Shown here one piece after another: positions 1 to 64,000 of a DNA stretch of 64,000 nucleotides (positions are counted from its first letter, which is position 1; the number at the start of each line of letters is the position of its first letter). Source of the DNA: an uncultured Monoglobus sp. (GTDB taxonomy: Bacteria; Bacillota; Clostridia; Monoglobales; Monoglobaceae); contig CANQMT010000009.1 in the NCBI GenBank assembly GCA_947625055.1, positions 12,750 to 76,749 on the forward strand, written 5' to 3'. Under the pieces are notes generated by a model. That model ran no database searches and had not been told where the DNA came from. It saw nothing but the letters and a program-made list of their open reading frames with translations. Position numbers and translations under genes: made by a program.

Positions 1-1
1 A

Positions 2-1774
2 GTCACCGACAACGGCTGCGGAATTCCGCGGGACCAGGTAAAGACCGCGTTTTTGCGCCACGCCACAAGCAAGCTGAGAAGCGAGGAGGATCTTTATAAG
101 ATCTCGACCATGGGCTTTCGCGGCGAGGCGCTCTCCAGCATATGCGCGGTGGCGAGGGTCGAGGTGATAACCCGCACCGCCGACGACGAGGTCGGCGCGC
201 ATTACGTTGTTGACCACGGCGTTTGCGGCGAGGTGGATGAGATCGCCTGCGGCGTGGGAACTATCATGACGGTCGAGGACCTGTTCCAGAACGTTCCGGC
301 CCGCATGAAATTTTTGAAAAAGGACAGCACAGAGGCGGGCTATGTGTCCGACCTTATGACGCGGCTAGCGCTGTCGCGCCCCGATATAGCCTTTGAGTAT
401 ATCTGCGACGGCAAGACCGTTTTTGTGACAAGCGGCGACGGAGACCTCAAAAACGTGATACTCAAGGTTTACGGTTTGAAATTTGCCAAGGCCGTGATGC
501 CGGTCAGCTACACCGAGGGCGGAGTCACGATAGTCGGCGCGGCGGGCAGACCGGAGGAGCTTTCGTTCGGGAACCGAACACGCCAGACCGTGTTTGTCAA
601 CGGCAGATACATAAAGAACCACGTTATTGCCAAGATAGCGGAGGAAGCTTTCCGCAACGCCTTAATGGTTGGAAGATTTCCGTTTTTTGTGCTTGACATA
701 AAGCTGCCGCCCGAGCTGGTTGACGTTAACGTTCACCCGGCCAAGACCGAGGTGAAGTTCGCCAACGAGAAAGAGCTGTACGACATAGTGTACCACGCGC
801 TGAAGAACGCGCTCTACGGAACGCTTCCCCAAAAGGCGCGGTCGGACAGCGAAAACGCGGCAGCCGCGCCGTCGTTTAAATCGTTCTCCGGCCAAAAACC
901 GTCCGTGCTGCGCGACAGCGGAGCCGTCGGCGGCAAGATAAACGAAAAGACGGTCAAGGAATATTTGGAATACACAAAGCCGAAGGCCGAGGGCTTTATC
1001 TTAGATCCGCAGGCTCCCGCCGAAGAGGTTAAAACATCCGAGGCGGACATAAATTCTTCCGGCGAGGCTCCCGAAGCGGAGGCTCCTTTGGAGGAGAGCG
1101 GAGCGGCGGAGGCTCGGAGCATGGGCGGCAAAGAGGTTGAGGCCGAGCTTCAGCTCGCTATCGACGAGCCGAGCGGCAGCGCCGATATTTTTTCGGACTG
1201 CAAAATCGTCGGCCAGGTCTTTAACACATATATAATCCTCGCGTCGCGTGACAGAATGTATATGATCGACCAGCACGCGGCCCACGAGCGGGCGGGATTT
1301 GAGGAGCTCAAGGCGGCAAAGGCCGAAAACGAGCCGCTGTCGCAGCTTTTGCTGACCCCGATAGTGGTCAGTCTGACCCGCGGCGAGCACGAGGCCCTTA
1401 TGGATAATATCGAAATGTTCCGAGGCCTCGGCTTTGAGATAGCCGATTTCGGCGGCGATTCCGTTGTGATTAACGAGACGCCGATCATCGCGCCCGACGA
1501 CGATATAAAATCGCTGCTTTACGAGCTTTTAAACGCCGCGATCGACAATATCAGGCACCCCGTTGCCGATTTTGAGGAGCGGGCGCTTGACATGATCTCG
1601 TGCAAAAAGGCGATAAAGGCCAACGACAGGCTGACCTTGCCCGAGATGAGCGCTGTGGTCGAGCTTGTGTCCGGGCTTTATAAAAAGGGAATAAAGACCT
1701 GCCCTCACGGCAGACCGATAGTGACGAGCTTCACCAAGACCGAGATAGAAAAAATGTTCAAGCGTATTGTGTAG
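2..1774 (+). CDS. mutL: DNA mismatch repair endonuclease MutL, 5'-truncated by the window edge
   Basis: Frame is open from base 2 (VTDNGCGIP...AFLRHATSK). Motifs GFRGEALSSI, VDVNVHPAK, DQHAAHER, SCKKAIK and CPHGRP are present. Confidence 0.98.
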   Translation, partial: VTDNGCGIPRDQVKTAFLRHATSKLRSEEDLYKISTMGFRGEALSSICAVARVEVITRTADDEVGAHYVVDHGVCGEVDEIACGVGTIMTVEDLFQNVPARMKFLKKDSTEAGYVSDLMTRLALSRPDIAFEYICDGKTVFVTSGDGDLKNVILKVYGLKFAKAVMPVSYTEGGVTIVGAAGRPEELSFGNRTRQTVFVNGRYIKNHVIAKIAEEAFRNALMVGRFPFFVLDIKLPPELVDVNVHPAKTEVKFANEKELYDIVYHALKNALYGTLPQKARSDSENAAAAPSFKSFSGQKPSVLRDSGAVGGKINEKTVKEYLEYTKPKAEGFILDPQAPAEEVKTSEADINSSGEAPEAEAPLEESGAAEARSMGGKEVEAELQLAIDEPSGSADIFSDCKIVGQVFNTYIILASRDRMYMIDQHAAHERAGFEELKAAKAENEPLSQLLLTPIVVSLTRGEHEALMDNIEMFRGLGFEIADFGGDSVVINETPIIAPDDDIKSLLYELLNAAIDNIRHPVADFEERALDMISCKKAIKANDRLTLPEMSAVVELVSGLYKKGIKTCPHGRPIVTSFTKTEIEKMFKRIV

Positions 1775-1787
1775 GCGGAGGTGCGGA

Positions 1788-2666
1788 ATGAGCAAGCCGA
1801 AAATAGTCGGGGTCGTCGGCCCCACAGCCTCGGGAAAGACCGATTTCGCGGTTGATCTCGCCCTCAAAAGGAACGGCGAGGTCGTCTCCTGCGACTCGAT
1901 GCAGATATACCGCGGCATGGACATAGGCACGGCGAAGCCGACGGCGGACGAGACGCGGGGAGTGCCGCATCACATGATAGACATTGCCGACCCGAGCGAG
2001 GAGTTCAACGTGGCGAGATTTGTGAAAATGGCGCGCGCCGCGATCGACGATATTTTAAGCCGCGGAAGGCTGCCCGTCCTCTGTGGCGGCACAGGCCTTT
2101 ATTTTGACAGCGTGGTGAGCAACATAAGCTTCACCGAGAGCAGATCCGACCCGGAATATCGCGCGGAGCTCAAGGCGCTCGCCGAAAAAAACGGAGCTGA
2201 GCATATCCATGAAATGCTGAGGGCGGTCGACCCGAAAGCCGCCGAGGACATTCACCCGAACAATCTGCGCCGCGTTATCCGCGCACTTGAAATTTACCGA
2301 ACGACCGGCAGGCCGAAGTCGGAGCTTGACATAGAGCAGCGCGGCGAGCCGCTCTATGACGCGGAAATATACGGCCTCACAAGGCCCCGCGAAGAGCTTT
2401 ACGACCGCATAAACAGAAGGGTGGACATAATGCTCGGGCGCGGTCTTGAGGCGGAGGTCCGCGGGCTTATTGAGAGCGGGGCGGACTTGGACTCGACCGC
2501 GATGCAGGCCATAGGCTATAAGGAAATGGCGGAATATATCCGCGGCGAATGTTCTCTGAGCGAGGCGGCGGAAAAAATAAAGCGCGAGAGCCGCCGCTAC
2601 GCCAAGCGGCAGATGACATGGTTCAGGCGCAACAAAAACATAAAATGGATCGAGATAAAGGATTAA
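1788..2666 (+). CDS. miaA: tRNA dimethylallyltransferase
   Basis: GPTASGKT P-loop, DSMQIYRGMDIGTAKP, GGTGLY and YAKRQMTWFR. ATG 1788 follows GGAGGTG, so the ORF-track start at 1767 is probably too long. Confidence 0.98.
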   Translation: MSKPKIVGVVGPTASGKTDFAVDLALKRNGEVVSCDSMQIYRGMDIGTAKPTADETRGVPHHMIDIADPSEEFNVARFVKMARAAIDDILSRGRLPVLCGGTGLYFDSVVSNISFTESRSDPEYRAELKALAEKNGAEHIHEMLRAVDPKAAEDIHPNNLRRVIRALEIYRTTGRPKSELDIEQRGEPLYDAEIYGLTRPREELYDRINRRVDIMLGRGLEAEVRGLIESGADLDSTAMQAIGYKEMAEYIRGECSLSEAAEKIKRESRRYAKRQMTWFRRNKNIKWIEIKD

Positions 2667-2694
2667 GCCGCGGCGTCAGCCGCGGCTTATTTTT
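2665..2694 (+). terminator. Intrinsic terminator after miaA
   Basis: AAGCCGCGGC-GTCA-GCCGCGGCTT stem followed by ATTTTT. Confidence 0.85.
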
Positions 2695-2734
2695 ACAATT
2701 CAATTACATTTATCCAACAAGTCTATGAGAATTA

Positions 2735-2763
2735 TTTACACAATCAAATTCTTACCTTATAAT
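2735..2763 (+). promoter_or_regulatory. Sigma-A-like promoter of the HlyD-like/yggS/sepF/divIVA operon
   Basis: TTTACA (2735-40), 17 bp, TATAAT (2758-63). Confidence 0.7.
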
Positions 2764-2824
2764 AAATCTGTGTAATATCGGGCGTTTGCGCTCTGATCTT
2801 GCGCATTTTTAGAGTGTAAGCTGA

Positions 2825-4132
2825 TTGGAGGTCTTGGCATTGGCTGATGCTGCCGACAATTCAAATAAAAGATTGAAAAACAGACGTAAAAGAAGCATAA
2901 AAAAGGGTGTTTTTTTGATACCCAAAACCGTCGCTGTATTTGCGATCGTTTTTCTGCTGATAAGCGTTTTTTTCAGGTCGGGCAGCTCTGTGAACACGTT
3001 TGCCGCTCTTAAAGGCAGTATTGAGGAGTATGTGAGCTCCGACGGATATATTTTCCTCGACCGTACATTGGTCGAGTCTCCGACGGACGGATATTTCGAG
3101 TGCGTCGCCGATGAGGGCGAGCGCATTGTGGAAGGAGCCACGCTGGCGACCGTATACAAAAACAAGGTGGATCCCGCCGTGACCGAGGAAATTGCGGACA
3201 TACACAAAAAAATCGACTCGATCGAAAGTGACAGAGTATCGGCGGATGTGTATTCCGGCAGCGCGGTCAAGATAGAGGTTGATATAGCCGACCATGCCCG
3301 CAGCATGTCGCGCAAACGCAGCGCGGGCAGATTTTCGGATATTCAGACGGAAAAGGATGATATCGACGGATTTATTTTCGCCAAACAGGCCTCGACCGAA
3401 GGCGGTAAGACCGATGAGGAGCGTTTGGGCGATCTTAAGGCGCGTCTGCATTCTCTCGAACCGTCGGGCGAGTATTCGGGCGAGTACATATATTCGCCGG
3501 TCCCGGGGGTATTCTCGTCAAGGCTTGACGGATATGAGCAGGAGCTTAATATTTCAATGCTCGATAACGCCACGCCGAGCTATTTAAACAATATAAAGCC
3601 TTCGGACGTCACCGTGGGGGAAACAGTCACGGCGGGCGAGACGGTATGCAAGGTGATAAATAATTATGAGTGGTATTTTGCCGGAGTAATAACCGAGAAA
3701 GAGGCCGTGGATTTCAGCGTCGGCCAAAGCATCAACATAAAATTTTACGATTTGTCGGATTCGGTCGTATCCGGGACTGTTACCGCGATCTCAAGGCCCG
3801 AGGGCGGAAAGGTGGCCGTGACGGTACATTCGACCGCTTATGTGGATTCGATATACACAGCCTCAAAGGTGTCGGCCGAGCTGTTCACACGAAGCGCCGA
3901 GGGCTTTAAGATCCCTTCGGAGGCGCTGAGAGTCATCGACGGCCGCCAGGGAGTATATGTGGTCCGGCTGGGTGTAGCGCGGTTTGTGCCGGTTGATCTG
4001 ATATACAACAACAAAGAATGGGCTATAATCGAACCCGCCGCCGAAAACGACGGCGAGGTAAAGCTTGAGATATACGACGACGTTATAGTCAACACCAAAG
4101 GAATAGAGGACGGAGATGTGGTTCGCAGGTAG
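2825..4132 (+). CDS. Membrane-anchored HlyD-like / membrane-fusion-family protein
   Basis: One N-terminal TM helix, a hybrid-motif-like segment (EGERIVEGATLATV), a coiled coil and a beta-rich C-terminus. It occupies the usual clostridial position upstream of yggS. The start codon is uncertain. Confidence 0.6.
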   Translation: MEVLALADAADNSNKRLKNRRKRSIKKGVFLIPKTVAVFAIVFLLISVFFRSGSSVNTFAALKGSIEEYVSSDGYIFLDRTLVESPTDGYFECVADEGERIVEGATLATVYKNKVDPAVTEEIADIHKKIDSIESDRVSADVYSGSAVKIEVDIADHARSMSRKRSAGRFSDIQTEKDDIDGFIFAKQASTEGGKTDEERLGDLKARLHSLEPSGEYSGEYIYSPVPGVFSSRLDGYEQELNISMLDNATPSYLNNIKPSDVTVGETVTAGETVCKVINNYEWYFAGVITEKEAVDFSVGQSINIKFYDLSDSVVSGTVTAISRPEGGKVAVTVHSTAYVDSIYTASKVSAELFTRSAEGFKIPSEALRVIDGRQGVYVVRLGVARFVPVDLIYNNKEWAIIEPAAENDGEVKLEIYDDVIVNTKGIEDGDVVRR

Positions 4133-4143
4133 GGGGAATCAGA

Positions 4144-4818
4144 ATGCCCGATGTAAAGCAAAATTATCTTGAAACGCTTGATAAGGTCAGGAAAGCGGCC
4201 GCGAAATGCGGCAGGAATCCCGACGAGGTGCGCCTTATAGCCGTTTCAAAGACCAAACCTATTGAATACGTCCGCGAGGCGGCGGAGGCCGGAGCGGTAG
4301 ACTTCGGCGAGAACAGACCGCAGGAACTGGTTCTCAAACAGGCGGAATATCCGGAGCTCAGATGGCATCAGATAGGCACGCTGCAGCGCAACAAGGTCCG
4401 CCATATAGTTGGCAAATGCGCGCTGATACACTCGGTCGACAATCTGAATTTAGCGCTTGAGATCAACAAGCGCGCGAAGGCCGCGGGTGTGGTTCAGGAC
4501 GTGCTGATCCAGGTCAACATAACCGGAGAGGCAACCAAGTCGGGCGTACCGCCCGAGGAGCTTGAAGGGCTGCTCGGTGAGATCGGCGGAATGGAAAACG
4601 TAAACCCGGCGGGCCTTATGACGATTTCTGTCGCGGGCAGCACTCCGGACGAGAACCGCGCGGTTTTCGCGAGGCTCAAAGAACTGGCGGATAGGTTCGG
4701 TCTTAAAGAGCTGTCGATGGGAATGACTCACGACTACGTTGAGGCGATTGAATGCGGGGCCACTATGGTGCGCATAGGAACGGCGATTTTCGGAGAAAGG
4801 GACTACGGCGCGAAATAA
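4144..4818 (+). CDS. yggS: YggS-family pyridoxal phosphate homeostasis protein
   Basis: LIAVSKT, FGENRPQE, WHQIGTLQRNK, LSMGMTHD and MVRIGTAIFGER. Confidence 0.96.
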   Translation: MPDVKQNYLETLDKVRKAAAKCGRNPDEVRLIAVSKTKPIEYVREAAEAGAVDFGENRPQELVLKQAEYPELRWHQIGTLQRNKVRHIVGKCALIHSVDNLNLALEINKRAKAAGVVQDVLIQVNITGEATKSGVPPEELEGLLGEIGGMENVNPAGLMTISVAGSTPDENRAVFARLKELADRFGLKELSMGMTHDYVEAIECGATMVRIGTAIFGERDYGAK

Positions 4819-4873
4819 TTTGTAAATTATTAAATTTTATATACTAAATTACTGAAATCAGGAGGAGAAGAAA

Positions 4874-5317
4874 ATGGGAAGCTTTATGGACAAGATATAC
4901 AATATGATGGGAGTTGACGTGGGCGACACCTATGAGGAGGAGTATTACGACGACTACCGCGACGAGGCCTATGACGAGCCGCGCAGCGAGTATATGCCGA
5001 GCCGCAGAGCAAGCAGCCGCAGCTCCAGAGTAAGCAAGTTTGAGGACGCGCCCCAGATGCGTCTGGTTATCATGCAGCCCCAGAACTTTGAGGAGTCGCG
5101 CGACATCGCCAACCACTTAAAAGAGCGCAAGCCGATCGTTGTGAACCTTGAGTATGTCGAAAAGACCGTGTCGCGCAGGATCGTTGATTTTTTAAGCGGC
5201 GCTGTTTACGCCCTTGACGGCGACATCAGAAAGGTCGCAAACCACATATTCCTGATAACTCCTTGCAATGTGGGAGTCGAGGAAGACGCCGATGACGGTT
5301 ACGGCTACGACCGATAA
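4874..5317 (+). CDS. sepF: Cell division protein SepF
   Basis: PIVVNLE...RRIVDFLSGAVYALDG...IFLITP, directly after yggS. Confidence 0.96.
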   Translation: MGSFMDKIYNMMGVDVGDTYEEEYYDDYRDEAYDEPRSEYMPSRRASSRSSRVSKFEDAPQMRLVIMQPQNFEESRDIANHLKERKPIVVNLEYVEKTVSRRIVDFLSGAVYALDGDIRKVANHIFLITPCNVGVEEDADDGYGYDR

Positions 5318-5322
5318 GCCTC

Positions 5323-6075
5323 TTGGAATCGGACAAGCTTGTTGTTAAAAAAGCGCTTGACGCGATCGCGATAGCGGAAAAGCAGTACTCGGTAAAGACT
5401 TTCGGATTTCTCGATCCGAGGGAACGGGCGCTTATCGAAAGAGAGATACGCGGCAAGGTTCCGCCGGACATGATCTGCGAGTTTTTCGGCGGATATGACG
5501 GGGCGGAGCGGAGCATGATGATATGCCGGCCCGAGTATCTGCCCGCGGAATATGACGAGATAATAACCGCAATTGAGATCTCGGGACGCGATATATCGGG
5601 CCTTAATCACCGCGATTACCTCGGAAGTCTGACCGGACTTGGGATAAAGCGCGAAAATATCGGAGACATAGTGCCCGACGGCGAGCGCTGCTACGTTTAT
5701 ATAAAACCCGCGATGCTGACTTATGTAGGAGAAAACCTGACGAAGATCGGCAGGCGCGGTGTGCGCGCGGCGCGGCGAAATTTGTCGGAAATACGGATCC
5801 CGGAAAAGCCTGTGAAACCGATATCTGCGACGGTTCCGAGCCTGCGTCTTGACTGCATCGCGGCAGCGGCGGCGGGAGTCTCAAGAAGCAAGGCGGCCGA
5901 GCTTATCAAAAGCGGGCGCGTTAAGCTGAATTTTGAAGAAGAAACGAGCGTTTCGGCCGTTGTGAGCGAGGGCGCCACGATCTCGATCCGCGGTTCGGGA
6001 AGGTTCAGACTCTCGGAGGTCCGCGGCACGACCCGAAAAGGCAGAACAGCGGTTATAATTGATAAGTATATTTAG
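5323..6075 (+). CDS. ylmH: YlmH-family S4 RNA-binding protein
   Basis: FLDPRE, HRDYLGSL.GLGIKRE.IGDI and an S4 domain (SLRLDCI...SRSKA). Synteny sepF-ylmH-divIVA. Confidence 0.92.
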   Translation: MESDKLVVKKALDAIAIAEKQYSVKTFGFLDPRERALIEREIRGKVPPDMICEFFGGYDGAERSMMICRPEYLPAEYDEIITAIEISGRDISGLNHRDYLGSLTGLGIKRENIGDIVPDGERCYVYIKPAMLTYVGENLTKIGRRGVRAARRNLSEIRIPEKPVKPISATVPSLRLDCIAAAAAGVSRSKAAELIKSGRVKLNFEEETSVSAVVSEGATISIRGSGRFRLSEVRGTTRKGRTAVIIDKYI

Positions 6076-6099
6076 TATATTAAATTATGGAGGATTATT

Positions 6100-6744
6100 A
6101 TGATTAAACCCGTAGATATAGAAAGCAAAGAATTTAAAAAGGAAATGCGCGGTTACAGCATATCCGAGGTCAACAGCTTCATGAAGGAAGTTGCTTTGAG
6201 CTATGAAAAGATCTATAACGAAAATCTGTCCGCAATGGACAGAATAGGCATGCTGAGCGACGCCGTGAAGCAGTATAAATCAATGGAAGACACCTTGAAA
6301 AACGCGCTGGCGGTAGCAAAGGGCGCGGGCGATGAGATAAAGACCAACGCCCACGGTCAGGCGCAAATCATTATCAGAGACGCCGAAACTCAGGCGGCCG
6401 AGATAATCAACCGCGCCGCCAAAGAGGTTTCCGAGATAAATCGCCGATACGAGGAGATGAAGCGCAGCGTTGAAGTTTTCAGGGCAAAGATGGTGTCGCT
6501 GCTCAACTCGCAGCTTGAGGTAATAAAGGACTATTCAAAGGTCAACGATGACGCGGACTCCAAGATCCGCTCAAGCGCCGAGGCGGTCGAGGTAATTAAG
6601 AGCGAGATCGACGACATTCCCGACATGCCCGGGGACGTTCAGCCCTCGGCAAACGAGCGGGTGGTTGCGGCGCTTGAAAAGGTTACTCAGGAGCTTCCGA
6701 GGATAAAACTTAACGAAAAAGGAGAGTATGTTGCCGCCGAATAA
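6100..6744 (+). CDS. divIVA: DivIVA-domain protein
   Basis: IKPVDIESKEFKKEMRGYSISEVNSF N-terminus followed by a coiled coil. Confidence 0.93.
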   Translation: MIKPVDIESKEFKKEMRGYSISEVNSFMKEVALSYEKIYNENLSAMDRIGMLSDAVKQYKSMEDTLKNALAVAKGAGDEIKTNAHGQAQIIIRDAETQAAEIINRAAKEVSEINRRYEEMKRSVEVFRAKMVSLLNSQLEVIKDYSKVNDDADSKIRSSAEAVEVIKSEIDDIPDMPGDVQPSANERVVAALEKVTQELPRIKLNEKGEYVAAE

Positions 6745-7234
6745 CAAAAGCGGCAGCCTGTGTATGGTGTATGTTATAATCGGAATTGCGGTTTTGATTC
6801 TTGATATGATAACAAAACACGCGGCGGTCTCATTCCTCGCGGGAGGCGCGGGGGTGCCTCTGATCAGCGGCGTGTTTCATCTGACATATGTTGAAAATAA
6901 CGGCATCGCCTTCGGCATGCTCGAAAATAAGCGGATAGTGTTTGTCACATTATCCGTTATTATTCTTATTGCGCTTATTGCCTATCTGATAAAAGCCCCG
7001 CGGCGCGACGCGTGGCTCAAATTGGGAGCCGCTCTGGTGGTATCGGGCTCTTTGGGCAATCTGATCGAGCGGGTCTCAAAGGGTTATGTGGTGGATTTTC
7101 TGGATTTCAGGCTGATCAATTTCCCGGTATTCAACGTGGCTGACATAGCGGTGTGCATCGGGGCGGCGGCGCTGGTCATCCACTTTCTGTTCGGAGGCGG
7201 CGCGGAAAACAAGGATAAGCCGGAGGAACAATAA
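6728..7234 (+). CDS. lspA: Signal peptidase II
   Basis: NNGIAFG, GSLGNLIER, GYVVDFLD and FPVFNVADIAV. Confidence 0.96.
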   Translation: MLPPNNKSGSLCMVYVIIGIAVLILDMITKHAAVSFLAGGAGVPLISGVFHLTYVENNGIAFGMLENKRIVFVTLSVIILIALIAYLIKAPRRDAWLKLGAALVVSGSLGNLIERVSKGYVVDFLDFRLINFPVFNVADIAVCIGAAALVIHFLFGGGAENKDKPEEQ

Positions 7235-7237
7235 TCT

Positions 7238-8155
7238 ATGGAAACAAAGACGATCAAGATAACCGAGGACGGCGGAAGGCTTGACAAGCTGACGGCGGAG
7301 GCTTTGACGGGAGTGACAAGGTCATATGCAAAAAAGCTGATAAACGCCAGAAATGTCACAGTGAACGGCGCGCCCGCCAAGCCGAACCGAATTCTTAAGG
7401 CGGGCGATGAGATAACCGTGAGCTTCCCGGAACCCGCGCCGCTTGAGATCGTTCCGGAGGACATTCCGCTTGACATAGTATATGAGGACGATTCAATGCT
7501 GATCGTCAACAAGCCGCAGGGCATGGTGGTGCATCCCGCGCCGGGCAATTTTTCGGGAACGCTGGTCAACGCGCTGATGTTCCATTGCGAAGACAGCCTG
7601 TCGGGCATAAACGGTGAGAAGCGCCCGGGAATTCTGCACCGCATCGACAAAGACACCTCGGGCTTGCTGATGGTGGCAAAAAACAACAGCGCCCACCAGA
7701 AACTGGCGGATCAGATAAAGATCCACAGTTTGACCCGCGCGTATAAGGCGCTGGTCCACGGAAACATAAAGCAGGACAGCGGAAGGATCGACGCGCCGAT
7801 AGGCCGCCACCCGATAAACCGCAAAAAAATGACGATAACCGACCAAAACTCCCGCGAGGCCGTGACAAACTACCGCGTGCTCGAGCGTTTCGGGAGCTAT
7901 ACTCTCGTCGAGTGCGTGCTCGAGACCGGCAGGACCCACCAAATAAGGGTGCATATGTCCCATAACGGCCACCCGATAGTCGGCGACAAAACCTACGGCG
8001 TAAAAAAAGAGGAGTTCAATCTGAAAGGCCAGCTTCTCCACGCCTATAAGCTCGGCTTCGTCCACCCCGACACCGATGAGTATATGGAGTTCACCGCCCC
8101 CCTTCCCGACTACTTTGAAAAGGTGCTTGAAATTTTAAGAAAAACAAATGAATAA
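7238..8155 (+). CDS. rluD: RluA-family 23S rRNA pseudouridine synthase (RluD-like)
   Basis: S4 domain, VNKPQGMVVHP, HRIDKDTSGLL, LETGRTHQIRVH and QLLHAYKL. Confidence 0.93.
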   Translation: METKTIKITEDGGRLDKLTAEALTGVTRSYAKKLINARNVTVNGAPAKPNRILKAGDEITVSFPEPAPLEIVPEDIPLDIVYEDDSMLIVNKPQGMVVHPAPGNFSGTLVNALMFHCEDSLSGINGEKRPGILHRIDKDTSGLLMVAKNNSAHQKLADQIKIHSLTRAYKALVHGNIKQDSGRIDAPIGRHPINRKKMTITDQNSREAVTNYRVLERFGSYTLVECVLETGRTHQIRVHMSHNGHPIVGDKTYGVKKEEFNLKGQLLHAYKLGFVHPDTDEYMEFTAPLPDYFEKVLEILRKTNE

Positions 8156-8189
8156 AAACCGCCTGCGGCGCATTAAAAACAATAAAACA

Positions 8190-8270
8190 AAACAGAGGCA
8201 TAGACTAAGCTGTACCTCTGTTATAAATCAAAATACTATCGTTTTGATTTCCGCCGAAGGGCGATTTTAT
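8190..8270. terminator. Hairpins between the convergent rluD and gpmI genes
   Basis: AACAGAGG...CCTCTGTT inverted repeat plus a short CGCC-GAAG-GGCG hairpin next to the gpmI stop. Confidence 0.55.
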
Positions 8271-9796
8271 TTTTCGATCAGGCTCTCGCCGGTCATTTCT
8301 TCGGGCTGCTCAATTCCCATCATGTCAAGCAGTGTGGGGGTCAGGTCGGCGAGTCTGCCGGTCTTGAGTTTAACGCCCTTTCTGCCGATCAGTATCAGCG
8401 GTACCACATTGGTGGTGTGCGCCGTGAACGGCTCTCCGGTCTCATAGTCGATCATCTGGTCGGCGTTGCCGTGGTCGGCGGTGATAAGCGCCTCGCCGCC
8501 CATTTCAAGCAGCGCGTCGACCACTCTGCCGACGCAGGAATCAACCGTCTCGACCGCCTTTACCGCCGCGTCAAACACGCCGGTGTGGCCGACCATGTCG
8601 CAGTTGGCGAAGTTCAGGATAATGCAGTCATATTTGCCGCTCTTTATCCGCTCGACGACCGCGTCAGTGACTTCGGGCGCGCTCATTTCGGGCTGTAGGT
8701 CGTAGGTCGCGACCTTGGGCGAGTTGATAAGAACTCTGTCCTCGCCATCGTAGGGCGCCTCGACGCCGCCGTTAAAGAAAAACGTGACGTGCGCGTATTT
8801 CTCGGTCTCGGCTATTCTGAGCTGCGTTTTTCCGAGCTTGCTCATGTACTCGCCGAAGGTGTTGCTGAGGCTTTCGGGCTTAAACGCGATGTGCACGTTG
8901 GGCATTGTCGCGTCATACTGTGTCATTGTCACATAGTATGTCTCAAAGAATTTTCTTTCAAAGCCGTTAAAATCGGGGTCAACGATAGTTCTGGTCAGTT
9001 CTCTGGCCCTGTCGGGACGGAAATTGTAGAAAATAACCGAGTCGTGCTCTTTGAGCCTTCCGATCGGCTCGCCGTCCTTTGTGATGACCGAGGGCACGAC
9101 GAACTCGTCGGTCACATCGTCGTTATAGCTTTCCTCAATGGCGGTGACAGCGCTGTCAAACAGCTTGCCTTCGCCCTTGACTATCGCGTCATAGGCTTTG
9201 CTCACGCGCTCCCAGCGGTTGTCGCGGTCCATGGCGTAGTATCTGCCGCTGATCGTGGCAATGTCGCCCACGCCGATCTCGCGCTCTTTCTCGATAAGCT
9301 CCTTGATGTATTCCTCGGCCGAGGCGGGCGGAACGTCGCGTCCGTCCAGAAATCCGTGAACGTGGACTTCCTCAATGCCGTGCTGCTTCGCCATTTTGAG
9401 CAGACCGTAGAGGTGCTTCTGGTGGCTGTGCACTCCGCCGGGCGAGAGAAGGCCCATAAGGTGCAGGGCGGAGTCGTGTTTTTTGCAGTTCTCCATGGCG
9501 CCCAGCAGCGCCTCGTTCTCAAACAGCGTGCCGTCCTCGATCGCCTTGGTGATGCGGGTCAGCTCCTGATAAACTATTCTGCCCGCGCCTATGTTGGTGT
9601 GGCCGACCTCAGAGTTGCCCATTTGTCCGTCTGGCAGGCCAACGTCCATGCCCGAGGCGTGAATAACGGTGTTCGGGCATTCGCTCATGTACTTGTCAAG
9701 GTTCGGCGTGTTCGCCGCGTAGATCGCGTTGCCGTCGTGGCGCTTGTTTTCGCCGAAACCGTCCATTATGATCAAAGCGTATGGTTTTTTGCTCAT
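8267..9796 (-). CDS. gpmI: 2,3-bisphosphoglycerate-independent phosphoglycerate mutase
   Basis: [49 protein letters not shown] and HTTN. Confidence 0.98.
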
Positions 9797-9834
9797 GATT
9801 TTGTCTCCTATTAAACTTTATTTTTCGGATTTTA

Positions 9835-10587
9835 CTATTCGGCGGCTTTGACGATAACGTCAAAGTCCTCGGCCTTGAGGCTCGCGCCGCCGATCAGGCC
9901 GCCGTCGATGTTGGGCTTTGCGAGCAGCTCTGTCGCGTTTCCGGCGTTCATGCTGCCGCCGTACTGAATTCGTATCTTTTCGGCGGCGTCCGCGCCGTAG
10001 AGCGAGCCGACCGTCTCGCGGATAATTCCGCAAACCTCGTCCGCCTGCTCGGCCGTGGCGGTCTTGCCCGTGCCTATCGCCCATACGGGCTCATAGGCGA
10101 TAACGACCTTTTCCGCGTCGGCCTTGTCGATGCCGAGGAAAGCCAGCTTGATCTGTCGGCAGACTGTCTCCGAGGTTATTCCGTTCTCGCGCTCGGTCAG
10201 GCTCTCGCCAACGCATACGATAGGCAGAAGTCCGCCTTTGAGCGCCGCTTTGGTCCTCAGGTTCACAGTCTCGTCGGTCTCGCCGAAATACTGCCGTCTC
10301 TCGCTGTGGCCTATAATGACGTATTTAACGCCCGCGTCGGTCAGCATGTTCGCCGCGAGCTCGCCGGTGTACGCGCCGCTCTCCATGAAGTGAACGTTCT
10401 GCGCGCCGACCTCAACATTGCTGCCGTTTGTCTTCTCGACAACGCACGGCAGACATACCGCCGTCGGGCAGACAACCACGTCGCAGCCCGCGCCCGCCGA
10501 GTTTTTAACGATCGCCTCGGCCAGAGCTGCCGCCTCGGTGGGTGTCTTGTTCATCTTCCAGTTGCCCGCGATAATCTTTTTTCTCAT
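9835..10587 (-). CDS. tpiA: Triose-phosphate isomerase
   Basis: [32 protein letters not shown] and GGASL. True start is the ATG at 10587 after GGAGG ([11 protein letters not shown]). Confidence 0.98.
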
Positions 10588-10606
10588 TTTCACATTCCTC
10601 CAATTA

Positions 10607-11809
10607 TTATTTGTCGTCAAGCGCCGCGCAGCCGGGCAGCACCTTGCCCTCAAGCAGCTCCATTGAAGCGCCGCCGCCGGTCGAGATGTGCGTCATCTTG
10701 TCGCCGAAGCCCAAGGTGTTGATCGCTGCCGCGCTGTCGCCGCCGCCGATGATCGTCGTGGCGTCGGTGTCGGCCAGAGCCTGAGCGACAGCCACTGTGC
10801 CCGCGGCCAGAATCGGGTTCTCGAACACGCCCATAGGGCCGTTCCAGACAACCGTCTTGGCTGTCTTTACGGTGTCCGCGAACAGCGCGCGGGTCTTTTC
10901 GCCTATGTCAAGGCCCATTTTGTCGGCGGGGATTTTATTCGAGGGAACGGTCTCGATCTCGATCTCAGCGTCGATCGGGTTCGGGAAATCGGACGTTATA
11001 ACCGTGTCAATCGGGAGCTGGAGGGTCTTGCCGAGCTTTTCGGCCTTTTCGATCATATCCTTGCAGTAGCCGATCTTGTCCTCGTCAACCAGCGATGTTC
11101 CGACCTCATAGCCCTTGGCCTTGAGGAAGGTGTACGCCATGCCGCCGCCGATGATAAGTGTGTCGCACTTCTCAAGCAGAGTCGAGATAACGTTCAGCTT
11201 ATCCGATACCTTCGCGCCGCCCAGGATAGCCACCAGAGGACGAACGGGATTGTCGATCGCGTTGCCCACGAAGTCGATTTCTTTAGCCATAAGGTAGCCC
11301 GAAACGCAGGGGCTTAAATACTCGGTAACGCCGACCGTCGAGCAGTGCGCTCTGTGGGCGCTGCCGAACGCGTCGTTAACATAGGCCTCGGCCAGCGACG
11401 CAAGCTCTTTGCTGAAGTTTTCCTCGTTCTTTGTCTCCTCGGCCCTGAAGCGGGTGTTCTGGAGCAGGACCACGTCGCCGTCGCTCATATCGGCGACCGC
11501 GGCCTTTGCGTTCTCGCCCACAACGTTGTCGTCGTTCGCGAAAACAACGGGCTTGCCGAGCTTCTCGGAAAGCGACACCGCCACGGGAGCCAGCGAAAGC
11601 GACTCAACGACCTGTCCCTTGGGCTTGCCCATGTGCGAGCACAGGATAACCTTCGCGCCGTCGCCGATGAGTTTTTTGATCGTGGGCAGGGCGCCGTTTA
11701 TGCGGGTCTCGTCCGTGATCTTGCCGTCCTTGATCGGCACGTTGAAGTCGCAGCGGACAAGGACTTTTTTGCCCTTCAGATTAACGTCATCAACAGTTTT
11801 TTTGTTCAT
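10607..11809 (-). CDS. pgk: Phosphoglycerate kinase
   Basis: [42 protein letters not shown] and HISTGGGAS. Confidence 0.98.
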
Positions 11810-11893
11810 AGGATTACCTCCGATATATTATATTGATAATTAATTATTTTCGTTTAATAAACTCGGTTCTGCGGAGCTTTTTCCGCAACTTTA

Positions 11894-11922
11894 ATTTTAC
11901 CCCATTGTTTAAAATTTATCAA
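11894..11922 (-). promoter_or_regulatory. Sigma-A-like promoter of pgk-tpiA-gpmI
   Basis: Minus strand TTGATA, 17 bp, TAAAAT. Confidence 0.6.
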
Positions 11923-11983
11923 GGGGTTTTTACCAAAAAATCACATTAAATTTAGACAAACAGAGACGTTTATTTTGTTAATA

Positions 11984-12024
11984 TGTCAATTGACAATATA
12001 CGGGATATGTTATAGTATATAACA
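11984..12024 (+). promoter_or_regulatory. Promoter of the ECF S-component gene with two overlapping palindromes
   Basis: TTGACA (11990-95), 17 bp, TAGTAT. TGTCAATTGACA overlaps the -35 and TGTTATA-GTA-TATAACA overlaps the -10. Confidence 0.55.
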
Positions 12025-12059
12025 CATATTGCGGTTTTGTAAAAAAGGAGTGTTATATT

Positions 12060-12611
12060 TTGAACAGTAAGCTTAAAACAAAAGACCTCGTGATCTCCGC
12101 GCTGCTTATCGCGATCGGGATCATGATCCCCATGATATTCACGGGTCCGCCGTTCCGTATAGTGGTCGGCCCGTATTCGGCGACGCTTATGGCCCATGTG
12201 CCGGTGATACTCGCCATGTTTATCTCGCCGTGGACGGCTGTGTTTACCGCGGTCGGCACGACGATCGGATTTTTTTTCACGGCTCCGCTCGTGGTGGCGG
12301 TCAGAGCCGCCTCGCATATCCTGTTCGCGCTGCTGGGCGCGTATATGATAAAGCGCGGAACGAACCTTGTTCTGACCTGCGTATCAACCGGCGCGGTACA
12401 CGCGGTTGTCGAGGGAATAGTGGTCCTGCTGTTTTTCGCGGGAGGACTCTCATCGAGCGAGACCTATTCGGCCATGGCCATGATGTGGATAACCGTCGCC
12501 GGAACCTTCGCGCACCACATTGTTGACTTTATCATAGCCTACATAGTGGCCGCGGCGCTCCGCCGTGCGAAAATGATGCCCGAGCTTCCTCCTGTTTGGG
12601 GCAGGAAATAA
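12060..12611 (+). CDS. ECF transporter S component, NiaX-like (probable niacin uptake)
   Basis: KTKDLVISALLIAIGIMIP...SATLMAHVPVILAMFISP...RAASH resembles streptococcal NiaX as I recall it. About six TM segments. Substrate is inferred. Confidence 0.7.
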   Translation: MNSKLKTKDLVISALLIAIGIMIPMIFTGPPFRIVVGPYSATLMAHVPVILAMFISPWTAVFTAVGTTIGFFFTAPLVVAVRAASHILFALLGAYMIKRGTNLVLTCVSTGAVHAVVEGIVVLLFFAGGLSSSETYSAMAMMWITVAGTFAHHIVDFIIAYIVAAALRRAKMMPELPPVWGRK

Positions 12612-12706
12612 TTCGGTTTTTTGAAAAAATGAAAAATGTTTAAAATTTTTCAAAAATTTTTTAAAAAAGGCTTGCATTTTATATAATTATAATATATAAT
12701 ATAAAT

Positions 12707-12855
12707 AATCCTTGCGGAAGGATCAATTTCCGCATCTCCGCTTAGCAGCGCGCGAGGCGGAGAGTTGAGTTTTGTTAATTGCTTTACAGCAATTAAAGTT
12801 TTTCATATAATCCATTCACCTAAGAAAGTAGCGGCGCTTCGGCGCCGCTATTTTC
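12707..12855 (+). ncRNA. Candidate small RNA A (stand-alone, structured, anti-SD/anti-AUG motif)
   Basis: TTGCAT (12672-77)-17-TATAAT (12695-700). Hairpins TGCGGAA/TTCCGCA, TCTCCGC/GCGGAGA and TTAATTGCT/AGCAATTAA. Terminator TAGCGGCGC-TTCG-GCGCCGCTA-TTTT (12829-54). No plus-strand ORF. Confidence 0.7.
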
Positions 12856-12887
12856 ATGTCTGAAAAATTATGTAATTGTTTTGTTAC

Positions 12888-12916
12888 TTGAAATTTTTAG
12901 CGAATTATGGTATTAT
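12888..12916 (+). promoter_or_regulatory. Promoter of the small-peptide mRNA
   Basis: TTGAAA (12888-93), 17 bp, TATTAT (12911-16), with an extended TGn motif. Confidence 0.75.
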
Positions 12917-13053
12917 ATTTACAGACGCTTTGGCGTTTACACTAAAGGGTATTTTGAGCGGTTAGCCATCTCCTATTTCTTTTTGGAAAGGAGGTGACCT
13001 CCCGATTTTGCCTTGAGTTTTTCTCAAGAGCTTATTGAAAGGAGGGATTGCTA

Positions 13054-13128
13054 ATGCTTAGAACGATTTTAAAAATAATCGTCGCTGTCGTGATATTTTT
13101 CATAATAGTAAGCACAAAAGCAATATGA
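13054..13128 (+). CDS. 24-aa hydrophobic peptide MLRTILKIIVAVVIFFIIVSTKAI, putative type I toxin (absent from the ORF track)
   Basis: Strong SD GAAAGGAGGG (13037-46), a single TM-like core flanked by basic residues, its own promoter and terminator, and a convergent antisense unit. Confidence 0.78.
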   Translation: MLRTILKIIVAVVIFFIIVSTKAI

Positions 13129-13242
13129 CCGCCCCTGAGCTAAAGTAGCGGTCATATTATTGTGACAATTAAAACTTTGGCTAACCGTTTAACGGTTCCC
13201 TTTTGTGCGATTGGGAATCGCTTTTCAGCGATTCCTTTTCGT
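13113..13242 (-). ncRNA. Putative type I antitoxin antisense RNA
   Basis: Consensus minus-strand promoter TTGACA (13277-72)-17-TATAAT (13254-49). Terminator stem AATATGACCGC/GCGGTCATATT (13122-32/13148-58) followed by GCTTTT. It overlaps the peptide stop codon and 3' UTR. Confidence 0.75.
13214..13240 (+). terminator. Terminator of the small-peptide mRNA
   Basis: GGAATCGCT-TTTC-AGCGATTCC-TTTTC. Confidence 0.8.
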
Positions 13243-13326
13243 ATTTATATTATATATTATTTTTTTGCGTTTGTCAAGTGATTTTCTTGTATCAAACATA
13301 GGTATTAGTGATTAGTAACTAGGGAC

Positions 13327-13652
13327 TAGGGCGGGACGTCGAGGGCGCCGTCCCCTACGACCATGGTGCGCAAAACGCCGTAGGCCGTAGGTGCGTCCGG
13401 ATCCGCGGAGCGGGTGCGGGGGCACTTCCGTGTTTCATTTCCACGAATAAACGAGGCCACAAATCATTAACGTGAGCGGACATGGCCGGACGACCTCGGT
13501 CGCCCGAAAGGGGAACCGCGCATACAAGAAACCCCTCTCAGTCGCCTTCGGCGCCAGCTCTCCCCAAGGGGCGAGCCGGGACGCCGGGGTCGTCGTCCCC
13601 TACGACCAAAGTACGCAAAACACCGTAGGTGCGGATATTATCCGCCCGTTTG
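13327..13652. repeat. Cluster of GTAG-type REP-like palindromes
   Basis: GCGGGACGTCGAGGGCGCCGTCCCCTAC, GGGACGCCGGGGTCGTCGTCCCCTAC and GTAGGTGCGGATATTATCCGCCCG. The same units recur at 57.78-58.01 kb. Confidence 0.8.
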
Positions 13653-13674
13653 CATCATCCCTTGATGAATGATT

Positions 13675-14202
13675 TTACTCAATGTCCTTGACTTCGATGA
13701 TCTGGCCCTCGGTGTTTGAGAACTTGCTGAGGGCGTTGAGGGTCTGGCCGGCGCCTATATATCTGTTGTCGTTTGTGTAGTGGCCGAGGCTGTTATACTT
13801 GCCGTCAACCTCGATCGTGACATACGCGTCATATTTATCGGGAACGGTAACAACGACGTATTTACCGTCGGTCTTGCTGATCTCCATTTTCGCGTCCTCG
13901 GCGGAAACGCCTACAACATCGCCGATATATTCCTTGGTCTCGCGGTCATAAACAGGGCCGCCCTTGCGCAGCGCCTCAAGCGTGTATTCTCTGACGCTTT
14001 CGACCTTGTAGACGTATTGGAATTTTGAGTGCTCGGTCGCGGCGCTTGCGTCGCTGTCCGAGGTGTATCTGGCGTAGATGCCGAACGCCAGCGCCGCGAT
14101 GCACAGGACGACCAAAACATCAATAATGCTTATTATGCCGAAAAGCTTGCCGGTCTTTTTGAAATTTCCCTTGCGGGATCCTGATTTATTATTCTGAGCC
14201 AT
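13675..14202 (-). CDS. DUF4330-like membrane-anchored protein
   Basis: GKLFGIISIIDVLVVL N-terminal TM followed by a beta-rich ectodomain. Family assignment is from recall. Confidence 0.65.
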   Translation of the reverse strand: MAQNNKSGSRKGNFKKTGKLFGIISIIDVLVVLCIAALAFGIYARYTSDSDASAATEHSKFQYVYKVESVREYTLEALRKGGPVYDRETKEYIGDVVGVSAEDAKMEISKTDGKYVVVTVPDKYDAYVTIEVDGKYNSLGHYTNDNRYIGAGQTLNALSKFSNTEGQIIEVKDIE

Positions 14203-14233
14203 AATATTATATCTCCTTTCCTGCGCGCGGCGA

Positions 14234-14719
14234 TTATTCGCTTATCTCAAGCCGTGTCACATATCCGTAGCTCGCCCAGTTCCTGGTGCGCACCGCGGTG
14301 GCGTCTCCGACTCTTATGGGACTGTCGTTGATAGTGACCGCGTCTTTGCCGTCAACGGCATCAGCCTCCATTACGACATATACGTCATACTGACCGGGGA
14401 TCTCCTCGGTTGAGGCGCTGCCCTGCACCACGTCAAAAGCTGTGATCTTGGCGTTTTCATAGTGAACATCGGTCACGACCGCGGGCATTTTTTCCTTAAC
14501 GCCGATCGTAACGCTGTCGCCCACCTGAGGCAGTTCGGTCAAAAACTCATCCTCTTTCGCGAACTCGACCTCGACAGTGGCCTTGACGTTTTGGCCGCTG
14601 GCTTTGGCCGCGTCGGTGTCGGCCGCCGTTGACGAGATGAAAAAGTATCCCGCCGCCGCGATCACCAGAACCACGGCTAAGATGATCAAAAAGTCCATAA
14701 TATTAAATTTTGCTTTCAT
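14234..14719 (-). CDS. DUF4330-like membrane-anchored protein (paralog)
   Basis: KFNIMDFLIILAVVLVIAAAG TM and ...IRVGDATAVRTRNWASYGYVTRLEI C-terminus, paralogous to its neighbour. Confidence 0.65.
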   Translation of the reverse strand: MKAKFNIMDFLIILAVVLVIAAAGYFFISSTAADTDAAKASGQNVKATVEVEFAKEDEFLTELPQVGDSVTIGVKEKMPAVVTDVHYENAKITAFDVVQGSASTEEIPGQYDVYVVMEADAVDGKDAVTINDSPIRVGDATAVRTRNWASYGYVTRLEISE

Positions 14720-15848
14720 TATAAATATTCCCCCGTTCCTGTTTATTATCGATCAATGATCGGTAGATGTTTTCTATGTTCCTTGTGTTGACTTCCGCGG
14801 TAAAAGTGTTTTTGTATATCTCAAGGCTTTTCTTTTTCATGTTTTCGTAAAGCGTTTTGTCGCTCATCAGCAGCTCCAGTTTGTCCGCCATTGCTTTCGG
14901 ATCCTTTATCGGAACCAGAAATCCGTTTTCACCGTTTTTGATGACGCCCGGGTTCCCGCCAAAGTCGGTGACGACCGCGGGCTTTCCGAGGCTCATTCCC
15001 TGGAGCAGCGAGAGGCTTGTTGCCTCGGTGCCGAACGAGCAGTTGGCCTGAATGTCCATGGCGTTCATCAGCGGCTCAACATCGGTGAGAAAGCCGAGGA
15101 ACTTCACATAATCCTCCAGTCCCTCATCCCTGATCTGCCGCTTGACCGCGTCCTCGGTGTCTCCCGCGCCGGCGATCAGAAACTTCGCGCGAACGCCCTT
15201 GTCCCGCAGCAGCCTCGCCGTATCGACAAAGTATTTGTGTCCTTTAACTTCGGTCAGCCTCGCGATGATCGCGACCGCCTTCTCATCGGGCGCTATCCCC
15301 ATTGAGGCGCGTATTTTTTCTCTGTCGGGCAGCGGCTTCAGCGGCTCGACTCCGTTTAAGATGACCTCGATCTTTTTCTCCGACACGCCGGTGGCGGTCA
15401 GATTATCTTTGGCAGCCTCGGCCACCGCGATGATCCTGTCGGCGGTCATGTTGTTCACCGCGCCGTTGATCATCTTTCCGAGCCCGCTCGACAGTCGCTT
15501 TGACGGCTCAAACACGCTGTGCCGCGTGTAGACGACCTTTATGCCGCACATTTTCGCGGCGATCCTCGCCGACATGCAGCCGTGTGTGTGCACGATGTCG
15601 GGCCCGAGTTCCTTAAACAATTTTTTAAGCAGTCCGACGGCTTTCATATCAAGCGACTTTTCCGCTAAGTGTTCAAGCTCGTGAGTCTTGATGCCGAGGG
15701 CTTTTATTTCTGGTATGAGCAGCGATTCGATGGGAACCACGGCCTCGACTTCAAATCTGCTGCGGTCAAAATGTTTAAGGAAGGTGACTATGCATTTTCC
15801 CGCGCCGCCGATGTTTGAGTCGGACGACACTTCCAAAACCTTTATCAA
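14703..15848 (-). CDS. GT4-family glycosyltransferase
   Basis: SNIGGAG, PDIVHTHG, YTRHS, IARLTEVKGH and EATSLSLLQGMSLGKPAVVTDFGGNPGVI. Gln replaces the usual second Glu of EX7E. Confidence 0.9.
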   Translation of the reverse strand: MIKVLEVSSDSNIGGAGKCIVTFLKHFDRSRFEVEAVVPIESLLIPEIKALGIKTHELEHLAEKSLDMKAVGLLKKLFKELGPDIVHTHGCMSARIAAKMCGIKVVYTRHSVFEPSKRLSSGLGKMINGAVNNMTADRIIAVAEAAKDNLTATGVSEKKIEVILNGVEPLKPLPDREKIRASMGIAPDEKAVAIIARLTEVKGHKYFVDTARLLRDKGVRAKFLIAGAGDTEDAVKRQIRDEGLEDYVKFLGFLTDVEPLMNAMDIQANCSFGTEATSLSLLQGMSLGKPAVVTDFGGNPGVIKNGENGFLVPIKDPKAMADKLELLMSDKTLYENMKKKSLEIYKNTFTAEVNTRNIENIYRSLIDNKQERGNIYNESKI

Positions 15849-17737
15849 GCTTTTTTCACCGCCTTTTGCTCATCTCTCGCGACATAGACCGCCGCCATTC
15901 CGAGCGCCAGCACGTACCAGAAGATGAGGAAAACTCTGTAGTTGTAGAAGCAGTTGTCAAACATTCCCTGAACGCAGAAGCCCAGAACGCCCGCGGCTAC
16001 AGCCACGATCATCGTGCCGAGCTTGCTGCCTTTTTTGGAGGTGCATTGATAACCGCCGATCATTTTCTTAAAGAACATAAACAGCAGAATGAGGAATATC
16101 GAAATTCCCACAATGCCCGACTCCACGAAAATCTGCAAAAACATATTGTGAGAGTGGGGCGCGACTATTCCGCTGTAAGAATAGAACGGATAGACCGACT
16201 TAAACGCCTGTGTCCCGGGGCCTATGCCCGAAGCCCAGAAATCTTTAAGCATCCCGAATGTTCCGAACCATATGTAGACTCTGTAGGATGTGGACGAGTC
16301 GGTCATGTCGCCCACGCTGACAAAACGGTTGATTATGCTTTCCGGAATGACCATAGGCACAAAGGGCAGAGCGATAAGCGCCAGCCCCCAAAGCTTGCCG
16401 CACACAAACGTCACATAAACTCCCGCCACGATTATAAATCCTATCCAGCATCCGCGCGAGAACGTGAGTATCAGCGTCAGGAACATCAAACCCGCCAAGG
16501 CGGCGTACATCGCTTTAGAGAGCTTTTTGGAGCGTTCCCATACAAGGCCCACGCAGACCGGTATCACCAGAAGTATATACTCTCCGAGAACGTTGGGGTT
16601 CTCAAGAGTGGAATAGACTCTCATCTTTATATCCGTGAACATCTCCTCGTCCATCCAGGCCGAGGCGGTGTCCCATCCGAAAACGTACTGCGCAACGCCG
16701 TAGAGACAGACGAGCGCGCCCGACAGAACGAAAAGCGCCAGCGCGTCAAAGAGCTGTCTGCGCGTCTTGACCGTGTTGATGACGACGAAGTAGAACAGCA
16801 TAAACGACATATAAACGAGGAATATGCTGAGGCTGTTAAGCCGAGCGAACGAAAAGATGCTCGCGATCAGATAAATGGCAAGCATGCCGAGGATCAAAAA
16901 TCCCATGCCGTCGAACCGCCAGCGGAACTTTCTGTCGCAGACTCCCTTGATGATGAGCGAGAACAGGCTGAGCAGCGACAGGCCGACCATGACCATGGTG
17001 GGCGCCAGCGGAGCCAGAAAAATCGTGAAATAAACACCCGCGAGCGGAGCGCGGAGCACCGTGAACAGTCCGAACAGACCGCCGATGATAAGCAGCGGAA
17101 GCAGAGGGCTGAGATACGCCGCGAGGCCGGCGGCCGCGCCCAGAATAACAGAGAGCCACAGCCTTGAAGGCTTCTTGGTGTATCTTGGATTGAAAACCTT
17201 GTTGAAATCGGGCTCGATTCCGGTCAGGTGCGTGAATATCTTCATGATCCATGAATCTTTGAGGTAAGACGTCAAATTAAGATCTATCAGCATTATAAGC
17301 GCACCTATCACCGCGATAACGCAAAGAGGTATGCTTATTCCCGCGCCGGCGATTATCCCCGCCGCCGCGGCGCCCAACGCCGTAAACAGCGTTAAGCCGC
17401 CTATGAACCGCGTGTTCAGCGCCAGCAGATTGTGAAGATAGATGTTAGCGAGTCTCACGACCAGACTGCCGGCTATCTTGTTTTCGATAACCGCGCCCGC
17501 CTTGCGGCTGAATTTCTCCAAAAGCTCAAAAGGCAGCTTAAAGACACGTCCGACAACGCTGGCCCCAAGCGCTTCGGGATCAAAATGCTCGCGCCTGAAA
17601 AAGTTGGTGACGACCCCGCGCTGCCACGCACCGGAAATACCGTCATAAACCTTTCTCAGCAGCTTATAGACGAAGCTTTGCTTTATCAGGCCCCAGACAT
17701 ACATCCACGCGGCTTGAAAATATCCCATTTCGTTCAT
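15845..17737 (-). CDS. O-antigen ligase (Wzy_C)-family polytopic membrane protein
   Basis: More than 12 TM segments, RVYSTLENPNVLG, LTFSRGCW, SYRVYIW and APHSHNMFLQIFVESG. Confidence 0.88.
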   Translation of the reverse strand: MNEMGYFQAAWMYVWGLIKQSFVYKLLRKVYDGISGAWQRGVVTNFFRREHFDPEALGASVVGRVFKLPFELLEKFSRKAGAVIENKIAGSLVVRLANIYLHNLLALNTRFIGGLTLFTALGAAAAGIIAGAGISIPLCVIAVIGALIMLIDLNLTSYLKDSWIMKIFTHLTGIEPDFNKVFNPRYTKKPSRLWLSVILGAAAGLAAYLSPLLPLLIIGGLFGLFTVLRAPLAGVYFTIFLAPLAPTMVMVGLSLLSLFSLIIKGVCDRKFRWRFDGMGFLILGMLAIYLIASIFSFARLNSLSIFLVYMSFMLFYFVVINTVKTRRQLFDALALFVLSGALVCLYGVAQYVFGWDTASAWMDEEMFTDIKMRVYSTLENPNVLGEYILLVIPVCVGLVWERSKKLSKAMYAALAGLMFLTLILTFSRGCWIGFIIVAGVYVTFVCGKLWGLALIALPFVPMVIPESIINRFVSVGDMTDSSTSYRVYIWFGTFGMLKDFWASGIGPGTQAFKSVYPFYSYSGIVAPHSHNMFLQIFVESGIVGISIFLILLFMFFKKMIGGYQCTSKKGSKLGTMIVAVAAGVLGFCVQGMFDNCFYNYRVFLIFWYVLALGMAAVYVARDEQKAVKKA

Positions 17738-17789
17738 ATGTTACCGTCCTTTCTATATTATAAGCCTCACCCTGTTTAGGGCAGAGGGG

Positions 17790-19364
17790 TTATGTCTCAT
17801 TATTTGTTTTCTTCAAAAATCCCAGCGCCGCCTTAAACTCGTTCACTTTAAGGAGCCAAGCCAAAGCCGCGTACACAACGCACGCGGGCAGCGCGGCGGC
17901 GCACAGCTTAACGAGGGTTATCACCATTCCCGAACCGGGGATCATGTCGGCCGGAACGTAGATGAGTTTAGCCGCGGCGAACGCGGCGGCGCCGCATATT
18001 AATGTCTTTAATATATTAACAACAAATTCCCGCGTTATGACGCCCGCTCTCCTGCGGTTTATCATAACCAGCAGCGCGAGCGCGATAGCGGTGGAGCTTA
18101 TGGCGCTCGCCAGAGCGAGACCGTTTATGCCGAGGCCCAGACCGAGCACAAACAGCGCCGCGCAGCCGATGTTGACCGCCACTCCGAAGATCGAGGTGAA
18201 CATCGGGGTCTTGCCGTCGCGGATCGCGTAAAAGCTCTTGTTGAGCACCTCGCAAATGGAATATCCCACCATTCCGAAGGAATAGAAAAACAGCGCCGAG
18301 GCGGTGATTTTTGTATTGTCCGCCGTGAACGCGCCGCGCTCGAACACGACCTTGATGATCGGGCCGCTAAGCGCCAGGAACAGCGCCGATATTATCGTGA
18401 TTATGAATATTATCCAGCCAACCGACGTCCGCGTCGTCTCGGCGAACGCCGAGTCGTTGTCGCCCGCGCTGAGGCGCGAGAGCCTCGGGAATATGAAGTT
18501 GGTTATCGCGTAGGCGAAAACGCCGACCATAATTATATATATCTTGTTGGCCCAGCCCAGCGCCGACACCGCGCCGTCGCCGAGGCCCGAGCCGAACGAC
18601 ATGTTGATAACGTTGCAAAGCGGCTGCACCCATGAGCTTATCAGCACGGGCAGAGCCAGCAGAGCCACTTCCTTCATGGTTCCGTCGCTGAAATTCATGC
18701 GGGGCCTGTAGCGGTAGCCCGTTTTGAGCAGCCACGGGATCTGGAAAAAGAGCTGCAGCGCCCACGCGATAAGCATAGAGACCGCAACGCCTGTGAGGCC
18801 CATTTTGTCGCCGAATATAATAAGATAGGCGATCATCACACCGTTTGAGACAACGCTGATAAGCGAGGGGATCGTGAACTCGCCGTGAGACTGGAGTATT
18901 CCCACGACCACATACGCGACCGCGGTGAAAGCGATCGACGGGAACAGGATGCGGAGCAGCTTCGCGGTCTCCTCGACCTTGCCGGGCACGTCGGCATAGC
19001 CCGGCACCATAAGGCGCACGATCGGAGCGGCGAAGACCGAGCCGAGGATCGCCGCCAGCACCGCCGCGGAGCCCGCGACAGTTATGAAGTTGTTGGCAAA
19101 AGCGTCGGCGGCCTCTCTGCCCTTTTGCTCAAGATTTTTGTTGTATATCGGCACAAAGGTCGAAAGGATCGCGACCCCGAGCACCATGTCAAAAAACAGC
19201 AGTGGTATCTGGGTCGCGCTGTTGATCACATCGCTGGCGTAGCCCTGGCCGTAAATACCCGCGACAAGCATCTCTCGCAGCAGTCCCATGAACTTCGCAA
19301 GCAGGATCAGCACGGCCATTATGCTTATCGACCGAACCGCCTTTCCGTTCTTTTTGTCAGCCAT
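17790..19364 (-). CDS. murJ: MurJ/MviN-family lipid-linked precursor flippase
   Basis: KFMGLLREMLVA, IPLLFFD, STFVPI, VLFERGAFT-like VVFERGAFT, and about 14 TM segments. Confidence 0.92.
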   Translation of the reverse strand: MADKKNGKAVRSISIMAVLILLAKFMGLLREMLVAGIYGQGYASDVINSATQIPLLFFDMVLGVAILSTFVPIYNKNLEQKGREAADAFANNFITVAGSAAVLAAILGSVFAAPIVRLMVPGYADVPGKVEETAKLLRILFPSIAFTAVAYVVVGILQSHGEFTIPSLISVVSNGVMIAYLIIFGDKMGLTGVAVSMLIAWALQLFFQIPWLLKTGYRYRPRMNFSDGTMKEVALLALPVLISSWVQPLCNVINMSFGSGLGDGAVSALGWANKIYIIMVGVFAYAITNFIFPRLSRLSAGDNDSAFAETTRTSVGWIIFIITIISALFLALSGPIIKVVFERGAFTADNTKITASALFFYSFGMVGYSICEVLNKSFYAIRDGKTPMFTSIFGVAVNIGCAALFVLGLGLGINGLALASAISSTAIALALLVMINRRRAGVITREFVVNILKTLICGAAAFAAAKLIYVPADMIPGSGMVITLVKLCAAALPACVVYAALAWLLKVNEFKAALGFLKKTNNET

Positions 19365-19402
19365 ATTGTATCTCCCAAATTTTCGGTAATAAATTTATCA
19401 AC

Positions 19403-19431
19403 ATTATATAATAAAAAGAGCTCAAAGTCAA
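19403..19431 (-). promoter_or_regulatory. Sigma-A promoter of the murJ-ligase-GT4-DUF4330 operon
   Basis: Minus strand TTGACT, 17 bp, TATAAT. The -35 sits inside an AGAGCT/AGCTCT inverted repeat. Confidence 0.75.
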
Positions 19432-19546
19432 GCTCTCATCGCAAATCCCGCTCCGGTTGATGCCGGCCCGAGCGAAGGGAGAGACACAGACTGCCAAAAT
19501 ATTACATTATTTTTAAAAATATATTAAATTAATTTTTAGAAAATCA

Positions 19547-19575
19547 TTGACAATTATGTAAAAAAGTTGTATAAT
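19547..19575 (+). promoter_or_regulatory. Sigma-A promoter of the adhesin-sortase pair
   Basis: Consensus TTGACA, 17 bp, TATAAT. Confidence 0.8.
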
Positions 19576-19713
19576 TGTTTCATAGTGTTTTGTTAAAATT
19601 GTGCAATTTATATATTTGCGTACACGAAATAACCGCTTTATAGAAGCATGTGCGAAAATTGGTTTATTCTGCGGTCATGTTTCTGTAATAAAATTGGAAA
19701 GGTGGAGAATGTT

Positions 19714-22700
19714 TTGACTTCAAGCTGTGTTAAAAACAGAAGATCTATAGCACTTATATTGTGCGCGGCGCTTATCGCCACGCTTATAGCCGTGATACCC
19801 GTCACGAGCAGGGCTATGTCGGTCTGGAATTTTGAGGATGTTTGCGTGCCCGGAAGCATGCACACGACTTTTACGGATCCGAACGGCAATCCGCTTCAAA
19901 TGCCGGTCGGCCGCGACCAACAGTTCAAGCTTCATTTTGAGTATGAGATCAGGAACAACACAATAGAGCCGGGCGATATACTCGTTTACAATCTGCCCGA
20001 AGGCATCGATATTGCCGAGCTTGGCGACGGCGGCATAATCACCGCACCCGGAACCAACGAGGCGATCGGTATTTATGAGTTTAGCGAAGGCGTCGTTAAT
20101 TTCCGTTTCTATGACGATTTTGTACAGAATAATCAAGATATTAAGGGAACATTTAACTGCACAATGAAGTTCGATAAGTCATACACCGAAAATCATAACG
20201 AGGGCAGCTTTGAGTTCCCGGGCAGCGGAGAATTTTTCCAAGTAACGTTTGATGACAAGATCCAAAGCGCGAAAAATTTCAGCATGGATCCCGAGACTGG
20301 AGAGATCGTTTATACCATTGAGTTCACACCCGACGCCAATTATAAGAACGTGAGACTTTCGGACGTGCTCGGAAGCAATCTGAGCTTCCCGCCCAACACC
20401 AAGTTTGAAATGAAGTCGGGCTGGGCCAATTGGGGCGACGCGACACTGAACCCGAATGATATTCTTCAGCTTGAATGTGACATAAACGGCCAAAGCGCCA
20501 GCGTGTTCCTAGGCGACGTCAAGGCCGGCATTCCGTATTCGATCAGATACAGAGTAAAGCTTGACGACCCGTTCCTTGCGACCGGCGACAACAAAAACGT
20601 CGCGCACTGGACGATCGAAGGAGATGACGCGGGCGAATCGAGCAACGACGGCCCCCAGTGGGTAACGCCGGGATTTCAGAAGTCCGGTGTTTATGACGAG
20701 GCATCCGGAACGATCAAATGGACGATAGACGTTAACGCCGACAACTGGCTGAACGTAAGAGCAAACCTTAAGGGCGCCACCGTCACGGATAATCTTCCCG
20801 AGGGGCTCACGATCGAGTATGTGACCTTGACCAACAAGGACACGGGCTCAAGCTCCGGCATGGATGTTTATTCCCATATGCAGGACGGCAAGTTTACATA
20901 TACCTTCCCCGACACGGATGATTACAGCCACTATGTTTTTGAGATAGTGACAAGGGTCAATGATCCCGAGGCGGCAAAGCAGTATAAAAACAGCGCCGAA
21001 ATTGACTATCCCGAATACGATTATCATGACAGCTCCGACGCGACAGCCGGAAAAGATCCCGGCCCGGGTGAAGATAAGCCGAACATCAAAAAGAACAATC
21101 TCGGCGGAGACAGAAAAGACGGCTCGGCCGATTGGGAGATAAAGGTTCCCGCCGCTGACCTCGCCGGAAAGACCAATGTCACCATAACCGACAGTCATGA
21201 CAACGCTTACGACGACCCGTGGCACTGGAATTTCCCGTGGGAATATACCAAAGACTCCGTCGAGGTAAAGCTTGTAAACGGCGATTCGGTGACAAAGCTT
21301 GAAAAAGACAAAGATTATACCTTAGAATTTTATGAGCCAAATTATGAATATGGTGACACCAAGCGTGAGTTTTATGTGAAATTTATCGGTGATTACTTAG
21401 ATTTCAGCGGCAAATCCGGCGACGTTGTTATCACTTACAAGACATATGTCGATCCCGAATACTATAACGGCTCAAGTGACATTATGGTGTTTAAAAACAG
21501 CGCAACTGTGTCCTATGACGGAGGCAGCGCGTCCGATGACGCCGAATGGAGATGTGATAAGAGGAGCCAGCTTAATAAGGAATCGACATATATCAATTGG
21601 GACGAAAATAATCGCAGATATGAAATAACATGGCAAATTTATTTTAACCAGTCCGAGGCGATCGATTATCAAGGACAGGAAATTGTTATCCTTGATGATT
21701 TCAAGACTCCGGGAATGAAATATGTTCCTTACAGTTTGATCCTGCGCGAGCTTCCGGGGTGGGGAATGATAAGCGGTGTGCTTGATGAAAACCAATGCAT
21801 TTTGTATAATGACGACGGAACGCAGAAAGGCATGCGCTTCGCAATTCCGGATGTGCATAATGACGGTTATATAATCGAGTATAAGACGACGATATCGTTA
21901 GACGATCTGGGCACTACCGATTGGCAGGAAAAGGAAATAGTAAACTATGCCGAGGCCTTTAAGCAGAGTGGCGACAGCATCGAAAGCAGCGAGGCGACGG
22001 AGCGTGTCACACAGAAAAATCTTGAAAAATCCGCCGCCGCGATCAACAACAACGAGTCAGAGACATATGGCATTAAATACACAATACATGTAAACAAATA
22101 CGGATATGATCTGGATCCGGGATCCGCGACCATTGAGCTGACGGACGTTATTCCGAAAAATGTTATCCTCAACAGAGGCGACGTCACCGGCGTAAAGGTT
22201 TACGAGGCTGACGCTTACGGCAATGAAACGCCGCTTGACGCCGATAAGTACAAGGCGTCATACAACAGCGCGACCAGACTGCTTAAACTCACATTGCCCG
22301 ATCAGAAGCATTTGGTTGTTAAATACACCGTCGGAATTGTCGGAGAGATTGGCAAAGATATGACCGTTATTAACAGCGCCAAGCTTAAAGGTTCCTACAG
22401 CTATACCAGTCAGGCTGAAAAGACCTACAAGGTAACGTCAAGCAGCGCCGAGGCCGTGGGAATAACCAACAAGCTTACCATCACAAAGGTTGACGGAGAC
22501 GACTTGGATGGCTCGACTCTTGAGGGCGCAACATATCAGCTTTATCTTGTTGATGTTGAAAACAGCACGAGCCTTGAGGATATGAAGACCACAAAAGAGG
22601 ACGAAAAAACGACGGGCCCCGACGGCAGGATCGTTTGGGGAGAAGACGGTGACAATGAGGGAAATCTGAAACTTGATCAGCTTTACTACTATGTCGAGAC

Positions 22701-24738
22701 TGAGGCTCCGGACGGTTATGAGGTTGACGACACCAAGTATTTCTTCCTGCTTCGAGGCAACACCGCCGACGATATGATCAACATGATAATCGACAAATTC
22801 GGTCAGCCTTTCTATGATGCGGATTATTCGGTATTCTATTACAGTCAAAACCCGAGCAATATAGTAACCGACAATAAAATAAAGGCAACGCCGACTCCCG
22901 CGCCGACGCCGACGGTTACGCCGACAGCAACGCCGTCGCCGACGCCTACTGTGACGCCGACGCCTACACCTACGGCAACGCCAACGCCTACACCGACGGC
23001 AACGCCTACACCGACGGCAACGCCAACGCCGACACCGACGGTTACGCCGACGCCGACACCGACGGTTACGCCGACGCCGACACCGACGGTTACGCCGACG
23101 CCGACACCGACGGTTACGCCGACGCCGACGCCGACACCGACGGTAACACCAACGCCGACACCGAGCGAGGCGCCTACGTCTACACCGTATATTCCGCCTC
23201 CGCCGCCGCCGACGCCTACTGTAACGCCGACGCCGAGTGATACACCGGCACCGACGCCTACGGTTACGCCGACGCCGAGTGATACACCGGCACCGACGCC
23301 TACTGTGACACCGACGCCGAGTGATACACCGGCACCGACGCCTACGGTTACGCCGACGCCGAGTGATACACCGGCGCCGACGCCGTATATACCGCCGCCG
23401 ACACCTACGGTAACACCGAGTGAGACGCCGGCACCTACACCTACACCGAGTGAGGCACCAACGCCGACGCCGAGTGATACTCCCGCGCCGACGCCTACTG
23501 TGACACCGACGCCGAGTGATACACCGGCACCGACGCCTACGGTTACGCCGACGCCGAGTGATACACCGGCGCCGACGCCGTATATACCGCCGCCGACACC
23601 TACGGTAACACCGAGTGAGACGCCGGCACCTACACCTACACCGAGTGAGGCACCAACGCCGACGCCGAGTGATACTCCCGCGCCGACGCCTACTGTGACA
23701 CCGACGCCGAGTGATACACCGGCACCGACGCCTACTGTGACGCCGACGCCGAGTGATACGCCCGCGCCGACGCCGTATATACCGCCTCCGCCGCCGACAC
23801 CTACGGTAACACCGAGTGAGACGCCGGCACCTACACCTACACCGAGTGAGACGCCGGCACCCACGCCGTATATACCCGGTCCCGCGCCGACACCGACGGT
23901 GACTGAGACACCGACGCCGAGCGATGCTCCTACGCCCACACCCGTGGTAACGGAAGCGCCAACGCCAACGCCTGTAGTGACCGAGGCTCCTACGCCCACA
24001 CCCGTGGTAACGGAAGCACCCACACCTACGCCGGTTGTAACGGAAGCGCCTACGCCTACACCGTATATTCCGCCACCGCCGCCGGCAACACCAACGCCGA
24101 CGCCAACGGCAACACCGACGGAAGCGCCCACGCCTACACCGGTAGTGACCGAGGCTCCTACGCCCACACCCGTGGTAACGGAAGCCCCGACACCCACACC
24201 GGTTGTAACGGAAGCTCCTACGCCTGCGCCGACACCGACGAGACGGCCTTCGCTGCCGTTTATCTCGGGAACGCCTTCGTTCGGAACAACCCCGACCTTC
24301 GCGCCCGTTCCCACTCCGGCTTCAACGCCGCAAGTGACGCCTGCGCCTACCGAGACGCCCGCGCCGACCGTGGAGCCAACTCCGGTTCCGACCGAAACGC
24401 CGGCGCCCACCGAGACTCCGTCTCCGGAAGGCGGCACACCGGGCGGTCCCGGCGGTCCGGGAACTCCGGGAGAATCCGACTCGAGCAGCGGAACTCAGGG
24501 CGATGAATACGACAATCCCAGGGAGGTTAACAACGTCGATGAGACAGGCACATCGGGCACAAGCGGCGATGTTTACAACAACAACAGATACGTCAACGGA
24601 AAGCCTCAGGGAGAGACCCCGAAGACCGGAGACGAAAGCAGGACGGGATTGTGGATCATGCTGGCGATGAGCCTGGCGCTCGGAGCCGCATGGGCATTCA
24701 AGAAATCAAACGACGACAAAGACAGTCAGCGTTCTTGA
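19714..24738 (+). CDS. Large sortase-anchored adhesin: Cna/collagen-binding-like Ig repeats, SpaA-like domain, ~520-aa Pro/Thr stalk, TPKTG sorting signal
   Basis: Signal peptide after TTG 19714 (ORF open from 19648). Repeated K.G...I.(W/Y)TI.VN...TD.LP modules and KVD...LEGATYQL...[12 protein letters not shown]-terminal ETPKTGD, hydrophobic helix and KK tail. Confidence 0.88.
22885..24430 (+). repeat. Hierarchical coding tandem repeats ([30 protein letters not shown]) including a 195-bp duplication
   Basis: The 65-aa unit starting at 23341 recurs at 23536. Shorter 18-, 30- and 42-bp units are also visible. Confidence 0.95.
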
Positions 24739-24756
24739 GACAAGGAGGGTTCAATA

Positions 24757-25506
24757 ATGAAAAATAAAATTTTTAAAGGTATTGCGATCCTCTGCGCGCT
24801 GGCCTGCGCCTTGTCGGTCGCGCAGATCATAAGGATCCAATATCAATATAAGCAGGGTGAAAAAGAGTACGCCGATCTGGCGCTCAATCTGGTAACATTG
24901 TCGGCGGCCGATGATTTCACGGCCCCCGGCGATGAGATCGGAGCCCCTATAGACGTTAACTTCGAGATGCTCAGCCAAATGAACGCCGAGGCGGTCGGCT
25001 GGCTTTACAGCCCGGGAACGCCGATAAACTATCCGGTCGTCCGCAGCAGCGATAATTCATATTATCTCAAGCATCTGTATAACGACCAGAAAAATTCATC
25101 CGGCGCGATATTTATGGACGCGCTGAACGATCCGGACATGAGCGATATCAACACGGTCATCTACGGCCACAACATGAAAAACGGCTCGATGTTCGCGTCG
25201 CTCCAGAACTATTCCGACCCCGCGTATCTGCGCGAGCATCCCGTGATCTATTACATGAACGCGCAGCACGACTACAGAATAGACATTTTCGCGTGCTATC
25301 CCGAGGCTGCGGCCTCCGAGACTTACACCATAAACTTTGACTCGGCCGATACTTACGCGGCCTATCTGCAGAGAGTTTGGAGCAAGTCGGAGATCTCGGC
25401 TGACGTGCCGATGACGACCGACGACAATATAGTCACTCTCGTGACCTGCACCGGATACAGCAATGACAGATACGTCGTTCTCGGCAAGATAACGCAGATC
25501 AGCTAA
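24757..25506 (+). CDS. srtB: Class B sortase
   Basis: N-terminal TM, INYPVV, AIFMD, NTVIYGHNMKNGSMF, TLVTC and the catalytic Arg in DRYVV. Confidence 0.93.
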   Translation: MKNKIFKGIAILCALACALSVAQIIRIQYQYKQGEKEYADLALNLVTLSAADDFTAPGDEIGAPIDVNFEMLSQMNAEAVGWLYSPGTPINYPVVRSSDNSYYLKHLYNDQKNSSGAIFMDALNDPDMSDINTVIYGHNMKNGSMFASLQNYSDPAYLREHPVIYYMNAQHDYRIDIFACYPEAAASETYTINFDSADTYAAYLQRVWSKSEISADVPMTTDDNIVTLVTCTGYSNDRYVVLGKITQIS

Positions 25507-25509
25507 TAT

Positions 25510-25537
25510 AAAACCGGAGCCGCAAGGCTCCGGTTTT
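25510..25537. terminator. Bidirectional terminator after srtB
   Basis: AAAACCGGAGCC-GCAA-GGCTCCGGTTTT. Confidence 0.88.
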
Positions 25538-25817
25538 AAATATGCCGAAAAGGTGTTATTAATAAAGCTGCGAGCTGAAAACAGTTTTGATATGATCGCC
25601 GGGCCCCGGTTCCGTCATGCCCCGCCCGGACGGCAAAGAAACTGTTTTTAGCTCGCGCAAACCGCATATTTTCAGAGGTTTTAGGTGTTTGCAACTAACT
25701 TGAACCGCCGAAGAGCGCGAGGGGCGGAGGCGGCTCGCGCAACCGGGTGGGCGAATAATTTTTAAAAAAAGAGTTTTTCTACACGCAGAGAGGTTCGCGC
25801 TCCGGTTTTTTGAGCTT

Positions 25818-26339
25818 TTAAAATCCGAAAAACTGCACCAGAAACACAGACATGAGTATTCCGGTCAGGTCGGCGGCGAGGGCGGCAAACAGTGTGTGGC
25901 GCACATTTTTTATGCCCGCGCTGCCGAAATATACCGCCACGGTATAGAATGTCGTCTCGGTCGAGCCCATCATGATCGAGGCGATCCTGCCCCGGGGCGA
26001 GTCCGGGCCGAAGTTTTTGAAAATATCGGTAACAACAGCGAGCGACGCGCTTCCCGAAACGGGCCGCAAGAGACCCAGCGGAACCAGATCGGACGGCATA
26101 TGTATAAGGTCGGTCAGCGGCGAGGCGGCGCGGGTGACAAGTTCAAGACAGCCGCTTTCGCGGAACATATATATCGCGGTCATAAGGCCGATCAGCGAGG
26201 GGATTATGTTAAACGCCGATTCAAGCCCCGATTTTGCGCCCGTTGTGAACGACGCATAAATATCGGTCTTCTTGGCAAATCCGTAAATTATGAATATGAA
26301 TATAAAGCATGGCACGGAATACGCCGAGATAAGCTCCAT
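25818..26339 (-). CDS. spmB: Spore maturation protein B
   Basis: LLRPVSGSASL, MGSTETTFYTVAVYFGS and RHTL. Confidence 0.95.
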   Translation of the reverse strand: MELISAYSVPCFIFIFIIYGFAKKTDIYASFTTGAKSGLESAFNIIPSLIGLMTAIYMFRESGCLELVTRAASPLTDLIHMPSDLVPLGLLRPVSGSASLAVVTDIFKNFGPDSPRGRIASIMMGSTETTFYTVAVYFGSAGIKNVRHTLFAALAADLTGILMSVFLVQFFGF

Positions 26340-26362
26340 AGTAATTCCTCCCGTGTGTTTTT

Positions 26363-26938
26363 TCAGAAGCGTTTTTCAAGCAGTTTCACCATAGTTATCC
26401 CCACGGCGAGCGCGCAGATCTCGCAGATCCATATCGCCGGTATGACGGCGCCGGGCGAGGCCGAGCCCCAGTTTTGGCGCAGCGAGATCAGCGTAGTCGG
26501 TATCAGTTGAAGCGAGGCCGTGTTAAGCACAACAAGCATGCACATCTCGTTTGAGGCAGAGCTTTTGCCGCCGTTCAGTTTTTTTAGTTTCCCCACCGCG
26601 CTTATGCCGAGCGGCGTCGCGGCGTTCCCCATTCCCAGAAGATTGGCCACAATGTTCATGACCACAGAGCCGAAGGCGTCCGAATCGCGGCGGAGTTTCG
26701 GGAAAAGCCGCTTTAGGGCGGGACTTAAAAACTTTGATATGACGCGTATCAGCCCCGCGTCCTCGCCTATTTTTGAGATCCCGGTCCACAGGCACATTAT
26801 CCCCAGCAGTGAGATCGAAAGGTTTACAGCCTCACCGGCGCCGCTGACCGCCGCGGCGGCCGTCTGCTCCACCCTGCCGGTAAAGACCGACACTATCAGA
26901 GAGGCGATGATCATCCCGCCCCATATGTAATTCATCAT
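26363..26938 (-). CDS. spmA: Spore maturation protein A
   Basis: MMNYIWGGMI, ANLLGMGNAATPLGI and LNTASLQLIPTT. Confidence 0.95.
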   Translation of the reverse strand: MMNYIWGGMIIASLIVSVFTGRVEQTAAAAVSGAGEAVNLSISLLGIMCLWTGISKIGEDAGLIRVISKFLSPALKRLFPKLRRDSDAFGSVVMNIVANLLGMGNAATPLGISAVGKLKKLNGGKSSASNEMCMLVVLNTASLQLIPTTLISLRQNWGSASPGAVIPAIWICEICALAVGITMVKLLEKRF

Positions 26939-27289
26939 TTTTAATACCCCTTATCTTTGAATCCTGTTCAGTATAATTCTGAAATCTTTTTATTATCATT
27001 CCGAAATATTCTCATTATAGTTCTGTAATTGTTTTTTTAGGTATTTGTAATTTTGAAACACCAAAATTCTCGTTTTTTATTGTAAAATATGCGGTATAAT
27101 GTTAGCCGCGGAAAAACATTTAAGGAAACAACTGAAATTTTGTCATGCAGTTTTACCGATATATTGATTATTGTATTATGCAAAAGGCCGATAAATTCGG
27201 CATTTTCGCGATTCGGGAGAAATTTTGGATCGACAAAATACGATTATATTATCTTTTTTACGAAAATGTAAAATTTCTGCAAAAAATGC

Positions 27290-27358
27290 TTGCAAATTGT
27301 CGGAGGATGTAGTAAAATGAAATAAAAGTGGGGCAAAGTGTATTAAAATGTATCAAAA
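27290..27358 (+). promoter_or_regulatory. dcw/mraZ promoter with 10-bp-spaced candidate MraZ boxes
   Basis: TTGCAA-17-TAAAAT (27290-27318), then AAAGTGGGGC AAAGTGTATT AAAATGTATC. MraZ is known to bind spaced GTG(G/A)-type repeats at its own promoter. Confidence 0.65.
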
Positions 27359-27607
27359 TACCGCTTTGCGGGATTTACGATAAGCGAAAGGATAAGCGAA
27401 GGGATTAAAGGGCTCCCGGAAAGCGCAAAGCGCTTTATGGGAAAGAGGAGCGACCCTGCAGCGGTGAGGAAATACCGCTTTGCGGGATTTACGATAAGCG
27501 AAAGGATAAGGGGCTCCCGGAAAGCGCAAAGCGCTTTATGGGAAAGAGGAGCGACCCTGCAGCGGTGAGGAAATACCGCTTTGCGGGATTTACGATAAGC
27601 GAAAGGA
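27356..27607 (+). repeat. A-B-A-B-A tandem repeat in the mraZ 5' leader
   Basis: The 37-bp unit AAATACCGCTTTGCGGGATTTACGATAAGCGAAAGGA starts at 27356, 27470 and 27571. The two intervening B units are identical apart from the left junction. Confidence 0.95.
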
Positions 27608-27618
27608 GGCGCGACGAC

Positions 27619-28026
27619 GTGTTTATAGGTGAATATCCCCAGACTGTGGACGCTAAGTTCAGAGTTAATGTTCCTGCCGGCTTCAGAACGGAGCTGGGAC
27701 AGACCTTTGTTGTCGCAAAGGGCATAAACTGCATCGCGCTTTATCCGGCTGCCGAGTGGGAAGGCTTCCTTTCAAAAATAACCGAGCGCAAAAAACTGCT
27801 GTTCTTCACTTCGGGCTCGAGAGAATGTGAGCTTGACACGCAGGGCAGAGTGGTTGTCCCGCCGAACATGCGCGAATACTTGAATTTAGGCAAAGAAATA
27901 ACGGTTGTCGGAGCGTACAAGCATGTTGAGATATGGAACAGAGAAGCTTGGAAGGACTACATCAGCGATGAGGCTTACAGTTCCGAGAACATCGGAGATA
28001 TAATGGGCGACGGGGAGCTTATATAG
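27619..28026 (+). CDS. mraZ: Transcriptional regulator MraZ
   Basis: VFIGEYPQTVDAKFRVNVP, ELDTQGRVVVP and HVEIW. GTG 27619 follows GAAAGGAGG. Confidence 0.95.
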   Translation: MFIGEYPQTVDAKFRVNVPAGFRTELGQTFVVAKGINCIALYPAAEWEGFLSKITERKKLLFFTSGSRECELDTQGRVVVPPNMREYLNLGKEITVVGAYKHVEIWNREAWKDYISDEAYSSENIGDIMGDGELI

Positions 28027-28028
28027 AT

Positions 28029-28973
28029 ATGGAATTTAATCATGTATCCGTGCTGCCCGCCGAAAGCGTGGAGCTGCTTGGCGTGAAGCCCGACGGAGTA
28101 TATGTTGACGGAACTTTGGGCGGAGGCGGACATGCCTCGCTGATCTGCGAACGGCTCAGCAAAAACGGGACACTGATCGGTATTGACCGTGACGAGGAGG
28201 CGCTGGCTGCCGCAGATGAACGGCTTAAAAAATTCGATTGCCGCGTAATAACAGAACACGACAATTTTTTTAATATTAAATCCATACTAAAAAGGCACAA
28301 CATCGACAAGATCGACGGCGCTATACTTGATCTGGGCGTGTCGTCGCATCAGCTTGACGAGGCGGAAAGAGGGTTCAGCTATAACGCCGACGCGCCGCTT
28401 GACATGAGAATGGACCGCAATGATGCCCTGAGCGCGAAGACGGTCGTTAACGAGTATCAGGAGGCTGAACTGAGACGAATTTTGTTTGCCTACGGCGAGG
28501 AAAAAAACGCGGCCAAAATCGCGTCAAACATTGTGAGGAGCCGCGAGAAAAAACAGATAGAAACCACGCTTGAGCTCAGCGAGATAATAAAGCGGTCGTT
28601 CCCGCCGCAGAAAAGATACGGGGACAAGCATCCGGCCAAACGGAGCTTCCAGGCGATAAGGATCGAGGTCAACCGCGAGCTTGACGGTCTTGACGCGGCG
28701 ATCCGCGACTTTGTGGACTGTTTAAAGCCCGGCGGCGTGCTGGCGGTGATAACTTTTCACTCGCTTGAGGACAGGATAGTCAAAAACGCGTTTGCCGAGC
28801 TCAAAAGGGGTTGTACATGCCCAAAGGAGTTCCCGGTCTGCGTCTGCGGCAACAAGCCGAAGATAAAGCTTAAAAACCGTAAGCCGATAACGGCGGGAGA
28901 GAAAGAACTGAACGAAAATAACCGTTCGCACAGCGCGAAGCTGCGCGCGGCTGAAAAACTCAAGCAGGAATAG
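28029..28973 (+). CDS. rsmH: 16S rRNA m4C1402 methyltransferase
   Basis: HVSVL, DGTLGGGGH, DLGVSSHQLD, PLDMRMD, FQAIRIEVN, TFHSLEDR and RSHSAKLR. Confidence 0.98.
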   Translation: MEFNHVSVLPAESVELLGVKPDGVYVDGTLGGGGHASLICERLSKNGTLIGIDRDEEALAAADERLKKFDCRVITEHDNFFNIKSILKRHNIDKIDGAILDLGVSSHQLDEAERGFSYNADAPLDMRMDRNDALSAKTVVNEYQEAELRRILFAYGEEKNAAKIASNIVRSREKKQIETTLELSEIIKRSFPPQKRYGDKHPAKRSFQAIRIEVNRELDGLDAAIRDFVDCLKPGGVLAVITFHSLEDRIVKNAFAELKRGCTCPKEFPVCVCGNKPKIKLKNRKPITAGEKELNENNRSHSAKLRAAEKLKQE

Positions 28974-28994
28974 AGAAAATTTTTACTGAAAGGA

Positions 28995-29804
28995 ATGGGT
29001 AAGGTGCCGACCAAGCAGAGAGAAAAAATGAGCGGCAGACATACGGCGGCTCAGAGAAACGCGAACATAAGAACCGATAACCGGACGGCACAGCGATACC
29101 GTTCGACAAATTACAGAAGCAATTACGACAGAACATATTATGACAGATCCCGAGTGAATGTCGGATCTTACTCGTCGGTCCGTGAGACGGCGAGGCAGGG
29201 AGGACGCTACGATGTGAACGGATCGGGATATTATGACGCGTACGGAAAAACGGCGCCGGGAACATACGTTGGAAACGCTTACAGATCTGCGACTCAAACC
29301 TATGACAGAAATATATACAGATCTGCGCCTCAATCGTATGACAGAAACGCCTACAGGAACGCGGAGCCGAGAGCGTATGACAGAAATTCGTACGGCACGT
29401 ACGCGCCGTATCCGACCGCACCCGCGGAGAGGAGCTACGAAAGGCCGGAAGCGCCCGAGCCCGAGCGCAGGATCCTTACCCGCGAGGAGCGTTTGGCCAA
29501 CAAGCGGAAATTCAGAGCAAGATTGAAGGTCGTTGGCGTTATCGCCTTTGTTTTCATGCTGAGCGCGATACTTATATACAGGCAGACGGCGATATTCGGA
29601 AAAAACAGACAGATCGAGAGCTTAAACAGCGAGCTCAGCGGTATTGTTGTCACCAATGAGGGAATTCAATCAACCATTGACCGATCTATCGAGCTGGGCA
29701 ATCTGGAGACTTTCGCCAAGAACAGACTGGGAATGATAAACCCGGATTCCTCCCAGATTTTCTATATTGATATGGGAGCCGGCGATGAGGTTGTTAAACC
29801 GTAG
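28995..29804 (+). CDS. ftsL: FtsL-like cell division protein with a long Tyr/Arg-rich N-terminal extension
   Basis: Lies between rsmH and the PBP. TM, coiled coil and ETFAKNRLGM..P..SQIFYI C-terminus. The start may be ATG 29028. Confidence 0.75.
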   Translation: MGKVPTKQREKMSGRHTAAQRNANIRTDNRTAQRYRSTNYRSNYDRTYYDRSRVNVGSYSSVRETARQGGRYDVNGSGYYDAYGKTAPGTYVGNAYRSATQTYDRNIYRSAPQSYDRNAYRNAEPRAYDRNSYGTYAPYPTAPAERSYERPEAPEPERRILTREERLANKRKFRARLKVVGVIAFVFMLSAILIYRQTAIFGKNRQIESLNSELSGIVVTNEGIQSTIDRSIELGNLETFAKNRLGMINPDSSQIFYIDMGAGDEVVKP

Positions 29805-29934
29805 ACGTCCGGATAAGCCGCGCGGCGCGCAAACGGCTGAAAAACTGTTCTAAAGTTACGGATTTTGAAATAAACTTTCCACAGAGAATGGCGGCCGCGC
29901 AGGGTCGCCTTGTTGGATTTATGGAGGAAAGAAT

Positions 29935-32181
29935 ATGGCGAGAAAAAAAGCGAAAAAGAAGACGGGAACAAACGGCAGGCTGATATTTATTGCCGCCGTC
30001 TTTGCGTTTCTCATGGCCGCGCTCTGTCTGCGGGTCGGATGGATCCAGATAGTCCGCGGCAGAGATCTGTCGCGGCAGGCTCTTGACCAGCAGACAAGCG
30101 ACAACACTGTCAGCGCCAAGAGGGGGAACATATACGACAGAAATTATAAGATCCTGGCCTCAAACATAACGGTTGAGTCAATAAGCATCAGCCCCGAAAT
30201 GGTCAGATCTTCGATCGAGGATAAAGGCCTCGGCATTGATTTGGTCGCAAAGAGCATAGCGGATATTTTAGGCATGGATATGGAGACCGTTAAGGACAAA
30301 ATTTCCAAAAATGTCCAGAGCGAGAGTCTGAAAAAGAAGGTGGACAAAGAAACCGCCGACGCCCTTAGGGAGTATGTCGATTCCGTTGATCTCAGCGGAG
30401 TGGTCTTCACAGAGGATGTTAAGAGGTATTATCCGTACAATAATTTTGCCGCGCAGGTAATAGGCTTCTGCGGCACCGACAATCAGGGCCTTGAGGGGAT
30501 CGAGAGCATTTACGACGACGAGCTCAGCGGCGTTCCGGGCAGAGTCGTTTCGGCTCAGCAATCGACCGGCCTTGAGGGCAACAGCGGATACGAGAACTAC
30601 ATTGCCGCCCAGGACGGCAACAGCGTTGTGCTTACCATAGACGAGACGATCCAGAACTACGCGCAGAAAAATCTTGAGGCCGCGGCAGCCGACAACAATC
30701 TGGCGGAAGGCGCGGCGGCGATAGTCATGGACGTTAATACCGGCGAGATCCTGGCTATGTGCACCGAGCCGGATTACAATCTTAACGAGCCTTTTGAGAT
30801 AACCGACCCCATAAGAGAAAAATATCCCGATATTGACGAGGAGCTTGAAAAGCTTGACGGCGTGGAGTATAATGAAAAGCTGGGCGAGGTGATGCAGACC
30901 GTAAGGCGCAACAAAGCCGTTGTGGATTCCTATGAGCCGGGCTCGACATTTAAGTCGGTCACGGCGTCGGTTGCGCTGGACACCAGAGCCTGTTCGCTGA
31001 CCGACACGTTTACCTGCGGAGGTTCCTATCAGGTCGCGGACAGAAGCATAAGCTGCGCCAATCATTCCGGCCACGGGACACAGGATTTCGCGCAGGCCGT
31101 GCAGAATTCCTGCAACCCCGCCTTTATTCAGATAGGCCAGAAAATAGGTAAGAAGCGATTTGTTGAGGGCGTCAGGGCTTTCGGGTTCCTGAGCAAAACG
31201 GGAATTGAGATCCCCGGCGAGACCGCCGGAATGGGTTATGACGAGAATATGAGCGACGTTGACCTTGCCACCGAGTCGTTCGGACAGTCGATAACCGTAA
31301 CGCCGCTTCAGATGGCGGCTGCCGTGAGCGCGGTCGCGAACGGCGGAACTCTTATGAAGCCGCATATTGTAAAACAGATAGTGAACTCGGATATGGGAAT
31401 TGTTGAAAGCACCGAGCCCGAAGTGGTCAGGCAGGTTATATCCAAAGAAACCAGCAAGGAAATGTGCAAAATTCTTGAGTCGGTCGTTTCCGAGGGCGGC
31501 GGCAAAAACGCTTATCTCGCGGGCTACAGAATAGCGGGAAAGACCGGAACATCGGAGAAAATCCCGAGAGGCAACGGCAAATATATCGCCTCGTTCATCG
31601 GATTTGCTCCGGCTGATGATCCCAAGGTGCTCTGCCTTGTGATCCTTGACGAGCCGAACGGAGACTCGTATTACGGCGGACAGATCGCCGCGCCCGTGGT
31701 AAGAGACATTCTGGGTGAGACGCTCCAGTATCTGGGAGTTGAACCCATGTATAATTCCGATGAGGAGGAATATATTGACGTTGAGGTCCCGGATGTGACC
31801 GGCATGACTGACGTGGAAGCGGGCATCGCTCTTGACGAGAGCGGCCTTAAAGTCAAGGTAAGCGGAAGCGGCGGCACTGTTACTGACCAGATACCCAAGG
31901 CGCACACAAAAGTGACACAGGGCAGCACTATCGTTGTCTATACCGAGGGCGGCGGGGCCGAGAGGACTGTGGCGGTTCCGAACGTTGTGGGTGAAACGCC
32001 GGCGTCCGCCAACACGACTCTTGAGGACAACGGACTCAACGCGCGCATCAAAGGCGTCTCGAAATACGGCAAAAACGCAACGTGTATAGGTCAGTCACCG
32101 GTAGAGGGAACAATGGTCGAACCGGGCACTGTCGTGACGCTGAGCTTCAGGTATGACGAGTCGGAAACTACCAACGATTAA
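29935..32181 (+). CDS. Class B penicillin-binding protein (FtsI/SpoVD-like) with two PASTA domains
   Basis: KRGNIYDRN, YEPGSTFK (SxxK), SCN (SxN), KTGT, and VPDVTGM / VPNVVGE PASTA repeats. Confidence 0.95.
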   Translation: MARKKAKKKTGTNGRLIFIAAVFAFLMAALCLRVGWIQIVRGRDLSRQALDQQTSDNTVSAKRGNIYDRNYKILASNITVESISISPEMVRSSIEDKGLGIDLVAKSIADILGMDMETVKDKISKNVQSESLKKKVDKETADALREYVDSVDLSGVVFTEDVKRYYPYNNFAAQVIGFCGTDNQGLEGIESIYDDELSGVPGRVVSAQQSTGLEGNSGYENYIAAQDGNSVVLTIDETIQNYAQKNLEAAAADNNLAEGAAAIVMDVNTGEILAMCTEPDYNLNEPFEITDPIREKYPDIDEELEKLDGVEYNEKLGEVMQTVRRNKAVVDSYEPGSTFKSVTASVALDTRACSLTDTFTCGGSYQVADRSISCANHSGHGTQDFAQAVQNSCNPAFIQIGQKIGKKRFVEGVRAFGFLSKTGIEIPGETAGMGYDENMSDVDLATESFGQSITVTPLQMAAAVSAVANGGTLMKPHIVKQIVNSDMGIVESTEPEVVRQVISKETSKEMCKILESVVSEGGGKNAYLAGYRIAGKTGTSEKIPRGNGKYIASFIGFAPADDPKVLCLVILDEPNGDSYYGGQIAAPVVRDILGETLQYLGVEPMYNSDEEEYIDVEVPDVTGMTDVEAGIALDESGLKVKVSGSGGTVTDQIPKAHTKVTQGSTIVVYTEGGGAERTVAVPNVVGETPASANTTLEDNGLNARIKGVSKYGKNATCIGQSPVEGTMVEPGTVVTLSFRYDESETTND

Positions 32182-32217
32182 TATATTTCCAAAGATAAAA
32201 TAAAGGGGGTTAAATCT

Positions 32218-33663
32218 GTGACAGTATCGGATTTGCTTAAAAATGTAAATGTGAAAAAATATTCCGGCGGCGGAGGAATAAAAATCAGCGGCATCGCCTA
32301 TGATTCACGCAAGGTCAAGCCGGGATATCTGTTTGTCTGCATAACCGGCTTTTCGGTCGACGGACACAAATTCGCCAAGGCCGCGGTCGAGAGCGGCGCG
32401 GTGGCTGTGGTCGCCGAGCATGATTTGCCGACGGTGGATGTGCCGTGCGTGATCGTTGAAAACACCCGCAAGGCTATGGGAGAGATCGCCGCGGCATGGT
32501 ATGATTATCCGTACAAGAAATTTAATCTCATCGGAATAACCGGAACAAACGGAAAGACCACCACGACATATCTTATAAAGGCTATTCTGGAGCATATGGG
32601 CAAAAAAGTCGGCTTGATCGGGACCAATCAGAACATGATAGGGGACATGATCATTCCGACGGCCAGGACGACGCCCGACTCGCTGGAGCTTATGGAGCTT
32701 TTCAACGAGATCGCGAGCCACAATGTTGACTACGTTGTCATGGAGGTCTCGTCACACGCCCTCGCGCTTGACCGCGTGACGGTCTGTGAGTTTGACGTGG
32801 GGGCGTTCACCAATTTAACGCAGGATCATCTTGACTTCCACAAAACTATGGAGGAATATCTCGCCGCCAAAAGCATACTCTTTAACATCTGCAAAATCGG
32901 AGTTATAAACGCCGATGACAGCGGAAGCAAATTTTTGCTTGAAAACCGGAAATGCGAAAAGGTGATAACCTACGGCGTCAATAGCGACTGCGACCTTAAA
33001 GCGGAAAATATAGAGCTGCATGACAGCGGGGTCAATTTTGACATAAGTTTTCGCGGCGAAAGCGGCAGAGTGGAACTGGCGATACCGGGAATGTTTTCGG
33101 TGTACAACGCCATGACCGCCATAGGCTGCTGCCTGGCCGACGGGATCTCTCTTAAAGACGCGGTGGACGGGATACACACGGCCCACGGGGTTAAGGGAAG
33201 GATAGAAATAGTAAAAACTCCCGGCACGGACTATACGGTAATTATTGACTATGCCCACACGCCGGACGGACTTTTGAACGTTATCAGCGCCATTCGGGAT
33301 TTCGCCAAGGGCAGGATAGTGACGTTGTTCGGCTGCGGCGGCGACCGTGACGCCGGTAAACGTCCGAAGATGGGAAAGATCGCGGGAGAGCTTTCCGATT
33401 TTTGCATTGTCACCAGCGACAATCCGCGCACCGAGGATCCCGATAAGATAATCGAGCAGGTTGTCGAAGGCGTGAAAGAGACCGACTGCGAGTATGTTGT
33501 TATCACAAACAGATTCGAGGCAATAGAATACGCTCTTGACCACGCTCGGAAAGATGATATAATATTGCTGGCGGGCAAGGGACACGAGACATATCAGATC
33601 TTGGGGACAGACACGATAAAGTTCGACGAGCGCGAGATCGTGACAAAGCTGCTCGGCTGCTGA
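32218..33663 (+). CDS. murE: UDP-MurNAc-tripeptide synthetase (meso-DAP type)
   Basis: GITGTNGKTT, TTPD, MEVSSH, DYAHTPD, FGCGGDRD and DNPR (DAP-recognition motif). Confidence 0.97.
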   Translation: MTVSDLLKNVNVKKYSGGGGIKISGIAYDSRKVKPGYLFVCITGFSVDGHKFAKAAVESGAVAVVAEHDLPTVDVPCVIVENTRKAMGEIAAAWYDYPYKKFNLIGITGTNGKTTTTYLIKAILEHMGKKVGLIGTNQNMIGDMIIPTARTTPDSLELMELFNEIASHNVDYVVMEVSSHALALDRVTVCEFDVGAFTNLTQDHLDFHKTMEEYLAAKSILFNICKIGVINADDSGSKFLLENRKCEKVITYGVNSDCDLKAENIELHDSGVNFDISFRGESGRVELAIPGMFSVYNAMTAIGCCLADGISLKDAVDGIHTAHGVKGRIEIVKTPGTDYTVIIDYAHTPDGLLNVISAIRDFAKGRIVTLFGCGGDRDAGKRPKMGKIAGELSDFCIVTSDNPRTEDPDKIIEQVVEGVKETDCEYVVITNRFEAIEYALDHARKDDIILLAGKGHETYQILGTDTIKFDEREIVTKLLGC

Positions 33664-33689
33664 GCAGGGATAAGTTAGGAGAGAGTTTC

Positions 33690-35099
33690 ATGAAATGGTG
33701 TATCAATATAAACGCCTTGGCAAAGGCGGTAGGAGGGGAGATCCGCAATCTTAGCGGTGACGAAATAGTAAAAAACGTGGTGAGAGACAATCGCGAGGTT
33801 GACGAGGGCGCGGTTTTTGTCGCTCTGCGGGGCGAGAATAACAACGGCCATAGGTTTGCCGGCGACGCGGTGGAGCGCGGCGCGGTTTGCTGCGTGGTAG
33901 ACAAGAGCGAGGGCGATTTCGGATCCCTGCCCGTGGTGGCGGTGGACGATACCTTTAAGGCCCTGCTCGACATAGGCGCGTATTACCGCGACCAGTTCAA
34001 CATTCCGATCGTAGGGATAACCGGCAGCGTCGGAAAGACCTCTACCAAAGGCATGATAGCATCGGTCCTGAGCCGGGAGTACAACACGCTCAAAACCGAA
34101 AAGAATTATAATAATGAGATAGGAGTTCCGCTGACGCTGCTCAGACTGAATGACGACCATGAGGCTGCCGTCGTTGAAATGGGAATGAACCACTTCGGCG
34201 AGATCTCGAGGCTGACGCGGGTAGTGCGTCCGGACACCGCCGTTATTACAAATATCGGTATATCACATATTGAAAATCTTGGGACGCGCGAAGGAATATT
34301 AAAGGCCAAGCTTGAGATACTTGAAGGCCTGCCCTCGGACGGGACCGTGATATTAAACGGCGACAATGACCTTCTCTGGTCAAAAAACGGTGAGCTGGAT
34401 TTTGAGACGCTTTATTACGGGATCGAAAACAAGGCCTGCGACGTTTCCGCCACGGACATAAAACTATATTCCACGGGAAGCGAGTTCACGGTTCGGCTGG
34501 ACGGACAGGATTACAGATTTGAAACAAACGTGCCCGGGATACATCATATTTACAATGCTCTGGCCGCTATTTTGGTAGGGTGCCGATACAATGTCAGACC
34601 CGAAAAAATGATAAAGGGCGTCCGCGCCTTTGAGCCGGAGAACAACCGTCAGGAAACAATAGAATATGACAGATTTACCGTGATCAACGACTGCTATAAC
34701 GCCTGTCCCGACTCGATGAGATCCGGAATAAGCGTACTTGAGCTCAAAGCTGTTTCGGACAGCGGCGGACACGCACGCAAGGTGGCGTTCCTCGGCGATA
34801 TGCTGGAACTTGGAGACAAAGCGCCCGAAGCCCACTATGATGTGGGACGCATGTGCGCCGAAAAGCTCGACTGCCTGGTTACGATAGGAGAAATGGCTGA
34901 AAATATCGCGCGCGGCGCGATTGACGGCGGAATGAACCCGAGCGATATACACAGTTTCGCTTCCGGAGCGGAGGCTGCTCAAAAGCTCGGAATAATCGTA
35001 AGAGACGGAGACATTATATGGATCAAGGGATCCCACGGCATGCATCTTGAGGTGATAGCCGAGGCGCTTGACGGCATGGCGGAAAGACGGCGGAGTTAA
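33690..35099 (+). CDS. murF: UDP-MurNAc-pentapeptide synthetase
   Basis: GITGSVGKTSTK, NNEIGVPLT, EMGMNHFGEI, INDCYNA, LGDMLELG and KGSHG. Confidence 0.97.
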   Translation: MKWCININALAKAVGGEIRNLSGDEIVKNVVRDNREVDEGAVFVALRGENNNGHRFAGDAVERGAVCCVVDKSEGDFGSLPVVAVDDTFKALLDIGAYYRDQFNIPIVGITGSVGKTSTKGMIASVLSREYNTLKTEKNYNNEIGVPLTLLRLNDDHEAAVVEMGMNHFGEISRLTRVVRPDTAVITNIGISHIENLGTREGILKAKLEILEGLPSDGTVILNGDNDLLWSKNGELDFETLYYGIENKACDVSATDIKLYSTGSEFTVRLDGQDYRFETNVPGIHHIYNALAAILVGCRYNVRPEKMIKGVRAFEPENNRQETIEYDRFTVINDCYNACPDSMRSGISVLELKAVSDSGGHARKVAFLGDMLELGDKAPEAHYDVGRMCAEKLDCLVTIGEMAENIARGAIDGGMNPSDIHSFASGAEAAQKLGIIVRDGDIIWIKGSHGMHLEVIAEALDGMAERRRS

Positions 35100-35130
35100 A
35101 CCCGCTGCGCGGCACGGCCGAAAAATATAA

Positions 35131-36126
35131 TTGATGGGAGAGAGACGTATGTATTATATTGTTGGAGGCTTAATAGCGTTTATTTTGTCGCTCAGCCTGG
35201 GAATGTGCATAATCCCGATGCTGAGACGGCTCAAGTTCGGGCAGGAGATCAGAGAGATCGGTCCGGCTTGGCACGCGAGCAAAGCCGGGACACCGACCAT
35301 GGGCGGCATAATATTTATTGCCGCGTCGGCGGCGTCGCTTATCATCACATGTGTTTGGGGCCTGATCGCCGGGAAAAACAGCGGCGGATCTGTCGATCTT
35401 CTGATCGTTGTGCTGCTGTCGCTGGCGTTTGGAGTTATCGGATTTATTGACGATTATATAAAAGTTGTGAAAAAACGGAACCTGGGCCTGACCGCAGTGC
35501 AGAAATTCGGGTTTCAGTTTATCGCGGCGCTGATATTCGCCACTTTTGTCGCGCTGTTCAGCGATGCGGGAACGGTGATAGACCTTCCTTTTACAAAGAC
35601 TGACATCAATCTTAGCTGGTTGTACATACCGTTCATAATATTTGTTATGCTGGGCACGGTTAACAGCGTTAACCTTACCGACGGCCTTGACGGACTTGCG
35701 GCGACAGTGACTTTTGTCGTTATGCTGTTTTACGTTTTGACGTCGATCAAGCTCGGAAACAGCGCTATGGCGTTGTTCGCGGCTGTTTTGGCGGGCGCTC
35801 TGGCGGGATTTTTGTTCTACAATCACAAGCCCGCGAAGGTGTTTATGGGCGATACCGGCTCGCTGTTCCTTGGAGGCGCGGTTTGCGGCCTGGCTATAAT
35901 TCTGGGTCAGCCCATAACTCTTTTGATCGTGGGCCTGATCTATGTGATCGAGACGTTGTCGGTCATAATGCAGGTGACGTCATACAAACTCACAGGCAAG
36001 CGCATATTCAAAATGTCGCCCATTCATCACCACTTTGAGATGTGCGGCTGGGGCGAGGTTAAGATCGTCTGCGTGTTCTCGCTTATTACTCTCGCGCTTT
36101 GCGCGGTTATGTACTTCTTCGGTTAA
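35131..36126 (+). CDS. mraY: Phospho-MurNAc-pentapeptide transferase
   Basis: GTPTMGG, IGFIDDY, NSVNLTDGLDGL, VFMGDTGSL and MSPIHHHFE. The start may be ATG 35149. Confidence 0.97.
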   Translation: MMGERRMYYIVGGLIAFILSLSLGMCIIPMLRRLKFGQEIREIGPAWHASKAGTPTMGGIIFIAASAASLIITCVWGLIAGKNSGGSVDLLIVVLLSLAFGVIGFIDDYIKVVKKRNLGLTAVQKFGFQFIAALIFATFVALFSDAGTVIDLPFTKTDINLSWLYIPFIIFVMLGTVNSVNLTDGLDGLAATVTFVVMLFYVLTSIKLGNSAMALFAAVLAGALAGFLFYNHKPAKVFMGDTGSLFLGGAVCGLAIILGQPITLLIVGLIYVIETLSVIMQVTSYKLTGKRIFKMSPIHHHFEMCGWGEVKIVCVFSLITLALCAVMYFFG

Positions 36127-36135
36127 GAAGCGGAT

Positions 36136-37455
36136 TTGATTTTGAAACGGCCCTTTCGGGCACGCGAGGTGATTTTATTGGCTGAAAGATACAGCAGCGG
36201 AAATAATTATGACAGAAACGGCGGCCGCCGCCCATCGGGCGGAGCGAGCCGATATTATGCCGATGACCGCGGCGGACGGCGCCGTACCGCGCCGCCGCAG
36301 GATAACAGGACCGCGAGGGTTCGCGTGACGGCGAAAAATTTTCTCAGGATAGGGAACACGAAGGTCCGTCTGGGGGCGTTTGATTATCAATTCTTGATGA
36401 TAACACTTATCCTTGTGGCCTTCGGCATCGTTATGCTCTACAGCGCCAGCAGCTCAAGGGCATACGCGATCCAGGACGGCGACAGCATGTATTTCGTGAA
36501 GCGTCAGATCATTTTCGGCCTCGGCATGGGAGTGCCGCTGATGCTGATTTTTATGTCGGTGGATTATCATATTCTGGCAAAATTCTCGGGCGTGTTTTAC
36601 GGCGTGGGAATATTCCTGCTTATCCTTGTTCTGATACCCGGAGTGGGAACCACGGCCGGAGGCGCAACGAGATGGGTAATGGGTTTTCAGCCTTCGGAGA
36701 TCATGAAGCTCGCGACCATTATAATGGTCGCGTGGTACCTTGACACATATAAGGACAATTTGGGTAAATTCTTCAAAGGATTTTTGCCATGCTTGATGAT
36801 GCTGGCGGCTGTGGCTTTACTGCTGATGCTGGAGCCCCACTTCAGCGCCACCATTCTTATCGTGTTTACCGGAATGCTCATGATGTTCGCTGCCGGTGCG
36901 AAGATCTCTCATTTCGCGGCGCTTAGTGTGCCCGCGCTGCTCGGAGGCATCGTGCTGATCGCAAAATCGCCTTACAGACTGCAGCGAATAGTGGCTTTTC
37001 TTGATCCTTTTGCCGACAAGCAGGGCTCGGGCTGGCAGATAGTGCAGTCGCTTTACGCGATAGGTTCGGGCGGCATTTTCGGCGTGGGATTCGGACAGAG
37101 CCGACAGAAATATATGTCGCTCCCGGAGCCTCACAATGATTTTATCTTCTCGGTCCTTGCCGAGGAGCTGGGCTGGGTCGGAGTGATCGTTGTTATAGCT
37201 CTGTTTGTCTGTCTCATAGTCAGGGGCATAAAGATCGCGCAAAAGGCGCCCGACAGACTCGGCATGCTTATTGTTGTCGGATGCGTAGGCCTGATAGGGG
37301 TCCAGGCGCTGATCAACATTGGTGTTGTCTCGGCGTCGTTCCCGGTCACGGGTATGCCGCTGCCGTTTTTCAGCTACGGCGGCACAGCTTTGGCCGTGAC
37401 TTTGGGTGAGATAGGCATGATACTGAATGTTTCAAGACAGGAAAGGGTGCTGTAG
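36136..37455 (+). CDS. ftsW: FtsW/SpoVE SEDS peptidoglycan polymerase with an Arg/Gly/Tyr-rich N-terminal tail
   Basis: FQPSEIMK, LEPHFS, SGWQIVQS, LPEPHNDFIFSVLAEELG and PFFSYGG. The start may be TTG 36178. Confidence 0.93.
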   Translation: MILKRPFRAREVILLAERYSSGNNYDRNGGRRPSGGASRYYADDRGGRRRTAPPQDNRTARVRVTAKNFLRIGNTKVRLGAFDYQFLMITLILVAFGIVMLYSASSSRAYAIQDGDSMYFVKRQIIFGLGMGVPLMLIFMSVDYHILAKFSGVFYGVGIFLLILVLIPGVGTTAGGATRWVMGFQPSEIMKLATIIMVAWYLDTYKDNLGKFFKGFLPCLMMLAAVALLLMLEPHFSATILIVFTGMLMMFAAGAKISHFAALSVPALLGGIVLIAKSPYRLQRIVAFLDPFADKQGSGWQIVQSLYAIGSGGIFGVGFGQSRQKYMSLPEPHNDFIFSVLAEELGWVGVIVVIALFVCLIVRGIKIAQKAPDRLGMLIVVGCVGLIGVQALINIGVVSASFPVTGMPLPFFSYGGTALAVTLGEIGMILNVSRQERVL

Positions 37456-37458
37456 ATT

Positions 37459-38568
37459 ATGAAGATTTTATTTGCGGGCGGCGGCACGGCGGGACATATC
37501 AATCCTGCCCTTGCCATCGCCAATTATATATGCGAAAAAGAAAAAACCGAGATTGCATTTGTGGGGACGGCCGAGGGGCTCGAGTCGGAGCTTATCCCGC
37601 GCCTCGGCCACAGGCTTTCGCTTATTAAGATCCACGGCTTTGAACGTACGCTGAATCTGCAGAACTTCAAGAATATTTTTGAGCTTCCTGCAAGCTATGC
37701 GGCGTCAAAAAAAATAATCAGGGATTTCGCGCCCGACATAGTGATAGGCACCGGAGGCTATGTATGCGGCCCTGTGCTGCTTGCGGCGGCGAGAATGAAA
37801 ATACCGACGCTTATCCACGAGTCAAACGCCTATCCCGGAGTCACCACGCGGCTGCTTGCCGGAAAGGTCGACACCGTGGCCGTGGGTGCGAAGCCGGCGG
37901 CGGAATATATAAAGTCAGCGAAGCATGTGATATACACCGGCAACCCGGTGCGCCCGTCTATACTTTCGACCGACAGTTTTGATGCGCGCCGCAGATTAAA
38001 ACTCGATTCCCGCCCATACATCGTGTTCTTCGGCGGAAGCCTGGGCGCGAGAGATTTTAACATGGCGGTGGTCGACTGGATATGCTCCGCCGCGGATAAG
38101 AAGGAATACAAGATAAGAATGGGCACCGGAAAATTGTCCCAGTATGACGCGGTGCTTGCCAGATTTAAAGAGAACGGCCTGAACCTTGAGAATTATCCCG
38201 ATGTCGAGGTCAGCGAGTATATATATGACATGGACGTGGTCATGTCGGCGGCTGACTTGGTGGTGTGCCGCGCGGGAGCCAGCACATTGAGCGAGCTTAC
38301 CGCTCTCGGGAAACCGTCGATCTTGGTGCCGTCTCCGTATGTTACCGCAAATCATCAGGAGCATAACGCCCGTGCCGTGGAAAAAGAGGGCGGCGCGAGG
38401 GTCATTCTCGAAAAAGAACTGACCGCCGAAAAGCTGGGCGGGGTTATCGACGAGCTCGCGCACGATAAAACGAAACTGGCCGAAATGCGGCGCTGCTCCA
38501 AACGCGCCGGGACCACGAAAGCTGTTGAGGAGATATATAACGAGGTAAAGCGTTTGACCGCGAAATAG
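37459..38568 (+). CDS. murG: Undecaprenyl-PP-MurNAc-pentapeptide GlcNAc transferase
   Basis: GGGTAGHINP, GTGGYV, HESN, TGNPVR, RAGAST and HQEHNA. Confidence 0.97.
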   Translation: MKILFAGGGTAGHINPALAIANYICEKEKTEIAFVGTAEGLESELIPRLGHRLSLIKIHGFERTLNLQNFKNIFELPASYAASKKIIRDFAPDIVIGTGGYVCGPVLLAAARMKIPTLIHESNAYPGVTTRLLAGKVDTVAVGAKPAAEYIKSAKHVIYTGNPVRPSILSTDSFDARRRLKLDSRPYIVFFGGSLGARDFNMAVVDWICSAADKKEYKIRMGTGKLSQYDAVLARFKENGLNLENYPDVEVSEYIYDMDVVMSAADLVVCRAGASTLSELTALGKPSILVPSPYVTANHQEHNARAVEKEGGARVILEKELTAEKLGGVIDELAHDKTKLAEMRRCSKRAGTTKAVEEIYNEVKRLTAK

Positions 38569-38654
38569 CGGGTTAATCACAAACCCTTCGGAAAAGCATA
38601 TTATAATCTGTAAAAAGGGATCAAAAATATGCTCGTGAAAACGGAGGGATTTAT

Positions 38655-39926
38655 GTGACAGAGGGTTATTTATCAATCAACGGAAGAAGAAAGCTGTCGG
38701 GGGAGACAAGGGTACAGGGATGCAAAAACGCGGCTTTGCCGTGTCTCGCGGCATGTTTGCTGTGCGAAAAGGGCGAAGCCTGCATCGAAAACTGTCCGCG
38801 TCTGACCGATGTGGAAAACACGGCGCAGATTCTTGAAACGCTCGGCGCGGTGTGCTGCTTTGACGAGAGCGGACACGCGGTCACTGTCAAAGCCGAGAAT
38901 GTGTTCGGCACGGCGATAGACAATGAGATGATGAACAGAATGAGGTCATCTGTGCTTTTTATGGGCGCGCTGCTGTCGCGCACGGGAGAGGCCGATTTAG
39001 GCTATCCCGGAGGCTGCGAGATAGGCTCAAGGCCGATAGACATGCATATAAGAGCCTTCAGGAGCCTTGGCGTGGATATCGAGGAGGAAGGCGGAATAAT
39101 ACGCTGCCGTCTTCGCTCAAAAATCAAGCCCTGCCAAATTTCACTGCTTTGTCCAAGCGTGGGTGCGACCGAAAACATAATGCTGCTCACGGCTAGGTCT
39201 GAGGGCGAGACGGTGATACGCAATGCGGCCCGCGAGCCGGAGATCGTCGATCTGCAGAATTTTTTGAACGCTATGGGCGCGGACATACGCGGAGCCGGAA
39301 GCGATATTATAGTCATAAACGGAGCGCCCAGTCTGAGGGGCGCGGAGTTCAGGATAATGCCCGACAGGATAGCCGCGCTTACATACATGGCCGCGGCGGC
39401 CGCATGCGGAGGAAAAATATTTCTGCGCGGCGTAAATTCGGAACATCTAGCGATCTGCATGTCCGTGCTGCGCGACATGGGTGCGTCGCTCAGACGAGCG
39501 GACGGAGGTCTTACGGTTTCGATGAGCGGTCGGCCAAGGGCGGTCAACATGATAAAAACGCTTTATTATCCCGGCTTTCCGACCGACGCTCAGCCGGCGT
39601 TTATGGCTGCCGCGACCGTCGCCGACGGGACTACAGTGTTTGTGGAGTCGATTTTTGAAAACAGGTTCCGCCACGCTCCCGAGCTTAAAAAACTCGGTGC
39701 GGATATTGATGTCAATATGTGTCAGGCCACCGTCAGGGGTAAAGAGTCGCTGAGCGGGGCGGAGGTCAGAGCATCCGATCTGCGGGGCGGAGCCGCCATG
39801 GTGATCGGGGGACTGATCGCCGACGGTACCACAAGGGTTTACGGCGTTCCCCATATCGAGCGGGGATATGAGAATATAAGCCGAGACTTTTCGGATCTCG
39901 GCGCTGATATAAGAATGATATACTGA
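38655..39926 (+). CDS. murA: UDP-GlcNAc 1-carboxyvinyltransferase
   Basis: KNAALP, PGGCEIGSRPIDMH, SVGATEN, AAREPE, PDRI, YPGFPTD, DLRGGAA and HIERGYE. Confidence 0.95.
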   Translation: MTEGYLSINGRRKLSGETRVQGCKNAALPCLAACLLCEKGEACIENCPRLTDVENTAQILETLGAVCCFDESGHAVTVKAENVFGTAIDNEMMNRMRSSVLFMGALLSRTGEADLGYPGGCEIGSRPIDMHIRAFRSLGVDIEEEGGIIRCRLRSKIKPCQISLLCPSVGATENIMLLTARSEGETVIRNAAREPEIVDLQNFLNAMGADIRGAGSDIIVINGAPSLRGAEFRIMPDRIAALTYMAAAAACGGKIFLRGVNSEHLAICMSVLRDMGASLRRADGGLTVSMSGRPRAVNMIKTLYYPGFPTDAQPAFMAAATVADGTTVFVESIFENRFRHAPELKKLGADIDVNMCQATVRGKESLSGAEVRASDLRGGAAMVIGGLIADGTTRVYGVPHIERGYENISRDFSDLGADIRMIY

Positions 39927-39952
39927 AAAAGCTTAATTATAGGAGAACTGTT

Positions 39953-41299
39953 ATGGATGAATACAGAAGACAATCCGGTCAAAGAACAAGGAGAGGAACA
40001 AGGCGCCCTCCCGCAAGGCGGCGTTCAAATCCGCAAAAGCGAAGAATATTGAGTCTGTGCTGCCTCGCAGCCGCGGCGGCAGCGGTGATTTTGGTGTGCG
40101 TTTTTCTGTTCGCGCCCGCGTTTGACATTGACAACATAGTGTGCGAGGGCAACAGCAAAACAAGCTCTGAGGCGATCGTGGAAGCCTCGGGTATACGGCA
40201 GGGACACAATATATTTTTAACTTCCCTTTCCGGCAAAGAGAAGCCGATAACCGAGCTTGATTACATAGAAAGCTGCGAGATCAGCCGAGAATTGCCCGGA
40301 ACAATAAAAATAACGGTTGTTGAAAGGCATCCGTCGGCATATTTCAGCACCGGCGGTTCTTTGGCCGTGACCGACATGAGCGGAAGTGTGCTTGAGGTTG
40401 TGAGCGGCGAGGACGCCGAAGATATCGTGAACGCCAAAATAACCGAAAAGGAGCCCGAACCCAGCGGAAGCCCGGATCCCGACAGCGAGGATGAGGACGA
40501 GAGCGATGAACCCGATCCGGAATCGACTGCCGACGGCACTATCTGGGGTTATGACGACGACGGCGATCCTATATACCGAATAAACGGCGGACATTATGAG
40601 TTTGACGAGGACGGCAACCGATTTTTTGTGGATGACACTCCCGAGGAAAGCCCCGAACCCACCGCCGATGCGGAGGCGGAAGGGGACGACGCGGATGACG
40701 GGATCGAGCGCACGCGGGGCGGCAGGGTCATTTACAGCGCGCCCGTGGTTTACGGCGTGGAGCTTTCAAAGTATGATGTGGGCAAACAGATCGAGAGCAG
40801 TGATAATGAAAAGCTGAATTCCGTTATGGACGCTCTGAGGGCGCTCGACAGCGCGGGTCTGCTTGAGCGGGCCACCAAATTCGACGCCGAGGACATCAAC
40901 GACGTCAAGTTTGTCATAGAGGATCGGCTCGAGGTTTGGTTCGGCAGCTTTGATGACTTTGAATATAAGGCAAAGTTCACCGCGACGGTCATTAACGAGA
41001 ATTTGTCGCCCTTTGAGCGCGGGATCGTGGATTTCAGAGATTCCAAGCTATATGTGCGTCCGGAGGGATATCATACGCCGATCCTGCTTGATGAAAAAGA
41101 AACCCCCGCGCCGGACGGCGAGGAGGATGAGGTTGAGGAAGACCCCGACGCCGCAAAGCGTCCGAAGTCCACTGCGAATCCCGATGAAGACGAGGACGAG
41201 GATGACACAAAGGCGACCCAAAAGCCCAAGGCCACTTCAAAACCGACGGCAAGACCTGCCTCGCGCCAAACGGACGAGGATGCTGATTTGGAAGAATGA
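39953..41299 (+). CDS. ftsQ: FtsQ/DivIB-like protein with acidic insertions
   Basis: Basic N-terminal tail, TM, POTRA-like segment (IDNIVCEGN...I.RELPGTIKITVVER), last gene of the dcw cluster. Confidence 0.8.
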   Translation: MDEYRRQSGQRTRRGTRRPPARRRSNPQKRRILSLCCLAAAAAAVILVCVFLFAPAFDIDNIVCEGNSKTSSEAIVEASGIRQGHNIFLTSLSGKEKPITELDYIESCEISRELPGTIKITVVERHPSAYFSTGGSLAVTDMSGSVLEVVSGEDAEDIVNAKITEKEPEPSGSPDPDSEDEDESDEPDPESTADGTIWGYDDDGDPIYRINGGHYEFDEDGNRFFVDDTPEESPEPTADAEAEGDDADDGIERTRGGRVIYSAPVVYGVELSKYDVGKQIESSDNEKLNSVMDALRALDSAGLLERATKFDAEDINDVKFVIEDRLEVWFGSFDDFEYKAKFTATVINENLSPFERGIVDFRDSKLYVRPEGYHTPILLDEKETPAPDGEEDEVEEDPDAAKRPKSTANPDEDEDEDDTKATQKPKATSKPTARPASRQTDEDADLEE

Positions 41300-41339
41300 T
41301 CTGCGCCTCTGTTTAATAAATTAACGGAAGGAGACAGTG

Positions 41340-41693
41340 TTATTTCGCTTTCGGGTCAAATATCAGCGCGATCACAAATCCGAAGAACACGGCCGCGGAT
41401 ATTCCTCCGGCGGCGGCCGAGGCGCCGCCCGTGATTATGCCGAGCGGGCCGTCGGCATCCACAGCCTTTTTGACCCCCTGAGCCAGCACGTTGCCAAATC
41501 CCATGAGGGGCACCGTTGCGCCCGCGCCCGCGTAGTCGACGATTTTGTCATATATGCCGACGGCGCCGAGAGCCGCGCCGATCACGACATACAGCACCAA
41601 GATCCTTGCAGGGGTCAGCTTTGTCTTGTCGATCAATATCTGGGCTATGGCGCACAGCAGTCCGCCCACCCAGAACGCATTAAGATACTGCAT
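41340..41693 (-). CDS. spoVAE: Stage V sporulation protein AE
   Basis: AFWVGGLLCAIAQILID, TPARILV and GATVPLMGFG. Confidence 0.95.
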   Translation of the reverse strand: MQYLNAFWVGGLLCAIAQILIDKTKLTPARILVLYVVIGAALGAVGIYDKIVDYAGAGATVPLMGFGNVLAQGVKKAVDADGPLGIITGGASAAAGGISAAVFFGFVIALIFDPKAK

Positions 41694-42718
41694 TATCTTT
41701 CACCTCCCGGTCTGTTTGAAAGAGCCACGGCGTGTGCGATGCCGGGCACCGACTCGCCCTGAAGCGAGGACGTGGGGCTCAGCAGCGCGCCTGTGCCGAG
41801 AATGAGCACGTCGTTCAGCTTTCCGCTTTTCATCATCTCAAAAATATATCCGCAGACCGTCACCGCTATGCAGCCGCATCCGCTGCCTCCGGCGTGGACG
41901 TCCTGCTTTTCGATGTCGTAGATCATGCAGCCCGAGTCGCCGTAATTGTCATTCATGTTAAATCCGTTTGAGTTCATCATGTTTATCACGATCTCGCGGC
42001 CTATTTTGCCGAGATCACCGCTCAGAATAAGATCATAGTCCTGAGGCGAGCGGCCGGTATCTGCGAAGTGAGCGCACAGTGTGTCGATTGCCGCAGGCGC
42101 CATCGCGCCGCCCATATTGTTCTGGTCGATCACGCCGAAATCCACGACCTTGCCGCTCGTCACGTGGGTTATATACGGCGCGTTTTTGTCGGCTTCAAGT
42201 ACCGCGGCGGCGGCTCCTGTGACAGTCCATTGCGCGGTGGGAGGCCTCTGGCCGCCGTATTCCAGAGGATTGCGGTATTGGCGTTCCGCTGTGCAGAAGT
42301 GGCTTGACGCCACCGCGATCGCGGTGTTCATTCCGCCGCCGTCAATGGCAAGCGCGCCGAGGCTCAGTCCTTCGATCATAGTCGAGCATGCTCCGTAGAG
42401 CCCGTAGAAGGGCGTTCCAAGTTCGCGTGCGCTGAATCCCGAACTTATGCACTGATTGAGAAGATCGCCGGCAAAGGCGCAGTGTATGTCGGACGGCTGT
42501 TTGCCCGCCTTTTGCATTGCGAGCTTTGCGGCTTCTTTCTGCATTTTGCTTTCGGTTTTTTCCCATGTTTCCTCGCCCCATTCGGCGTCCTTCATTTTCA
42601 CGTCAAAGTAGGGCGACAGCGGCCCTTCGCTTTCCTTGGTCCCAACTACCGTGGCGGTGTTTATGACCGACACGTTTCTTTCAAGAGCCATTGTCTGATT
42701 TCCGAGTCTGACAGCCAT
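41693..42718 (-). CDS. spoVAD: Stage V sporulation protein AD
   Basis: GTKESEGPL, AGDLLNQ, GACSTM, AERQYRNPLEYG and GGSGCGC. Confidence 0.97.
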   Translation of the reverse strand: MAVRLGNQTMALERNVSVINTATVVGTKESEGPLSPYFDVKMKDAEWGEETWEKTESKMQKEAAKLAMQKAGKQPSDIHCAFAGDLLNQCISSGFSARELGTPFYGLYGACSTMIEGLSLGALAIDGGGMNTAIAVASSHFCTAERQYRNPLEYGGQRPPTAQWTVTGAAAAVLEADKNAPYITHVTSGKVVDFGVIDQNNMGGAMAPAAIDTLCAHFADTGRSPQDYDLILSGDLGKIGREIVINMMNSNGFNMNDNYGDSGCMIYDIEKQDVHAGGSGCGCIAVTVCGYIFEMMKSGKLNDVLILGTGALLSPTSSLQGESVPGIAHAVALSNRPGGER

Positions 42719-42721
42719 GTT

Positions 42722-43198
42722 TTAGCCTCCTATCATCACTTTATACAAAAAGTAAATTATTCCGATTATCACAGATGACGTTATGCCGTAGACCAGCACC
42801 GGTCCCGCCACAACGAACATTTTCGCCGACATTCCGAGCACCAGTCCTTCGCGTTTGAATTCCATGGCGGGCGAGGTTATCGAGTTGGCGAAGCCTGTTA
42901 TCGGCACGATCGTTCCGGCGCCCGCGTGTTTGGCTATTTTTGGATAGACGTCAATGCCGGTCAGGAACGCTCCCAGAAAAACCATAGTAACGCTGACCGC
43001 TGTTTTTGCGCTCTCGGAGTCAAGACCGCAGACCTTTTTGTAAAAGTCGCCTATAAGCTGGCCTATGACGCAAATCAGGCCGCCGATCACAAATGCCAGC
43101 GCCACATTCTTTAGTATTGGGCTTTTTGGCGCGGTCTTGTCGATATAATTCAGATAATCCTTATTTTTATTATCGGGCATAATGTTTTCTCCTTTCAT
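42722..43198 (-). CDS. spoVAC: Stage V sporulation protein AC
   Basis: AFVIGGLICVIGQ, AGAGTIVPITGFANS and KMFVVAGPVLVYG. Confidence 0.97.
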   Translation of the reverse strand: MKGENIMPDNKNKDYLNYIDKTAPKSPILKNVALAFVIGGLICVIGQLIGDFYKKVCGLDSESAKTAVSVTMVFLGAFLTGIDVYPKIAKHAGAGTIVPITGFANSITSPAMEFKREGLVLGMSAKMFVVAGPVLVYGITSSVIIGIIYFLYKVMIGG

Positions 43199-43253
43199 GT
43201 CATGAGTATATTATTTACGCCCGTAGGTAAAATTATTCCCGTTTTTCCAAAAA

Positions 43254-43991
43254 TCAGCCTGTCAGCTCTTTTCGCATTTTGAGCAGGACCTTTTTCTCAA
43301 GCCGTGACACCTGAACCTGGGATATGCCCAGCATTTCCGCAATGTCGCTTTGGGTACGGCGCTTGTAATAACGCATATATATTATGAGTTTTTCACGCTC
43401 GTCCATGCCGCTCAGGGCTTGGCGCAGCATTATTCGGTTCTCGATCTTCTGTTCGTAATCCTCGTCCGAGCTGATTTTTTCGGCCAGCGTTCTGCCTTCC
43501 GTCTTTCCGTCGTCAAAAGAGGAATAGAGCGAGTCGGGCCGACGCGAGGCCTCAAGCGCGGTGGAGAGCTCCTGAGGTGTTATGCGGAGTTCGGCCGCTA
43601 TTTCGCCGAGTGTCGGCTCGCGCCTGTTTTTTGCCTCCATGCGCTCTTTGACCGAGGCCGCTTTGTAGGCTATGTTTTTGTAGGCGCGGCTGACTTTGAT
43701 TATCCCGTCATCGCGGATAAAGCGTTTTATCTCGCCGATTATCATAGGGACCGCGTAAGTGGAAAAAGCCACGCCCATATTCAGGTCAAAGCGGTCGGCG
43801 GCCTTGATCAGACCTATGCAGCCGATCTGAAACAGATCATCGGGCTCGTGCCCTCTGCCGTAAAAACGTCCGGCGGCCGAGCGCACAAGGCCGATATTGT
43901 TTTCGATAAGTTCGTCGCGGGCGGTCTCGTCGCCCTGCTTTATACGTCTGAGCAGCGCCTCGTTGCTCTCGCGGTATTTATTGGCATTCAT
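43254..43991 (-). CDS. sigF: Sporulation sigma factor F
   Basis: [41 protein letters not shown] and [11 protein letters not shown], downstream of spoIIAB. Confidence 0.96.
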
Positions 43992-44434
43992 AACGCTGCC
44001 TCATCGCCGGAGCGGATGTATTTCGACATTTTGACAATGGTGCCCCGGCCCTTTTCGGAAGTAACGTCAAGGGTGTCCATAAAACTTTGCATGACCGTAA
44101 AGCCCATACCGCTCCGTTCCTCATCGGGGGCGGTGGTGAACAGAGGCTCCATTGCCCTCTCTACGTTGGCGATGCCCGCGCCTTCGTCGCGGATGGTAAC
44201 TTCAATAATGCATGTCTTACCGGATTTTATAACACATTCGATGTAAATGGTGCCGTCAGCGTCCCTGTAGCCGTGGATTATCGAGTTGGTCACGGCCTCG
44301 GAGACCGAAGTCTTTATATCCGCCAGTTCGTCAATATTAAGATCGGTCTGGGCGGCGAAAGCTCCTACCGCCGCGCGGGCGAACGCCTCGTTGACGCTTT
44401 TTGACGGAATTTCAAGTTTCATATAATTTTGCAT
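43988..44434 (-). CDS. spoIIAB: Anti-sigma F factor
   Basis: [29 protein letters not shown] and GTIVKM. Confidence 0.97.
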
Positions 44435-44452
44435 ATGTTTCGCTCCTTTGTC

Positions 44453-44758
44453 TTATTTTCTGCCTATCAGCTTTTTTATTCCCGACATCTCAAGCAGCCT
44501 GTTCACATTCGGCTTGGGCCGCGCCAGCATGATCGTTCCGCCGCGAGCCGCCATTTTCTTGTATCTGCCCATTATGAGGCCGAGTCCCGAGCTGTCCATA
44601 AAATCCACTTCGCCAAGGTCGATGATCAGCGATGACGAGTTTTTAAGATCCAACTCGCGGTCAATGTTGCTCCTTATCTCCTCGGCGCAGTGCTGGTCGA
44701 TCTCACCGCCCAGCTTTACGATCAAAGATCCGCCTGCCTGCTCAATTTCACATTTCAT
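44453..44758 (-). CDS. spoIIAA: Anti-anti-sigma F factor
   Basis: GEIDQHCA and FMDSSGLGLIMGRYK. ATG 44758 follows AAGGAGG. Confidence 0.96.
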   Translation of the reverse strand: MKCEIEQAGGSLIVKLGGEIDQHCAEEIRSNIDRELDLKNSSSLIIDLGEVDFMDSSGLGLIMGRYKKMAARGGTIMLARPKPNVNRLLEMSGIKKLIGRK

Positions 44759-44999
44759 CCGTATTCCTCCTTGTATTTTATATGGTTTCCCCATTGTTTT
44801 CTTATACAAAAAAATATTTCCGCCTTTATTTCCCCGGAGTTTTATTTCGCCGTGTTTCGGCAAAATGCGCTAATCCGCGCTGCAATCGTAATGATATGGA
44901 TTTTGTTGTTGAAAACGCACAAAAAACATTGATATTATTTGCACAATATCAACAAAGTTTTCTATTGAAATATTTTCGGAAATGTTGTATTATATATGC

Positions 45000-45092
45000 A
45001 TACCACAACTAAACAATCTTTTTTTCATTTCCTTCTGCCCGTAAGGGCAGAACACTCCCGACCGAGGTAGCAATATCTCGGTCTTTCTTTTT
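45000..45092 (+). ncRNA. Candidate small RNA B (anti-SD/anti-AUG motif, two GNRA hairpins)
   Basis: TTGAAA (44965-70)-17-TATTAT (44988-93). TTCTGCCC-GTAA-GGGCAGAA hairpin. Terminator GACCGAGGTA-GCAA-TATCTCGGTC-TTTCTTTTT. Confidence 0.62.
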
Positions 45093-45097
45093 GTTTC

Positions 45098-45124
45098 ACA
45101 AAACGCGAACGCCCTCATAGTATA
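45098..45124 (+). promoter_or_regulatory. Candidate sigma-K promoter of dpaAB
   Basis: AC, 16 nt, CATAGTATA matches the AC-N16-CATANNNTA consensus. spoVF is sigma-K-dependent in Bacillus subtilis. Confidence 0.5.
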
Positions 45125-45131
45125 TATTGAG

Positions 45132-46034
45132 GTGTTGAAAATGAGCAAACATACTGTATTCGCGTTTATCGGCGGAGACCGCCGTCAGGTTTATGTCATA
45201 CGCGGACTGGCGAGGGACGGATTCGAGGTAAGGGCGTTCGGGTTGAATGCCGACGAGCTTGCGGGCGTTGAAAACATAATTATCTGCGGCGATCTGCACG
45301 CGGCGGTCGGAGGCGCGGACTGCGTTGTGCTTCCGGTTCCGTATTCGTCGCCGCTCAGCTCGCAGAGCATAAACACTCCCCTGTATGATAAAGAAATACG
45401 GCTCGACGACTTTTTTAGCGGCGGTCAGGAGCTGGACGGAAAGCTTATCCTGGCAGGCAGAGCCGATGAACGGCTGCGCGCTATGGCGGGACTCAGCGGA
45501 GCCCGGGTCGTTGATTATATGGATCGGGAGGAACTGGCGGTGCTCAACGCTATACCCACCGCCGAAGGCGCGGTAAAAATAGCTATGGAGGAGCTGCCGA
45601 TAACCCTGCACGGATCAAACTGTCTGGTAACAGGCTTCGGACGCGTCGGAAAGGTGCTTTGCGAAACGCTGAAGGGTCTCGGCGCGCGAGTTACCGCGGC
45701 GGCCAGAAAAAAGAGCGATCTGGCCTATATCAAGGCTTTCGGCTATGAGGGCGCCAACATTACCGAGCCGCTTTCCGAACCCGGAAAATACGATGTTATT
45801 TTTAACACCGTTCCAAAGCTTATAATAGACGAAAATTTTCTTGCCGCCGTGAAACCGTCCTGCCTGATAATAGACCTTGCATCAAGACCGGGCGGAGTTG
45901 ATTTTGAGGCAGCCCGGCGGATGGGCCGCAGCGTGATTTGGGCGTTGTCGATCCCCGGTAAAACCTCGCCTCTTACGGCCGGGGAGATTATTCGCGATAC
46001 GATCAAAAACATTATAGACGAGCAAGCGAGGTGA
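45132..46034 (+). CDS. dpaA: Dipicolinate synthase subunit A
   Basis: GGDRRQ, NAIPTAEGA, GFGRVG, IFNTVP, IDLASRPGGVDF and PGKTSP. Confidence 0.96.
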   Translation: MLKMSKHTVFAFIGGDRRQVYVIRGLARDGFEVRAFGLNADELAGVENIIICGDLHAAVGGADCVVLPVPYSSPLSSQSINTPLYDKEIRLDDFFSGGQELDGKLILAGRADERLRAMAGLSGARVVDYMDREELAVLNAIPTAEGAVKIAMEELPITLHGSNCLVTGFGRVGKVLCETLKGLGARVTAAARKKSDLAYIKAFGYEGANITEPLSEPGKYDVIFNTVPKLIIDENFLAAVKPSCLIIDLASRPGGVDFEAARRMGRSVIWALSIPGKTSPLTAGEIIRDTIKNIIDEQAR

Positions 46035-46630
46035 AACATTTGAATGATATCAATACATTGAGCGGGCTTAGGATCGGGTTCGGCATCACAGGCTCGTTCT
46101 GTACGATCTCCAGGATCCTGCCCGTTATCGAGGGGCTTGTCGCGAATGGAGCCGATGTGCTTCCAGTTCTTTCAAAAAATGCCGCCGAAACCGACACCCG
46201 TTTCGGGAAAGCCGATGACCTGAAACGGATGCTTGAGGGAATAACGGGAAAGAAGCCTATGTGCGCGATAACCGAGGTTGAGCCGATAGGGCCCAAGGGG
46301 CTGATCGATATATTGGTCGTTGCGCCATGCACCGGAAATTCGATCGCGAAAATTGCGGGAGGAATATCCGACACGCCGGTGACTCTGGCGGTAAAGTCGC
46401 ATCTTCGGAACAACCGTCCGGTTGTGATCGCGGTGTCGACCAATGACGGATTGAGTGGCAATATCAAAAATATCGGCACGCTGCTGACGCGGAAGAATAT
46501 ATACATCGTACCGTTCGGCCAGGACGACAGCGCGAAAAAAGAAAACTCGCTGCTGTCCGATTTTGATCTGATAGGACCGGCGATAATATCGGCCATGAAC
46601 GGTTCCCAGCTCCAGCCGCTTTTGATATAA
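46031..46630 (+). CDS. dpaB: Dipicolinate synthase subunit B
   Basis: GITGSFCT, EVEPIGP, APCTGNS, STNDGL and VPFGQDD. Confidence 0.96.
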   Translation: MKHLNDINTLSGLRIGFGITGSFCTISRILPVIEGLVANGADVLPVLSKNAAETDTRFGKADDLKRMLEGITGKKPMCAITEVEPIGPKGLIDILVVAPCTGNSIAKIAGGISDTPVTLAVKSHLRNNRPVVIAVSTNDGLSGNIKNIGTLLTRKNIYIVPFGQDDSAKKENSLLSDFDLIGPAIISAMNGSQLQPLLI

Positions 46631-46769
46631 AAAACGGAAAATTAAAATCGGCGCCGCTTTAAAACATAGGAAATTCCGACCAAAGCGGCAGCCGATTTTA
46701 ATATTGCCCGGCAAAAAATGTATGTACATTTGAAAAACATTGTGCTATAATATTCTTGAGGTGTTTATT

Positions 46770-46946
46770 ATGACCGAAAGACAAAAAACAAATTTGAATG
46801 AGGTTATATTTTCGATGGAAGTTGAAGGATTTAATATTCCCGACAATGAAAAACAAACCCTTATAGGCGTGCTTGACGGGAAATACACGTTCAGCGAAGT
46901 GCTTAATGCCTATATCTCGGAGGCCGAGTCTTATGGACAAGTATAA
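46770..46946 (+). CDS. VbhA-like FicA antitoxin (58 aa)
   Basis: Carries SMEVEG, matching the (S/T)xxxE(G/N) inhibition motif. It overlaps the downstream fic start and has an extended -10 TGCTATAAT upstream. Confidence 0.8.
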   Translation: MTERQKTNLNEVIFSMEVEGFNIPDNEKQTLIGVLDGKYTFSEVLNAYISEAESYGQV

Positions 46947-47535
46947 ATACTATTATGAGGGCGCAGACTTTTACTGCTATCCCGACACAAACGTATTAAT
47001 TAACAAGTTCGGAATACGCGATGATGAAAAACTTGAACGTGTTGAGCGTAAAATAACCGCGTTAAAAGCATTGGAATTTGAAGAAAAGCCGTTTGATGGT
47101 GATCTTGACTATAATTATTTATTAAACATTCATCATTATCTGTTTTGCGACTTATATGAATGGGCGGGGAAAATACGCGTCGGAGAATTTATGTTTAAAG
47201 ATGACAGTATGTTTTTTAAAGCCGCTTATATTGAACAAGGATTTAACAGTTTTTATAAAAAACTGTCCGAAGAAAACTTTTTAAAGGGTCTGCCAAAAGA
47301 TAAGTTTTGCATGCGGCTTGCATATTATATGGGTGAGTTGAACGCGCTTCACCCATTCAGAGAGGGAAACGGCAGGACAAGCCGACTCTATTTTAAGCAG
47401 TTGGCGAAAAGAGCGGGCTATCAATTAGTATTCAGCAACGTGTCAAAAGAAGAGCTCCTAAAGGCGGATATTTCGGCTTTTAACTGTGAATATGAAGCGT
47501 TGACCGAGGCGCTTGAAAAAATAGTTGTTCAATAA
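46933..47535 (+). CDS. Fic-domain adenylyltransferase (class I FicT-like toxin)
   Basis: YCYPDTNVLINK, IHHYLF.DLYEWAG.IR and an intact HPFREGNGRTSR motif. Confidence 0.92.
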   Translation: MDKYKYYYEGADFYCYPDTNVLINKFGIRDDEKLERVERKITALKALEFEEKPFDGDLDYNYLLNIHHYLFCDLYEWAGKIRVGEFMFKDDSMFFKAAYIEQGFNSFYKKLSEENFLKGLPKDKFCMRLAYYMGELNALHPFREGNGRTSRLYFKQLAKRAGYQLVFSNVSKEELLKADISAFNCEYEALTEALEKIVVQ

Positions 47536-47628
47536 TTAGATTTAATACATATATTCGGGCAATTTGTATTGCCCGGATTTTTTTTGTGGGGGAACGCGGT
47601 GAGGCGGCTTTCACACCATTATGCGCTT

Positions 47629-48954
47629 TTATCGCTTTTGTTTTTTGATAAGAAAAACTATCAAAGCAAGGGTTATCAGCTCCGAGGCGGCGAACGACAG
47701 CCATATGCCGTTTATCCCAAACAGAGCGCTCAATATCAGCGCGCAGATGATGATCGCGGCCAGACCCCGCGTCAGAGAGGCGGCGGACGCGCTCAAAGCC
47801 TTGCCGGTGGCGGAAAAATATGTTGTCATTACGATGTTTATTCCCGCGGCGGCAAAGCCGATGAAATACAGCCTGATCGCGTCAACGGCGTATTCCGCGA
47901 GCAGGGCGCTGCCCTCGCTGTTGAATATCGCCGCAAGTCCGTCCGCGAACACCCGGGCGAGCGTTACTATCGCCGCCTCGATGATCAGAACCGTCACAAG
48001 GCCGGCTCTCATGTAAAGTTTCAGGTCATCGCTTTTGTCTCCGCCGCAGCACTCGCTGAGCGGCGGCTGCATTCCCTGCGCTATGCCGTTGAATATCGCG
48101 GTCGCAACAAGGGCCAGGTTTGCCACGATCCCGTAAGCGGCGACCCCGATGTTCCCGGCAGTTTTAAGCAGCAGGAAGTTAAAGACCGTGACGGTGACAG
48201 CCGAGGAGATCTCGCCCACAAAAGCCGAAGTCCCCAGCGCGCAGCATGAGATAAGCTTTTTGAGCGAGGGCCGCTCGAGGGTCGGCCTCACGCTTGATTT
48301 TTTGCCGAAAAAATGCGTGCAGCAGACCGCGCTTGAAATGACCGGAGCCGTGGCCGTCGCGAGTGCGGCGCCCGCAAGACCCATTTTGAGCGGAAACATA
48401 AAGACGTAATCGAAAATTATGTTAAACGCGCTGGCGGTCAGCAGCGCGGCCATAGCGGTCGTGGGCGCGCCGTCGTTTCTCGCGAAAGCGGTGAATGAGT
48501 AATTCATCATAAAAAACGGAGAGCCGAGCAGCACGATTCGGACATACGTTTTGCCGAGTTCGGTTATCGCCGCGTCGCCGCCCATAAGACGCAGCCACAG
48601 CTCCGGAGCCGCGGCTCCGAGAGCGGCAAACGGCGCCGAGAGAATGAGCTGCCATATCAGCGCGTGGCCGAAATATCCGTCAAGGTCATCCGCGCCGAGC
48701 GCCTTTTTGACCGCGTATCTCGTGGCGGAGCCTACGCCCGCCATTGAGCCTATTGCGAAAATAAGGCTGTAAAGCGGCAGAACAAAGTTTAAGACGGTTA
48801 TTCCGTTTGAACCCGCGTACAAAGATATGAAAAACGTGTCCGCGAGGACATAGATGGATATTCCCACCATTCCCGCCGTGCTTCGCGATATGTATTTAAA
48901 AAAGCGTTTCAGTTTTGCGCGGCTTTGAATCGCCGCCGTTTTGGTTCCTGTCAT
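47629..48954 (-). CDS. MATE-family efflux transporter
   Basis: ADTFFIS, FARNDGAP, FNIIFDY..MFPL.MGLAGAALAT and about 12 TM segments. Confidence 0.93.
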   Translation of the reverse strand: MTGTKTAAIQSRAKLKRFFKYISRSTAGMVGISIYVLADTFFISLYAGSNGITVLNFVLPLYSLIFAIGSMAGVGSATRYAVKKALGADDLDGYFGHALIWQLILSAPFAALGAAAPELWLRLMGGDAAITELGKTYVRIVLLGSPFFMMNYSFTAFARNDGAPTTAMAALLTASAFNIIFDYVFMFPLKMGLAGAALATATAPVISSAVCCTHFFGKKSSVRPTLERPSLKKLISCCALGTSAFVGEISSAVTVTVFNFLLLKTAGNIGVAAYGIVANLALVATAIFNGIAQGMQPPLSECCGGDKSDDLKLYMRAGLVTVLIIEAAIVTLARVFADGLAAIFNSEGSALLAEYAVDAIRLYFIGFAAAGINIVMTTYFSATGKALSASAASLTRGLAAIIICALILSALFGINGIWLSFAASELITLALIVFLIKKQKR

Positions 48955-48982
48955 GTTTTCCTCCGCAAGTCGTGTGATCTTG

Positions 48983-50347
48983 TCAGGCGCGTGACCTTTC
49001 CATGCCGCGTATCAGCCGCCGCAGCACGATAACCGCGGCGATCGCCAGAACGAACTCCGCCAGCGGCTGCGCGTAGGCCAGACCGTACAGCGGGAACAGG
49101 GCGTTTAAGACAAACAGCGCGGGGATCTCAAGCACGATCTTGCGCATGATCGCGAACAGCAGCGCGCGGCCGCCGAGCCCGCAGGACTGGAACACGCCGA
49201 CGCCGAGAAAGTCCATGCACAAAAACGGCATTGAAAGACACATGCCGCGCAGAAATTCGGCGCTGTACGCCACGACCTCGGAATTTTTGATAAACAGCTC
49301 CGAGATCCCGCCGGCGGTTATGTAATAGATCAGGGCCACACCCGCCATAAACGACACGATGATCTTACCCGCGAACAGTATCGACTTTTTCATGCGTCCG
49401 ACGTCGCCCGAAGCGTAGTTATAGCCCACAAGCGGCATAATTCCCTGCGAGAAGCCGAGCGCGATCTGCATCGGGACCATGTTTATTTTCTGCGCTATTC
49501 CCATGGCGGCCACAGCGCTCGAGCCAAAGGCCGAGGTGAAGTTGTTAAGCACCGTCATTCCGGTCACGTTCAGCAGGTTCTGGATCGAGGCGGGAATTCC
49601 CACCGCGCATATCCCCTTTATGATCGACTTGTCAAACTTGAGCTTTTTGGGGTTTATGCAGACATACGTCTTTCCGCGCGTCACAAAAAGCAGCACGAAG
49701 AAATATCCGCAGGCGGCGCAGTTTGAGATAAAAGTGGCGCAGCCGGCTCCCGCGGCGCCCATGCCGAGGCCGCGGGGCAGAATAAAGATCGGGTCTAAGA
49801 TTATGTTAAGTATACAGCCGCTCATTGTGCCGATGCTCGCGTGGAGCGACGAGCCCTCGCTGCGCACGAGATAGGCCAGAACCACGTTTAAAATCGACGG
49901 CACCGCGCCGAATGAAACCGTCCATTTCATGTAAGCGGCGGTCGAGGCGGCTGTTCCGCTGTCGGCGCCGAGAAGCGTCAGCAGCGGGTTTTTAAGCGCC
50001 GTGCAGAAAAGTGAAAACAGCGCCGCCGAAAACAGCGCGCAGAAAAAGCCCATCGCTGAGCTGCGGTAGACCGTCTCAAAATCCTTTTTGCCGAGCGCGC
50101 GGCTCATCATGCTTGACGCGCCCACGCCGAAAAGGTTGTTGACCGCGTTGAACGCCAGCAGCACCGGAGCGGCCAGTGTGACCGCCGCGTTTTCGATAGG
50201 GTCGCCAAGCATGCCCACAAAATATGTGTCGGCGAGGTTATAAAGCACCATAACAAGAGAGCTGATGACGGTCGGCACAGCCAGCTTCATCACCGCTCTC
50301 GGTATCGGCGTTTGTTCAAATAATTCGGTTTTTTCCGCGTTTTCCAT
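48983..50347 (-). CDS. MATE-family efflux transporter (MepA-like)
   Basis: LAVPTV, YNLADTYFVG, RSEG, NIILDPIFI..GMG.AGA and QGIMPLVGYNYAS. It has its own promoter, TTGAAA-17-TATAAT (50413-50385). Confidence 0.93.
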   Translation of the reverse strand: MENAEKTELFEQTPIPRAVMKLAVPTVISSLVMVLYNLADTYFVGMLGDPIENAAVTLAAPVLLAFNAVNNLFGVGASSMMSRALGKKDFETVYRSSAMGFFCALFSAALFSLFCTALKNPLLTLLGADSGTAASTAAYMKWTVSFGAVPSILNVVLAYLVRSEGSSLHASIGTMSGCILNIILDPIFILPRGLGMGAAGAGCATFISNCAACGYFFVLLFVTRGKTYVCINPKKLKFDKSIIKGICAVGIPASIQNLLNVTGMTVLNNFTSAFGSSAVAAMGIAQKINMVPMQIALGFSQGIMPLVGYNYASGDVGRMKKSILFAGKIIVSFMAGVALIYYITAGGISELFIKNSEVVAYSAEFLRGMCLSMPFLCMDFLGVGVFQSCGLGGRALLFAIMRKIVLEIPALFVLNALFPLYGLAYAQPLAEFVLAIAAVIVLRRLIRGMERSRA

Positions 50348-50411
50348 TTATCTGTCTCTTTTCGGTAATGTTTTGAATAGAAATATTATAATATAAAACT
50401 TTTGATATTTC

Positions 50412-50518
50412 AACCTAAAAGACTAACCGATCCAAAGTTTGCGCTCAAAGGATCGGTTATCTTATTAACTATTCTGCGAAGCGGCTGACCGTTTTTACGC
50501 TCTGCCGTTTCTCTTTGT
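50412..50518 (-). ncRNA. Candidate small RNA C, related to the 13.1-13.2 kb antitoxin-like RNA
   Basis: Consensus TTGACA (50553-48)-17-TATAAT (50530-25). Terminator TAACCGATCC/GGATCGGTTA plus GTCTTTT. Shares AAACGGT(T/C)AGCC with the 13.2-kb RNA. Confidence 0.62.
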
Positions 50519-50567
50519 ATGATTATTATATATTACTTTTTTGTCTTTGTCAAGTATGAATTAATAT

Positions 50568-51134
50568 TTACTCAACTTTGGCGGTGACACGGGCGGGGAC
50601 CCCGACCGCGACCGAGTTTTCGGGCACGTCCTTTGTGACCACGGCTCCGGCTCCGACGATCGCGCCGTCTCCTATGGTCACGCCGGGCAGGATCGTGGCG
50701 TTTGAGCCTATCCAGACGTTTTCGCCGATCCTGACAGGCGCGGGGTTGTTGTCGTGCCTTTGTGCGATCGGGATCCCGTGGTTGATCGTGGCGATAACCA
50801 CGTTATGGCCGATAAGCGCGCCGCTGCCGATCGTTATTCCGCCCCAGTCCTGAAAGCGGCAGCCCGAATTGATGAACACGTTTTTTCCGACGGTTATGTT
50901 CAGGCCGCAGTCCGCGGAAAACGGCGGGAACAGCCCGAAGCCGTCGTCGACCGGCTTGCCGATAAGTCTTGAAAAAATCTCCCGAAGCTCGGTCGGCTCG
51001 TGATACGCGGAGTTCAGTTCGGTCGTTATCCTGATCGCCCGCTGGCTCAGCTCGTGCATCATAATATGCATGCCGGAGCCGCCCTCGGCTCCCCTGCCCT
51101 CTCTCATTTGTTTAAGGAATTCCTCTGTTGTCAA
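50568..51134 (-). CDS. Sugar O-acetyltransferase (Maa/LacA-like, hexapeptide repeat)
   Basis: PPFSADCGLNITVGKNVFIN, IGENVWIG and VGAGAVVTKDVP...GVPAR. TTG 51134 follows GGAGG. Confidence 0.9.
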   Translation of the reverse strand: MTTEEFLKQMREGRGAEGGSGMHIMMHELSQRAIRITTELNSAYHEPTELREIFSRLIGKPVDDGFGLFPPFSADCGLNITVGKNVFINSGCRFQDWGGITIGSGALIGHNVVIATINHGIPIAQRHDNNPAPVRIGENVWIGSNATILPGVTIGDGAIVGAGAVVTKDVPENSVAVGVPARVTAKVE

Positions 51135-51151
51135 TTTTTTTCCTCCCTGTT

Positions 51152-52699
51152 TTATATTTCCAAAGGCAGCGTCAAGGGCCTTATCGTGTTTAAGTCCCAA
51201 AGAAACGCCTTGATTTTTGTCCCTTCCGGAACCTCGCCCAGATATATTGTCGCCGTGCCCTCGCTTTCGGCGGCGGTTTTCACGTCCGCGATCATTCCGC
51301 CGCGGTACGAGACCGCGATAAGCGTGCCGCCCGCGGGCGCGCCGCTCACCGTGATCGTTCCGCCGTCGACGGTTATCCGCGGATTATTCTCCGTCATAAC
51401 CAATTCAATACCCTCGCTCTTTCCGAGATTGCGGCTGTATTGCTTATCCTCGCCGTTGTTCCAATGCTCGTGAACGCCGAGATTTGAGACCGCGTTTCCC
51501 TTGCTGTCGGTATAAACCGTGCCGGAGGGCGGCGCGGCGGCGAGGCCCGCCTCGTGCAGATAGTTTTCAACCGTTCTGTCCTTCGCGGCGCGGTTGTTCT
51601 CGGTGACTGCGGGTTCGTTCACCAGAAAATCCGCGCCCACCGAGTCGATCGCCACCGGGTCCTGCGACGCGAACACGCTCGATGTGTAACCGCCGTTAAA
51701 CGGGCTTTGGCGCCATTTTGAGTTTTCGCCGGTTATCGAGGCGCCCTCGGACGGGGCGCAGATGATCGCGTCGAGCATATAAAGCACGGTCTTGCCGCCC
51801 AAGTCCGCGTTGGCCATAAGATCGACCAGCGGGCTGTATATTCCCATTTTGCTCATCGTCAGCCACTGATGCAGATTGGCTCCCTCGGGCGGGCGCATCA
51901 TGTTCCCGTTGATGAACGAGCCGAAATGGTTTTTGCCGCAAAGCGTTATACCGTAGCTGTGACCCTTGAGATTTGCTAGGTTTATCACATATTCCGCCTC
52001 GGTAACGCAGGTCGGCAGATAATTCACCCTGCCGCCGAACTCGTGCGACCAGATTATCGGCGCGTTCTCGTCCGCTGTCCCGTTGTCGCGGGTGACGAAG
52101 TTCACGCCGCTCAAAATTCCCTCGCTGCACATGCCGACCATATAATCCGGGAAGAGGCGTGACACGTCGTAGACCGTGATGTTTTCGGGCGCGACTCCCG
52201 CCTCGGCCACAAGCGACGTGAGCAGAGCCTTAAGCAGCACCGGGTTGGTGTAGCTCATCATTGTTCTTCCCGAGGTGTCGTCGTCCATTACCGCCGAGCC
52301 GTTTATGTTCGCCTTTATCGCGATCTTCTCGCCGTCTTTATAGCCGCCGCTTTTGCCGCGCCTGCCGTTTATGTTCTCAAACAGAGCGGGCCATGCCTCC
52401 GCGGCGGAGCTTTTCCCTGCGAGCGAGGCGATCGACGAGCTTACCATGGCCTTGACCGCGTCCTCGTCAAAGTGATCCGTTTCCCACCAGTATCCGCTTC
52501 CGTCCCAGTCGACGCAGCTTGGGTCATAAGCCCAAACGACTCTGCCGGGCATCACGCCGACGCCTTGTCCGTAGGGCTCATGCGGAGGGAAAACATTTTC
52601 CTGCGGAAAAACGCTTTCCTCAGCGAAAGCGCCCGTGAGCGCTCCGCAAATCATAAAGACCGCCGCGGCGGCTGATATTATCTTAACGCCGATGCTCAT
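51152..52699 (-). CDS. Secreted DUF362-domain protein with a C-terminal 'LWD..PL' module
   Basis: Signal peptide, GEKIAIKAN, INLANLKGH..GITLCGKNHFG and SQDPVAIDSV. Family assignment is from recall. Confidence 0.75.
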   Translation of the reverse strand: MSIGVKIISAAAAVFMICGALTGAFAEESVFPQENVFPPHEPYGQGVGVMPGRVVWAYDPSCVDWDGSGYWWETDHFDEDAVKAMVSSSIASLAGKSSAAEAWPALFENINGRRGKSGGYKDGEKIAIKANINGSAVMDDDTSGRTMMSYTNPVLLKALLTSLVAEAGVAPENITVYDVSRLFPDYMVGMCSEGILSGVNFVTRDNGTADENAPIIWSHEFGGRVNYLPTCVTEAEYVINLANLKGHSYGITLCGKNHFGSFINGNMMRPPEGANLHQWLTMSKMGIYSPLVDLMANADLGGKTVLYMLDAIICAPSEGASITGENSKWRQSPFNGGYTSSVFASQDPVAIDSVGADFLVNEPAVTENNRAAKDRTVENYLHEAGLAAAPPSGTVYTDSKGNAVSNLGVHEHWNNGEDKQYSRNLGKSEGIELVMTENNPRITVDGGTITVSGAPAGGTLIAVSYRGGMIADVKTAAESEGTATIYLGEVPEGTKIKAFLWDLNTIRPLTLPLEI

Positions 52700-52856
52700 A
52701 AAATCTCATCCTTTCCGATCTGAAATTATAACTTCTGCTTATATTATAAGGCCCGCGGCCCGAAATAGCAAATACTTATATCAAATACTTAACTATTCTT
52801 GACGCGAATGGCATATCATGATATAATTTTAAAAAACGGGAAAGAAGGTCGCTGAA

Positions 52857-53735
52857 TTGGAAATCAGAGTTTTGAATTATTTTCTGGCGGTGGTCCGCGA
52901 GGGGAACATCACAGCAGCGGCGCGGATGCTGCACGTCTCGCAGCCCACGCTTTCGCGCCAGCTTATGGAGCTTGAGGAAGAGCTGGGCGTCACGCTGATG
53001 ATAAGGGGCAACCGCCGCATTGAGCTCACGGACGAGGGAGTGATCTTTCACAAGCGCGCCGAGGAGATCATAAGCCTTGTCGAAAAGACGAGGTCCGAGA
53101 TTTCTGCCGGGGAGCCCGTGTCCGGCGATATATATATCGGCGCCGCCGAGGCGAGAGGCGTCAAAATAATCGCCGACGCGGTAAAGGAGCTGAAGGACGA
53201 GGGGATCGAAATACGCTGCCATATTACAAGCGGAAACGCGGTTGACGTTGCGGAGCGGCTTGACAAGGGCCTTATCGACTTCGGCCTGCTGCTCGGGAAC
53301 TCGGACTCGCGCAAGTATAACTCGCTTCGGCTGCCCGCCCGCGACAGATGGGGCCTGCTCGTGAGGAAGGACAGTCCGCTCGCGGAGCGCGGCGAGATCG
53401 GGATCAGCGAGCTTCCGTCGCTTCCTCTGATCATCTCGAAGCAGGCGCTTGAAAACAACGAGTTCTCGGGGCACCTCGGCGTTCATGCCGACAAGCTCAA
53501 CATAACTGCCACATACAATCTGCTCTATAACGCATCGGTAATGGCGGAGGAAGGACTGGGCTGCGTTCTCTGCATCGACGGGATAATCAACACCACTGGC
53601 GACAGCGATCTGCGGTTTATCCCGCTGAGGCCTCGGCTTTACACCCATATGGACCTGGTATGGAAACGCTATCAGGTGTTCTCAAAGCCCGCCGAGCTTT
53701 TCCTTGAAAAAATAAGAAAACAAGCGGATTTATAA
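52857..53735 (+). CDS. LysR-family transcriptional regulator
   Basis: FLAVVREGNITAAARMLHVSQPTLSRQLMELEEELG HTH and LDKGLIDFGL. Divergent from the DUF362 gene. Confidence 0.96.
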   Translation: MEIRVLNYFLAVVREGNITAAARMLHVSQPTLSRQLMELEEELGVTLMIRGNRRIELTDEGVIFHKRAEEIISLVEKTRSEISAGEPVSGDIYIGAAEARGVKIIADAVKELKDEGIEIRCHITSGNAVDVAERLDKGLIDFGLLLGNSDSRKYNSLRLPARDRWGLLVRKDSPLAERGEIGISELPSLPLIISKQALENNEFSGHLGVHADKLNITATYNLLYNASVMAEEGLGCVLCIDGIINTTGDSDLRFIPLRPRLYTHMDLVWKRYQVFSKPAELFLEKIRKQADL

Positions 53736-53905
53736 TATTAAATTTAACAAAGCTGATTTTAAATAAAGCTCCGTTGGCATTCGGAGCATATTGAGATAAA
53801 ATTTGCCTTGCCTTCGGTGTAATAAAGGCTGACAACAGCGCCGACGCGGGGCCGGCTGAGATATATCATATTATGACACCGTTTGACAATATCGGACGGT
53901 GTTAT

Positions 53906-54217
53906 TTATTTGTAATATTCCCTGATCGCGGTGATAACGGTGTTAACGGCGTCAACGGCGCTGTCGGGAAGAGTATCCGGAAGCTTAATATATTTATCGC
54001 TTCTCTTATACGGTATAGGCTCGTCGATCAGACCGAGCAGATAATCAAGAGAAACATTAAATATTTTAGCCAATTCCACTTTAATGTCATCGCCGGGCAT
54101 GGTCTTTTCGCGCTCATATGACGAAATTGTATATTTCGTCAGTGAAAGCATATCCGCCAGCTTCTGCTGTGACATGCCCGCGTCCTTGCGCAGCTCTGAC
54201 AATCTCTCTCCGATCAT
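53906..54217 (-). CDS. XRE-family HTH regulator
   Basis: IGERLSELRKDAGMSQQKLA...ISSYERE...FNVSLDYLLG. ATG 54217 follows GAGGTGG. Confidence 0.92.
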   Translation of the reverse strand: MIGERLSELRKDAGMSQQKLADMLSLTKYTISSYEREKTMPGDDIKVELAKIFNVSLDYLLGLIDEPIPYKRSDKYIKLPDTLPDSAVDAVNTVITAIREYYK

Positions 54218-54293
54218 TGTTAACCACCTCAAGTAAATTATAGACTATTTTCAACTATTTTGTGTAAAGTTGAGAGAATTATCAACATTTATC

Positions 54294-54351
54294 TTGACAA
54301 GTAGATGAATATTGCTATATAATAAACAATAAGTAGATAATATTACTATAT
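54294..54351 (+). promoter_or_regulatory. Promoter with duplicated operator-like sites, divergent from the XRE gene
   Basis: TTGACA (54294-99), 18 bp, TATAAT (54318-23). AAGTAGATGAATATTGCTATAT and AAGTAGATAATATTACTATAT are near-identical direct repeats. Confidence 0.65.
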
Positions 54352-54472
54352 GCGCAAGAAAAAATAATTACATGAAACCGTCTGATTATACGATAAAATT
54401 TTCGGTTTACTTTGAGGTATTATTCTTTCGTAAAAGTAGATATATTAACAAAAAGAAAAAGGAGGAATTTGT

Positions 54473-57400
54473 ATGAGGTTAAAACAAATGTGTTTGGTTT
54501 TTGCGGCGGCGCTGATTTTAAGTACGGCGGTATGCGCGGTGGCTTTTGCCGAGACCTCGGGTGATTTAGAGTATCAGATCAATCCGGACGGCACAACGGC
54601 CGCGATCACTCGGTACACCGGTAGGGATGCGGCGCTTGTCATACCGCCTGAGATTGATGGTTACATGGTGAGCGACCTGAAAATTTCGAGCGGAAACTCA
54701 AACATCACAACCATCTCGATCCCGGATTCGGTCACCAATATTATGCAAAGCTCAATAACGCTTTTGACAAATCTCGCCGAGGTAACTGTGTCAAGCGGCA
54801 ATGAAGCATATTCGAGCGCGGACGGAATACTGTTTGACAAGGACATGACGCGGCTTATCGCCTGCCCGAGGAAAAAATCCGCGGATACATACGCGGTGCC
54901 GGGCAGCGTCAAAACGATTGGAACCCAAGCGTTTGCGAATACCTCGGGAATAAAGGCGATCACGCTGCCCGAAGGGCTTCGGGCAATAGAGGACACAGCT
55001 TTCGCAAACTGCACCGCTGTCGTGAATATTCCGTCGAGCGTGACGGAAATCGGCACGGGCGCTTTAGGAAGAAAGAAATTGAGTGAGATCGTTTTATCAT
55101 CCGATAACAAAGATTTTGTGATATCGGACGATGTGCTGTACAGCGCCGATATGACGCGCCTTCTGCTCTATTCGGACGAGAAAACCGACGCGGAGCTGAA
55201 ACTGCCGGAGAGTGTGACGACCGTGGACCCCTATGCTTTTTACAATAATAAAAATCTTATGTCTGCCATCGTTCCGGACAGCGTGACCGAGATCGGGAAT
55301 TACGCTTTTATGAATTGTTCCGGCCTTTTGTTCGCGAAACTTCCCGACGCGCTTACCATAATTCCCACCGGTATTTGTCAAAGCTGCAGAAAGCTGCAGC
55401 ACTTTGAAGTCGGCGAAAACGTAAATGAAATTAACAACTCCGCCTTTTACGGATGTAATAACTTGGCGATATCTATACCCGAGAGCGTGACGGAAATAGG
55501 CCGCAACGCGATCATTAAAACCTCAAGCGGCACGACCACAATATACGGCGTGGCGGGCTCATACGCCGAGACCTACGCTAAGCAAAACAGTATTCCGTTC
55601 GCGGATATTTCGGCAATGCCCACGCCGGAGCCTTTGCCTACGGCCGCGCCGACATCAAAGCCGACGGCCAAGCCGACCGAAAGACCGACACCGACGGCCA
55701 AACCTACGCCCACGCCGGTTCCTCCGACGGTTCCGCCTGTTCCGACGGCTACATCTGACCCTATGGAATTCAGAATATCAAATTTCGGGGGCGATAGATT
55801 CTATGTCCGTATAGGCAGCGGATACCCGGACGGAGTATTGAAGTTTACAACAATAGCCGCGAAATATTCGGGTGATGCATTGAGTGACATTATGATCAAA
55901 GACTCGGAAATAAATATTATTGGTTCGGGAACCAAGACGGCTACGGTAGAATTTGACAGAACTATGGAGCTTGATAATAACAATGAGTCAATAAAAATCA
56001 TCCTTTGGGATGATCTTGAAAACTGCGTACCGCTGTGCAAGCCGTACACGGTCAAAAAGGTTGCAGCTTTCCCCGGCGCGGAAGGCGGCGGCAAATACTC
56101 CGTCGGAGCAAGAGGCGACAGCAATATAGAAGTATATCATGTAACGAATCTTAACGACAGCGGTCCCGGCTCTTTAAGAGATGCGGTATCGAAACCAGGC
56201 AGAATTGTTGTGTTTGATGTCGGCGGAACGATCAATCTCAAAAGCTCGATCAGAAATATAACGGGCGTTACAATACTCGGCCAGACAGCGCCCGGAGACG
56301 GCATAACAATTACCGGCGCAAATCTTGAGCTTGGCGGTTCCGATATAATCCGTTATTTGAGAATAAGACCGACATATATTAACCAAATCGAAGCGGACGC
56401 TTTGGGCGGTTATCCATCATCAACAATAATCGACCACTGCTCTGTGAGCTACAGCATTGATGAAGCGTTGTCAATATATGACTGCTCGAATACGACCGTG
56501 CAGAATTGTATTGCTTCGGAAAGTCTGAAAAACAGCGGCCATTCAAAGGGTGCGCACGGCTACGGCGGCATCTGGGGCGGCTCGAACGCGAGCTTCCACC
56601 ACAACCTTTTGGCGAGTCACGACAGCCGAAACCCGCGCTTGTCGGCGGGAATATTCGAGGGCGAAAAAGATTACGACATGAGTCTGCAAACCGAACTGAC
56701 CGATCTTCGCAACAATATAATATATAACTGGGGCGGCAATTCGGCCTACGGCGGTCAGGGAGCGATGGCGGCGAACATAATAAACTGCTACTACAAGCCC
56801 GGCCCCTCGACCACCAGCCACCGCACAAGAATATTTCAGACAACGTCCACCGGCAACGGACAGACCTCAAAATGGGCGACCGACCTCTACGTTGACGGAA
56901 ACTATATGGAAGGCAGCCAAAGCGTGACCGCCGACAACAGCAAGGGAGTCGATCATGACAGCACGGTAGCGAAATACTACGTTTGGACAAAAGACAATAT
57001 AACCGACGAGGCAAGAGCTGTGCACTTTAAATATGAGGAAAATTGTCCCGTGACGACGCAGACCGCCGAGGAAACGTATGACACATTGCTTGACCATGTC
57101 GGAGCGTCGCTGCCGAGGCGCGACGAGACCGATGCGAGGATAATCAGCGAGGTAAAGAACGGACAAGGCAGGATAATCGACAATGAGGCCGAAGTCGGAG
57201 GCGTAATGCAGTATGAGACGGTGTACCGCCCGTTCGAGATCCCGCAGGAGTGGAAGGACGAAAACGGCATGGGCGGAGCCTATGAGGGCGATATAGTTCC
57301 TGACGGACGCTGGAAGGGATATACATGGATAGAGGCGTATGTCAACGAGTGGACGGGGCAGCAGGAAAATCCGACCAATCCGGAAGTGACGATACAGACA

Positions 57401-57634
57401 AGCGTTAACGGCAATAATATCGCGGTTTCGGCCGAGGCTTCGTCCGTGGGCGGCAGCCCGATAACAAAGATCGTGATATACGACGGCGACAAAATAATAT
57501 CAGAGCATGAAACAGATAAGGTGAATGTTAACATAGACTCGGCCGGGGCCGGAAGACACTATATTTCGGCCCTCGCCTACAATCAAAAAGGTGAAAGCAC
57601 AAGAAGCACAATTGCGGTTGTTGAGGTGAAGTAA
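54473..57634 (+). CDS. Secreted multidomain PL1 pectate lyase: BspA-type LRRs, Pro/Thr linker, 'LWD..PL' module, PL1 domain, Ig-like domain
   Basis: Signal peptide and TxIxxxAFxxC repeats. AFPGAEGGG, VTNLNDSGPGSLR, IDHCS.SYSIDE, HGYGGIWGG and HHNLLASHDSRNPR. Confidence 0.88.
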   Translation: MRLKQMCLVFAAALILSTAVCAVAFAETSGDLEYQINPDGTTAAITRYTGRDAALVIPPEIDGYMVSDLKISSGNSNITTISIPDSVTNIMQSSITLLTNLAEVTVSSGNEAYSSADGILFDKDMTRLIACPRKKSADTYAVPGSVKTIGTQAFANTSGIKAITLPEGLRAIEDTAFANCTAVVNIPSSVTEIGTGALGRKKLSEIVLSSDNKDFVISDDVLYSADMTRLLLYSDEKTDAELKLPESVTTVDPYAFYNNKNLMSAIVPDSVTEIGNYAFMNCSGLLFAKLPDALTIIPTGICQSCRKLQHFEVGENVNEINNSAFYGCNNLAISIPESVTEIGRNAIIKTSSGTTTIYGVAGSYAETYAKQNSIPFADISAMPTPEPLPTAAPTSKPTAKPTERPTPTAKPTPTPVPPTVPPVPTATSDPMEFRISNFGGDRFYVRIGSGYPDGVLKFTTIAAKYSGDALSDIMIKDSEINIIGSGTKTATVEFDRTMELDNNNESIKIILWDDLENCVPLCKPYTVKKVAAFPGAEGGGKYSVGARGDSNIEVYHVTNLNDSGPGSLRDAVSKPGRIVVFDVGGTINLKSSIRNITGVTILGQTAPGDGITITGANLELGGSDIIRYLRIRPTYINQIEADALGGYPSSTIIDHCSVSYSIDEALSIYDCSNTTVQNCIASESLKNSGHSKGAHGYGGIWGGSNASFHHNLLASHDSRNPRLSAGIFEGEKDYDMSLQTELTDLRNNIIYNWGGNSAYGGQGAMAANIINCYYKPGPSTTSHRTRIFQTTSTGNGQTSKWATDLYVDGNYMEGSQSVTADNSKGVDHDSTVAKYYVWTKDNITDEARAVHFKYEENCPVTTQTAEETYDTLLDHVGASLPRRDETDARIISEVKNGQGRIIDNEAEVGGVMQYETVYRPFEIPQEWKDENGMGGAYEGDIVPDGRWKGYTWIEAYVNEWTGQQENPTNPEVTIQTSVNGNNIAVSAEASSVGGSPITKIVIYDGDKIISEHETDKVNVNIDSAGAGRHYISALAYNQKGESTRSTIAVVEVK

Positions 57635-57643
57635 CTAAGGGTA

Positions 57644-58012
57644 CCCCTCTCAGTCTTTCCGCCTTACGGCGGAAATCCGGCATTAAGGAAGCGCTTGGTC
57701 AAAATCGCAAGCGATTTTGAAAGGTAGCTTTGAACCCGCACGCTTCGCGCGCTGATTATCCCCAAGGGGAGATCCTGACGGGCGGATAATATCCGCCCCT
57801 ACGGCAATTTGAGGGCGAGGCAAACGGGCGGCCGAGGTCGTCCGCCCTACGGATTTTGGGGCGAGGAAAAAAATAAATCAATCAAATCTTCCCAATAAAT
57901 ACGCGTGGCTCCCCGAAACGGGGAGCCATTTTACAAGTCGTAGTCCGAGGCGCCGTCCATGCAGATTTGAGGGGCGCGGCAAGCGGGACGTCGAGGGCGC
58001 CGTCCCCTACGT
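57644..58012. repeat. REP/BIME-like palindrome cluster between the convergent lyase and AlkZ-like genes
   Basis: CGGGCGGATAATATCCGCCCCTAC, GGGCGGCCGAGGTCGTCCGCCCTAC and GCGGGACGTCGAGGGCGCCGTCCCCTAC with related linkers. Also a terminator TGGCTCCCCG-AAA-CGGGGAGCCA-TTTT (57906-32). Confidence 0.82.
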
Positions 58013-58681
58013 AATCAACTTCTCAATTTGCGCGGGGTCCGCCTGCGGGAGAACGGATCTCAGATGTTCGGCGATGCGCTCTCCCGACTCCTCGGGGTCG
58101 CGGCGGTATGCCGAGATCACGAAATCCTCGCCAAGCAGGGCTTCGGGCGTGCTGTATTCCGCCACGCCCCAGCCGTAGGGCGCGCCGAATTTGTCAAGCA
58201 TATAAACAAAGTCGGATATGCAGACATAGCTCTGCATCTGAAGTCGGGTTATCACCGTGTCAAAGCCTTTGTTGCCGCCTTTGCGGTAATTCAACATTCT
58301 TTTGAGCTCCTTTGAGAGCAGATACTTGTCGCGGACTATCGCCTCGTATATGTCCCTGTCCTTGTATGAGGCGAGGCCGTCGTTAAAGCGCGCGTCAAAG
58401 TCATAGCCGCCGCGCCGCAGATTCGCGAAATCAGGGAACCATTCACGGCTTATAAACATAGCCTTGCCCGAGCAGAATTTGCCATAAACGCATTTAAGGC
58501 TCCGCGCGATCGGGCCCTTCCACTCCCACGGGCCGTCGGCATCCGCCGAGAACCACAGCTCGGGCGCGCAGAATTCCTCGATCGAGAACCCGGGAATATC
58601 CCCCGCGAAAAACGGCAGAAAGCCGAATTCTTCAACCAATTCAACAACATCCTCCGGCGAGCGTAACTCAATATCAGGCAT
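58007..58681 (-). CDS. AlkZ-related winged-helix protein
   Basis: GFLPFF, PWEWKGP, YGKF..GKA.FIS.EWFPDF.N.RR and ITRLQMQ.YV. It has its own promoter, TTGACA-17-TAAAAT (58742-58714). Family assignment is from recall and function is uncertain. Confidence 0.6.
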   Translation of the reverse strand: MPDIELRSPEDVVELVEEFGFLPFFAGDIPGFSIEEFCAPELWFSADADGPWEWKGPIARSLKCVYGKFCSGKAMFISREWFPDFANLRRGGYDFDARFNDGLASYKDRDIYEAIVRDKYLLSKELKRMLNYRKGGNKGFDTVITRLQMQSYVCISDFVYMLDKFGAPYGWGVAEYSTPEALLGEDFVISAYRRDPEESGERIAEHLRSVLPQADPAQIEKLIT

Positions 58682-58776
58682 GCGTACCGCCCCTTTCAAA
58701 TTAATTTTATTTAATTTTATCATATCGCCCCGCGCCTGTCAATTTTGCGGTGTGCCGCTATCATAAAAGGGGAGCG

Positions 58777-59088
58777 TCAGCGCGGCTCCCCTTTTATATT
58801 CTGTTTGTTTTTGTCAAAATGCTCCGCAAGCATTATCATTATTTTCTTTTCATCTCGGCTAAATGACGATATGTTAATGTTTTCGCTGTTGTCAAGACCC
58901 AGAAGATAATCCGATGAAACCTTAAAATACTTGGAAAGCTCGATCAAAAAGTGTGCATTCGGGCTGTTGACGCCCATTTCCCAGGAGCTTACGGTGGCGC
59001 GCGTGGTCTCAAGCTTTTTCGCCAGCTCGCTTTGACTGATATTATTACGCTCCCTGAGCATCTTTATTCTCTCGCTCAATTTGTTCAT
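58777..59088 (-). CDS. XRE-family HTH regulator
   Basis: ERIKMLRERNNISQSELAKKL...VSSWEMG...FKVSSDYLLG. Confidence 0.92.
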   Translation of the reverse strand: MNKLSERIKMLRERNNISQSELAKKLETTRATVSSWEMGVNSPNAHFLIELSKYFKVSSDYLLGLDNSENINISSFSRDEKKIMIMLAEHFDKNKQNIKGEPR

Positions 59089-59244
59089 AATAATTCATCT
59101 CCGAATATTAATTATATTAATATTTTATCATATGGAGTGTAATAAAAACTTAGCATATAATGCATATAAATATTGACAAAATAAATTATTTATGGTAAAA
59201 TTTTAAATAAATCAATATATAATCATAATATCAGGAGGGAAAGT

Positions 59245-61044
59245 ATGAAAAAGTTATTAGCCGTAGTATCAATATTAATGGTAATTTTGGGCACTGTATT
59301 GTCTGTTAACGCGTATGAGACCGCAAGTGTTACGCTTAACGGTCAGTATATTCAGTTTGATCAACAGCCGATTATAATAAACGACAGAACAATGGTTCCC
59401 ATGCGCAAGATTTTTGAGGCTATGGGATGTGAAGTTTTGTGGGATGAAGAAGATGAAATGATAGACGTTTGGCGGGGAGACGATAATTTGATGACTCTTT
59501 GGATCGGAGATCTCGAGATGTGGACTCCCGGAGGTCTTGTATATCTTGACGCGGCGCCGTTTGTTATGAATGACCGCACATTAGTGCCTGTGCGGGCGAT
59601 AAGCGAGAGTATCGGCGCACAAGTTGATTGGGATGAATACAACTGGACGGTTATTATAACCTATAACGGGAGTTCGGGCTCAATTAGTTATGTTGGCTGT
59701 CCGCACAATAATTTAAGAAGCTGCACGAACGCGGACTCAATTACCTACATCAATACCGGCTCGCCGACAGAGCATACCTACAGAAGATATGTCACATATA
59801 CCTGTGAGGATTGCGGAACAGAAGTGTACAGCCAATATGAAGAAGATCCTTCCTCACATCATTTCAATGGAAACGTATGCACGATCTGCGGATACACAAA
59901 GACAGGCAATACATCGTCCGGTAATTGTGCTCATACAAGCACAAGACAGTCAATTTCGATCGACGAGAGAGAGTACACCAATACAAGCGATCCCGAAAAA
60001 CATTTTTATATTGACAAGTTAGTGACATGGTGTAATTATTGCGGCGAGGAAATAGACGTATCATATTTAAACAGTGAGGATGAGCACAGATTTGACGGGA
60101 ATATATGCGTTGATTGCGGATACACAAAAGGCGCGGCATCTTCAGGCGGATACTCATCTTCAGGCGGAGGTTCATCCTCCGGCGGAAGCGCGGCCCAAAG
60201 ACCTTCATCCTCGGGCTCGGTAAGCGATTATATTGACGGCGCTTTTATGAATGTCACGGTTCCCGCGGGAACTTCGATTTGTGTGCCGAATACATCGGGC
60301 AGTACGCTTAATTTGAAAATGGACGGAGTGTATAACGCTTTTGAGCGCGAGGCGGACGGCGATATAGATACGCAGCCATACAACCAGAAAGACAAAAGCG
60401 GAAGCATAACCATTTCAAAAGGCGCGGAAGCGATAATCGAAAACTCGGGAAACGGCGATTTGATAGTATCTATTCCGTCCGAGTATGCGGAATACAGCGT
60501 GACGTATGAGAAGGTATACGAGACGGTACTTCTGTCGCGCGGAGAGAGCGTTAAGCTTGAATCCATAAATGATCAGAGCGCTTACTATTATGCAAATAAC
60601 TCTGACTACAGAATTATTAAATACGATCCCGGCAAAAACTCAATTTCAACAACAGCTTTGGATGCTTCAAGCAGTAAAGGATCCGTTGGCAAGGGAAACG
60701 CCGCTTTGATCACCGCCAACAGTTCTGTTGAGCTGCATTATTGTCCGGCTCTGCTTAGCTGCACACGGAGTGCGTCGGGATTTCGCGAAATGACCTTGTC
60801 AAACGGCGACACTATCAGATTGACCGCGTCAAGCAGCAGCAAAATGGTTATCTACACAGAAGGCGGTCAGGAATATGATTATGTTGAATATAATTCAAAA
60901 GGAACCGCCGGCACGCCAAAGAAAGGAATAAAAACCAAGAGCCAGACCATAAACAAGGGATGCTACGCGGACTTCACAAACACCTCGGGCAGATCAATGA
61001 CCGTTTATGTGACCGATCTGTATGGCAGCGTCGAGTACAGATAA
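59245..61044 (+). CDS. Secreted protein with a copper-amine-oxidase-N-like stalk domain and two Cys/His repeats
   Basis: MKK signal peptide, QPIIINDRTMVPMRKIFEAMG / APFVMNDRTLVPVRAISESIGA.VDW and two CxH...CxxC...H...CxxC repeats. Promoter TTGACA-17-TAAAAT upstream. Confidence 0.8.
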   Translation: MKKLLAVVSILMVILGTVLSVNAYETASVTLNGQYIQFDQQPIIINDRTMVPMRKIFEAMGCEVLWDEEDEMIDVWRGDDNLMTLWIGDLEMWTPGGLVYLDAAPFVMNDRTLVPVRAISESIGAQVDWDEYNWTVIITYNGSSGSISYVGCPHNNLRSCTNADSITYINTGSPTEHTYRRYVTYTCEDCGTEVYSQYEEDPSSHHFNGNVCTICGYTKTGNTSSGNCAHTSTRQSISIDEREYTNTSDPEKHFYIDKLVTWCNYCGEEIDVSYLNSEDEHRFDGNICVDCGYTKGAASSGGYSSSGGGSSSGGSAAQRPSSSGSVSDYIDGAFMNVTVPAGTSICVPNTSGSTLNLKMDGVYNAFEREADGDIDTQPYNQKDKSGSITISKGAEAIIENSGNGDLIVSIPSEYAEYSVTYEKVYETVLLSRGESVKLESINDQSAYYYANNSDYRIIKYDPGKNSISTTALDASSSKGSVGKGNAALITANSSVELHYCPALLSCTRSASGFREMTLSNGDTIRLTASSSSKMVIYTEGGQEYDYVEYNSKGTAGTPKKGIKTKSQTINKGCYADFTNTSGRSMTVYVTDLYGSVEYR

Positions 61045-61083
61045 GATAAAAATATCTAAATAAAAAGATTGGAGGATCTAATA

Positions 61084-62925
61084 ATGAAAAAGATTTTAAA
61101 AATAACTATGTCGGTATTACTAAGTGTTGTAATAACATTGTCGTGCTTGGAAACATTTGCAAGCTATGAAAATTTATATTATGTTATGGAGCCTACAAAC
61201 AGGTACAGTCATGTATCTTCACCGGTAAACGGATATATGAAAGTCCGTGTCGGAGATTATCCAGAATGCAAATACGGCTTGATAACCGTACAGGGAAAAG
61301 AAATAATACCTTGCATATATGATTTTGTGAGCCCGTTTCATAACGGCTTGGCCAGAGTCGGCCTGTACGAAGACGGTAATTCCGATAATGTAATGAAATA
61401 TGGTTACGTAAATACAAGCGCCGAAGTTGTAATACCGATCCAATTTGATTACGCCGATGATTTCAGCGAAGGTTTGGCGGCGGCGGGCGACCTGCTGGAA
61501 GACCAATACAGACAGCGTGACCATTTAAATTACGGATATATAAATACGGACGGTGAGTTTGTTATCCCAAAAGAATATTCATGCAATATCATTGCTTTTA
61601 CTCCGGATGACTTCAATAGCGGCGTTGCCTCTGTTTGCATAGATAAAACCACTATATGGAATGATTTTACAAAGGGACTGGTTCTGATTGACAAATCGGG
61701 ACGGGAGATATGTTCTTTTGACAGTGTCACAAGTAAAGTCCCTGCGCCGGATAGCGCTGACAGAGAGGGTAGTTATACCGGTTCTTTGACCAAAAGTAAA
61801 TTCTGCGAAGGGCTGATGCCCGTAAAAATCAACGGATTAAACGGTTATATTGACAATAGCGGCAAAGAAGTAATTCCCTGTATGTATGACGCTGTTGAAG
61901 ATTTTGACGGCGGAATTGCGAGAGTTATTAAAGACGGAAAATACGGATTTATCAATGCCGCGAATGAAATTGTGATCCCGTTTGAATATGACTATCTGCA
62001 AAAATTCAGCGAGGGCTTATGCAGCGCTCAAATCAACGGTAAATGGGGATTTATAGATATTAACAATAATATTGTTATTCCGTTTGAGTACGGATATGTA
62101 AATGAATTCAGCGACGGTCTTTCTATGGCTACATATGAAGTTGAGTATAACTTTTCCGATGTCGGAACATTCTATACAGGCAAATACGGATTTATAAACA
62201 AAAACAACGAGGTCATCGTGCCGTTTGAATATTCGGAAAATTCGGTAGACTTTGACGGAGGTATCGCGGCTGTAGACAGAGGATATGGCGGGATGCTTCA
62301 GACGGATTACAAAGCGATCGACGTAAACGGCAATGAAATTTTGCCGCCGGAGGGCTGTAGCTTCAGTTTCAGCAAATGGGGCCAGGACCCGATATATGAC
62401 GGTATTGTGAGGTTATATTGGAATTCAAGAATGGGCTTTAGCGACGCAAGCGGCAAAGAGTTAATACCCTGCATATTTAAGCCCGATGATAACGGAGATA
62501 TTTTTGATGATAACGGATACAGGGTCGTTCAATTATATGATACCGATGAATACGCCGTTATCAGAAATCCTCATGGCTGTAAGATAGGCGTTACTCTAAA
62601 CGGTGTTCCTATAGAATTTGATCAATCTCCGATTACCGAAAATGACCGCACACTGGTTCCTATGAGAGCAATTTTTGAGGCTATGGGCGCAAAGGTCGAT
62701 TGGAATGAAGAAGAACAGACAGTTACAGCAACAAAGGATAACAATAACATTTCAATCAAAATCGGCGACAATACTATGACAAAAAACGGCAGCGAAATAG
62801 CCTTGGATGTATCCGCAAAAGTTATTGAGGGAAGGACTTTAGTCCCCGTGAGAGCTGTCGCGGAAGCTTTTGAGACAACGGTCAACTGGAATGAGGCGGC
62901 GAGGATGGTGGAAATAATTGAATAG
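61084..62925 (+). CDS. WG-repeat (KWG) protein with a C-terminal stalk domain
   Basis: Repeated F.EGL..V...GK(Y/W)G(F/Y)I...G..VIP..Y units and SPITENDRTLVPMRAIFEAMGAKVDW at the C-terminus. Confidence 0.88.
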   Translation: MKKILKITMSVLLSVVITLSCLETFASYENLYYVMEPTNRYSHVSSPVNGYMKVRVGDYPECKYGLITVQGKEIIPCIYDFVSPFHNGLARVGLYEDGNSDNVMKYGYVNTSAEVVIPIQFDYADDFSEGLAAAGDLLEDQYRQRDHLNYGYINTDGEFVIPKEYSCNIIAFTPDDFNSGVASVCIDKTTIWNDFTKGLVLIDKSGREICSFDSVTSKVPAPDSADREGSYTGSLTKSKFCEGLMPVKINGLNGYIDNSGKEVIPCMYDAVEDFDGGIARVIKDGKYGFINAANEIVIPFEYDYLQKFSEGLCSAQINGKWGFIDINNNIVIPFEYGYVNEFSDGLSMATYEVEYNFSDVGTFYTGKYGFINKNNEVIVPFEYSENSVDFDGGIAAVDRGYGGMLQTDYKAIDVNGNEILPPEGCSFSFSKWGQDPIYDGIVRLYWNSRMGFSDASGKELIPCIFKPDDNGDIFDDNGYRVVQLYDTDEYAVIRNPHGCKIGVTLNGVPIEFDQSPITENDRTLVPMRAIFEAMGAKVDWNEEEQTVTATKDNNNISIKIGDNTMTKNGSEIALDVSAKVIEGRTLVPVRAVAEAFETTVNWNEAARMVEIIE

Positions 62926-64000
62926 AAAGATCCTTATTTCGGTGGCTGTCATATTACTGACGCTTTCCGGTACAACTTTTGCCGAAGAGGTTGAAAACGA
63001 AATATTAAGTCCTCCGGCAAATATGCTTGTTTACGGGATCGATACGTCAAACGCATACATAAACGGCGAGCTTGTGAATACATGGACAACTCCATACATA
63101 TATGATGAAATATCAATGTTTCCGGTTGAAAAAGTTGTAGAGAATTTAGGCGGAAGTGTTGAGTACAATAATGATACAAGAATACTGACGTTAAGCCTAT
63201 ATGCTAAAACGCTCAGCTTCTCCGTAGATGATAAAGAGTGTAATATATTAGACACCGTGTTTTATCCGATACGAAATATATCCGATGAGCTGGGAATAAC
63301 CGTAAAATGGTATGACGGGCTTGTAACCGTCAGCACTGATGATACTGTCCTGACAGACGAACAAATCGCGTTTTATAAAAATGAATTGGGCTATAGCGGA
63401 TATGAAGATGTTTGGTGGCGGGATCGGCTGACTCCGCAATGGTTTGTTGATCCGTATGTTCCGTATACATACTCACAAATGGATGCTGACTTGCATACGC
63501 TCAGAAAAATGTACCCGGATCTGTTCAGCGAGGTTTACAGTATCGGTCAAAGCGAAGAAGGGAGGGAGATCCTTGCGATCAATTTTGGTAAAGGAGATAC
63601 AAAAGTTATTTTATGCGCGAGCATGCACGCAAGAGAATACATTGCAACCACATATTTGATGTATTACCTTGACAGATACGCATACGGATATTATACCAAT
63701 GAGATCAAAGAGGATACCTATAACATACGTGAAATACTTGATAATGTTACTTTTATCGTTGTGCCGCAGATCAATCCCGACGGTATTAATCTTGTGCAAT
63801 ACGGTGTGGAAAACACAAAAGATCCGGACGCGGTAAAACAAATACCTTTTACATCTGACGGCGGCGAATATGGATACAGGGGGTGGAAATCCAATATTAA
63901 CGGTGTAGATCTTAATGCTAATTTTCCGGTATTATGGCCTTATCCTTATGGTTCACCAAATTCAAGCAGTTACTCCGGCGCGGAGGCCGGCAGCGAGGCC
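62918..64000 (+). CDS. Secreted M14 zinc carboxypeptidase (gamma-D-Glu-mDAP peptidase-like) with a degenerate stalk domain; 3'-truncated and absent from the ORF track
   Basis: Hand translation from TTG 62918 is open to the window end. Signal peptide, SIGQSEEGREI, SMHAREY (HxxE), VPQINPDG and WKSNINGVDLNANFP. Confidence 0.85.
   Translation, partial: MNRKILISVAVILLTLSGTTFAEEVENEILSPPANMLVYGIDTSNAYINGELVNTWTTPYIYDEISMFPVEKVVENLGGSVEYNNDTRILTLSLYAKTLSFSVDDKECNILDTVFYPIRNISDELGITVKWYDGLVTVSTDDTVLTDEQIAFYKNELGYSGYEDVWWRDRLTPQWFVDPYVPYTYSQMDADLHTLRKMYPDLFSEVYSIGQSEEGREILAINFGKGDTKVILCASMHAREYIATTYLMYYLDRYAYGYYTNEIKEDTYNIREILDNVTFIVVPQINPDGINLVQYGVENTKDPDAVKQIPFTSDGGEYGYRGWKSNINGVDLNANFPVLWPYPYGSPNSSSYSGAEAGSEA

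Follow-up and report, generated by a model that had tools for sequence, protein, structure and literature searches.

Positions 12672-12855 of the window, by which we mean the whole 64,000-nucleotide stretch of DNA from an uncultured Monoglobus species that was analysed, contain a sigma-A-type promoter, three hairpins, an unpaired stretch of 26-30 nt and a terminator with a UUCG loop (Table 1). The promoter, hairpins and terminator are present just as a first-pass annotation of this DNA had described them. The TTGCAT/TATAAT promoter is preceded by an A/T-rich tract and is missing from the listing of a consensus scan because its -35 element fits only three of the six positions. From this promoter we infer a transcription start near 12707, which gives in this genome a small RNA (sRNA) of about 149 nt (12707-12855, plus strand). 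When 12703-12855 was folded, a free energy of -62.5 kcal/mol was obtained (z = -6.96), and none of 200 shuffled sequences was as stable.

The sequence of the unpaired stretch (12796-12821) is AAGTTTTTCATATAATCCATTCACCT; read as the reverse complement, AGGTGAATGGATTATATGAAAAACTT, it consists of a Shine-Dalgarno (SD) sequence, an 8-nt spacer, an AUG start codon and the codons AAA AAC. The mean predicted probability of being unpaired is 0.80 in this seed stretch vs 0.33 in the remainder of the RNA, which bears out the earlier description of an unpaired segment antisense to SD, spacer, AUG and a Lys codon.

Table 1. Features of the sRNA locus, in coordinates of the window
Feature	Position	Strand	Description
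Sigma-A-type promoter	12672..12700	+	-35 TTGCAT (12672-12677), 17-nt spacer, -10 TATAAT (12695-12700); read from the sequence
Hairpin 1	12713..12734	+	Variable 5' domain; sequence differs among homologues, hairpin present in each fold
Hairpin 2	12735..12763	+	UCUCCGC...GCGGAGA; apex of variable length, with indels that are not multiples of three in the alignment
Hairpin 3	12775..12796	+	UUAAUUGCU-UUAC-AGCAAUUAA; nearly sequence-invariant
Single-stranded seed UAAAGUUUUUCAUAUAAUCCAUUCACCUAAG	12793..12823	+	Antisense of SD-spacer-AUG-AAA-AAC; 12796-12818 invariant in homologues
Intrinsic terminator	12824..12855	+	14-bp stem, UUCG loop, AUUUUC tail
Mechanical ORF of 27-30 aa, MKNFNCCKAINK...	12723..12815	-	Judged non-coding

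Distribution and Conservation

BLAST searches recovered the locus from all 16 other Monoglobus genomes and from one other genus. A covariance model built from 18 sequences was then used to search genomes of the order. Exactly one copy of the sRNA was found in each of the Monoglobus (17/17) and Ca. Roslinia (2/2) genomes, and the remaining 132 genomes sampled in the order gave no homologue. Exact matches to the core also came from Monoglobus, mostly from rabbit, chicken and human gut MAGs, and from Ca. Roslinia. Two exact-core matches outside the family, in Dokdonia and in Bacteroidales, were without the hairpin and the terminator and were set aside as chance matches. Judged by the genomes searched, the sRNA is restricted to Monoglobus and Ca. 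Roslinia. A metagenome scan anchored on hairpin 3 gave 101 matches; the seed was present in only eight of them, all variants already known from the genomes.

Two blocks are invariant in the 18 aligned homologues: GTTAAT...ATTAAAG of hairpin 3 and AAGTTTTTCATATAATCCATTCA (12796-12818). The TTTTTCAT/anti-SD segment is the best-conserved part of the locus, while sequence identity drops to about 75%, or alignment fails, in the 5' hairpins, terminator and flanks. The homologues range from 124 to 176 nt and combine a variable 5' domain with a fixed 3' module. A TTGnnn-17-TATAAT pair lies at the equivalent aligned position in 13 of 17 homologues, 100-120 nt 5' of the core. Moreover, in homologues whose ends could be set, the seed is predicted to be unpaired with a probability of 0.68-0.92 (vs about 0.3 elsewhere in the RNA). 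In the predicted folds the locus has the conserved and accessible seed that is expected of a trans-acting base-pairing sRNA.

Conservation extends to the structure. The RNAalifold consensus retains hairpin 3 and the terminator, and 11 of its 20 pairs show compensatory changes, in which both sides are altered and the pair is kept in at least one sequence. In the terminator stem, 9 of 12 RNAalifold pairs stay paired through two-sided changes. Hairpin 3 is formed by UUAAUACC/GGUAUUAA in G006 and G002 vs UUAAUUGC/GCAAUUAA elsewhere, with two pairs changed on both sides, and the length of its loop differs by 1-2 nt between genomes. The T-rich tail of the terminator was found on the plus strand in all genomes and is absent from the minus strand in G006 and G002. 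The sequence invariance of hairpin 3 has no base-pairing explanation.

Coding Potential and Classification

The locus is best described as a plus-strand RNA gene because an indel in the loop of hairpin 3 breaks the ORFs on both strands. The first-pass annotation had reported no sense ORF. A 32-aa frame starting with TTG does exist on the plus strand (12765-12863), but it has no SD, and the 1-nt indel breaks it in G013, G011 and G010. The same indel frameshifts the minus-strand ORF, which was judged unconserved because the alignment gives it 27 aa in this genome but only 11 in G004 and 7 in G013. With its own promoter, a Rho-independent terminator and no conserved ORF, the sequence has the features of an independent transcription unit.

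A competing reading is a minus-strand gene for a peptide of 27-30 aa (MKNFNCCKAINK...) that starts at AGGTGA-N8-ATG. Its SD and spacing are good and its frame is open in the source genome. However, the frame closes after 11 aa in G004 and after 7 aa in G013, and beyond codon 12 it is unalignable, with indels that are not triplets. The changes in G006 and G002 spare the RNA stem yet alter 4 of 11 residues, and in these two genomes the terminator tail is T-rich on the plus strand only. No conserved minus-strand promoter was found. We regard a peptide gene as extremely improbable. The first-pass annotation had named minus-strand-only expression with a translated 27-aa ORF, or an anti-SD segment that is not conserved, as the findings that would speak against an sRNA; in fact the ORF is unconserved and the segment invariant.

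Other assignments were considered and rejected. The stretch 12783-12811 resembles a promoter (TTTACA-17-TATAAT, score 11/12) and could be read as a DNA operator or an internal promoter. A dimeric DNA operator is excluded because the loop of hairpin 3 varies in length by 1-2 nt, and the stem covaries; the transcript of an internal promoter at this position would be the terminator alone. A type I antitoxin or cis-antisense RNA was rejected on the grounds that the opposite-strand ORF is unconserved and that the genome contains no perfect complement of the seed except the sRNA's own opposite strand.

The suggestion that the RNA might belong to a catalogued Clostridiales motif did not hold up. Rfam 15 gave no match at the gathering threshold anywhere in the 64-kb window, and it includes RsaE, SR1 and clostridial and Bacillus sRNAs. 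At E <= 10 over 11800-13500, only chance matches far below threshold were seen; the best one on the element was SpF25 (23.5 bits vs 48 required). Full-text literature searches found no description of a small RNA, a regulatory RNA or bacterial transcriptome work for Monoglobus. As judged from these searches, the sRNA is a new, previously uncatalogued family.

Genomic Setting and Absence of hfq

In nine genomes the sRNA gene lies between a gene for a 183-aa membrane protein (no Pfam match) and a DUF4330 gene. Just downstream in this window is a type I toxin-antitoxin-like locus of 390 bp (12888-13277), a separate insertion that relatives are without. A different arrangement was found in G012, a single-contig genome that is 99% complete, and in G006. 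Here the module starts 8-20 nt past the stop codon of an operon of VTC and DUF4956 genes, no -10 box was found, and the module would be a 3'-UTR RNA. The start of the DUF4956 gene pairs with the seed at -13.4 kcal/mol in G012 and -5.4 kcal/mol in G006. A cis-acting 3'-UTR element directed at the upstream gene's own start was rejected, the duplex with the 183-aa gene being -9.3 kcal/mol, which is the median (63rd percentile, eight genomes).

One reading dispenses with base pairing altogether. It takes hairpin 3 and the AU-rich tail to be a module that binds a protein or stabilises a 3' end, located in every genome at the 3' terminus of the upstream mRNA, and the antisense look of the seed to be the fossil of an inverted gene start. 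It is favoured by the 3'-terminal position of the module in G012 and G006, by the lack of any terminator between the 183-aa gene and the sRNA in this window, and by the invariant sequence of hairpin 3, which pairing does not require. However, the promoter is dedicated and positionally conserved in most genomes, and a fossil would not remain invariant with flanks down to about 75% identity. The median value for the upstream gene and the complementarity beyond chance to two independent target classes, described below, are further points against it. We consider such a module very unlikely.

The source genome (2.21 Mb, 99.2% complete) gave no match to the Hfq profile PF17209, which did match control genomes. 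The first-pass annotation had noted only that hfq is missing from its usual position after miaA; by this profile it is absent from the entire genome. With PF17209 missing, any sRNA of this species has to do without Hfq, and assignment to the Hfq-dependent sRNAs, a class that calls for the presence of hfq, was rejected.

Complementarity to Start Regions of SLH Surface-Protein Genes

Targets were sought with RNAduplex, seeded with 7-mers, on both strands of the genome, using the 34-nt seed region and, as a control, 18 dinucleotide-shuffled seeds. Start regions were taken as -35..+21 around 1989 crudely predicted genes. The background duplex energy over these genes was -10.5 +/- 3.35 kcal/mol, and the 109 starts encoding MKK or MKN averaged -13.9 kcal/mol. 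The first-ranked start region, at -25.2 kcal/mol, belongs to an SLH protein on contig C43 (G000:C43:2922).

This protein is a member of a family of cell-surface proteins of about 560 aa that begin MKKFKKIIS..., and the presence of SLH domains was confirmed. A total of 27 members from 11 genomes were collected, and 26 start regions could be extracted. All 26 pair with the seed at -16.5 to -29.4 kcal/mol (mean -20.5), and each lies within the top 4.7% of the 1989 start regions of the source genome. The difference from the MKK/MKN starts is significant (Mann-Whitney p = 3e-11), a value inflated by the relatedness of the members. The members being related, their complementarity does not amount to 26 independent observations. 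The closest matches to the 20-mer target were found at SLH-family start codons in G011 (19/20 bases) and G010 (18/20), with duplexes of -29.4 and -28.0 kcal/mol. A near-perfect complement of the seed in G012 lies in AT-rich non-coding DNA.

The first-pass annotation had proposed a wider role, the repression of many MKK/MKN mRNAs at once, and had singled out three genes, at 24757, 59245 and 61084. These do start ATGAAAAA after GGAGG. As targets they are mediocre, with duplexes of -12.4, -16.3 and -12.7 kcal/mol at the 28th, 5th and 25th percentiles. An enrichment of exported proteins among the best start-region matches, for which it had also suggested looking, was found: among the top 20-80 matches, 50-55% have signal-peptide-like N-termini vs 19% overall. 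A sequence made of an anti-SD, CAU and U5 matches many exported-protein start regions by construction.

These data bear on the possibility that the sRNA is a promiscuous translational brake on many exported-protein mRNAs that start AUG-AAA-AA after a strong SD, with no favoured family. Besides the enrichment of signal-peptide-like N-termini, 20-mers with at most three mismatches to the perfect target are about 4.6 times commoner than the reversed control across 17 genomes, most of them at ATGAAAAA starts, and genomes without the SLH family keep the seed unchanged all the same. Against such a brake, most start-region duplexes, and the genome-wide duplex energies apart from a single leader (see below), fall within the range of the shuffled seeds, which also tells against simultaneous control of many MKK/MKN mRNAs. 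The MKK/MKN starts average only -13.9 kcal/mol, the three named genes rank no better than the 5th-28th percentile, and the enrichment follows in part from the UUUUUCAU motif itself. A brake with no favoured family is unlikely in our judgement.

The SLH family was found to be missing, at E <= 1e-30, from six Monoglobus genomes including G012. The seed is invariant there, and therefore at least one further conserved target would exist. The origin of the seed may be connected with the family. The minus-strand pseudo-start MKNFN... resembles the family start MKNFKKI..., and because of this likeness an inverted copy of an SLH-family gene start suggests itself as the source of the seed. The minus-strand ORF is probably the fossil of the copied gene start, and complementarity to the SLH family could partly reflect this descent.

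A Predicted Leader RNA That Is Complementary to the Seed

The best non-self site in the genome was found outside the start regions, on the minus strand of contig C7 (G000:C7), with a duplex of -30.9 kcal/mol. The best values of the 18 shuffled seeds were -21.6 to -27.3 kcal/mol (average -24.5), so this pairing lies about 4 SD beyond them. The next-best genomic sites (-27.3, -26.3 and onwards) are inside the shuffle range, and this is the only site beyond chance within one genome.

The site coincides with the 5'-terminal ~30 nt of a transcript whose predicted promoter, GGGAAC-N16-TCGTCA, has in our reading the AAC/CGT pattern that ECF sigma factors typically use. In the alignment of leaders this ECF-type motif is conserved and a sigma-A -35 element is not. 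In the genus the motif counted 66 vs 13 for its reversed control. A further copy, on C16, is flanked by an ECF sigma gene and the gene for its zf-HC2 anti-sigma factor. The leader is structured, 115-180 nt long, and ends in a conserved GGGUCG followed by U6GU4 about 45 nt 5' of a gene for a 940-aa protein with three SLH domains. No Rfam family matched it.

Nine genomes have the leader in front of the orthologous gene, and there it gives duplexes of -22 to -31 kcal/mol with the seed; shuffled leader 5' segments gave -8 to -12 kcal/mol in the eight genomes tested. The duplex comprises 25-27 bp, among them G-U pairs, and is interrupted by a 2-nt bulge. The complementary region matches the sRNA's unpaired stretch to its very borders and, on the other RNA, takes in the leader's first ~30 nt and no more. 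Departures from the perfect complement, and substitutions between species, are mostly A/G opposite U. The orthologue in G012 has a leader with no complementarity to the seed, and BLAST found no leader in about six genomes that keep the sRNA.

Thermodynamic folding of the nine leaders showed that the 5' segment can also pair within the leader, at -19 to -24 kcal/mol vs -22 to -31 kcal/mol for the sRNA duplex, which is thus predicted to be the more stable of the two. In five of the nine, its best internal partner is the upstream arm of the hairpin adjoining the U tract. G016, G004, G007 and G014, the remaining four, have as partner a CGGCC segment 46-75 nt upstream that is able to pair with GGGUCG across an inserted hairpin. 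The arms partly resemble the seed: G013 has CCAUUCG, and in G010 GUUUUUCAC immediately precedes the arm. Terminator-type pairing appeared beside the U tract in the predicted folds once the leader's 30 5'-terminal nucleotides were held unpaired. The terminator of the G000 leader is weak (best hairpin by the U tract -7.7 kcal/mol). From these folds the 5' end of the leader looks like the anti-terminator of an attenuator.

Two other protein genes behind ECF-type promoters have good start-region matches among the 1989, a lipoprotein gene on C6 (-22.6 kcal/mol, rank 2) and a secreted-protein gene on C5 (-19.2 kcal/mol, rank about 23). Over five ECF-type-promoter transcripts the empirical p values were 0.0005, 0.017, 0.11, 0.42 and 0.81, with good sites in only two or three of the five; the anti-sigma and pyrG-upstream transcripts (0.42 and 0.81) have none. 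A regulon-wide tie of the sRNA to the ECF-type promoter is only suggestive on these sequences.

The strength of the leader match raises the possibility that the main partner of the sRNA is itself an RNA. The sRNA and the terminated leader of ~115-180 nt would then work against each other as an sRNA and its sponge and thereby adjust an envelope-stress regulon, with the start-region complementarity being secondary or inherited. The leader is the sole statistically outstanding partner within one genome and is conserved in nine, and the complementarity fits the unpaired stretch of one RNA and the 5' end of the other exactly. The promoter motif beside the ECF sigma and anti-sigma genes, and before the two exported-protein genes just named, is consistent with this pairing of RNAs. 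Yet the pairing is missing in G012, about six sRNA-bearing genomes have no leader by BLAST, two of the ECF-type transcripts are without a site, and in G010 and G011 the SLH-family match beats the leader match. We find a sponge pair as the main function distinctly unlikely.

Proposed Mode of Action

Taken together, complementarity that is conserved for the SLH starts (11 genomes) and for the leader (nine genomes) exceeds chance in the modelled duplexes, as predicted for a trans-acting RNA. Of the repressor first proposed for this locus, the sRNA gene and its antisense segment stand, while the targets narrow to one SLH family and one ECF-driven leader. We consider it reasonably probable that 12707-12855 (plus strand) encodes a trans-acting, Hfq-independent base-pairing sRNA that is transcribed from its own sigma-A promoter and represses SLH surface-protein genes.

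The working part of this sRNA would be the unpaired stretch of 26-30 nt between hairpin 3 and the terminator. By pairing with the translation-initiation regions of the ~560-aa SLH paralogues it would block binding of the 30S subunit and lower synthesis of these proteins. The same stretch may pair with the first ~30 nt of the ECF-driven leader upstream of the 940-aa SLH gene. The leader's 5' segment would otherwise pair with the upstream arm of the terminator, and binding of the sRNA would free the terminator and cause an early stop of transcription. Alternatively, the terminated leader would titrate the sRNA. We infer the expression of the sRNA, the direction of regulation and both mechanisms from sequence and predicted folds.

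A more ambitious model joins these parts. One sRNA acting in trans would capture the 5' anti-terminator of the ECF leader and occlude the ribosome-binding sites of the SLH family, and the leader would in turn sponge the sRNA, such that a switch between a housekeeping sRNA and a stress leader sets the SLH repertoire at the cell surface of a keystone pectin-degrading genus of the gut. We offer this combined model tentatively and think it rather doubtful as a whole.

Comparison With Known Systems

Monoglobus lives in the human and animal gut as a specialist in pectin degradation; SLH-anchored surface proteins are reported to carry much of the machinery that M. pectinilyticus displays. If the proposed role is true, the sRNA would be the first sRNA regulator in the Monoglobus group, with a concrete target set, and would add to the examples of riboregulation in bacteria that have no Hfq. 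Should the leader interaction hold as well, it would be an uncommon example of a trans-encoded sRNA that chooses between anti-terminator and terminator, and in this Gram-positive anaerobe an envelope-stress regulon under an ECF sigma factor would be connected with control by an sRNA.

The nearest functional parallels are RoxS/RsaE and FsrA of Bacillus and Staphylococcus, which act independently of Hfq and occlude the SD. Like the Monoglobus sRNA they are trans-encoded, have their own promoter and intrinsic terminator and carry a conserved unpaired anti-SD seed; Hfq-free action is predicted for the Monoglobus RNA. There is no similarity in sequence or covariance model between them. The Monoglobus seed is AU-rich, contains UCACCU and spans SD, spacer and AUG contiguously, in contrast to the short C-rich motifs of RoxS/RsaE and FsrA. 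The predicted targets are surface proteins, whereas RoxS/RsaE and FsrA act on redox or iron metabolism.

In its predicted lowering of exported or envelope proteins and its putative link to an ECF-sigma regulon, the sRNA is similar to MicA, RybB and MicL of E. coli, which depend on sigma-E, and to CpxQ, which is derived from a 3' UTR. CpxQ and MicL moreover share a 3'-UTR location with the Monoglobus module of some genomes. However, the E. coli RNAs are stress-induced and need Hfq. In Monoglobus the ECF-type promoter belongs to the target, the sRNA gene has one of housekeeping type, and the source genome is without hfq.

For the leader, the proposed logic is that of the antisense RNAs of plasmids pT181 (RNAI/II) and pIP501/pAMbeta1 (RNAIII), in which the antisense RNA binds the 5' pre-emptor of the nascent leader and the terminator arm is freed. 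Those RNAs are cis-encoded, fully complementary and control plasmid copy number. In contrast, the Monoglobus sRNA is chromosomal, trans-encoded and imperfectly complementary, and its attenuation is predicted only. Extended complementarity of one regulatory RNA to the seed of another is also found in the sponges RosA-RoxS/FsrA (B. subtilis), SroC-GcvB and 3'ETS-leuZ. The known sponges are free-standing or processed spacer RNAs, whereas the Monoglobus partner is a 5' leader with a putative attenuator.

Predicted partners of the small RNA

The start region of a 23-aa ORF, MKQFERMCSLCMKTDLRKAPKRR, is complementary to the small RNA seed, with a predicted pairing energy of -19.4 kcal/mol, and the ORF is the same in four Monoglobus genomes. 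The SLH family, whose genes are predicted targets, has 27 members of about 560 aa across 11 genomes and is frequently arranged in tandem arrays. These genes have in common a conserved 5'-UTR box, CTAATCACTACGTTGRAAGGA, immediately upstream of the start codon, which may be a second cis-element. A larger SLH surface protein, of 940 aa, is encoded downstream of a structured, conserved leader (L056) of 115-180 nt that was found in nine Monoglobus genomes and had no match in Rfam. The leader contains a conserved element composed of GGGUCG and a U-tract, and modeling places a putative anti-terminator at its 5' terminus.

ECF-type promoter motifs

Leader L056 is preceded by an ECF-type promoter (GGGAAC-N16-TCGTCA). 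At a locus encoding an ECF sigma factor and an anti-sigma factor, the GGGAAC...TCGTC motif lies within the sigma gene at its 3' end, immediately before the anti-sigma gene, and this sigma factor is likely the cognate factor for the motif. The most strongly conserved copy, GGGAACCCAATCAAAGCTTTTGTCGTCA, occurs in almost every Monoglobus genome and is followed by a short hairpin, with pyrG about 230 nt downstream. The transcript from this copy upstream of pyrG showed no complementarity to the small RNA.

Features considered alongside the small RNA (G000, source genome; other G numbers, other Monoglobus genomes; C, contig; L, locus)
Feature	Location	Strand	Remarks
Structured leader L056	G000:C7:84648-84913	minus	outside window
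ECF sigma gene, then zf-HC2-type anti-sigma gene	G000:C16:47514-49400		outside window
ECF-type promoter motif copy GGGAACCCAATCAAAGCTTTTGTCGTCA	G000:C10:50199-50460		outside window
SLH family members	G000:C43:447, C43:2922, C44:2711, C24:214		orthologues in 10 other genomes
23-aa ORF MKQFERMCSLCMKTDLRKAPKRR	L202, L205, L207, L211 (G007, G014, G008, G004)		
Hairpin-seed-terminator module, conserved	L014 (G012:C1:~774100); L016 (G006:C13:~19300)		
Second promoter-to-terminator unit	window 44965-45092		contains CUUUUUUUCAUUUCCUUC; read from sequence
Type I toxin-antitoxin-like insertion	window 12888-13277		

Genomic context and other small units

At L014 and L016, the hairpin-seed-terminator module is located immediately after the stop codon that ends a VTC-domain and DUF4956 operon, and the equivalent of hairpin 2 falls within the final codons of the coding sequence. 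In the second, putative promoter-to-terminator unit, termed small RNA B in the first-pass annotation, the spacing from anti-SD to anti-AUG seems shorter than a typical start region would require. The insertion at 12888-13277 is absent from relatives at the corresponding site. It resembles a type I toxin-antitoxin system, and contains a hydrophobic 26-aa ORF (13035-13115), MLRTILKIIVAVVIFFIIVSTKAI, with a strong SD, and a convergent promoter with a perfect TTGACA-17-TATAAT (13277-13249).

Follow-up and report, generated by a model that had tools for sequence, protein, structure and literature searches.

The candidate locus is a 390-bp intergenic gap in the 2.2-Mb genome of an uncultured Monoglobus (Clostridia; Monoglobales; Monoglobaceae). 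In it, a gene that annotation has missed, for a membrane peptide of 24 residues, stands opposite a small-RNA unit. Coordinates refer to the window, by which we mean the whole 64,000-nucleotide stretch of DNA that was analysed. On the plus strand, the promoter elements TTGAAA (12888-93) and TATTAT (12911-16) stand 17 nt apart with 10 of 12 consensus matches. An extended -10 TG (12908-09) precedes the TATTAT, and this promoter is kept in the aligned paralogues and relatives. Transcription from it is predicted to start near 12923 and to yield an mRNA of about 320 nt (12923-13247), with a leader of about 131 nt before the peptide reading frame. A Shine-Dalgarno (SD) sequence, GGAGGG (13041-46), lies 7 nt upstream of the ATG at 13054, from which the frame runs to a TGA at 13126-28 (13054-13128) and encodes the hydrophobic 24-residue product MLRTILKIIVAVVIFFIIVSTKAI; the ORF listing program opens the same frame earlier, at a TTG (13048). 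Two terminator-like structures follow. The proximal one is a hairpin (AACCG-UUUAA-CGGUU, 13183-97) with a T run, which overlaps the 3' arm of the long-distance helix described below, and the distal one (13213-13247) consists of a hairpin at 13213-36, GGGAAUCGCU-UUUC-AGCGAUUCCU, and a U run. A first-pass annotation made from the sequence had described a plus-strand unit composed of an extended -10 promoter, a leader of about 130 nt, an ORF and a terminator, and each of these elements was found where it had been placed.

The minus-strand unit begins with a promoter that matches the consensus at all 12 positions (TTGACA at 13277-72, 17 nt, TATAAT at 13254-49). The predicted antisense RNA would start near 13242 and extend to 13108, and is thus about 130 nt long, with both ends predicted from sequence. 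It is nested entirely within the 3' part of the predicted mRNA and spans the last five or six codons of the peptide gene. These last codons and the stop codon themselves form a perfect 11-bp hairpin (13122-58, pairing 13122-32 with 13148-58). Read on the minus strand, this hairpin is followed by GCUUUUGUGCUU and constitutes the predicted intrinsic terminator of the antisense RNA; it could form in the mRNA as well. It is absent from a simple terminator scan because its loop is 15 nt, and the loop of the antisense terminator is large throughout the family, at 9-20 nt across copies.

The perfect minus-strand promoter claimed in the first pass is therefore present, and it is close to consensus in most related loci: 42 of 55 carry a strict TTGACA, 16-18 nt, TATAAT. 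The remaining 13 have, as judged by eye, a -35 element with one mismatch in most cases and insertions in three, and outright loss of the promoter was seen in none of the 55. The terminator proposed over the peptide stop codon is likewise present as a hairpin with GCUUUUGUGCUU, and its pairs covary. Both predicted RNAs fold more stably than shuffled sequences (z = -9.05 for the mRNA at 12923-13247 and z = -7.07 for the antisense RNA at 13242-13108). These z-scores, and the recurrence of the locus with covariation across many genomes, show that its elements exceed chance.

The surrounding intergenic DNA has features of its own. Upstream, on the plus strand, lies a separate candidate small RNA (12672-12855; TTGCAT, 17 nt, TATAAT; terminator at 12829-50), whose -10 and start region repeats 19 nt of the antisense promoter region without a mismatch in inverted orientation (12689-12707 versus 13242-60) and whose core is conserved across Monoglobus at loci that lack the peptide module. 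Downstream, positions 13300-13675 are GC-rich and contain interspersed repeat units such as CGGGACGYCG..GTCCCCTACG, which occurs twice here and is one of a set of units with at least 80 further matches in the 2.2-Mb genome.

Leader structure and the long-distance helix

The mRNA structure has comparative support. In an alignment of 16 full-length mRNAs, 91.2% of cells are paired, against 42-47% in slid controls; 24 pairs are changed on both sides, and none of 500 shuffles reaches the observed values. The 5'-terminal hairpin AGACGC-UUUG-GCGUUU (12923-12938, helix 1) is paired in 100% of cells, with one pair changed on both sides. At the other end of the molecule, the distal terminator (helix 15) is 98% paired and includes many G-U pairs, which are possible on the plus strand only. 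The stop-codon hairpin (helix 12) consists exclusively of Watson-Crick pairs, four of them compensated, which is expected if the structure must form on both strands. In its own alignment, 5 of 10 pairs of this hairpin are compensated, including changes of TGA to TAA and of TGA to TAG that are matched on the opposite arm.

Within the leader, two SD-like repeats of GAAAGGAGG (12981-94 and 13032-45) are paired in the minimum-energy fold with upstream complements (12967-74 and 12998-13002), as the first-pass annotation had suggested from the sequence. The first anti-SD, CAUCUCCU (12967-74), pairs with an upstream SD-like decoy, AGGAGGUG (12989-96), in a helix spanning 12967-12996 that is 94% paired across the alignment (helix 4). 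The second, CCUCC (12998-13002), pairs with the true SD, GGAGG (13041-45), and encloses a leader hairpin at 13010-31; this region (12998-13045) corresponds to helices 5-7, and in helix 7 four pairs are changed on both sides. In the minimum-energy fold the first anti-SD continues directly from the 5' arm of a longer helix that joins the leader to the 3' end of the mRNA.

The first pass had noted a 10-bp pairing between 12959-68 and 13178-87. This pairing is real and is part of a longer, bipartite helix (about 25 bp) between 12940-66 and 13180-207. The 5' arm (12940-12966; helices 2-3, 92-99.5% paired) resembles the central antisense RNA, and the 3' arm (13180-13207) overlaps the local hairpin at 13183-97 and its U tract. 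The extreme 5' end of the mRNA forms a second helix with the U tract, and in several subfamilies the very ends of the molecule are paired, as GCAGAUAAAAGG is with CCUUUUAUCUGC. Among close relatives the long-distance helix varies by wobble-compatible changes only (helix 3, 99.5% paired). Between subfamilies it is rebuilt with compensated arms: CGGUUAGCC pairs with GGCUAACCG in the window copy (C9), CGGUUACGGCC with GGCUGUAACCG in C21, GCGGCACAGCC with GGCUGUGCCGC in C25, ACGGUUGUCAU with AUGACAACCGU in M. pectinilyticus and ACGGUUGGCCGCUUC with GAAGCGGCCAAACCGU in a subfamily whose peptides end in ...SVQ. Across 66 loci, cognate 5'-3' duplexes have a mean energy of -42.4 kcal/mol versus -34.4 kcal/mol for non-cognate ones, and none of 10,000 permutations is as low. 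The leader and the 3' end of the mRNA co-evolve as a long-distance helix.

The local hairpin at the 3' arm also covaries by itself (AACCG/CGGTT to AACTG/CAGTT). Because the 3' arm doubles as the left arm of this covarying hairpin, the long-distance helix and the local hairpin are alternatives. Furthermore, the antisense RNA is exactly complementary to the 3' arm, and the 5' arm of the leader therefore reproduces part of the antisense sequence, though imperfectly. The proposal that the antisense RNA would disrupt the 5'-3' pairing is consistent with these sequences, and there is a precedent in helix P1 of bsrG, which is opened by SR4 (PMC3834814).

Folding in silico with the antisense target blocked makes the initiation region less accessible in 19 of 26 loci (the mean falls from 0.34 to 0.25), a modest effect among sequences that are related and non-independent. 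In the window copy the released 5' arm pairs with the start codon, and this pairing is partly conserved elsewhere, as judged by eye. We reject it as a general feature, as its conservation is partial and the overall effect modest. Activation by 5' processing, of which tisB, dinQ and zorO are examples, was also considered; removal of the 5' arm and the first anti-SD changes accessibility from 0.34 to 0.25, with higher values in only 5 of 25 loci, and this route is not supported. In other words, neither of the in silico states, with the 3' end blocked or with the 5' arm removed, is predicted to open the ribosome-binding site.

Peptide conservation, copies and distribution

The frame is open in 59 distinct copies of 19-28 codons, each with a single hydrophobic stretch, while the two alternative frames contain stops in 59 and in 38 of these 59 ORFs. 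Pairwise differences, counted without the codons that the antisense RNA overlaps, are distributed over codon positions 1, 2 and 3 as 3051:1217:4026, a substitution pattern with a period of three. Of the codons, 64-67% have T at the second position; pN/pS is about 0.5. The peptides follow the pattern M-x-(K/R/N)-x-(I/L)-x-(K/R), about 13 hydrophobic residues and (S/T)-I-K-(A/V)-x. Many type I toxins have charged tails; the C-terminus here (S-T/I-K-A-I) is very short and unlike them. Its terminal K-A codons are doubly constrained because they are also the complement of the U tract of the antisense terminator. Together with the conserved minus-strand promoter and the covarying hairpins, these sequence comparisons speak for a genuine peptide gene that faces a convergent gene for an antisense RNA. 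Two copies from two species (L035, G005:C59, and L038, G014:C26) have ACG in place of the ATG start, and the differences between the two are three synonymous changes and a single non-synonymous one; this ACG could be a weak non-AUG start.

The source genome contains at least 10 full modules and three orphan or truncated antisense units. The C10, C6 and C18 copies are 70-83% identical to the window locus, copies on C21 (MKQLIRIIFLTILFLVLFTIKTV), C25 and C11 are more diverged, and the ...SVQ subfamily is present at two sites on C2 and one on C18. The antisense units without an intact peptide gene lie at C21:45049-45226, at C21:8487-8577 and in the window itself at about 50.4-50.56 kb. The last of these (~50412-50566, minus strand) belongs to the ...SVQ subfamily and retains the promoter, 3' element and hairpin with no opposing peptide ORF. 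At C21:45049-45640, a complete module (MKQLIRIIFLTILFLVLFTIKTV) is followed by a copy reduced to its last codons and the antisense unit.

A covariance-model search for co-occurring peptide and antisense promoter had been proposed in the first pass, and a survey with a covariance model of the 3' module (R1) finds the family widely. It matches 16 of 17 Monoglobus genomes, with 2-12 copies each, and 59 of 151 genomes of the order, with up to 22 copies each; among other Clostridia, 22 genomes have matches at E <= 1e-4, with 1-3 copies each. Inspection of three loci from this last group shows the layout of the window copy again; MKYILRIVMSITIFLVFFSIKAK is an example of their peptides. Among relatives, a genome carries anywhere from 0 to 22 copies. 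In the complete M. pectinilyticus genome, five modules stand in tandem 335-400 bp apart (L046, G012:C1:2361700-2363800), with peptides like MEYVYIIIFMIVFITLIESIKK, and one of the five is without a stop codon. The modules of strain 14T comprise, among others, G012:C1:1273593-1273679, G012:C1:1075229-1075723 and this array, at 2362172-2363735. In a close relative, the syntenic site (L011, G005:C4, 1713-2161) carries an ...SVQ-type cassette (MKYWAVKAAVMLLIIVIVLIAFAPSVQ) between the same promoter-bearing flanks, and by sequence this is a cassette exchanged at a fixed locus.

The neighbouring genes of the loci are ordinary (DUF4330, acyltransferase, phosphoglucomutase, DAHP synthase, MATE pump). 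The family has no match in the phage collection, and its plasmid matches are only M. pectinilyticus replicons labelled 'plasmid'. Because the loci lie between ordinary chromosomal genes and have no phage match, a role in stabilising mobile elements is not evident.

Decay of the module is asymmetric. In about 8 of the 55 related loci, and in copies of the source genome, the peptide gene is truncated, frameshifted or disrupted at the SD while the antisense module still scores highly; the changes seen are 5' truncation, frameshift and replacement of the SD by a repeat element. A repeat of about 140 nt (TAGTGATTAGGGATTAGCGAATAG...) is present in leaders directly 3' of the 5' arm (source genome C18:46725-46863, L016, L032, L033 and L013). 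It occurs in two different subfamilies and replaces the SD or the ORF start in some copies, and could mark a preferred insertion site or a route of silencing.

Proposed mode of action and its alternatives

We think it probable that the locus is one copy of a chromosomal, multi-copy family that resembles type I toxin-antitoxin systems. We infer the two transcripts, the toxicity of the peptide, the antitoxin role of the small RNA, the involvement of RNase III and the refolding of the leader, and propose that they act as follows. The plus strand would give the ~320-nt mRNA for a 24-residue, single-helix membrane peptide, the presumed toxin. This mRNA would be closed by pairing of its leader with its own 3' end in the ~25-bp helix, and closed further by the two anti-SDs, one of them directly after the 5' arm, which would sequester the ribosome-binding site. 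The minus strand would give the ~130-nt presumed antitoxin, fully complementary to the 3' region of the mRNA and terminated by the stop-codon hairpin. By analogy with bsrG/SR4 and txpA/RatA, binding of the antisense RNA would create a long duplex, a likely substrate for RNase III, and lead to decay. Binding would also displace the 5' arm, which shares sequence with the antisense RNA, and the freed leader would then refold and leave the initiation region no more exposed than it was. We infer by this analogy that the leader-displacement logic of bsrG/SR4 applies to the Monoglobus family.

Whether the peptide is toxic is the point on which this explanation and its nearest alternative part. The coding and antisense evidence is silent on toxicity, the loci lie among housekeeping and envelope genes, and the peptide has no long charged tail; all of this would also suit a paralogous family of non-toxic small membrane proteins, such as modulators of a transporter, a sensor or an envelope process, tuned by an ordinary cis-antisense RNA. 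We consider such a family a minority possibility of some weight. It is harder to reconcile with a copy number that is high and variable between close relatives (0-22 per genome), with different subfamily cassettes at the same site in close relatives, and with a heavy translation lock and an antisense promoter of consensus strength. Moreover, orphan antisense units and decayed peptide genes fit selection against an unopposed peptide, and the peptide genes decayed beside intact antisense modules are an indirect hint of toxicity.

The same orphan units (window ~50.4-50.56 kb and C21:45049-45226), and the fact that the antisense module is the best-conserved part of the locus, could instead be taken to mean that the small RNA is the functional unit, acting in trans elsewhere, with the ORF and leader secondary or incidental. 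This is improbable, as several families of Clostridia keep the frame with period-3 substitutions, leader and 3' end have co-evolved, and antisense complementarity to the initiation region is at shuffle level (-50.1 versus -50.9 kcal/mol). More improbable still is that the locus is an intergenic repeat or a mobile element of the MITE or REP kind in which promoter-like and hairpin sequences are present by chance. The family is indeed multi-copy and scattered, and nearby intergenic DNA is rich in interspersed GC-rich repeats, but no terminal inverted repeats or target duplications were noticed in the module alignments, and a true MITE-like element is seen inserting into family loci. A coding signature, compensated RNA helices and promoters conserved on two strands would be unexpected for a passive repeat, and on the coding signature and covariation we reject a passive repeat or MITE.

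Within the toxin-antitoxin-like explanation, three partners may compete for the same stretch of about 30 nt near the 3' end of the mRNA: the right arm of the mRNA terminator hairpin, the 5' leader, which would be an intramolecular copy of the antitoxin, and the antisense RNA. In subfamilies with short leaders, the leader pairs with the left terminator arm and the U tract, and could therefore work as an intrinsic anti-terminator, one that governs how much transcription runs on into the antitoxin promoter. The 3' sites of the C9 and C10 copies are identical over 22 and 27 nt flanking one mismatch. The core of this site is common to the 10-22 paralogues of a genome, and their antisense RNAs, orphans included, would therefore pool as a shared antitoxin. 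We regard the joint reading, in which the contested site, the anti-terminator and the shared pool all hold, as doubtful.

The family has strong comparative support and is invisible to gene callers. It is abundant in the Monoglobaceae, pectin-degrading members of the gut flora, with up to 22 copies per genome, and occurs in other Clostridia. It is relevant to the annotation of small proteins and small RNAs in gut genomes. Its many diverged copies supply natural compensatory-mutation evidence for a leader-displacement design whose experimental proof comes from bsrG/SR4 only. Because M. pectinilyticus is cultured, the predictions are testable.

Comparison with known type I systems

The first pass had supposed that the family might be undescribed, and this stands within the databases and literature searched. 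No Rfam family, txpA/RatA and the other antitoxin RNAs included, reaches its gathering score in the window, and the matches at E values up to 10 are at chance level. Three peptides have no match in Pfam or NCBIfam, the Fst-type and Hok Pfam families included, and exact look-up of eight peptides among 15 billion proteins finds none present. A M. pectinilyticus copy is unannotated in a gene table that is itself incomplete. We found no description in literature on Monoglobus toxin-antitoxins, gut type I families and peptide motifs, and no such family in the T1TAdb paper or the Clostridia review.

The systems hok/Sok (fbi-tac) and aapA1/IsoA1 resemble the proposed design in that pairing between the two ends of the toxin mRNA holds it inactive. 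In these two, the antisense RNA is directed at the 5' or translation-initiation region, and the mRNA becomes active through 3' trimming. The difference is one of position: the antisense RNAs of hok/Sok and aapA/IsoA act at the 5' part of the mRNA, whereas the Monoglobus antisense would target the 3' arm itself.

The layout of the locus is that of the Gram-positive type I systems, as the first pass had recognised, and the SD lies in a helix as in bsrG. A 3'-overlapping antisense RNA and a small membrane peptide are found in txpA/RatA, bsrE/SR5, yonT/SR6 and the C. difficile toxin/RCd modules (PMC6563280, PMC8594479). The Monoglobus family shares this arrangement with the B. subtilis and C. difficile modules, but their toxins are 28-60 aa long with charged C-termini and lie mostly in prophage or prophage-like regions, whereas the Monoglobus loci lie between core genes. 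Fst/RNA II (par of pAD1) and SprA1/SprA1as are also convergent, with overlap at the 3' end and a sequestered SD. Their antitoxins pair with the initiation region through a separate segment (PMC8594479). The Monoglobus antisense differs in having no complementarity to the initiation region beyond that of shuffles, and trans-pairing of the Fst/SprA1 kind was rejected on these grounds (-50.1 kcal/mol against a shuffle mean of -50.9 kcal/mol over the 5' 150 nt of the mRNA).

The closest likeness is to bsrG/SR4 of the SPbeta prophage of B. subtilis. In that system, nt 1-35 of the mRNA pair with nt 232-262 as helix P1, and SR4 pairs with the 3' part (PMC3834814). Upon SR4 binding, nt 1-33 become single-stranded, the SD helix grows from 4 to 8 bp, and RNase III degrades the duplex (PMC3834814). 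In both designs the genes converge, the antisense unit overlaps the 3' end of the mRNA, the antisense RNA is complementary to the 3' arm of a 5'-3' helix, and the SD is held in a helix. This is a likeness of mechanism and not of membership. The Rfam model of bsrG/SR4 (RF01412) scores only 15 bits here (E = 0.77) versus a gathering score of 55. The BsrG peptide has 38 aa versus 23-27 aa in the Monoglobus family, in which the antisense terminator sits on the stop codon and some subfamilies have a second, decoy SD-like element. Finally, bsrG/SR4 is a single prophage copy, whereas the Monoglobus family has 2-22 copies scattered over the chromosomes of Monoglobales and other gut Clostridia. Taken together, the sequence comparisons support a new family of a known kind, one that would work like bsrG/SR4 while standing outside that family.

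Follow-up and report, generated by a model that had tools for sequence, protein, structure and literature searches.

A gene for a probable trans-encoded small RNA between spoIIAA and dpaA in an uncultured Monoglobus species

The analyzed window, a stretch of 64,000 nucleotides of genomic DNA from an uncultured Monoglobus sp., contains a spacer of 383 bp between spoIIAA and dpaA. The features of this spacer and the flanking genes are summarized in Table 1. A promoter of the sigma-A type is followed by a small RNA (sRNA) composed of an unpaired 5' region, a first hairpin (P1), a short linker and an intrinsic terminator (P2). We infer that the transcript starts at A45000, which is 7 nt after the -10 box, and ends within the T tract, which runs to about 45096. 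The leader of 33 nt is unpaired and contains CUUUUUUUCAUUUCC; no G residue was found in the first 37 nt of the sRNA, which were predicted to be mostly unpaired. The reverse complement of this 5' region is GGAAAUGAAAAAAAGAUUGUUUAGUUGUGGUAU. The CU-rich bases resembling an anti-Shine-Dalgarno sequence sit in the 5' arm of P1.

Table 1. Features of the spoIIAA-dpaA region, with positions in the window
Feature	Position	Strand	Basis or remark
spoIIAA	44453-44758	minus	STAS domain
Palindrome site 1, TTGTTGAAAACGCACAA; consensus TTGTG-N7-CACAA	44906-44922		-94 to -78, centred about 86 bp upstream of the start
Palindrome site 2, TTGCACAATATCAACAA; degenerate copy 33 bp downstream of site 1	44939-44955		Alignment of upstream regions
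Sigma-A-type promoter; -35 TTGAAA (44965-44970), 17-bp spacer, -10 TATTAT (44988-44993)	44965-44993	plus	Consensus scan; 10/12 consensus matches
sRNA (putative), about 94-97 nt	45000-45096	plus	Covariance models R1 and R2 match the full length, once per genome; fold z
G-free unpaired 5' region, presumed seed, AUACCACAACUAAACAAUCUUUUUUUCAUUUCC	45000-45032	plus	16-sequence alignment; 32/33 positions invariant
Motif CTTTTTTTCATTTCCTTCT	45018-45036	plus	Read from the sequence
Hairpin P1, 8 bp, TTCTGCCC-GTAA-GGGCAGAA (RNA: UUCUGCCC-GUAA-GGGCAGAA)	45033-45052	plus	Covariation
Linker CACUCCC, second CU-rich stretch	45053-45059	plus	ACUCCC invariant in near genera
Intrinsic terminator P2, GACCGAGGTA-GCAA-TATCTCGGTC, 10-bp stem (45060-45083), then UUUCUUUUUGUUU	45060-45096	plus	Terminator scan
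Sigma-K-type promoter of dpaAB, AC-N16-CATAgtaTA	45098-45124	plus	Read from the sequence; next transcription unit, outside the sRNA
dpaA	45141-46034	plus	DpaA_N domain

The predicted fold of the plus strand (-30.8 kcal/mol) was far more stable than those of shuffled sequences (-12.8 ± 2.6 kcal/mol; z = -6.84), and none of 200 shuffles was as good, whereas the z value of the minus strand was only -3.15, with loss of the part of the stem that contains a G-U pair. This pair in the terminator stem (45067/45076) would be a C-A mismatch on the opposite strand. The first-pass annotation of this region had placed the promoter, the motif, the hairpin and the terminator with its U tract at these positions and had read them as a stand-alone RNA of the plus strand with its own promoter and terminator, in agreement with our results. 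It had also argued for this strand from the G-U pair and from loops that are of the GNRA type only on the plus strand; the G-U pair was verified, but the GNRA loops were found only in the closest species and give no argument for function. The terminator separates the sRNA, as had been proposed, from the promoter upstream of dpaA, which we take to match the sigma-K consensus of B. subtilis; its CATAnnnTA element is kept in the relatives that retain dpaA at the sRNA. From these sequence features, together with the comparative data below, the spoIIAA-dpaA gap very probably holds a real, free-standing and sigma-A-transcribed gene for an sRNA of approximately 95 nt.

To analyze its distribution, we compared 141 bases of the region with the related genomes using BLAST, and the sRNA unit was recovered from the majority of the genomes of the genus and from many of the family's other genera. 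Scanning species-representative genomes with a pattern yielded 24 records, from Ructibacterium gallinarum DSM 107454, Candidatus Roslinia caecavium and uncultured MAGs labelled Monoglobus, Oscillospiraceae or Clostridiales (sources: rabbit, chicken and human gut). With a covariance model based on 16 sequences, we matched 64 of the 121 genomes of the family, distributed over 11 of its 14 genera, with one match per genome (NCBI labels Monoglobus, Ructibacterium and Ca. Roslinia), and also one genome of another family in the same order. With a second, broader model, the sRNA was found in 31 of the 399 sampled genomes of Clostridia; among these were weaker relatives in six genomes of one other family and in one genome each of several further families (E < 1e-4). 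The covariance model detected neither a repeat nor a second copy within any genome. All relatives of the sRNA, including those from other families, retain both promoter hexamers at the same spacing, and the U tract is present in every member.

The first-pass annotation had suggested a covariation analysis in relatives as a check. Using an alignment of 50 sequences, we found compensatory changes on both sides in all 17 modelled stem pairs, and 91.9% of the cells were paired, compared with 27-45% when the 3' partners were slid; the observed values were reached in none of 500 column shuffles. Note that fitting this alignment to the model biases it towards the structure; the raw sequences show the same pattern, however, as hairpin P1 is wholly different between genera and yet always pairs. 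In P1, all eight pairs showed changes on both sides and 88.5% of the cells were paired, while the loop varied in sequence and length; in P2, the corresponding values were nine of the nine modelled pairs and 94.9%. The 33 nt at the 5' end were near-invariant, whereas the identity of DpaA within the genus is only 65-84%. The core AUACCA…ACAAxC-U6-7-CAUUU(U)CC is shared with members from other families, in which it runs on as the canonical anti-Shine-Dalgarno sequence CCCUCC. The linker ACUCCC was lost in the more distant members, indicating that the family can do without this stretch. Judged by these comparisons, the occurrence of the unit is far beyond chance, because all of it is conserved in dozens of genomes and both stems show compensatory changes.

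The conservation extends upstream of the promoter. Palindrome site 1 was found at -94 or -93 in all 27 distinct loci of the family, with zero to three mismatches, and at -93 (-91 in one case), with at most one mismatch, in six of the seven members from other families. Site 2 was found at -61 to -45 in 26 of the 27 distinct loci, with one to three mismatches to the consensus of site 1, and the extended dyad has the consensus TTGTGCAAATTGCACAA. Because the position of the dyad is fixed across loci and families, the sRNA is probably under the control of a conserved dimeric transcription factor which binds TTGTG-N7-CACAA. The dyad is, by our reckoning, 1 bp shorter than a Rex operator, and we consider it a misfit to the CRP/FNR, TnrA, cre and NrdR boxes; its N7 spacing, in our view, resembles the boxes of LysR-type regulators. 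In a weight matrix search, the best other copy in this genome (G000:C6:59769-59785) was located 180 bp upstream of gap, the gene for glyceraldehyde-3-phosphate dehydrogenase, and exact palindromes, searched for in 11 other genomes, did not point to a coherent regulon. Further dyad copies in this genome precede genes of 251, 689 and 216 amino acid residues. Two other elements were observed in the same region, namely a second promoter-like site (TTGAAA-18-TATTAT with TG, 44909-44938), which overlaps site 1, and an inverted repeat of 8 bp (TTGATATT…AATATCAA, 44929-44952), which overlaps site 2; the extra TTGAAA box and the left arm of the repeat are not kept across the genus.

The 5' region has the properties of a conserved and accessible seed of a trans-encoded sRNA, that is, it is near-invariant and mostly unpaired in the predicted fold. 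As the first-pass annotation had recognized, the exposed run of U residues with CAU and the adjoining CU-rich segment are the mirror image of a translation start. This is most evident in the distant members, which read CAUUUUCCCUCC, the exact complement of GGAGGGAAAAUG; the reverse complement of the seed in other families is AAAGGAGGGAAAAUGAAAAAAGUUUGU…, in which a Shine-Dalgarno sequence, a short spacer, AUG, Lys codons and U-rich codons can be recognized. Such an order is typical of the beginning of a signal peptide. The complements of the Shine-Dalgarno sequence and AUG are only 2-4 nt apart in the sRNA, and therefore real mRNAs must bulge their spacer. We consider it about an even chance that the sRNA pairs in trans, independently of Hfq, with the mRNAs of exported and cell-surface proteins at their translation-initiation regions. 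In such a mechanism, the G-free 5' region would pair without Hfq at these initiation regions, the segment UUUUUUUCAU would cover AUG and the Lys-rich codons which open signal peptides, the adjoining CU-rich bases would reach the Shine-Dalgarno sequence, and the pairing would change ribosome access or mRNA stability. Transcription of the sRNA itself would be controlled by the dimeric regulator at the upstream palindrome. Hfq was absent from the genome, which is 99% complete, also in a tblastn search, so any pairing of the sRNA would be Hfq-independent, as is usual in Firmicutes; CsrA was not found by tblastn either.

We then predicted the pairing partners, another check which the first-pass annotation had suggested, by calculating the duplex energies between nt 1-37 of the sRNA and the initiation regions (-45 to +30) of 1914 crudely called genes. 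With gene calls and a signal-peptide test that are both crude home-made heuristics, 27 of the 50 best partners had signal-peptide-like N termini, compared with a genome average of 18%, and 38 shuffled seeds gave 9.5 ± 2.3 (maximum 14) such genes among their top 50. In contrast to this enrichment of the class, the energies themselves were not better than those of shuffled seeds (best value -28.8 versus -25.4 ± 2.1), and the number of partners at or below -20 (41 versus 22 ± 12.5) did not differ significantly. The enrichment was carried almost wholly by CUUUUUUUCAU (24 of 50), and the invariant first 19 nt added no target specificity. Nearly all of the best predicted partners were exported proteins, among them two PL11 rhamnogalacturonan lyases encoded in tandem, a Cu_amine_oxidN1-domain lipoprotein, BspA-type LRR proteins and a dockerin protein, as well as surface proteins of very large size and a lipoprotein that probably binds solutes.

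The longest continuous complements to the seed were found at the starts of the tandem proteins of the PL11 locus (C5:50551 and C5:53881). These two large exported proteins (G000:C5:50551-53710 and C5:53881 onward), the first of which is a PL11 rhamnogalacturonan lyase, both start with ATGAAAAAAAGATT(G/A)T. In two relatives (G004 and G005), the paired starts are again present at a distance of about 3.2 kb, and single matches were found in other genomes of the genus. We considered the 16-nt start-codon matches at the orthologous locus as a proof of targeting and rejected them, because they are also present in two genomes in which the model finds no sRNA; the matches are thus due to descent. A search for near-perfect antisense targets in the own genome (blastn-short and an ungapped scan) gave none, and a 24-nt pattern with up to three mismatches matched only the sRNA genes themselves in 10 distant genomes. 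Taking the scans of the own genome, the genus and the 10 distant genomes together, no single conserved target was found.

The pairing model leaves the invariance of the first 19 nt, unusually long for a seed, unaccounted for, and for this reason the main rival is an RNA that binds or titrates a protein, in which the G-free stretch with its CA-rich, U-rich and CU-rich parts would dock an RNA-binding protein, the ribosome or an RNase rather than pair with mRNAs. The approximately 33 nt which are invariant across genera exceed typical seeds, their first 19 nt contribute nothing to target choice, the pairing energies do not surpass those of shuffles and no extended target emerged, all of which speaks for such a decoy. 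On the other hand, no candidate protein is known, Hfq is absent and CsrA was not found by tblastn, the RNA lacks repeated binding motifs such as those of CsrB or 6S RNA, and the exact mirror of SD-AUG-AAA-AAA in the distant members would be unneeded for a protein site. Weighing these points, we regard the decoy role as rather unlikely, and we retain pairing at initiation regions as the working model.

The direction of the effect has also to be considered. Pairing over the Shine-Dalgarno sequence and AUG normally blocks initiation, as with RoxS, LhrC and similar sRNAs, and repression by occlusion would be the default expectation for the present sRNA. The other possibility is that pairing stabilizes or activates the mRNAs of surface proteins, as reported for sRNA 84 of Enterococcus, whose deletion lowers many transcripts and proteins of the cell wall and surface (PMC12642391). 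The two RNAs have a common layout and similar 5' sequences, but homology between them was not shown by our searches (see below), and an activating effect would depart from the usual outcome of pairing over a start site. We consider activation improbable to a degree similar to that of the decoy role, and continue with repression as the expected sign.

A trans-acting RNA is also in line with the gene neighbourhood. The first-pass annotation had noted the placement between two sporulation operons and had linked the sRNA to sporulation. The identities of the two genes were verified (a STAS domain protein and DpaA), but the arrangement is not conserved: spoIIAA is the upstream neighbour in only three loci, namely those of the window's genome and its two closest relatives, and dpaA follows the sRNA in 10 of the 20 loci within the genus. 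Elsewhere in the genus, the sRNA is preceded by a small conserved ORF and followed by a convergent radC-like gene. We observed that the ORF preceding the sRNA in most of these genomes (L004-L006 and L009-L014) is on the same strand and encodes 127-160 amino acid residues (…IEITLPPPVPGEDQSLYAPIL…). In the Ructibacterium-like genomes the sRNA comes directly after tyrS, and in the Roslinia-like genomes it lies between divergent phosphoglycerate-mutase-like (apgM-like) and convergent malQ-like genes, where the names tyrS, radC-like, apgM-like and malQ-like are our reading of N-terminal sequences. Moreover, dpaA and spoIIAA ranked only 1149 and 319 of the 1914 genes as predicted partners, so that neither is a predicted target. 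Since the neighbouring genes differ between genera, the sRNA does not belong to dpaA as a leader or to the sporulation operons, and the link to sporulation was not upheld. The promoter and terminator persist when the flanking genes change, as expected for an independent unit encoding a trans-acting sRNA.

The same data make it highly improbable that the element acts in cis, as a leader or attenuator of dpaAB, or has some other sporulation-linked role in the spoIIA-dpaA spacer, a reading already largely refuted by the varying context. The sRNA does lie 45 nt upstream of dpaA, and the order is kept in half of the loci of the genus; nevertheless, a conserved sigma-K-type promoter that belongs to dpaA lies beyond the terminator, other genera have the sRNA after tyrS or facing convergent genes, and dpaA ranks low as a predicted pairing partner. 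For the unstructured 5' region, no alternative pairing as an anti-terminator was predicted, and a riboswitch or attenuator is likewise disfavoured, as the gene downstream varies and is often convergent. Finally, a minus-strand gene for a small protein or a type I toxin (SD-like AGAAGGA, then ATG AAA AAA…), to which the plus-strand RNA would be the antisense, can hardly be correct: although the minus strand reads AGAAGGAAATGAAAAAAAGATTG… in a frame of 12 codons here and GGAGGGAAAATG… in distant members, the frame ranges from 5 to 60 codons with unrelated, unconserved sequences, is broken by indels (the 6-U variants), runs into the conserved plus-strand promoter and has no conserved minus-strand promoter, while in every member the terminator with its U tract is oriented to the plus strand.

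Another putative sRNA of the same window, sRNA A (12672-12855), has an exposed UUUUUCAU followed by a CU-containing stretch, as in the sRNA at 45000-45096, and the first-pass annotation had assigned the two to one functional class. This assignment stands for the type of predicted partner, since 22 of the 50 best partners of sRNA A were signal-peptide genes (27 for the present sRNA), and both lists were enriched about 2.5- to 3-fold. It does not hold for descent or individual targets: neither sequence nor structure homology was found between the two RNAs (one model match per genome), and the lists share two of 50 genes, which is the chance level.

We also compared the sRNA with known RNA families. 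No Rfam family reached its gathering score in the window. The best match was Ref84 (RF02846), which aligned over the full length with 29.4 bits (E = 0.1; threshold 52) and gave 33.7 bits on one distant member. In whole-genome searches, this model matched the sRNA locus in only three of 39 related genomes (24-34 bits), and in the reverse comparison with nhmmer our family profile scored the Ref84 consensus at 7.5 bits, versus 6.2 for the best of 500 shuffles. With scores below 52 bits and matches in so few genomes, we rejected a membership in RF02846. Separately, the best sub-threshold matches of the Ref84 model (30-36 bits) were located at other loci in four close relatives (G015:C3:82201-82294, G005:C3:33033-33129, G004:C3:18090-18159 and G014:C68:7383-7452), which may represent a further small RNA with a similar layout. 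The LhrC model (RF00616, threshold 110) did not match the window and gave 31-33 bits with mispaired stems for two distant members, and no Rfam match to RoxS/RsaE or FsrA was found in the window. Our search found no literature on sRNAs of Monoglobus.

LhrC of Listeria uses several CU-rich (UCCC) stretches to pair with the Shine-Dalgarno regions of cell-envelope mRNAs (lapB, oppA and tcsA). It carries these bases in hairpin loops, occurs in several paralogous copies and lacks the complement of the start codon formed by a U run and CAU, whereas the present sRNA has one copy and its seed is the 5' single strand. RoxS/RsaE and FsrA of Bacillus and Staphylococcus, which are controlled by transcription factors, occlude ribosome-binding sites with C-rich motifs; they differ in having CCCC seeds in loops, metabolic and redox or iron targets, and no complement of the start codon and Lys codons. 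A further system is Enterococcus sRNA 84. According to a 2025 preprint (PMC12642391), this RNA is trans-encoded, its single-stranded 5' end is highly conserved, it has two stem-loops and a poly-U tail, and normal levels of the WxL, LPXTG and mucin-binding surface proteins depend on it. It has about 87 nt, the 5' end UACCAACAACAACCUUUUUAUUUUUCAUUU… and ACUCC between the stem-loops. The present sRNA agrees with this layout in its conserved single-stranded 5' end, two stem-loops and poly-U tail as well as in being intergenic and trans-encoded, and the probable class of its targets, cell-surface proteins, is the same. In contrast, sRNA 84 has been reported only in Enterococcaceae and acts as an activator. 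We conclude that sRNA 84, LhrC and RoxS/RsaE are probably functional analogues of this sRNA rather than its relatives. Judged from the sequence comparisons, the sRNA appears to be a new, well-delimited family, absent from Rfam. The type of RNA is familiar, its distribution is unusually wide and its promoter module is conserved.

Knowledge of post-transcriptional control is minimal for the fibre-degrading Clostridia of the gut that are uncultured or have hardly been cultured. The sRNA is well defined by comparison, with a promoter, a regulator site, a seed, covarying stems and a terminator, its candidate target class of exported and surface proteins includes pectin lyases and dockerin proteins, and it is present in at least two genera with cultured members (Monoglobus and Ructibacterium). 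We tentatively propose, as a broader and rather speculative picture, an ancient single-copy sRNA regulon across Clostridia, in which the 5' end, as the antisense of a consensus secretory start (SD-AUG-Lys-Lys-hydrophobic), would globally restrain the secretome and surface proteome, and with them the enzymes by which Monoglobus degrades pectin, under a regulator acting at TTGTG-N7-CACAA; the RNA might even share ancestry with Enterococcus sRNA 84. If confirmed, the sRNA would be a new Rfam family and would extend to Clostridia the CU-rich sRNAs of Firmicutes that govern the cell envelope, as exemplified by Listeria LhrC and Enterococcus sRNA 84.

Follow-up and report, generated by a model that had tools for sequence, protein, structure and literature searches.

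Type I antitoxins are usually thought to be strictly cis-encoded partners of one toxin, and decayed chromosomal copies of hok/Sok are common. [quoted passage not shown] SR4 promotes decay and alters the structure around the Shine–Dalgarno (SD) sequence from a distance, with its linker and terminator loop making the first contact (PMC3834814), and type I systems of B. subtilis are reported to depend on RNase III (PMC3531473). SprG/SprF (Staphylococcus aureus) and RCd11/RCd12 (C. difficile) are multicopy, 3′-overlapping pairs in which every antitoxin has a cognate toxin and neutralization is mostly cognate-specific. Most characterized type I antitoxins neutralize their cognate toxin only (PMC6393307, PMC6563280); RNA-level cross-regulation between non-cognate pairs has been described among SprG/SprF copies (PMC6393307), and in C. 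difficile a near-identical non-cognate antitoxin can stand in for the cognate one despite three mismatches (PMC6563280).

Here, we analyzed a 64,000-nt stretch (the window) of the genome of an uncultured Monoglobus sp. from the rabbit gut. A 140-bp spacer in it is very probably, judging by sequence, the small RNA (sRNA; antitoxin) half of a repeated cassette, family A, whose toxin half has been deleted. Intact paralogues of this cassette resemble bsrG/SR4 and txpA/RatA in combining a gene for a hydrophobic peptide, a structured 5′UTR with a sequestered SD, and a convergent sRNA of ~100 nt that would be antisense to the 3′ portion of the toxin transcript, with sigma-A-type promoters on both sides. 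Unlike these systems, family A has no sequence or family match in Rfam, Pfam, or NCBIfam, and the window locus has no toxin at all. It likewise differs from SprG/SprF and RCd11/RCd12 in lacking a cis partner and in the conservation of its pairing domain throughout the family. Taking all of the evidence together, the best explanation, and probably the right one, is the orphaned antitoxin half of a type I TA-like family A cassette, plausibly active in trans. The locus would then be a clear, datable case of an sRNA that outlives its toxin, stays constrained, and keeps complementarity to paralogous toxin messages, which allows a direct test of antitoxin sharing in multicopy type I systems.

The promoter–sRNA–terminator unit and its junction with the MATE operon

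The spacer lies between an acetyltransferase gene and two genes for MATE efflux pumps. The features of the site are as follows.

50568..51200, minus strand: hexapeptide-repeat acetyltransferase gene (PF00132, 2.3e-17)
50553..50525, minus strand: orphan sRNA promoter, TTGACA-17-TATAAT, sigma-A-type, 12/12 (−35 TTGACA at 50553-50548, 17-nt spacer, −10 TATAAT at 50530-50525)
50414..50520, minus strand: predicted orphan sRNA of ~105 nt, with its start taken from the −10 box and its 3′ end from the U tract
50475..50516, minus strand: conserved 5′ domain and hairpin (AAAGAGAAACGGCAGAGCGTAAAAACGGTCAGCCGCTTCG), invariant columns in the family alignment
50494..50483, minus strand: motif AAACGGTCAGCC, in common with an RNA at 13.2 kb
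50424..50459, minus strand: terminator hairpin with a 10-bp stem and a 16-nt loop containing the family-typical AAACUUU
50416..50418, plus strand: TAA at the aligned position of the paralogues' toxin stop, all that remains of the lost toxin gene
50413..50385, minus strand: MATE operon promoter, TTGAAA-17-TATAAT, 11/12, outside the cassette
48983..50347, minus strand: first MATE efflux gene (PF01554, 8.7e-38)
47629-48954: second MATE gene (PF01554, 6.6e-29)

The first-pass annotation had described a minus-strand unit of ~105 nt at this site, and both the promoter and the terminator stem that it named were found. The −10 box would place the start of the orphan transcript at ~50518-50520. From there the RNA runs through a hairpin (about nt 8-46), an A/U-rich linker, the 10-bp stem, and the tail GUCUUUUAGG; the 109-nt transcript is predicted to fold at −33.9 kcal/mol (z = −3.95 vs shuffles). 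The stem arms are TAACCGATCC (50424-50433) and GGATCGGTTA (50450-50459), followed by GTCTTTTAGG on the minus strand, and compensatory changes occur in this stem among the paralogues. Intact copies have longer U tracts (UUAUUUUUUAUUG) than this tail (50423-50414). On the plus strand, AAA-GAC-TAA (50418-50426) enters the terminator stem and an in-frame TGA lies at 50403-50405; no SD, start codon, or peptide frame was found opposite the sRNA, so that the earlier reading of these letters, like its other statements on the sequence, was correct. By alignment with the paralogues, however, the remnant of the toxin stop is the TAA at 50416-50418, and not the AAA-GAC-TAA singled out at first reading.

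The sRNA −35 box lies 14 nt past the acetyltransferase stop codon, and the MATE −35 box begins 4 nt past the sRNA tail. No terminator was found between the acetyltransferase gene and the sRNA promoter (50554-50570), and the acetyltransferase transcript, having no terminator of its own, therefore probably ends at the sRNA terminator. Such a transcript should cross the whole sRNA gene, and the sRNA sequence may hence occur as a 3′UTR as well.

Homology to the paralogues ends at the TAA at 50416-50418, and homology to the MATE promoters of other species starts at ~50415. Both homologies meet there, and a rearrangement therefore fused the sRNA side of a cassette with the MATE promoter, the joint lying exactly where the toxin gene ended. 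All sequence past the toxin stop was replaced by the MATE operon promoter, which left a free-standing promoter–sRNA–terminator unit. A 651-nt stretch comprising the acetyltransferase end, the sRNA, and the MATE start was found at 95-96% identity in only two other genomes (G015 and G005). In two further genomes (G014 and G004), the MATE promoter is the same, but the sRNA unit is missing and a different, divergent gene lies upstream, and in G007 and G016 the MATE orthologue directly follows another gene, again without the unit. An intact ancestral state, with a peptide ORF at the orthologous site as sought by the first-pass annotation, was not found in any genome: the acetyltransferase–sRNA–MATE synteny occurs only in the window genome (G000), G015, and G005, all three already orphans, and no cassette follows the more distant homologues of the acetyltransferase gene.

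This arrangement bears on two cis-acting explanations. One is that the unit has been co-opted as a terminator for the acetyltransferase gene that insulates the MATE operon, as a promoter feeding the MATE genes through a weakened terminator, or as both. The absence of any other terminator after the acetyltransferase gene, the proximity of the sRNA −35 box to its stop codon, the shortened tail, and the MATE −35 box immediately beyond it are in line with such a role. However, a terminator role leaves the conservation of the promoter and 5′ domain unexplained, the MATE operon has its own promoter that is conserved in species without the unit (a separate promoter having already been noted from the sequence), and other orphans of the family stand in unrelated contexts. 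We therefore consider co-option improbable as the main explanation; termination of the acetyltransferase transcript and insulation of the MATE promoter would instead be by-products of an orphaned antitoxin gene.

The other is that the unit is a ligand- or ribosome-dependent attenuator (a riboswitch or leader) of the MATE pumps, which was raised at first reading as the alternative that could refute an antitoxin. It lies upstream of efflux genes and places a terminator between a promoter and the operon, as an attenuator would. Nevertheless, no Rfam family matched the window at gathering thresholds, and at E ≤ 10 the region 50250-50650 gave chance-level matches alone (E ≥ 0.5). The orphan leader contains no ATG or GTG, its sole start-like triplets being TTG without an SD, and inspection of the sequence and MFE fold by eye revealed no antiterminator pairing. 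Furthermore, 57 further copies in the genus are located beside toxin ORFs, not pumps, and the MATE orthologues in G014, G004, G007, and G016 do without the unit. An attenuator is thus very improbable, and for annotation purposes the spacer should not be taken for a pump riboswitch.

Family A cassettes and the repeated loss of the toxin

We searched the genome's own 2.21-Mb assembly by BLASTN, which is independent of any covariance model, and found five paralogues at 82-88% identity (E = 1e-27 to 1e-19), the matches running from the promoter to ~55 nt into the RNA. These closest relatives were absent from the first-pass annotation, which had offered an orphan antitoxin, a decayed TA locus, and a member of a multicopy sRNA family as separate possibilities; with six copies of family A in this genome, including the window locus, and the ORF side gone here, the three descriptions turn out to fit one and the same thing. 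A covariance model (R1) was built from an alignment (A1) of nine sRNAs with the window orphan in the seed, where it scores 105.4 bits as a seed member. The window locus has all traits of a family A sRNA: a consensus promoter, a 5′ hairpin with AACGGCAGAGCGTAAAAACGG, an A/U-rich linker, and an AAACU-loop terminator. Hence, there is little doubt that it is an orphaned member of this cassette family. A seventh R1 match in the genome (C20:33117-33176, 32 bits) was an ordinary terminator and was rejected as a family member.

Three paralogues, L003 (MLMKNLFFKILFALLVIIVIFAIFAQSVQ), L004 (MRNYFFKVFLALLVIVVLFAILATPVQ), and L005 (MLMKNFAFKILAALLVIIVLLAIFASAVQ), have an intact convergent small ORF with a good SD, ending a few bases ahead of the shared hairpin. 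In such an intact cassette, the consensus promoter would drive an sRNA of ~105 nt antisense to the 3′ untranslated end of the toxin mRNA, and a TTGAAA-17-TG-TATTAT promoter, found ahead of all three ORFs, would drive an mRNA with a leader of ~170 nt, an SD paired in the predicted fold, and a coding region for a peptide of 27-30 aa ending in VQ*. In eight loci (L005, L029, L032, L065, L068, L069, L078, and L084), ~100 extra nt lie between the 5′UTR element described below and the SD (element–SD distance 224-244 vs 118-133 nt), with a hairpin AAAAATCGCAGGCGATTTTTT in some. The peptides are hydrophobic (M.K..FFKIL.ALLVIIV.FAIFA..VQ*); searched against Pfam-A and NCBIfam, they gave nothing better than E = 0.08, far below cut-offs, and no profile match to type I toxin families (Fst/Ldr, TxpA/BsrG, Hok, Ibs, etc.). 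Two other paralogues keep only the last 8-9 codons of the ORF (FAIFAASVQ* in L002 and SGFASAVQ* in L006), and the window copy keeps none. No VQ* ORF, toxin promoter, or 5′UTR element (AAAAGGCAGAG..ACGGTTGGCCGCTTC) was found within 700 nt of the window locus, which is for this reason classed as an orphan and not as a complete module.

A covariance-model scan of the genome and its relatives, as proposed at first reading, returned 58 R1 matches of at least 80 bits in 9 of the 17 genomes of the genus, with weaker matches in two more; at the order level, matches occurred in 2 of 29 genera. Reading all 58 strong matches showed that 46 are convergent to an intact ORF of 27-30 aa and 12 are not. An exact 21-nt core of the sRNA was found in 61 stretches of a species-representative genome collection, all of them in rabbit (‘Lapin’) gut metagenome-assembled genomes (MAGs) labelled Monoglobus sp. 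or uncultured Clostridia, and was absent from IMG/VR and JGI metagenomes. No family A sRNA was found in a complete, single-contig genome of 2.8 Mb from the same genus (G012). Family A is patchy within the genus and, by its exact core, confined to rabbit-gut MAGs, all carriers being MAGs. As far as profile searches of its RNA and peptides go, this type I TA-like family of narrow distribution is uncatalogued. Another genome of the genus (G001) has seven divergent R1 matches (38-78 bits) without the exact sRNA core, and these loci probably form a third superfamily branch.

The loci without an intact toxin ORF fall into the following classes and single cases.

Window locus and its orthologues in G015 and G005: orphan class
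L002 and its orthologues in G008 and G007: orphan class
L006 and its orthologue in G005: orphan class
L086: orphan whose old stop codon is directly adjoined by a pseudouridine-synthase-like gene
L053: orphan with a deletion from the toxin promoter into the middle of the ORF
L083 and L057: doubtful orphan cases

Thus, the toxin has been lost with the sRNA kept at least five independent times in the genus, three classes being common to two to three species, and near-consensus promoters are retained in all orphans. No toxin copy without an sRNA was found in this genome. A toxin that never occurs without its sRNA here, set against an sRNA that occurs without a toxin in 12 of the 58 loci of the genus, is the asymmetry expected of a true TA pair, and family A is likely to be one.

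We then compared the window orphan with its orthologues. Across the three genomes (G000, G015, and G005), the orphan transcript has 1 variable column of 110 (0.9%), an extra U in the tail, whereas its flanks have 213 of 3163 (Fisher p = 0.005); against the neighboring non-coding DNA only, the difference holds at p = 0.019. Variable columns amount to 8.2% in the acetyltransferase gene, 5.6% in the MATE gene, 7.7% in the MATE promoter/leader, and 7.2% further upstream. In the second orphan class (G000, G008, and G007), the RNA has 8 variable columns of 108 (7.4%) compared with 21 of 81 (25.9%) in the toxin remnant and spacer (p = 0.0005) and 16.8% in the upstream flank (p = 0.005). This modest but consistent evidence from 3 + 3 genomes suggests that the orphan RNAs are under constraint. 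Some of the conservation could be due to gene conversion among paralogues, or to a requirement for termination downstream of the acetyltransferase gene.

The same comparison weighs on the most serious rival, namely a neutral relic: an sRNA gene that survived deletion of the toxin, has no function, and is too young to have decayed. The three genomes are only 4-6% diverged in the flanks, so few changes (~7) would be expected in 110 nt; some other orphans look a little weaker (86.7 bits for L082, whose −35 box is TTGAAA, and 82.6 bits for L086), and the window U tract has shortened relative to those of intact copies. On the other hand, the RNA is more conserved than adjacent coding and non-coding DNA in two independent classes, the toxin remnant of the second class decays 3.5 times faster than the RNA, the window promoter is still 12/12, and at least five independent orphans keep promoter, 5′ domain, and terminator. 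We consequently regard a functionless relic as unlikely, and an orphaned antitoxin remains the preferred reading.

Predicted pairing with paralogous toxin messages

Uninterrupted complementarity between the window orphan and the predicted 3′UTRs of L003, L004, and L005 extends over 25, 29, and 29 nt, respectively. The corresponding duplexes are predicted at −95 to −99 kcal/mol, compared with −36 ± 5 for the shuffled orphan and −200 for cognate pairs. Cross-regulation of paralogous peptide mRNAs, which had been suggested as a possibility, is thus strongly predicted for three family A toxin mRNAs. Here, the toxin mRNA is assumed to continue past the shared hairpin, which lacks a U tract on the toxin strand, as far as a second hairpin; a simple terminator scan found none on the toxin strand. 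If the toxin mRNA were to stop at the shared hairpin, the orphan 5′ domain would have no complement there. The orphan differs from the intact copies in the linker and terminator loop.

In the MFE folds of the full-length L003 and L004 toxin mRNAs, an element in the 5′UTR (GGAGAAAC...AAAAGGCAGAG..ACGUAAGGACGGUUGRCCGCUUC) is paired with the mRNA's own 3′ end (GAAGCGGCCAAACCGUUUUUACGCUCUGCCGUUUCUC), a sequence antisense to the sRNA 5′ domain. Intact loci have the element at a fixed position, and it is absent from orphans. In all 33 intact loci tested, element and 3′ end are complementary, and their duplex has a mean predicted energy of −44.6 kcal/mol, compared with −18.1 for shuffles. Cognate combinations were no better than non-cognate ones (−44.58 vs −44.52 kcal/mol; permutation 1887/5000), giving no signal of co-evolution, and the complementarity is accordingly a family constant whose domain is interchangeable within the family. 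Any family A sRNA is hence predicted to match any family A toxin mRNA at its 3′ end. Such family-constant complementarity would explain the near-invariant sRNA 5′ domain among the paralogues.

The 5′ domain of the orphan (50475..50516) has the same sense as the toxin 5′UTR element. In family A, unlike in bsrG/SR4, the sRNA 5′ domain is therefore a same-sense copy of that element, both being complementary to the mRNA 3′ end, and the predicted design is unusual in that the sRNA would mimic the very element through which the toxin mRNA folds back onto its 3′ end. The predicted 5′–3′ closure resembles the fbi element of hok mRNA (PMC9841398). The hok/Sok systems of plasmid R1 and E. coli chromosomes differ from family A in that Sok binds the 5′ leader and not the 3′ end, and they belong to a different phylum with no homology.

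With its promoter intact at 12/12, the orphan RNA can be assumed to be still made, and since its 5′ domain is the family-wide pairing domain, it would act in trans. The three toxin mRNAs transcribed from intact paralogues (contigs C2 and C18) would be bound at their 3′ ends, the orphan serving them as a spare or pooled antitoxin. If bsrG/SR4 and txpA/RatA, and the reported role of RNase III in such systems, are taken as models, pairing would lead to duplex cleavage and decay; in addition or instead, it would disturb the predicted 5′–3′ closure, which may free the 5′UTR element and alter the leader structure. That the window orphan itself functions in trans is a claim we make tentatively, in spite of its being a serious candidate.

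A broader reading is that antitoxin-only loci are a selected class, a pooled supply that buffers all paralogous toxins or immunizes against incoming cassettes. With the pairing domain functionally identical in all copies, the cell would run a pooled antitoxin supply, into which about one-fifth of the cassettes would have been turned as free-standing sRNAs. We consider such selection doubtful at present; if true, antitoxin-only loci would be the type I counterpart of anti-addiction modules.

Relation to the family B cassette at 13.2 kb

A second cassette type, family B, is present in the same window.

12888..13277: family B cassette (24-aa peptide and convergent sRNA), locus 1 of the first-pass annotation
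13190..13179, minus strand: motif AAACGGTTAGCC in the family B sRNA

The window orphan had initially been linked to the RNA at 13.2 kb through a common motif, AAACGGT(T/C)AGCC, at a similar place, and the motif does lie 23-24 nt ahead of the terminator stem in each RNA. The motif AAACGGTYAGCC occurs five times in the 2.21-Mb genome, compared with 0.55 expected, and all five sites are in promoter–terminator sRNA units (two in family A and three in family B), each 23-24 nt ahead of the terminator. The kinship holds at the superfamily level, as indicated by promoter, architecture, and motif, but it is not close: R1 scores the family B sRNA at 14.4 bits (E = 0.35; 13166-13244, minus strand), which is below significance, and the transcribed parts of the A and B sRNAs do not align. 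Their sRNA promoters agree at 30 of 33 positions, and their toxin −10 regions match without a difference over 13 nt. The promoter 31-mer of the window orphan is 28/31 identical to the sRNA promoter at 13.2 kb and has eight sites in the genome within six mismatches, seven of them being family A or B sRNA promoters. At G000 C5:95 (plus strand), a promoter 27/31 identical to the A/B sRNA promoters stands ahead of an unrelated hairpin RNA (GGGTTCAGTCAGAGCAGCCGCTGAGATAAGCGGACTGACGG), which may be another small RNA with the same promoter type.

Family B resembles family A in its convergent architecture, the CGGTYAGCC core in the sRNA, and the predicted 5′–3′ closure of the toxin mRNA, whereas its 24-aa peptide ends in KAI* instead of the VQ* of the 27-30-aa family A peptides, and the sequences are unrelated. 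For the family B toxin mRNA (window 12924-13243, plus strand), the closure is centered on CGGUUAGCC / GGCUAACCG (z = −9.96). In both families, the predicted closure of the toxin mRNA has this motif at its core, and the motif thus marks an equivalent functional core in two diverged branches of the superfamily. Regulation of the 13.0-kb family B peptide mRNA by the orphan, as first proposed, is not supported, the predicted duplex (−48.4 kcal/mol) being no better than shuffles (−49.7 ± 4.6).

The two families also occur side by side. In L006 (G000 C18, ~33.9 kb), a family B cassette (peptide MKHFLRVIFFTIMFLVFF...) lies ~250 nt from an A-type orphan sRNA, and the same neighborhood was found in a second species (L082 in G005). 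The genome has 52 clusters of the repeat TAGG[GA]A[CT]TAG (e.g., at ~13290-13330 of the window and in the flanks of L004, L005, and L006), often beside GC-rich hairpins such as GGGCGGATAATATCCGCCC. Of the 10 family A/B cassettes, 6 have such a cluster within 1.2 kb, compared with ~0.6 expected.
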